20,355 bases of DNA from Arcobacter sp. (GTDB lineage Bacteria > Campylobacterota > Campylobacteria > Campylobacterales > Arcobacteraceae), in NCBI GenBank assembly GCA_965662175.1, contig CBFIGT010000034.1:1-20355 (forward strand), given 5' to 3'. This document shows positions 1-20,355 of the stretch, one piece after another (the stretch's first letter is position 1; every line of letters begins with the position of its first letter). The notes under the pieces are model-generated. The model was given only the letters and a program-made list of their open reading frames with translations, did not search any database and was not told the DNA's origin. A program made the translations under genes and the position numbers.

Positions 1-238
<238 letters not shown>

Positions 239-420
239 ATGTTTAGTTTAACCATGACTAGTGTCTAACTCTTTTATCTTCAACTATCGAAACAGTCTTA
301 GATGCAATTGTTTACTGACATTACTCATTTTTATGTTATAGACGAGAATTGTTACATTCTCATTATTTTATTTTATATCATATTCGGTTTATAAAAGTTA
401 TCTTTTTTACAAACCAGTAT

Positions 421-432
421 TTGTTAAAGAAC
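421..432 (-). promoter_or_regulatory. rrn antitermination boxA
   Basis: Minus strand GTTCTTTAACAA matches the rrn boxA consensus (TGCTCTTTAACA) and lies between the promoter and the 16S start. Confidence 0.75.
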
Positions 433-485
433 TCAGTTTAAATCACTCTCTTCTTTACGAAGCGTGTCACTCAAATTGGACGGGA

Positions 486-514
486 ATTATAATAGGTTTT
501 TTTTATCTTGTCAA
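486..514 (-). promoter_or_regulatory. sigma70 promoter of the rRNA operon
   Basis: Minus strand TTGACA (514-509), 17 bp spacer, TATAAT (491-486). It is followed by GC-rich TCCCGTCC (discriminator-like) and has an A-tract upstream of the -35. Confidence 0.9.
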
Positions 515-763
515 GGGTTTTTTCTTAATGGAGGCTTAAATTTTAGAAGTTTCTTGCTTTCTTTTCTTTTTATACGGTTTTATCTATATTTTATGGTGTT
601 TATATGATTGGTATGTGAAGATTTGATATTAAATGGAAATATTTACACTCTTTTTTTCACTTTTTAATTTATATATAAGATTAATATAACTATTTAAAGG
701 ATTTATTAAGCTTTTCATATTAGAATTACGTTCGTATATAAAATACATATAAAGGAATATAAA

Positions 764-1459
764 ATGTACAAGAGAGATTACTTATCTCATAAAGATACAA
801 CAAGTCAATATACACAGGATACATCAAAAGCTGAATTAATGAGCTTTTTAAAAGCTACTTATCAATTGTTTGCTGGTTCATTACTTGCAGCAACTGCTGG
901 AGCTTATATTGGGCTAGATATGGTTTCTACAATACAAAGTTGGTATTGGGGATTAGTTATATTAGAATTCGCACTGCTATTTGGTTTATTTGCTGTTAAA
1001 AATAAACCAGGAATTAATTTAGCAGTATTATTTGGATTTACTTTTGTAAGTGGTTTAACTATTACTCCATTATTAGCATCTGTATTTGCAATGCCTGCTG
1101 GAGCTTCAATAGTAGCTCAAGCCTTTTTAATGACTTCAGTTGCATTTGGTGGAATATCAATGTTTGCTCTTACTACTAAAAGAGATTTTAGTGGAATGGG
1201 GAAAATGTTATTTATCGCACTTATTATATTAGTAGTAGGTTCTATTTCTAATATATTTATCCAAGCTCCATTATTACAACTTGGAATTGCTATGGTTGGT
1301 GCTGTGTTATTCTCTGCGTTTATTCTTTATGATACGCAACAAATTATCAAAGGTGGATTTTCAACACCAGTTGAAGCAGCAATTGCTTTATACTTAGATT
1401 TCTTTAATCTATTTATCTCATTATTACAAATACTTGGTATTTTTAATAAAGAGGACTAA
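764..1459 (+). CDS. yccA: Bax inhibitor-1/YccA family membrane protein
   Basis: About 7 hydrophobic helices, motifs 'FILYDTQQII' and 'AAIALYLDFFNLFISLLQIL'; AAGGA RBS upstream. Confidence 0.9.
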   Translation: MYKRDYLSHKDTTSQYTQDTSKAELMSFLKATYQLFAGSLLAATAGAYIGLDMVSTIQSWYWGLVILEFALLFGLFAVKNKPGINLAVLFGFTFVSGLTITPLLASVFAMPAGASIVAQAFLMTSVAFGGISMFALTTKRDFSGMGKMLFIALIILVVGSISNIFIQAPLLQLGIAMVGAVLFSAFILYDTQQIIKGGFSTPVEAAIALYLDFFNLFISLLQILGIFNKED

Positions 1460-1460
1460 T

Positions 1461-1485
1461 ACATAACTCCTTTATGGAGTTATGT
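1461..1485 (+). terminator. Hairpin after yccA (possible terminator), overlapping the next promoter
   Basis: Perfect 10-bp inverted repeat ACATAACTCC-TTTAT-GGAGTTATGT directly after the stop codon; weak U tract. Confidence 0.55.
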
Positions 1486-1491
1486 TATACT
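1483..1491 (+). promoter_or_regulatory. Extended -10 promoter, likely giving a leaderless thiD2 mRNA
   Basis: TG-T-TATACT followed by 6 nt and then ATG at 1498. Confidence 0.6.
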
Positions 1492-1497
1492 TCACTT

Positions 1498-1902
1498 ATG
1501 AATAATACAGAACTAAGACTAATAGACGCTAACTTAAACAGACTACGTGAGGGAATTCGTGTTGTTGAGGATATCTTTAGATATGTTTATAACAATAAAG
1601 AAATAGCTTCCAAACTAAAAGAACTAAGACACAAATCAAGAATTAAAATCTATACTGAACTTTTAAACTCAAGGGATATAAAAAATGATGTTTTAAAAAA
1701 ATCAACATCATCTGAACAAAAAAGAGCTGATTTAGACTCAATCTTAATAGCAAATTTCAAGAGAGCTCAAGAGAGTTCAAGAGTATTAGAAGAGATATGT
1801 AAACTTGATTCTATCAATGAGAGTGAAACATTCAAATATATTAGATATGAACTTTATGATTTAGAAAAAGCTTTAATAAATATTACCTCAAACTCTAAAT
1901 AG
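1498..1902 (+). CDS. Standalone ThiD2-family protein (HMP-phosphate kinase; often annotated as thiamine-phosphate pyrophosphorylase)
   Basis: Motifs RLIDANLNRLREGIRVVED, LKELRH, RDIKNDV, ANFKRAQESSRVLEE and RYELYDLEK. Start moved from 1474 to 1498 because 1474 lies inside the hairpin/promoter. Confidence 0.85.
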   Translation: MNNTELRLIDANLNRLREGIRVVEDIFRYVYNNKEIASKLKELRHKSRIKIYTELLNSRDIKNDVLKKSTSSEQKRADLDSILIANFKRAQESSRVLEEICKLDSINESETFKYIRYELYDLEKALINITSNSK

Positions 1903-2546
1903 TTTAAACTATACTCTTTATAGAGTTTTTTTGCATCTTTAAAATCTAATGCCTTTCCGCCACTAACACCTGATTTTTTAATATAATCAAACAACTCTTT
2001 TTTATTGTTAAACTCAAGATTATATTTTATGGTTTCAAATTCACAATTACAATATTTTAAAAAAGCCTCTTTTATTGAGTTTTCATCTAAAATTGGAGAT
2101 TTACTCTTTGTAATAGTTTGAATTGACTTAAATGTATTTGAGGTAAATAAAACAGCATTTATTGTAGGTGAAATAGAGATCAAAGCCTTAACTATTTTAC
2201 TTAAATCCTTTGACCACTGCAAAGCTGAAGCTGAAAGTACTAAATCAAAAGAGTCATTTTTTATATTCTCAAAAAACTCATCACTATCAAAATCAAAACA
2301 TTTAACATCTATTTTTTCACTTTTAGGGTGTAAGTTGCACATATTTTGAGAAAAATCAATTGCTTTATAATAATCATAATCCCATGATATATACTTAATA
2401 ATTTGACCTGAACCACAACCTAATTCTAAAACTCTTTTAGGCTTTGTTGTGACATCTCTTACTAATGATTTAGCAATAATTTGTTGAATAATATTATAAG
2501 AATTGTATTGATTTGCATATTTTGAAAATTCATTTTTTACTGACAT
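1854..2546 (-). CDS. bioC: SAM-dependent methyltransferase, BioC-like (malonyl-ACP O-methyltransferase)
   Basis: N-terminal 'FSKYANQYNSYNIIQQIIA', SAM motif VLELGCGSG, 'FDLVLSASALQW' and 'YIKKSGVSG'. Confidence 0.75.
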   Translation of the reverse strand: MSVKNEFSKYANQYNSYNIIQQIIAKSLVRDVTTKPKRVLELGCGSGQIIKYISWDYDYYKAIDFSQNMCNLHPKSEKIDVKCFDFDSDEFFENIKNDSFDLVLSASALQWSKDLSKIVKALISISPTINAVLFTSNTFKSIQTITKSKSPILDENSIKEAFLKYCNCEFETIKYNLEFNNKKELFDYIKKSGVSGGKALDFKDAKKLYKEYSLNYLEFEVIFIKAFSKS

Positions 2547-2616
2547 AGTATTATCTTAACTTTTTTTTAATAAATTTTGGATAAAATACCTACCATTTTT
2601 TCAAAGGAATAAAATT

Positions 2617-2985
2617 ATGACATCAACACTTTTAATAGTTCAATTTGTTTTAGCAGTACTATTAACAATTACAATCTTACTTCAAAAGAGTTCAAGCATG
2701 GGTCTTGGAGCTTATAGCGGAAGTAATGAGTCTTTATTTGGAGCGAAAGGTCCTGGAAACTTCTTAACAAAAGCTACTATGGCTTTAGGTTTAGTATTTG
2801 TTTTAAACACGATTTTCTTAGGGTACCTTTACAATGAGAACAGACAAAAAAGTGCTATAGATAACGTAAAAACAGAGAGTTTAATTCCTTCAACACCTGA
2901 AGCAACTCCAGCTCCTGCTGCGCCCGCGCCTGTTTCAACTACGCCTGTTGCACCTGCAGTACCAACTGTACCAACTACAAAATAG
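2617..2985 (+). CDS. secG: Preprotein translocase subunit SecG
   Basis: 'ILLQKSSSMGLGAYSGSNESLFGAKGPGNFLTKAT', two TM helices, Pro/Ala/Thr-rich tail. Confidence 0.95.
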   Translation: MTSTLLIVQFVLAVLLTITILLQKSSSMGLGAYSGSNESLFGAKGPGNFLTKATMALGLVFVLNTIFLGYLYNENRQKSAIDNVKTESLIPSTPEATPAPAAPAPVSTTPVAPAVPTVPTTK

Positions 2986-2992
2986 ATTTATT

Positions 2993-3030
2993 AAATAGTC
3001 AAATAATGTTTAAATTTATTTGACTATTTT
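2993..3030 (+). terminator. Probable intrinsic terminator after secG
   Basis: 14-bp inverted repeat AAATAGTCAAATAA (2993-3006) / TTATTTGACTATTT (3016-3029) running into a T tract. Confidence 0.6.
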
Positions 3031-3127
3031 TAAATTAAAAAGTGTTACTAAGCACTCGATTTTTTTATAAAATTCAACAATTCGTATGAAATAATACAAG
3101 CCAATCAAAAACTATAAATAATATAAA

Positions 3128-3136
3128 TGGTATAAT
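3128..3136 (+). promoter_or_regulatory. Extended -10 promoter of frr-pyrE-RDD-MFS
   Basis: TG-G-TATAAT about 35 nt upstream of the frr ATG, with an AAGGAG RBS between them. Confidence 0.75.
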
Positions 3137-3170
3137 TGCCAAAATTTACTAAATTTAAGGAGAGTAAAAA

Positions 3171-3728
3171 ATGTTAAATGAAATTTATTCTGAGACAAAA
3201 GAGAAAATGGATAATGCAATTGATGCATTAAAAAGAGATTACAAAACACTAAGAACAGGAAAAGTAAGTACATCTATTCTTGATGGTGTTAAAATTGATT
3301 ACTATGGAACAATGACTGAATTAAGCCAAGTTGGTTCTGTATTATCTCCTGATGCAACAACAATTGTAATTAATCCATGGGAAAAAAATCTTTTAGGTTT
3401 AATAGAAAAAGCTATTCAAAATGCAAATATTGGTGTTAATCCAAATAATGATGGGGAACAAATTAAACTATTCTTCCCTCCAATGACTGTTGAGCAAAGA
3501 AAAGAGAGTGCAAAACAAGCTAAAGGTATGACTGATGATGCAAAAGTTGCTATTAGAAATGTAAGAAAACATGCTAATGATAAAGTAAAAAATCTTCATA
3601 AAGAAAAAGAGATTACTGATGATGAAAACAAAAAAGCACAAGATGAAATTCAAAAAATAACAGACTCTTATGTTTCAAAAGCTGATGAAACTTTCAAAGC
3701 TAAAGAAGCTGAAATCTTAAAAGTATAA
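3171..3728 (+). CDS. frr: Ribosome recycling factor
   Basis: LRTGK, 'NPNNDG', 'PPMTVEQRK' and 'AKVAIRNVR' motifs; 185 aa. Confidence 0.98.
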
Positions 3729-3730
3729 TT

Positions 3731-4339
3731 ATGAATGTAGCACAAATATACAAAGATGCAAGCGCTCTTTTAGAAGGTCACTTTAAATTAAGTAGTGGAA
3801 ATCACTCTGGTTTTTATTTACAATCTGCAAAAGTATTAGAAGACCCTAAAACTGCAAAATTACTAGCTGAAGAGTTAGCTAAACAGATAAAAGAGAGTGG
3901 AATAAAAGTTGATGCTGTTTGTTCTCCTGCTTTAGGTGGATTAATAGCTGGTTTTGCCCTTGCAACTGCACTTGATGTAAGATTTATCTTTGCTGAAAGA
4001 GTTGATGGTGAGATGACTATTAGAAGAGGTTTTGAGGTACAAGAGGGTGAAAAGTATATTATCTGTGAAGATATTATTACAACTGGAGGAAGTGCTTTAG
4101 AAGCTGCACGACAAGTTGAAGCTAGTGGTGCTGAAATTGTTGCTTATGCTGCACTTGCTAATAGAGGATTTTGTTCAAGAGTTGGAAGCAATTTAGAAGC
4201 AAAAGAGAACTGTAAATTACCGCTTGATAAACCATTATTTGCATTAGATGATTTTACATTTGAAATGTACTCTCCTGATGATTGTCCAATGTGTAAAGAG
4301 GGAAGCGTGGCTTACAAACCAGGTTCTAGAGGTAACTAA
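3731..4339 (+). CDS. pyrE: Orotate phosphoribosyltransferase
   Basis: [15 protein letters not shown]-binding loop [12 protein letters not shown]-terminal CPMC...KPGSR. Confidence 0.96.
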
Positions 4340-4343
4340 TTTT

Positions 4344-4835
4344 ATGAGTAGATGGCGAGATACTAAAAAAGGTAAAAATGAAATACCAATACAAAATGAT
4401 GAAGATAAAAATAGCTCTTTAAATTTTGAATCTTGTGCATCTATACCTAAAAGAATAAAGGCATTTATTGTTGATATGTTTATGATTATGATGCCTTTAG
4501 CCTATCTTACAACTTATGTTTTTATGGATGGAAAAGATGATTTCCAAGGTAGCGATGAAGCTAGATGGAGTATTTCTATTATTTATGGACTTATTATCAT
4601 CTTTTTTTGGGTTGTAAAAGCTCAAACTCCAGGACTTAAGGCTTATAGTTTAAAACTTATTGATGCTAAAACAAAAGAGAAAATATCTTTTCCAAAAGCA
4701 ATTTTGAGATATTTAGTTTTTCTTTTTTCAGCAATGTCTGTTGCATTAGCATTTTTACCATTTTTTAGAAAAGATAAAAAAACATTTCAAGATTTAGTTT
4801 CTAATACTCTTGTAGTTTCTACTACAAATAAATAG
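4344..4835 (+). CDS. RDD family membrane protein
   Basis: 'ASIPKRIKAFIVD', 'QTPG', 'AILRY' and 'KKTFQDLVSNTLVV'. The true start is likely ATG 4344, just after the pyrE stop, rather than 4248. Confidence 0.9.
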   Translation: MSRWRDTKKGKNEIPIQNDEDKNSSLNFESCASIPKRIKAFIVDMFMIMMPLAYLTTYVFMDGKDDFQGSDEARWSISIIYGLIIIFFWVVKAQTPGLKAYSLKLIDAKTKEKISFPKAILRYLVFLFSAMSVALAFLPFFRKDKKTFQDLVSNTLVVSTTNK

Positions 4836-5921
4836 ATGCTTTTTTTTAATCTATCAGCTTTTTACTTTTTCTATTTTGCAGCTGTTGCTGTTTATATTAT
4901 CTTTATGCCTAAAGTTTTACATGACATAGGTTATACACCCTATGAAATAGGTATTATCTTTGCCCTTGCTCCTTTAATGAGATTTGCAACTCCTTTTTTA
5001 TTTTTAAAGCATATAAAACTTGATCAAAAAGTATTTGTTTTATCCCTATTTTTGTCTATATTTTCATCTATTGGATTTTATTTTACTTTACATAACTTTT
5101 ATGCTTTTATGATAAACAACGCTCTTTTGGGTGTTTGTTTAAGTCTTATTCTTCCTTATATTGAAGTTATTGCATTAAAAGAGTTAGGTAAAGAGAGATA
5201 TGGGAAATCTAGACTTTATGGCTCTATTGGTTTTATGGCTGTAGCTTTAGTATTAGCAAAGTTTTTATCAAAACCTGAGATTGCCCTTCACTACTATTTA
5301 AGTGTAAATATATTGATTGTAGTATTCTCTTTATTTTTACTAAAGTATGATGTTTCCCATGAAGAGAGTGTTAGCTCTAAACCTTTTTCATTTTTAGAGT
5401 ATTGGCCATTTTGGTTAAGTCTATTTTTTATGCAAATGAGTTTTGGTGGTTTTTATAACTTCTTTACTATTTATGAAACTGAACATGGAATATCTTTAGA
5501 GATGACTTCATATCTTTGGTCTTTTGGGGTTATTTGTGAAATTATTATGTTCTATTATCAAGCACCTGTACTAAAAAGAAATTTAGTCAATATTATAAAA
5601 TTTTCTATTGCAATTACAGCACTTAGATGGTTTTTAATCTATTTATATCCTGATAATCTATTATTAACATTTATTTCACAATCTATTCATGCTTTCTCTT
5701 TTGGACTTTATCATAGTGCTGTAATAATTTATCTTTATACACTCTATGAAAATAAAAAATTAGCTCAACAATTTATGTATGGTGTAGCATATGGTTTAGG
5801 TGGTTTTATGGGAGCTTTAACTGCTGGTTGGTTGTATGGAGAGAATCTTTTCTTATATTCAGCTATATTCTCTTTAGCTTCTTTGTTATTTGTATTTATA
5901 AATAAAAAAGAGACTACTTAA
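4836..5921 (+). CDS. MFS transporter (HcaT/PPP, MFS_1-like)
   Basis: About 12 TM helices, 'YGKSRLYGSIGF', 'WSFGVICEI' and 'QSIHAFSFGLYH'. Confidence 0.85.
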   Translation: MLFFNLSAFYFFYFAAVAVYIIFMPKVLHDIGYTPYEIGIIFALAPLMRFATPFLFLKHIKLDQKVFVLSLFLSIFSSIGFYFTLHNFYAFMINNALLGVCLSLILPYIEVIALKELGKERYGKSRLYGSIGFMAVALVLAKFLSKPEIALHYYLSVNILIVVFSLFLLKYDVSHEESVSSKPFSFLEYWPFWLSLFFMQMSFGGFYNFFTIYETEHGISLEMTSYLWSFGVICEIIMFYYQAPVLKRNLVNIIKFSIAITALRWFLIYLYPDNLLLTFISQSIHAFSFGLYHSAVIIYLYTLYENKKLAQQFMYGVAYGLGGFMGALTAGWLYGENLFLYSAIFSLASLLFVFINKKETT

Positions 5922-6655
5922 ACTATCTCCATGATAAGTAGTCTTTCACTCTTTTTCTCTTGAATTTCTAAAAGTTTTAGTCCTGGTATTTCTGTGTTCA
6001 TAAACTGTGCTATTGACTGAACATCATTTTTAGCCATACTATTTAAAACCATTCCCCTATAATGTTTAGCCCAATGGCTTACTACTTTTCCACCTTTTAA
6101 AAACTTCATAGTAATAACAGTAGCATTTTTAGGAGCATAAAATTTTTCATAAAATCCAGCTCGTAAATCAATAATTTCATCACCTATATACTCATCTAAA
6201 TCTAAAGAAAAATTATCTTTATAAAACTTTTCTACACTAATATTAGGAAGTTTAGAGCCCTGCTTATATTTGTAGTCAGGAATTTTATCTGAAGATTTAA
6301 TAGGTCCAAAGAGATTAGAAAATAAAATTACATTTTCATCAATATAAGCTTTTTCTTTATCATTTAGGTTTTTATAATCTAAGGCATCAAAAGCTACGCC
6401 ATTGTATCTTTCAATTGCTTTCATTGTTGGCTTATCTTTTATACTTGAACTATACTTTTTTACATCATCTAGTTTTTTAATCCCAAACCAAGTTGATAAC
6501 TCTTCTAAACTCAAAGAGCTAATATGTTTTTCATATTTTTCAATAATCTCTTCTCTTTCTTGGAATTTTTTTTCTAAAAAAAGACTCTCTTTTGAAAATG
6601 GAGGATAAGCTCCTCCCTCATTTTTTGTCTCTGCAGGTGCTAATAATATTTTCAA
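5918..6655 (-). CDS. yaaA: YaaA family peroxide-stress/DNA-binding protein
   Basis: 'MKILLAPAETK', 'AIERYNGVAFDAL', 'FSNLFGPI..D.IPDYK' and 'VVSHWAKHYRG'; TTG start. Confidence 0.85.
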   Translation of the reverse strand: MKILLAPAETKNEGGAYPPFSKESLFLEKKFQEREEIIEKYEKHISSLSLEELSTWFGIKKLDDVKKYSSSIKDKPTMKAIERYNGVAFDALDYKNLNDKEKAYIDENVILFSNLFGPIKSSDKIPDYKYKQGSKLPNISVEKFYKDNFSLDLDEYIGDEIIDLRAGFYEKFYAPKNATVITMKFLKGGKVVSHWAKHYRGMVLNSMAKNDVQSIAQFMNTEIPGLKLLEIQEKKSERLLIMEIV

Positions 6656-6662
6656 AGTAATC

Positions 6663-7079
6663 CTAATCGTCTAAAAATTCGCCACTTCTATATAGCCATT
6701 TTCCATCTATTTTTAAAAACTTACTCTTTTCTGTAAATGAAGTATCTAAACCTTTTTGTTTAAGTCCCAATTTAAAAGTAACATAAGCCTCTTCCTCTCC
6801 ATCAATAAACTCAAGAATTTCAAGCTTATTAAAATCTGTAGAGTTAACAACATCTTGAATATCTTCTCTCCATTTACTTTTGTCACTTGAATACTCAATA
6901 TTATCTTCATGTGTTGTATTAATTATATAGTTGATATTTCCAACAACAAATGCTGTAAATCTAGATTTCATTAACTCTAAAGCAGTTGTAGGATTTTTAC
7001 CATCATGAAAAATTTTACAACAATTAATATAAGTTTTTTTACTTCCACAAGGGCAAGATGAATGTTCATTAAAAGCCAT
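6663..7079 (-). CDS. ychJ: YchJ family protein (SEC-C motif + NTF2-like domain)
   Basis: CPCGSKKTYINCC, 'TALELMKSRFTAF' and 'EKSKFLKIDGKWLY'. Confidence 0.9.
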   Translation of the reverse strand: MAFNEHSSCPCGSKKTYINCCKIFHDGKNPTTALELMKSRFTAFVVGNINYIINTTHEDNIEYSSDKSKWREDIQDVVNSTDFNKLEILEFIDGEEEAYVTFKLGLKQKGLDTSFTEKSKFLKIDGKWLYRSGEFLDD

Positions 7080-7151
7080 TATTAGTTCCTATTTTTTTTG
7101 GTTATTTTAACATATTTTTTTTGATTTTAGATATATTTAGAGTTTAAAAAA

Positions 7152-7181
7152 TAAACACTTAGCGAAGTTTCTAAGTGTTTA
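7152..7181 (-). terminator. Intrinsic terminator after comEA
   Basis: 11-bp inverted repeat TAAACACTTAG / CTAAGTGTTTA, followed on the minus strand by a T run. Confidence 0.7.
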
Positions 7182-7188
7182 AAAAAGA

Positions 7189-7434
7189 TTATATACTATT
7201 CTCTTTTATTTTTGATACAAGTTTATCCCCAAAGCCTTTAATGTTTTTTAAGTCATCAACACTCTCTATCTTGTGAGTTTTTCTATACTCAATTATAGAT
7301 AAAGCCTTTTTCTCTCCAATACCTTTTATTTTAACTAATTCCTCTTTTGATATTGTGTTAAAATCAACAACAGCCATAAGAGTTCCATTTGTTAAGAACA
7401 TGGCAACTAAGATTATAAAAATCAAATTTTTCAT
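7189..7434 (-). CDS. comEA: ComEA family periplasmic helix-hairpin-helix DNA-binding protein
   Basis: Signal peptide plus two HhH motifs 'ELVKIKGIGEKKA' and 'DLKNIKGFGDK'. Confidence 0.9.
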   Translation of the reverse strand: MKNLIFIILVAMFLTNGTLMAVVDFNTISKEELVKIKGIGEKKALSIIEYRKTHKIESVDDLKNIKGFGDKLVSKIKENSI

Positions 7435-7491
7435 GATAGCCTCCTAATAATTTGAAAAATTATTAAAAGTATACATAAATAATATTTAAAA

Positions 7492-7860
7492 TTATCTTGA
7501 TATTAGGTTTTTGTACTCTTTAGTTCTAACTTTTCTTTGAATTTCTCTTTTTACTATGCCAAAAGCGTATTTACTATCACCACCACCAATAACAGCTCTT
7601 TGCGTATCACATGAAGTACATAAAAAATATGTTTTATGTAAAATAAAATCATTTTCATAAACTAAAGTCTCATCGCACTTTGGACAATGACACTTTAAAT
7701 TTACTATTAACTCTTTTTTCCACTCCCATCTCCAGGGAACTTCGTAAAGTTTATCTTCAACATAATTGTGAAAATCCTCTTCACTCCCAAAAAAAACAAT
7801 ATATAAAATAACAGCAACAATAATCATCACAAAAGCTGTGATTAAATAACTAATTTCCAA
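7492..7860 (-). CDS. Hypothetical single-pass membrane protein with a putative zinc ribbon
   Basis: N-terminal TM helix; CHCPKC and CTSC pairs; TTG start with AAGGA RBS and an upstream TATAAT. Confidence 0.75.
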   Translation of the reverse strand: MEISYLITAFVMIIVAVILYIVFFGSEEDFHNYVEDKLYEVPWRWEWKKELIVNLKCHCPKCDETLVYENDFILHKTYFLCTSCDTQRAVIGGGDSKYAFGIVKREIQRKVRTKEYKNLISR

Positions 7861-7968
7861 ATAAATCCTTTAAAAAATGTATTATACTCAAAATTTATTT
7901 AATAGAGAAAAGGCTTTTATTTAATTTTAAAATCTTTAATGATACATTATGCGAAAAAAAGGAAATTA

Positions 7969-8361
7969 ATGTTGGAAAACTTCCCTTTGGAACTTGTTTC
8001 AAATATTGTATCTTTTATTATCATAGCTGCTATTGTAGTTAGATTTGTAAAGTACAAAAAAAGAGTTGCTGTAATAGATGGCTTATATCAATTAGAAGAG
8101 AAAAAAGAGTTAAAACAAGGTGATAAAGAGTTTATCACTTCGAACCTAAAAGAGTATAAAGATAAGGCTATTACACAAGCTTCATTTTTAAAGCTTATGT
8201 ATCCAGCTTTTATTTTAATTGCAGGTATATTTTTTCTATTTTTCGATTTTGCTGAAGCTATGATTCATATTAATATTCTTGTAGTTGCATATATTTATTT
8301 ATATATTAAAAAAATTCATTACGCAAACTATATTAAACTTTTAGAGGGTATTAAAATTTAA
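7969..8361 (+). CDS. Hypothetical membrane protein (about 3 TM)
   Basis: ORF with three hydrophobic segments. AAGGA RBS precedes ATG 7969, and the stop overlaps the next start (TAATG). Confidence 0.75.
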   Translation: MLENFPLELVSNIVSFIIIAAIVVRFVKYKKRVAVIDGLYQLEEKKELKQGDKEFITSNLKEYKDKAITQASFLKLMYPAFILIAGIFFLFFDFAEAMIHINILVVAYIYLYIKKIHYANYIKLLEGIKI

Positions 8362-9530
8362 TGAAATCTTATTCCAATCTCTTTCTTGCTTCATTTTTAA
8401 CTTTATTAGCTTGTTTAGGGTTTGGAAGATTTGCATTTGGTATGATTGTACCAAACTTACAAGAGAACCTCCAAATTTCAACGACTGCAATTGGTTTTAT
8501 AAGTAGTTCTAACTTTATTGGATATTTTTTAGGAATTATAGTTGCTAGTAGAGTTTATGCTAGATTTGGTACTAATAAACTTATCTTTTTTCTTCTACTT
8601 ATTCAAGGGCTTTCAATGCTAATAATGACCCTATTTGATAACTATATTTTTATCTCTATTTTGTATTTATTATCTGGATTTTTAGCTGCTGTTGCTAATA
8701 TTTCTATTATGGTTTATATTTCCCATGTAGTACCAAAAGAGATAAGAGGTAAAGCTTTAGGAATAGCTGTTAGTGGAAATGGTTTTGCTATTATAATTTC
8801 AGGCTTTTTAGTACCTTATTTGGAGCAGTTTTATGATAGTTCTTCATGGAGAGTCTCTTGGTTGATTTTTTCATTAGCAATAATATTTATATCATTTTTT
8901 ATTAAAAGACTTTTATCTTATGATGTTGATAATAGTATTAAATCTGAATTAAAATTTTATCACTACATAAACAATAAAAAGTTTTGGGAAATTGGAATAT
9001 TATACTTTTTATTTGGGATTACATATGTTATTTATGTAACTTTTTTCGTCAGTGCTTCTGTTGTAAAATGGGAACTAAGCTCTGAAATTTCTGGATATTT
9101 TTGGTCTACTTTTGGTTTTATTTGTATTTTTGGAGCTTTTATTTTTGGAGCTATTGCTGATAAGTTTGGTACTTTTAAAACTATTATATTAGTATTTGCA
9201 TTTCAGGCCTTTTCTCAATTTATTTTGATTTTTGATACTCCTAGTTATGTACTTTTTATCTCTATTTTCTTTTTTGCAATATCAGTTTGGAGTGTTCCTA
9301 CTATGATTGCTATGCTTTGTACTGAATTTTTTGGACTTAATAAAACAGCACAAGTATTTTCATTGGTTACATTAATATTTGCTATTGGGCAAGCCCTTGG
9401 ACCTTTGGCTGCTGGATATATTTATGACTTAACTAACTCATATGATAATGTATTTTTAGTTGCTTTCTTATTTTGTTTTACTGCTTTTGTTATGTCAATT
9501 ATCTTTTCTTTTAATAAACTAAAACTATAA
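8361..9530 (+). CDS. YbfB/YjiJ family MFS transporter
   Basis: 'LGFGRFAFGMIVP', 'SSNFIGYFLG', 'GAIADKFG' and 'FAIGQALGPLAAG'; 12 TM. Confidence 0.85.
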   Translation: MKSYSNLFLASFLTLLACLGFGRFAFGMIVPNLQENLQISTTAIGFISSSNFIGYFLGIIVASRVYARFGTNKLIFFLLLIQGLSMLIMTLFDNYIFISILYLLSGFLAAVANISIMVYISHVVPKEIRGKALGIAVSGNGFAIIISGFLVPYLEQFYDSSSWRVSWLIFSLAIIFISFFIKRLLSYDVDNSIKSELKFYHYINNKKFWEIGILYFLFGITYVIYVTFFVSASVVKWELSSEISGYFWSTFGFICIFGAFIFGAIADKFGTFKTIILVFAFQAFSQFILIFDTPSYVLFISIFFFAISVWSVPTMIAMLCTEFFGLNKTAQVFSLVTLIFAIGQALGPLAAGYIYDLTNSYDNVFLVAFLFCFTAFVMSIIFSFNKLKL

Positions 9531-9661
9531 TTAAAACCCTATATTATAATACTTATAAGCATTTTTCATAATACTTTATTTATAACTATTTCTTATACTA
9601 TTTTAGCTAGTTTTAATATATTCTTCTATACTATTTTTAATATTACTAAAAGGGGAAGTTT

Positions 9662-10180
9662 ATGAAATTTAAAATAATGTTAGCTGGTCTTGTATTTGCA
9701 GCTACTAGTATGATGGCAAATGAGTTTGTTGATTATAAAACTTTAACAAAACAGTTAAAGGCTGAGGCTAAAAAAAATGGTACTTATGCAAGTGAGGCAG
9801 AAGTTAAAGCAGCTTTAGCATCAAAAGATTGGTTAGTAGCTGATGTTAGAACAATGGAAGAGTGGGCGGCTGCTCATATTAAAGGTACAGTTAGAATTGG
9901 GCGACAAGCTCCTGAAAATGGTTTAGCACTTCATGCTTTAGATGAAGATGATAATTTTATCAAACAAAATCTAATTGTTATATGTAATAGTGCTGCTAGA
10001 GCATCTATTGAAGCTGAGACATTTAGAAAGATGGGATTTAAAACTGTAAAGATTTATGATTTATATTCATGGATTGATGCTTGTAATCCTGTAGTTACAA
10101 ACTATTCAGTTAAAAAACATAAATCAGGAACTGGACTAAAATTTGGTTCATTTTATGCTGAGCATTGTTATAAAAAATAG
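9662..10180 (+). CDS. Secreted single-domain rhodanese/sulfurtransferase (Sud-like)
   Basis: Sec-type signal peptide, 'DVRTMEEWAAAHIKG', active-site loop CNSAAR, 'RKMGFK'. Confidence 0.85.
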   Translation: MKFKIMLAGLVFAATSMMANEFVDYKTLTKQLKAEAKKNGTYASEAEVKAALASKDWLVADVRTMEEWAAAHIKGTVRIGRQAPENGLALHALDEDDNFIKQNLIVICNSAARASIEAETFRKMGFKTVKIYDLYSWIDACNPVVTNYSVKKHKSGTGLKFGSFYAEHCYKK

Positions 10181-10197
10181 TTTCTATTTTTACTCAT

Positions 10198-10232
10198 AAA
10201 AAAAGGGGAGGTAAATTTTACCTCCCCTTTTT
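10198..10232. terminator. Bidirectional intrinsic terminator
   Basis: Near-palindrome AAAAAGGGGAGGTAAA-T-TTTACCTCCCCTTTTT between the convergent rhodanese and ALDH genes. Confidence 0.9.
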
Positions 10233-10248
10233 ATTTTATATACAAATA

Positions 10249-11643
10249 TTATAAAACAGGTGATTTAATAACCATCATTTTTTCATTTGTACACTCTTCC
10301 ATACTATGGTGAATTCCACCCATTCCAAGTCCAGAAGCTTTTGCACCACCAAATGGCATCCAATCAACTCTAAATGCAGTGTGATCATTTACCATAACAG
10401 CAGTACCATTTAATCTTTTAACAGCTCTAAGAGCTGTATCAATATTTTTTGTAAATACAGCAGCTTGGAAAGATACCTCTAAAGCATTTGCTCTATCAAA
10501 TGCTGATTCAATATCACTGTAAGAGTATATAATAACAACCGGTCCAAATACCTCTTTAGTAGATACTAAAGCATCATCAGCTGGATTTAAAATAACTGTT
10601 GGTTCAAAACATGAATCAGAGATTCTTTTTCCACCTGTTAAAATTCTTCCACCTTTGGTAACAGCTTCATTAACCCACTCTTCAACTCTATTAACTTCAT
10701 TATGATTAATAAGTGGTCCAACTTCAGTTTTAGGGTCTAATTGATCTCCCACAACTAATTTTGAAGCATAATCAGATAATCTTGAAGCTACTTCATCAAC
10801 AATTGATTCATGTACATATACTCTTTGAACAGATACACAAACTTGACCAGCATGGTAAAAACCACCCTTACCAATTGATGGAATTAAGTCATCAATATCA
10901 GCATCTGCTTCAACAATAACAGGTGCAACTCCACCATGCTCTAAAGCAACTCTAGTTCCATTTGCAACTTTAGAGTTTAAGTACCAACCAACAGCACCTG
11001 AACCAATAAATGTTAAAAAGTTAACTTTTGGAGAAGTTGCTAATAATTCACCACCATGTCTATCACAAACAACAGCTTGTGCCCAACCTTTTGGTAATCC
11101 AGCCTCTTCTAAAATCTCAACTAATCTAACAGCACTCATTGGAGTTTGAGTAGCTGGTTTTATTACAACAGGACATCCTGTTGCAATTGCTGGAATAACT
11201 TGGTGAACAGCTAAGTTAAATGGGTGGTTAAATGCTGAAATTGCAGCTACCACTCCAATTGGTTCTTTAAAAGTATAAGCCATTCTATTTGCACTTGAAG
11301 CTGTGTGACCCATAGCAATCTCTTTACCTTCTTGAGCACTTAATGCTTCAATAGCAAGTTTAACACCATTTATAGCTCTTTGAATCTCAACTTTAGAATC
11401 AACATAAGGTTTTCCACCCTCAGAAGCACAAAGAATTGTTAACTCTTCAACTTGTGAAGACATAATCTCTGCAACTTTTTCTAAAATTTCAACTCTTTTG
11501 TATTTTGGTAAAGCATTTTTATGATCTAAAAAAGTATCACTTGCTAAATCAATCGCAGCTTGAACTTCTTCAAAAGATGAAAAAGGAACAGTTCCTACTA
11601 CTTTACCATCAAAAGGTGATGTAACTTCTATCGTACTACTCAT
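10249..11643 (-). CDS. NAD(P)-dependent aldehyde dehydrogenase (ALDH21/RL0313-like; candidate succinic semialdehyde dehydrogenase)
   Basis: 'PIGVVAAISAFNHP', 'IKPATQTP', 'FIGS', catalytic 'LEHGG' and 'GQVCVS', 'EVFGPV', 'FRVDWMPFGG'. Confidence 0.9.
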   Translation of the reverse strand: MSSTIEVTSPFDGKVVGTVPFSSFEEVQAAIDLASDTFLDHKNALPKYKRVEILEKVAEIMSSQVEELTILCASEGGKPYVDSKVEIQRAINGVKLAIEALSAQEGKEIAMGHTASSANRMAYTFKEPIGVVAAISAFNHPFNLAVHQVIPAIATGCPVVIKPATQTPMSAVRLVEILEEAGLPKGWAQAVVCDRHGGELLATSPKVNFLTFIGSGAVGWYLNSKVANGTRVALEHGGVAPVIVEADADIDDLIPSIGKGGFYHAGQVCVSVQRVYVHESIVDEVASRLSDYASKLVVGDQLDPKTEVGPLINHNEVNRVEEWVNEAVTKGGRILTGGKRISDSCFEPTVILNPADDALVSTKEVFGPVVIIYSYSDIESAFDRANALEVSFQAAVFTKNIDTALRAVKRLNGTAVMVNDHTAFRVDWMPFGGAKASGLGMGGIHHSMEECTNEKMMVIKSPVL

Positions 11644-13303
11644 TATCTTCTCCCTCTAATAATGTTTCAGCATTTTTTACAAGGTCATTTAAAATAGCGT
11701 GATTTAATGAATAATCAACAGCTAAATCAATTAAATGTACACCTTTACCGTTAACACATTTTTCTAATGTTTCTGTAAACTCTTCACAAGATGTTGGTCT
11801 ATGACCTGTTGCACCATAAGATTCAGCATATTTAACGAAATCAGGGTTATTATAATCAAGTCCAAATGTATCGAATCCCATACCTGTTTGTTTCCATTTA
11901 ATCATTCCAAATGCATTGTCATTTAAAATAATAACAGTTAAATCAAGTCCTAATCTAACAGCTGTTTCCATCTCTTGTGAGTTCATCATAAATCCACCAT
12001 CACCACAAACAGTTACAACTTTTTTCTCAGGGTGTACCATTTTTGCAGCCATTGCTGATGGAAGTCCAGCTCCCATAGTAGCTAAGGCATTATCTAATAA
12101 TAGTGTATTAGGTCTAGCACATTTATAGTTTCTTGCGAACCAAATTTTATAAACACCATTATCTAATGTTAAAATATCTTCAGGCCCTAAAATATCTCTA
12201 ATAGTTTTTACAGCTCTTTGAGGTAAAATTGGGAATCTCATATCACCGAAATATTTAGTTAATCTTTTGTTAATAGTTTTAATAACTAATTTATAAAACT
12301 CAAAATCCCAATGTGCTTGTGGAGATAAAGCTCTATTTAAATCTTCAATAGTTCCAGCAATATCACCAACAACATCTAAGTGTGGGAAATAAGTTGGATC
12401 AACTTCTGATGGGAAAAAGTTTACATGGATAACTTTAGTAGCATCAGGACCCTCTTCCATAAAAAATGGTGGTTTTTCAATAACATCGTGACCAACATTA
12501 ATAATTAAATCAGATGTTTCAATTGCAGCGTGAATAAAGTCAGCTGATGATAATGCAGCTGTTCCAAGGTTTAGTTTATGATTACCATCAACAACACCTT
12601 TACCCATTTGAGTTGTGAAGAATGGAATTCCTGAATCATTAACGAAATCAGTTAGTGCATCACCAATTCTATTTCTATTTGCACCAGCACCAATTAGGAT
12701 AAGTGGTTTTTTTGCTTGTTCTATCATTCTAACAGCTTGTAAAATAGTAGTTTTATCAGCTCTTGGATATCTTACATGTTGTACAGGATATACATAATCA
12801 GTAGTTGATTGCTCTTCTGCAATATCTTCAGGTAATTCAATATGAACAGCACCTGGTCTTTCAATTGTTGCTAATTTAAAAGATTCTCTAACCATTGATG
12901 GAATGTTATTAGCATTTACAACTTGTTTAGCATATTTAGTCATTGGTTTCATCATACCAACGATATCAATAATTTGGAATCTACCTTGTTTAGATTTTTT
13001 GATTGGTTTTTGACCTGTAATCATCATCATTGGCATACCACCAAGTTGTGCATAAGCAGCACTTGTAGCAAAGTTAGTAGCACCAGGCCCAAGAGTAGAA
13101 ATACAAACTCCAACTTTACCTGTTAATCTTCCATATGTTGCAGCCATAAAACCTGCACCTTGTTCATGTCTAGTTAAAATTAATTTAATGTTTGATGTTC
13201 TTAGTGCCTCTAAAAAGTCTAAGTTCTCTTCACCAGGGATTCCAAATATATACTCAACGCCTTCGTTTTCTAGCGCTTTAACAAATAAGTCAGATGCCTT
13301 CAT
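11636..13303 (-). CDS. ThDP-dependent enzyme of the acetolactate synthase large-subunit-like family (candidate 2-oxoacid/2-oxoglutarate decarboxylase)
   Basis: 'FGIPGEENL', 'RHEQGA', 'TLGPGATN', ThDP motif GDGGFMMN...ILNDN; overlaps the ALDH start by 8 nt. Confidence 0.9.
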   Translation of the reverse strand: MKASDLFVKALENEGVEYIFGIPGEENLDFLEALRTSNIKLILTRHEQGAGFMAATYGRLTGKVGVCISTLGPGATNFATSAAYAQLGGMPMMMITGQKPIKKSKQGRFQIIDIVGMMKPMTKYAKQVVNANNIPSMVRESFKLATIERPGAVHIELPEDIAEEQSTTDYVYPVQHVRYPRADKTTILQAVRMIEQAKKPLILIGAGANRNRIGDALTDFVNDSGIPFFTTQMGKGVVDGNHKLNLGTAALSSADFIHAAIETSDLIINVGHDVIEKPPFFMEEGPDATKVIHVNFFPSEVDPTYFPHLDVVGDIAGTIEDLNRALSPQAHWDFEFYKLVIKTINKRLTKYFGDMRFPILPQRAVKTIRDILGPEDILTLDNGVYKIWFARNYKCARPNTLLLDNALATMGAGLPSAMAAKMVHPEKKVVTVCGDGGFMMNSQEMETAVRLGLDLTVIILNDNAFGMIKWKQTGMGFDTFGLDYNNPDFVKYAESYGATGHRPTSCEEFTETLEKCVNGKGVHLIDLAVDYSLNHAILNDLVKNAETLLEGEDNE

Positions 13304-13591
13304 GTTTTTCCTTTTGTTATTGTTTAATTTTTATTTTGATAAGTTTCTCACAAATAAAGTTTAAAATATCTTAAAATTAAATTTTCCTTATATTGAATAT
13401 AAAAAAAATCATTTTAGTTCTATTATTACACACTTTTTTAAAAAACAAATATTATAGTAACATTAAATAAAATAACTAAATTTTATTTTCTATAAATATT
13501 AAGTTTTAAATCATTTGATATTTTAATACTTTATTCTTATTTTTTATTTAGTTTTATAATGTAAAATCTCAAAAAAAGTTTAGGAAATAAC

Positions 13592-14242
13592 ATGGCAAAA
13601 TCTTTAATATTTGACTTAGACGGAACGCTTATTAATTCACTATATGATATTGCTTTAAGTATGAATAAAGTTCTTAAAAAGCACAATTATCCAGTACATG
13701 AAATAGAAAGATATAACTATTTTGTGGGAGATGGAGCATTTATCTTAGTAAAAAATGCCCTTCCTGAAAATGTAAGTGAAGAGGAGATTACTAAGGTTTT
13801 AAAAAGTTTCATTGAAATATATGAACAAAATACTCACAATAACACAAAACCCTATGAAGGTATTTATGAGATGTTAAATGAACTTGAGAATATGAAAATA
13901 AAAAAAGCTGTTCTTTCAAATAAACCACATAAATTCACTTTAAAATATGTTGAAAATCTTTTTAATAATTTCCAGTTTTTAGAAATTCATGGACAAAAAA
14001 CCAATATTCCTAAGAAACCAGACCCAAGTATGGCAATTGAAATTGCTACAAAACTAAACACTTTATGTGAAGAAGTTGTTTTTGTAGGAGATACAGCTAC
14101 AGATATAAAAACAGCAAAAAATGCAAATATGAAGAGTATTGGTGTAGCTTGGGGGTTTAGACCTATTGAAGAGTTAAAAGATGCAGGAGCTGATTTTATT
14201 GCTTATACTCCAATGGATATAATAAAGTATATATCTAAGTAA
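13592..14242 (+). CDS. HAD-IA family hydrolase (phosphoglycolate phosphatase-like)
   Basis: DLDGTL motif I, 'VLSNK', 'KKPDP', 'VGDTATD' and 'GVAWGF'. Confidence 0.9.
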   Translation: MAKSLIFDLDGTLINSLYDIALSMNKVLKKHNYPVHEIERYNYFVGDGAFILVKNALPENVSEEEITKVLKSFIEIYEQNTHNNTKPYEGIYEMLNELENMKIKKAVLSNKPHKFTLKYVENLFNNFQFLEIHGQKTNIPKKPDPSMAIEIATKLNTLCEEVVFVGDTATDIKTAKNANMKSIGVAWGFRPIEELKDAGADFIAYTPMDIIKYISK

Positions 14243-14247
14243 ATAAG

Positions 14248-14279
14248 AAAAAACCTCAATATTACTATTGAGGTTTTTT
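14248..14279. terminator. Bidirectional terminator-like hairpin overlapping the 3' end of the DUF4405 gene
   Basis: 14-bp inverted repeat AAAAAACCTCAATA-TTAC-TATTGAGGTTTTTT between convergent genes. Confidence 0.75.
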
Positions 14280-15080
14280 ATAGCCTAATTTTTCCATAAC
14301 AGACATAGGACTTAAATCATTTAGTTCACAAACTTCTTTAAAACCATCATTTTCATTTGATTCAATACCTATTTTTTTAAGTTCACTTATAAACTCATTC
14401 GTCTCCATTCCAATAGCTTGGGCAACTTCTGAAACTGTTTTTTTACCCAAACCTGAAACTGCTAAAACTTTTACACCTTTTTTCTCAAAGTTTTTTCTAA
14501 GAGTAGTGTAAATAAATTGGGGACTAACTCCATTCTCTTTTGCTATTTGAGATAAAGATTTTTCTTCAGTAAAAGAGATATTGTTTGAAGCTAATATTTT
14601 TTTACCCTCTTCTAAATCATATCCCATTTTATTAAGAAAACTTTTTAAAGATGCTAATTCAGCGTGTGAATAAGGAGCTGTTCCATACTCTTTTTCCCAT
14701 GAATCTTTAATATCACTACCAAAATCTAAAAAATTAGAGAATGGAGATATTGAATAAATAGTACCAATCAAAAAAACAAAGGTAATAAGTGAAGCAACAA
14801 TCATATCTTTAGTAAAAAATATCATCTCTTTTGCACTATTTTTTAAATAACTAGTCAAAGGTTTCCAGTTATAAAAAATATGTAATATTGTTGCTAATAT
14901 AAATAAAACCATAAAAGTTGAGTGAATATCTCCATACAACTCTTTTGTTATACCAAATACTTCCCAATTTGCCCAGTGGGCAACTCTTCCTGGAGGTGCT
15001 ATAAAAAGCATTATTCCAGAGAATGTCATAATAATCATCACTAAAAGCATAGTTAGTGATGTGATTTTTTTTAGATTCAT
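14265..15080 (-). CDS. DUF4405 domain membrane protein (predicted heme b-binding) with a repeated C-terminal helical domain
   Basis: 'SGIMLFIAPPGRVAHW..W..FGITK..Y.DIH' and 'LHIFYNWK' with two candidate His ligands; 'PYSHAEL'. Confidence 0.8.
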   Translation of the reverse strand: MNLKKITSLTMLLVMIIMTFSGIMLFIAPPGRVAHWANWEVFGITKELYGDIHSTFMVLFILATILHIFYNWKPLTSYLKNSAKEMIFFTKDMIVASLITFVFLIGTIYSISPFSNFLDFGSDIKDSWEKEYGTAPYSHAELASLKSFLNKMGYDLEEGKKILASNNISFTEEKSLSQIAKENGVSPQFIYTTLRKNFEKKGVKVLAVSGLGKKTVSEVAQAIGMETNEFISELKKIGIESNENDGFKEVCELNDLSPMSVMEKLGYKKPQ

Positions 15081-15100
15081 TTTGAATCCTTTTTCTTAGT

Positions 15101-15490
15101 TTATGAGTTTAATTCTACTTCAAAAAACTTTTCATCAATTTTTTTATACTCAGCAACAGAACAGGTGATTTTTAGTGCATTATCATAATCACTAAACTCT
15201 TTTAAAAATAGTTTTTGTAAATCACTTAAGTTTGCTGTTCTAAAAACAAAAAAACCTAAAATATCTTTTCCCCTTGAGCCTTGTTTTTCGATACCGTAAC
15301 TATCGAACTTCCATTCAACACCCTTTGAAAAAAGAAAAACTTCATCAAGCCTCTTTTGTAGTTCATCTCTTACAGTGTTATTATACTCTTTTAAATGAAC
15401 ATAAAATGCTACATTTACATTATATTTTTCTTGAGCTAATTTTTTTTCAAATTCTGTTTCTGCTTCTTGTACTAATTTTGTATTATCCAT
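15101..15490 (-). CDS. Hypothetical protein
   Basis: About 129-aa ORF with an AAGGA RBS 7 nt before ATG 15490 (alternative TTG at 15493); no recognised motif. Confidence 0.65.
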   Translation of the reverse strand: MDNTKLVQEAETEFEKKLAQEKYNVNVAFYVHLKEYNNTVRDELQKRLDEVFLFSKGVEWKFDSYGIEKQGSRGKDILGFFVFRTANLSDLQKLFLKEFSDYDNALKITCSVAEYKKIDEKFFEVELNS

Positions 15491-15531
15491 CAATAAATCC
15501 TTGTTAAAATATATAATAAGTAATTATAATA

Positions 15532-15540
15532 TGTTATACT
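15532..15540 (+). promoter_or_regulatory. Extended -10 promoter for cytochrome c/ABM
   Basis: TG-T-TATACT followed by an AAGGAG RBS and ATG 15568. Confidence 0.6.
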
Positions 15541-15567
15541 TTTTTTAATAATAAAAAAGGAGAAAAA

Positions 15568-15984
15568 ATGCTAAAAATAGTCACACTTTTAGTCTCATTA
15601 TTTAGTTTTGTTTTTTCAAATAATCTAACAAATCCACAAACAATTTATCTCAAAAAATGCCAAATGTGCCATGCTTTGGATTATCCCGATTCCATTGAGG
15701 AAAAAAATGCAAGTGCTGCACCTAATATCTTAACTGTAATGAAAAATATAAGTAAAGGTGTTGATGCTATTGAAGAGCCTAAAACAAAAGAGGAGTTAAA
15801 AACTTTAGTAGTTGAATTTATGAAAGATTACATATATAATCCAGCTCCATCTAAAAGTTATTGTGAAGATATAGTTTTTAAAAGATTTGATTATATGCCA
15901 TCATTAAAAGGGTTTATTTCACCAAAAGAGTTGGATATAGTTTTACCTTGGGTTTATGACAATTTTACCCCAAAAGAGGATTAA
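15568..15984 (+). CDS. Periplasmic monoheme c-type cytochrome
   Basis: Signal peptide, CQMCH heme motif, C-terminal 'FDYMPSLKG' with a candidate axial Met. Confidence 0.85.
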   Translation: MLKIVTLLVSLFSFVFSNNLTNPQTIYLKKCQMCHALDYPDSIEEKNASAAPNILTVMKNISKGVDAIEEPKTKEELKTLVVEFMKDYIYNPAPSKSYCEDIVFKRFDYMPSLKGFISPKELDIVLPWVYDNFTPKED

Positions 15985-15986
15985 TT

Positions 15987-16346
15987 ATGTATGCTGTCAT
16001 ATTTGAAGTTTGGCCAAACAGAAATGGCAAAAAAGAGTATTTGGATATTGCCTCAAATCTAAAACTATTTTTAACTGAACAAAAAGGTTTTATCTCAATA
16101 GAGAGATTTCAAAGTTTGAGTGATGAAAATAAACTTTTAAGTCTATCTTTTTGGGAAGATGAAGAGGCCATCGCTTTATGGAGAAATTTATTTGAACATA
16201 GAGTGGCTCAACAAAAAGGAAGAAAAGAGCTTTTTGATGATTATAGAATTAGAGTTTCTAAAGTTGTGCGAGATTATACCATGAATAAAAGAGAAGAAAT
16301 TCCAGAAGATTCAAAAAAGATTAATATCTCAAAAGAGAGATTTTAA
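15987..16346 (+). CDS. Antibiotic biosynthesis monooxygenase (ABM) family protein
   Basis: 'AVIFEV.P', 'GFISIERFQS', 'LSLSFWEDEEAI..WR...EH..AQ..GR' and 'YRIRV..V.RDY'. Confidence 0.88.
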   Translation: MYAVIFEVWPNRNGKKEYLDIASNLKLFLTEQKGFISIERFQSLSDENKLLSLSFWEDEEAIALWRNLFEHRVAQQKGRKELFDDYRIRVSKVVRDYTMNKREEIPEDSKKINISKERF

Positions 16347-16347
16347 T

Positions 16348-17625
16348 CTATTCAAAATAAACATCTTTTTTTATATTATTTGCCATTTTCCAATAATCAA
16401 CTTGAGCCTTACAACTATCTTTTCCAAGCCATTTTTTTACATAATTAGCACCATTATACATTTGTGATTGTTTTATAGGATCAAATATCCTATATGTTTT
16501 ATCATTTCCAACATGTGATTGATAGGCAAAATTTCCATAATTTGAAGCTGGATTAAAATCTATCAAATAACTTTCAAAAAAAGCAGCTCCAATTCTCCAA
16601 TCAAGCCCTAAATTTTTTACAAAATAGCTAGCTACTAATTGTCTATTTCGATTACTTAACCAACCTGTTGTCTTAAGTTCAACTATACTTGCATCAATAA
16701 CATCTACTTTTGTATTTCCATCTAAAAAGTTTTGAAGCTCTTTTTTATCATCTTTAAAATTAAAATCAATTCCTTTTAATCCTGATTTTAAAAACAGTTT
16801 ATTTCCACTATTTTTCATAACTAAATAAAAGAAATCTCTCCATAGCATCTCGAAATATATCCAATAAGAAGAGTCACTTTTTGTAGTTTGTTCTTCTTTT
16901 TCTTTTATTTTTTCATAAATTCGTCTTGGACTTATACATCCAATTGCTAAATATGGAGAAAATTTAGTTGAATTATCAAATCCACTCATTTCATTTCTTG
17001 TGGTTTTATACTCATGAATAAAATCCATATAATAATCAACTCTTTTTAAAGCTTCATATTCTCCACCTTTAAAAACTATTGCATTGGGATTTTTTATCTC
17101 TATTTTAGGAATATCTAAAGGAAGTGATTTATACTCAATATAGTTTTTAGAAGAGATATTGTTTATGGGTTTAAGAATTTCTAATTTCTCAGCTTTTTTA
17201 CGAAATCCCGTAAAACTTTTTGTGTAATCAAAATAAAAGGGTTCGATTAATGTTTGAGAGAAATATGACCGGTGTTGATACTTTTTTAATTTATCCTCAA
17301 ATATTTTCTCTTCTGTTCCAACCTCTTGGTCAAAATAAACAGTTATCTCATATTTTTTTGATAGTTCTTCTAAACTTGTTTCAAGATTATCTACAAAAGA
17401 GAGATTAATATTATATTTTAAAAGATTTTCTTGAAGATTTAGTAAAGACTCTTTTATGAACCTTTCCCTAAAAACTTCACATTTTTTAAAACCATAAATT
17501 TCACCCTCTAGGTTTTCCAAACTATAAAGACCTAATACCTCATCACTCTCATTACAAGCTTTATGCAAAGATATATTGTCGTCTATTCTAAGATTATTTC
17601 TAAATACTATTATTGATAATTTCAT
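16348..17625 (-). CDS. DASH-family cryptochrome/photolyase
   Basis: 'FRNNLRIDDN', 'FKGGE..AL.R', 'YKTTRN', 'STKFSPYLAIGCISPR', 'FEMLWRDFF', 'SNRNRQLVAS' and 'VGND'. Start at ATG 17625 preferred over TTG 17640. Confidence 0.92.
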   Translation of the reverse strand: MKLSIIVFRNNLRIDDNISLHKACNESDEVLGLYSLENLEGEIYGFKKCEVFRERFIKESLLNLQENLLKYNINLSFVDNLETSLEELSKKYEITVYFDQEVGTEEKIFEDKLKKYQHRSYFSQTLIEPFYFDYTKSFTGFRKKAEKLEILKPINNISSKNYIEYKSLPLDIPKIEIKNPNAIVFKGGEYEALKRVDYYMDFIHEYKTTRNEMSGFDNSTKFSPYLAIGCISPRRIYEKIKEKEEQTTKSDSSYWIYFEMLWRDFFYLVMKNSGNKLFLKSGLKGIDFNFKDDKKELQNFLDGNTKVDVIDASIVELKTTGWLSNRNRQLVASYFVKNLGLDWRIGAAFFESYLIDFNPASNYGNFAYQSHVGNDKTYRIFDPIKQSQMYNGANYVKKWLGKDSCKAQVDYWKMANNIKKDVYFE

Positions 17626-17682
17626 AACAAATATTAACAAGATAACTCATTTTTAATATGAATTTTTTGTTAGTTTATATTT

Positions 17683-18420
17683 TTAAAGCAATACCTGATA
17701 AAACAACAAAATAGCAATAATAAATAGTATTACTTTTAAAATCTTTTTATAAAGATTTTCAGGTATCAATCTTTTTAGTTTTATTCCTAAAAATAGTGCA
17801 AATAAAACTGCAAATACAGATAAAAAAGAGCTTGTTGCAACTTCAAATGTCAAAGATGAAGCAAAAGTGAAAAGTGTGATTTGTGTTAGTTTTGAAAATA
17901 GAAAACAGAAATTTGCAGCTTGTATCATCTGTGCTTTTGTAAACTTTGACTCCATTGAATAGATTATTAAAACAGGTGCTATTACATTTGTAAGACCACC
18001 AATTATTCCACCACCTATTCCAAATATTGCCCTTGCTTTTTTTGGCTCTTTTCTTATATAGGGAAGGGAGAATTTAAATTTATCCATAAATAAATATATA
18101 AGAATCATAAATGCAAGTACTAGTTTAAAAACCTCAGAGTTACTATATATTAGAATTCCCGTACCAATAGCACTTCCTATAACTGTAAAAAGTCCCAAAG
18201 GATAGAACTCTTTTAAAGCTTTGAAAAAGTTCCCCTCACTTGCTATGCTTATAATATTTACAAAAAGTGTAGGGATTAGTGTATAAATTATTGCTGTTTG
18301 AATATCAGTAAAAAGAGCTATCAAAGGAGTTGCGATTATTGGAAAACCAAAACCAACTCCCCCATGAATAAAAGCTGCGAAAAAGAGGATTAGACAAAGT
18401 TCAAAGAAAAATGATTCCAT
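17683..18420 (-). CDS. Sulfite exporter TauE/SafE family membrane protein
   Basis: 'AAFIHGGVGFGFP' and the repeated 'GGIIGGLTNVIAP' motif; about 8 TM. Confidence 0.88.
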   Translation of the reverse strand: MESFFFELCLILFFAAFIHGGVGFGFPIIATPLIALFTDIQTAIIYTLIPTLFVNIISIASEGNFFKALKEFYPLGLFTVIGSAIGTGILIYSNSEVFKLVLAFMILIYLFMDKFKFSLPYIRKEPKKARAIFGIGGGIIGGLTNVIAPVLIIYSMESKFTKAQMIQAANFCFLFSKLTQITLFTFASSLTFEVATSSFLSVFAVLFALFLGIKLKRLIPENLYKKILKVILFIIAILLFYQVLL

Positions 18421-18483
18421 ATTTATATAATCTCCGAACTCTATTATTTACTTTTTTTATATCACTCTCTTTTGCAATTTTTC

Positions 18484-18888
18484 TTAATAACTCATTGAAC
18501 CTGCATTTAAAAGTCCAATTGAAATAGATAAAAATGCCATAAAAATTCCAACAGAGATAATTCCCTCAGAAACCTTAGTTTTAAAAGAATATTTCCCACC
18601 AAGTCTTGTAACAATAAATGCAAAAATTAATTGAATTAAAATTGCAACAACTCCCCAAATAACAAAATCCAAATATGATGTAGAGTGAACTAAAGCACTA
18701 TATAAAGGAATTGACACCCCAATAATCGCTCCACCAAAACCAAGAGCCGCTGCTAAATTGTTATCTTCAAAAATAAGCTTATAATCATCATAAGGTGTAA
18801 CAATCGCATATAAATAAAGAAAAACAATAACCAATAATAAAGCTGTAATAAAAAAGCTAATAAAGCCTATAAATAATCCTAATTCCAT
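18484..18888 (-). CDS. DUF350 (YjfL/UPF0719) membrane protein
   Basis: 'Y..VTPYDD..LI..NNLAAA..FGGAIIG..IPL', 'WG.VA..IQL' and 'SISIGLLNAGSMSY'. Confidence 0.88.
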   Translation of the reverse strand: MELGLFIGFISFFITALLLVIVFLYLYAIVTPYDDYKLIFEDNNLAAALGFGGAIIGVSIPLYSALVHSTSYLDFVIWGVVAILIQLIFAFIVTRLGGKYSFKTKVSEGIISVGIFMAFLSISIGLLNAGSMSY

Positions 18889-18929
18889 TTTAAATCCTTT
18901 TTTCGCAATTCTATCTGAAAATTGCTATA

Positions 18930-19182
18930 TCATTTATTACTAGTGCTCAGAATATCTTTAAGTTCTATTATTTTTTTTTCTAATTCTTCTAATTCATTTG
19001 AACAAATGTCAAAAACCGTTTCAGAATCTATATCAACATAATGAAATAGCATCCAATTTATCAAGTCCATCATCTGAATCCAAAAAATCATCACCTGATT
19101 TTATTGTTTTAAATCTTCTCTTTATTAGTTTAATACTTTCTAAAATAAAATCTATTAACTCCAAAGTTGTTGATTTATCCAT
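18930..19182 (-). pseudogene. HepT-like (DUF86/HEPN) toxin pseudogene with an internal deletion and frameshift
   Basis: ATG 19182 overlaps the MNT stop. The first frame gives MDKSTTLELIDFILESIKLIKRRFKTIKSGDDFLDSDDGLDKLDAISLC* (stop 19035-19033). A different frame from 19043 gives HYVDIDSETVFDICSNELEELEKKIIELKDILSTSNK* (stop 18932-18930). Both halves look like DUF86 and the middle is absent. Confidence 0.85.
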
Positions 19183-19465
19183 AAATCACTTCTTTTTGAA
19201 TTTGATTAAATATTGCACCATTACTTCTTTTGTGTTTGTGCATCAAATCTATTTTTTTATTGTAAAGTTCTTCAAGATATACCCATAAACCAGATATGTT
19301 TTTAAAGGTTTTGTTTTTAAACTCCACATAGATATCAATATCGCTGTATTCTGTTTGCATATCTTTTGCATAACTTCCAAAAAGTCCAATTTTATCAACT
19401 TCAAAAGTATTTTGAATATAACTTTTTTCTTTTGAAAGCTTTTCTAAAATATCTTTTTTTGTCAT
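19175..19465 (-). CDS. Minimal nucleotidyltransferase (MntA-type adenylyltransferase antitoxin)
   Basis: 96 aa with an exact GS-X10-DxD motif (GSYAKDMQTEYSDID), 'LEELYNKKIDL' and 'IQKEVIY'. Confidence 0.92.
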   Translation of the reverse strand: MTKKDILEKLSKEKSYIQNTFEVDKIGLFGSYAKDMQTEYSDIDIYVEFKNKTFKNISGLWVYLEELYNKKIDLMHKHKRSNGAIFNQIQKEVIYG

Positions 19466-19486
19466 TTGAACTCCTTTTTTGGATTT

Positions 19487-19495
19487 ATTATATCA
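19487..19495 (-). promoter_or_regulatory. Extended -10 promoter of the MNT-HEPN operon
   Basis: Minus strand TG-A-TATAAT, then an AAGGAG RBS and ATG 19465. Confidence 0.7.
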
Positions 19496-19534
19496 AAATA
19501 TTGGGACTTTTAATGATGTTTAATGAGCTTTAAA

Positions 19535-20355
19535 TCATCTCAAAATCTTATTTACTAGTTCTTTGTAATCTTTTACACAATCATAAATAATGTTTTCATC
19601 AGATAGCGATTCGAAATATTTTTTTGCATATTGTATTTTCAAATCTTCCGCACCTTTTAGTTGAAGCTCTTCACAATCCCCTTTTGTCTCAGCTATAAAG
19701 TAGATATTTTTTTTATCTGCTTTTTCAAAAACTACTGCCCAATCAGGATTATAACCACTTTTCAAAATTGGCATTGGTATCTTAAAATCATTAGGAAGTT
19801 TTGCATATACTACTATTTGCCCACTATCCATATTTTTTGCAAAATCTCTTTCTACTTTTGAGTCTGATTTCAAATAATCATATATATGTTTTTTTACCTC
19901 AATTGTGTCACCTGATAAATTACATTTAAAATGAGGAATTGTAAAAATATCAGTTTTATACTCCTCATTTGTTTTGAAATATTTTATTCCACTTATTAAA
20001 AGTTTTGCTTTTTGTGTGTTTATTATATGAGCAACTTTTATTATAAAATCTTCAGGATTTGATTTAAACATTGCAAACTTATCTTCTCTTATTTCACTTA
20101 AAATTGCAACGGCTGTTTTTCTTGTAAGTTGTGTATTTTTTACAATCTCTCCTATTAAGTCATATTTTGTATAACCTAATTCATAATCCATCAATTCATA
20201 ACTATTTTGTGATTCTTCCATCATATTTTTATCTTTTGATAAATCACCTACTTCCAAAAGAGATTTTTGTGTACCTGTTGTGATTTTGACTTTTACTTTT
20301 GTCACTTCCAAAGTTTGATTTATAGTTTCAATACTATTTGTTTTCAAATCTTCAC
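19535..20355 (-). CDS. res: Type III restriction-modification system Res (endonuclease) subunit, C-terminal part (partial)
   Basis: The frame stays open to the window edge. Motifs 'DSKVERDFA', 'VYAKLP..FKIP.P', PD-(D/E)xK nuclease 'YNPDWAVV...IYFIAETKG' and 'E..KI.YAKKYF'. Confidence 0.88.
   Translation of the reverse strand, partial: EDLKTNSIETINQTLEVTKVKVKITTGTQKSLLEVGDLSKDKNMMEESQNSYELMDYELGYTKYDLIGEIVKNTQLTRKTAVAILSEIREDKFAMFKSNPEDFIIKVAHIINTQKAKLLISGIKYFKTNEEYKTDIFTIPHFKCNLSGDTIEVKKHIYDYLKSDSKVERDFAKNMDSGQIVVYAKLPNDFKIPMPILKSGYNPDWAVVFEKADKKNIYFIAETKGDCEELQLKGAEDLKIQYAKKYFESLSDENIIYDCVKDYKELVNKILR

Follow-up and report, generated by a model that had tools for sequence, protein, structure and literature searches.

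The gene pair and its flanking elements

The window analyzed here is the whole of contig CBFIGT010000034.1 (C34; 20,355 nt) from a 94%-complete Arcobacter sp. genome (GCA_965662175.1). It carries a gene for a ThDP-dependent enzyme followed by one for an aldehyde dehydrogenase (ALDH), with the following features.

11636..13303, minus strand: gene for a ThDP-dependent enzyme of the PRK08322/NF006187 family, 555 aa, predicted 2-oxoglutarate decarboxylase (from profile score and residues)
10249..11643, minus strand: gene for an ALDH of the ALDH21-related group, 464 aa, predicted NADP+-preferring succinic semialdehyde dehydrogenase (SSADH; from solved relatives, residues, and gabT-linked copies of its orthologues)
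11636..11643, minus strand: stop/start overlap ATGAGTAG, 8 nt (from ORF coordinates)
10200..10232, both strands: bidirectional hairpin resembling an intrinsic terminator (T runs on either side)

The pair is a real operon, and the two-gene unit proposed in an earlier, sequence-only reading is borne out by ORFs 13303-11636 and 11643-10249 on the minus strand. A purine-rich run precedes the ALDH ATG at the 8-nt overlap, and the two genes may be translationally coupled through ATGAGTAG. The same reading gave the pair a strong terminator of its own. The hairpin is indeed strong (−21.9 kcal/mol, z −5.3, with 0/200 shuffles as good) and has U7 after it on the minus strand, but the scanner lists it on the plus strand, and it is thus common to the convergent rhodanese gene and not exclusive to the pair. 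A promoter scan gave nothing above chance (18 sites vs 23 in shuffles). No ilvH, ilvC, or acetolactate decarboxylase gene is recognizable among the window ORFs, as previously proposed, and the sequence motifs named earlier for both proteins are present, by script look-up or direct reading of the translations. Public sequencing runs provide contigs only, mostly from relatives at 85 to 95% identity, which span both genes; strand, level, and a single transcript are not readable from such contigs. The closest named relatives of the ThDP gene are from Arcobacteraceae, with 91% to Arcobacter iocasae.

A ThDP enzyme related to cyanobacterial 2-oxoglutarate decarboxylases

The best model for the ThDP enzyme is PRK08322/NF006187, at 864 bits against a cut-off of 509 and with the next model at 440, although this cut-off is leaky, in that B. 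subtilis passes it and a KGD-like protein in turn passes an AlsS cut-off. Two AlsS models score 440 and 394, both under their cut-offs, the biosynthetic AHAS model reaches 389 (cut-off 538), and HDVIEK stands where AHAS has the RFDDR arginine. The nearest characterized relative is cyanobacterial KGD. For comparison, a motif taken from the Microcystis KGD paper was used to retrieve 20 metagenome loci; in 19 of the 20 proteins, all 25 residues compared with the published ones agree, and the single protein whose name was looked up is listed under Microcystis aeruginosa. The Microcystis KGD-like protein scores 874 bits on PRK08322 and is 45.8% identical to the ThDP enzyme, which is 32% identical to the IlvI of its own genome.

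The ThDP/Mg motif and the catalytic Glu are kept (E47, D435, D462, and M410, corresponding to E50, D435, D462, and M410 of MaKGD). Passages of PMC10418658 describe cyanobacterial KGD as strict for 2-oxoglutarate among six oxoacids, and K386 and K471 as docked on this substrate; for MaKGD, branched-chain and aromatic 2-oxoacids are reported to give no activity. Among the 2-oxoglutarate contacts of MaKGD, which come from docking on a model, K386, A408, and K471 are identical in the ThDP enzyme, L467M is conservative, and V382N and Q254S differ; the active-site loop has Phe-Gln where OgdA has His-Gln. Both lysines are highly conserved within the sub-branch (K386 in 96/96 members and K471 in 95/96), and the corresponding positions are not Lys in four named AlsS rows. 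The predicted structure has an overall pLDDT of 76.7, falling below 50 at the substrate loops (99-110, 406-409, 467-477, and 479-484), and Foldseek with this model reports only the shared AlsS/AHAS fold, with a TM of 0.91 to B. subtilis AlsS. The closest solved sequence, PDB 13BB, is called acetolactate synthase by its depositors and is absent from the Foldseek list.

A FastTree phylogeny built from 129 sequences (the window enzyme, 24 references, and 104 near-full-length representatives out of 150 returned, with fragments and seven long or fused rows excluded) joins the branch containing the window enzyme to OgdA at 0.98. With IQ-TREE and 44 hand-picked rows, the Phe-Gln branch of the window enzyme (100/99) and AlsS (100/100) are both well supported, unlike the deep split. 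The OgdA grouping is present in 122/200 bootstrap trees and the AlsS grouping in 0/200, and the AU test rejects neither (p 0.46 and p 0.27, respectively). Tree paths from the ThDP enzyme are 2.1 to KGD, 3.1 to AlsS, and 3.4 to 3.5 to AHAS. By these sequence comparisons the ThDP enzyme is an OgdA relative on its own branch and not a proven orthologue; the resemblance to cyanobacterial 2-oxoglutarate decarboxylase noted at the outset therefore stands at the level of family (PRK08322, 46% identity), but the sub-branch is different and the active-site loop is changed. In the literature searched we found no assayed enzyme of the sub-branch, and no assayed methanotroph member in particular; methanotroph extracts show SSADH activity, read there as a GABA shunt (in the part of PMC5802761 concerned), and in PMC6373157 the methanotroph enzyme is, in the passage concerned, merely mentioned.

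An ALDH21-related aldehyde dehydrogenase

The nearest solved relatives of the ALDH are 5KF0, 5JRY, and 5J6B, named only aldehyde dehydrogenase, together with moss ALDH21 (5MZ5), to which it scores 305 bits, and the ALDH21-related grouping suggested earlier is thus sound. R89, Y263, and R425 align with R121, Y296, and R457 of PpALDH21, which bind the succinic semialdehyde carboxylate in PpALDH21A1 (the 5MZ5 numbering offset of 18 was counted by hand and is consistent for all three residues). This Arg-Tyr-Arg triad is kept in 82 of 83 partner-type ALDHs, the other being truncated at R425, and the catalytic E235 and C269 are present. The two carboxylate arginines also occur in 8HAP, and presumably in GAPN-type enzymes, and so they mark an anionic aldehyde and not succinic semialdehyde alone. 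The coenzyme-selecting Glu is absent, as previously read: T165 is found where an NAD+-dependent ALDH5 has Glu187, a replacement that would favor NADP+. T165 occurs with R195, at the position that we take to be R228 of moss ALDH21, in 23/23 close orthologues, and both are variable in the 45 to 75% group of partners.

Other families fit less well. The ALDH is below cut-off on the models for GabD (TIGR01780, 329 vs 646), PhnY (310 vs 636), SafD (293 vs 700), archaeal GAPN (272 vs 780), methanogen lactaldehyde dehydrogenase (401 vs 650), and the SsaD type (PRK09406, 225 vs 730), and it is 27.5% identical to an SsaD-type protein. The likeness to the cyanobacterial gene pair on which the earlier reading drew therefore does not extend to the ALDH.

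The strongest evidence on the ALDH comes from second copies seen in a search of 151 Arcobacteraceae genomes. Just 22 of these genomes bear gabT. By hand count, 15 of the 22 have a copy of the ALDH gene no more than 7 kb downstream of it and co-oriented, while the remaining seven are draft assemblies whose gabT is on a separate contig. Five of the linked loci were examined, and in these the unit consists of gabT, a TRAP transporter, an ORF that we take to be UspA-like, and a terminal ALDH. All five aminotransferases scanned exceed the GABA transaminase cut-off (TIGR00700, 562 to 581 vs 507), with GABA models giving their top scores and the 2-aminoadipate model a lower one. One GABA island also encodes a YqhD-like alcohol dehydrogenase (PRK15138, below cut-off). 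In 3/3 genomes compared, the ALDH behind gabT has exactly the protein sequence (100% identity) of the one behind the ThDP gene, and the same protein is thus found behind an enzyme usually yielding succinic semialdehyde and behind the ThDP enzyme.

Gene context across phyla and in the host genome

Of 79 loci, 68 have an ALDH gene next after the ThDP gene, and 5 of the 11 exceptions are cut at a contig end. Paired loci span Campylobacterota, Proteobacteria, Bacteroidota, Calditrichota, Nitrospira, and others, and a second ALDH type is the partner in 38 other loci; the alphaproteobacterial example searched reaches 570 bits with moss ALDH21, which is a characterized NADP+ SSADH. Natural ThDP-ALDH fusions exist with both ALDH types. 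A glutamate dehydrogenase gene is in the flank of 7/79 loci, and one is directly upstream in a Dinoroseobacter member of the other PRK08322 sub-branch. Within a Campylobacterota sample, the ThDP gene is present in 13/15 Arcobacteraceae vs 1/285 elsewhere.

An AHAS large subunit distinct from the ThDP enzyme is encoded elsewhere in the host genome, on contig C88 (PRK08527, 1038 bits vs a cut-off of 905), followed by a small-subunit-like ORF that is presumably ilvH-like. The ThDP gene is thus not the only AHAS-type gene in the genome and is not needed for branched-chain amino acids. Also present are oorDABC, sucCD, aceE, and a 1197-aa POR_N frame, and so the pair is not needed in this genome to pass the 2-oxoglutarate step; the check for separate ilvIH and oorDABC called for earlier thus finds both. 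No SucA-like E1 was found in the host genome (one weak 605-aa match), nor any acetolactate decarboxylase (PF03306), in an assembly that is 94% complete. A GABA shunt in the host was considered and rejected, since the genome has neither a PF00282 decarboxylase match nor a gabT match (the best is an ArgD-like protein at 31% identity). With gabT in 22/151 genomes and absent from the host, the ALDH is without another evident source of succinic semialdehyde.

Complementarity with sucCD and Oor in Arcobacteraceae

Comparison of the 151 Arcobacteraceae genomes is the strongest part of the case, although the genomes are related and the sucD pattern therefore reflects a few events; a Fisher test on the counts is set aside for the same reason. 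The ThDP gene is present in 108 genomes, sucD in 95, and oorA in 142. Both the ThDP gene and sucD occur in 54 genomes, the ThDP gene only in 54, sucD only in 41, and neither in 2, where 16 would be expected; these two are drafts. The ThDP gene is accordingly found in 54 of the 56 genomes without sucD. The search for other means of filling the sucCD gap covered PF02550 and PF01144: PF02550 is found in 0/151 genomes and PF01144 in 18/151, including 10 of the 56 without sucD. Among the 46 genomes lacking sucD and both of these families, 45 have the ThDP gene.

Where both genes are present, they are often close. Of the 54 genomes, 18 have the ThDP gene no more than 3.2 kb from sucD, a count that rises to 23 at 7 kb and to 29 at 25 kb, always co-oriented; in the remaining genomes the two are far apart (6) or on different contigs (19, including the host genome). 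The order frdAB-dynamins-ThDP-ALDH-sucC-sucD is seen in 3/18 loci examined. Loss of sucCD, not of Oor, is the commoner pattern in the family. In four of the five genomes of one genus (G015, G034, G049, and G068 of g16, all drafts), however, no POR_N match over cut-off, OorB, or SucA was found; these keep aceE, and the ThDP gene is 251 to 263 nt behind sucD.

The gap at this step has been noted in the literature. The passages concerned report no succinyl-CoA synthetase in A. butzleri (2007, PMC2147049) or A. thereius (2017, PMC5495459), and a 2024 omics table (PMC11334517, supplement 3) still has no A. butzleri entry in its sucCD rows. The same table lists SucCD for C. jejuni and a CoA transferase for H. 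pylori. Portions of the same study show that Abu_2149 (acetolactate synthase large subunit) and Abu_2148 (ALDH) were measured by LC-MS/MS, with a modest fall in a cemR mutant along with TCA enzymes and no change under paraquat (PMC11334517). These two genes are flanked by ung and lemA, the same neighbors that the pair has in relatives, and on this synteny they are likely its A. butzleri orthologues. The pair thus provides candidate genes for the succinate-forming step that is blank in A. butzleri and A. thereius. According to statements in PMC2147049 (data not shown there), A. butzleri does not oxidize succinate and does not grow on acetate or citrate, and a closed oxidative cycle is therefore not assured. 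Among the matches listed, mostly from the open literature, we found no paper describing this bypass in Campylobacterota, in keeping with the sequence-only reading, which knew of none in the phylum.

A predicted 2-oxoglutarate decarboxylase/SSADH route

These observations make it highly probable that the pair converts 2-oxoglutarate to succinic semialdehyde and on to succinate, with formation of NADPH, the substrates, cofactor, and flux being predictions from homology and gene context. The ThDP enzyme would decarboxylate 2-oxoglutarate to succinic semialdehyde, and the ALDH would oxidize this to succinate, probably with NADP+. Such a route would need no CoA, ferredoxin, or Fe-S cluster and would make no ATP; it might also be an O2-insensitive alternative to Oor, although the host's retention of Oor and SucCD, the commoner loss of sucCD in the family, and the absence of induction of the likely A. 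butzleri orthologues under paraquat do not speak for such a role. In the host genome it would run parallel to Oor and SucCD, in relatives without sucCD (five genera) the pair would be the only recognizable 2-oxoglutarate-to-succinate route, and the same would hold for relatives without Oor (four genomes, one genus), in which SucCD would then convert succinate to succinyl-CoA. The TCA bypass suggested from the window is thus supported both by the two family calls and by the relatives' gene context at the 2-oxoglutarate/succinate node.

Other substrates have to be weighed. A different 2-oxo-diacid as the main substrate is in our view improbable; the best candidate would be 2-oxoadipate, converted through glutarate semialdehyde to glutarate, and a broad action on C4 to C6 oxo-diacids is another version of this reading. 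The active-site loop and two docked contacts do differ from OgdA, chain length is not set by the carboxylate-binding residues, and GabT-family enzymes also accept 5-aminovalerate, but the linkage to sucCD, frdAB, and glutamate dehydrogenase relates to the C5-to-C4 step, as does the complementary pattern with loss of sucD and of Oor, and the linked aminotransferases prefer the GABA models to the 2-aminoadipate model. A very unlikely alternative keeps the ALDH as an SSADH and makes the ThDP enzyme an Ehrlich-type 2-oxoacid decarboxylase, with a different aldehyde as product that the ALDH also clears. A less polar substrate might be better accommodated by a loop with Phe for His, and the YqhD-like gene of the one GABA island would fit, but the two conserved lysines correspond to residues docked on 2-oxoglutarate in MaKGD, the presence of the ThDP gene follows the loss of sucD where the pair occurs, and the host has no PF00282 decarboxylase. 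An FAD-independent acetolactate synthase, or another carboligase, beside an ALDH with a job of its own is likewise very unlikely, for although the database name, the AlsS-like fold, the depositors' name for 13BB, and the AU test (p 0.27) are all compatible with it, the enzyme is below both AlsS cut-offs and lacks AlsS-type residues, ilvIH is separate and acetolactate decarboxylase was not found in the genome, no bootstrap tree has the AlsS grouping, and the ALDH pairing and fusions call for an aldehyde product.

If 2-oxoglutarate is the substrate of the pair, there would be a further way past the 2-oxoglutarate step in Campylobacterota, beside SucCD and CoA transferase, a widespread acetolactate synthase annotation would be corrected, and metabolic models would gain a CoA-free and Fe-S-free source of NADPH; the chemistry and the pathway type are already known from cyanobacteria. 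More broadly, we lean toward a modular 2-oxoglutarate node, in which the pair would have replaced succinyl-CoA synthetase in five genera (A. butzleri by synteny) and the Fe-S oxidoreductase in one lineage without Oor and PFOR, and the whole Phe-Gln branch of PRK08322 would be 2-oxoglutarate decarboxylases with two ALDH21-related SSADH types. In that case, thousands of proteins of this branch across many phyla would be mislabeled as acetolactate synthase.

Comparison with known systems

The pair most resembles cyanobacterial OgdA/KGD with SsaD (Synechococcus PCC 7002 A2770/A2771 and Microcystis MAE_06010, as given in parts of PMC5160925 and PMC10418658), sharing the HMM family (874 vs 864 bits), PGEENL, K386, A408, and K471, as well as an adjacent ALDH gene and annotation as acetolactate synthase. 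The window enzyme is set apart from OgdA by 46% identity, by a sub-branch of its own (100/99), and by Phe-Gln and DNGVY in place of His-Gln and DVGAH; its partner ALDH and SsaD belong to different families (27.5%), and the hosts of the pair keep Oor and often SucCD. Compared with AlsS (B. subtilis 4RJJ and K. pneumoniae 1OZF), the ThDP enzyme has the same fold (TM ~0.9) and ~31 to 33% identity, but is below the HMM cut-offs, has PGEEN, Phe-Gln, and Lys for PGAKI, His-Gln, and Gln, and is without budA.

The ALDH shares with moss ALDH21 (PpALDH21A1, 5MZ5; 305 bits) the R121/Y296/R457 equivalents, the lack of a coenzyme-selecting Glu, and an Arg at what is presumably the R228 position. It is bacterial, however, would receive its aldehyde from a decarboxylase or, in relatives, from GabT, and is farther from the moss enzyme than is the alphaproteobacterial partner ALDH searched (570 bits). 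In GabT/GabD catabolism the likeness is one of position, with the same ALDH in relatives ending the gabT-TRAP-uspA unit in the place of GabD; it is nonetheless outside the GabD family (TIGR01780, 329 vs 646), and in the host genome, which has no gabT match, it stands beside the ThDP enzyme.

Gene order and variation at the ALDH locus

The ALDH gene, a predicted succinic semialdehyde dehydrogenase, is single copy in the window, but at three other loci (L157, L158, and L159) two copies with DNA identities of 99.8 to 100% flank an 11- to 14-kb island containing three regulatory-looking open reading frames (ORFs), gabT, a TRAP transporter, and an ORF that we take to be UspA-like. The presence of one ALDH copy and the absence of the island in the window would fit recombination between the two copies, by which the island was gained or lost, or alternatively gene conversion. 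In another genome, G072, the lemA-ung slot retains the ALDH gene and has lost the ThDP gene; sucD is absent from this genome, which encodes a CoA transferase of PF01144. The features at these loci, together with other features of this genome, are as follows.

L157:4066-16525, L158:1856-17247, L159:1769-15302, gabT island with flanking ALDH copies
L161:10189-11598, ALDH gene alone in the lemA-ung slot of G072
L007:1934-2668, PhyH-family dioxygenase gene shortly after sucCD in this genome
Window 16348-17640, presumed photolyase/cryptochrome-like ORF
Window 19175-20355, at the contig edge, small ORF and the end of another, presumably nucleotidyltransferase-like and type III restriction endonuclease-like, respectively

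A PhyH-family dioxygenase gene likewise follows sucCD at a short distance in the six relatives read (L108 to L113), and frdAB is followed by a dynamin-like gene pair (L007 and L108 to L113).

Codon usage and central metabolism

By a crude optimal-codon proxy across 1,608 long ORFs, the ThDP gene (11636-13303) ranks at the 95th percentile, with ALDH at the 66th, oorA at the 37th, and sucD at the 7th; the ThDP rank is a weak hint that this gene may be highly expressed. Four genomes of one genus (G015, G034, G049, and G068) apparently lack both PFOR and Oor and retain a CoA transferase of two subunits alongside pyruvate dehydrogenase, an enzyme set atypical of Campylobacterota.

The wider ThDP family

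The ThDP enzyme also occurs naturally fused to an ALDH, of one type or the other, in proteins of 1,016 to 1,019 aa (P0121 and P0149). Additional domains in other members of the family are a cNMP-binding domain (P0126) and, in an algal transcriptome, an N-terminal epimerase domain (P0244). At loci of further members (L129, L130, L132, and L138), the ThDP gene adjoins ALDH and TRAP genes in Leisingera, a gene of the FMN-binding glutamate synthase family in Streptomyces, and gdhA in Dinoroseobacter; on Rhizobium pRL12, dctA is close by. The nearest solved sequence is PDB 13BB (513 bits), an entry named acetolactate synthase, which shares the motifs of the Phe-Gln sub-branch and yet has Met at the position of K386, the lysine matching a docked 2-oxoglutarate contact in Microcystis KGD.
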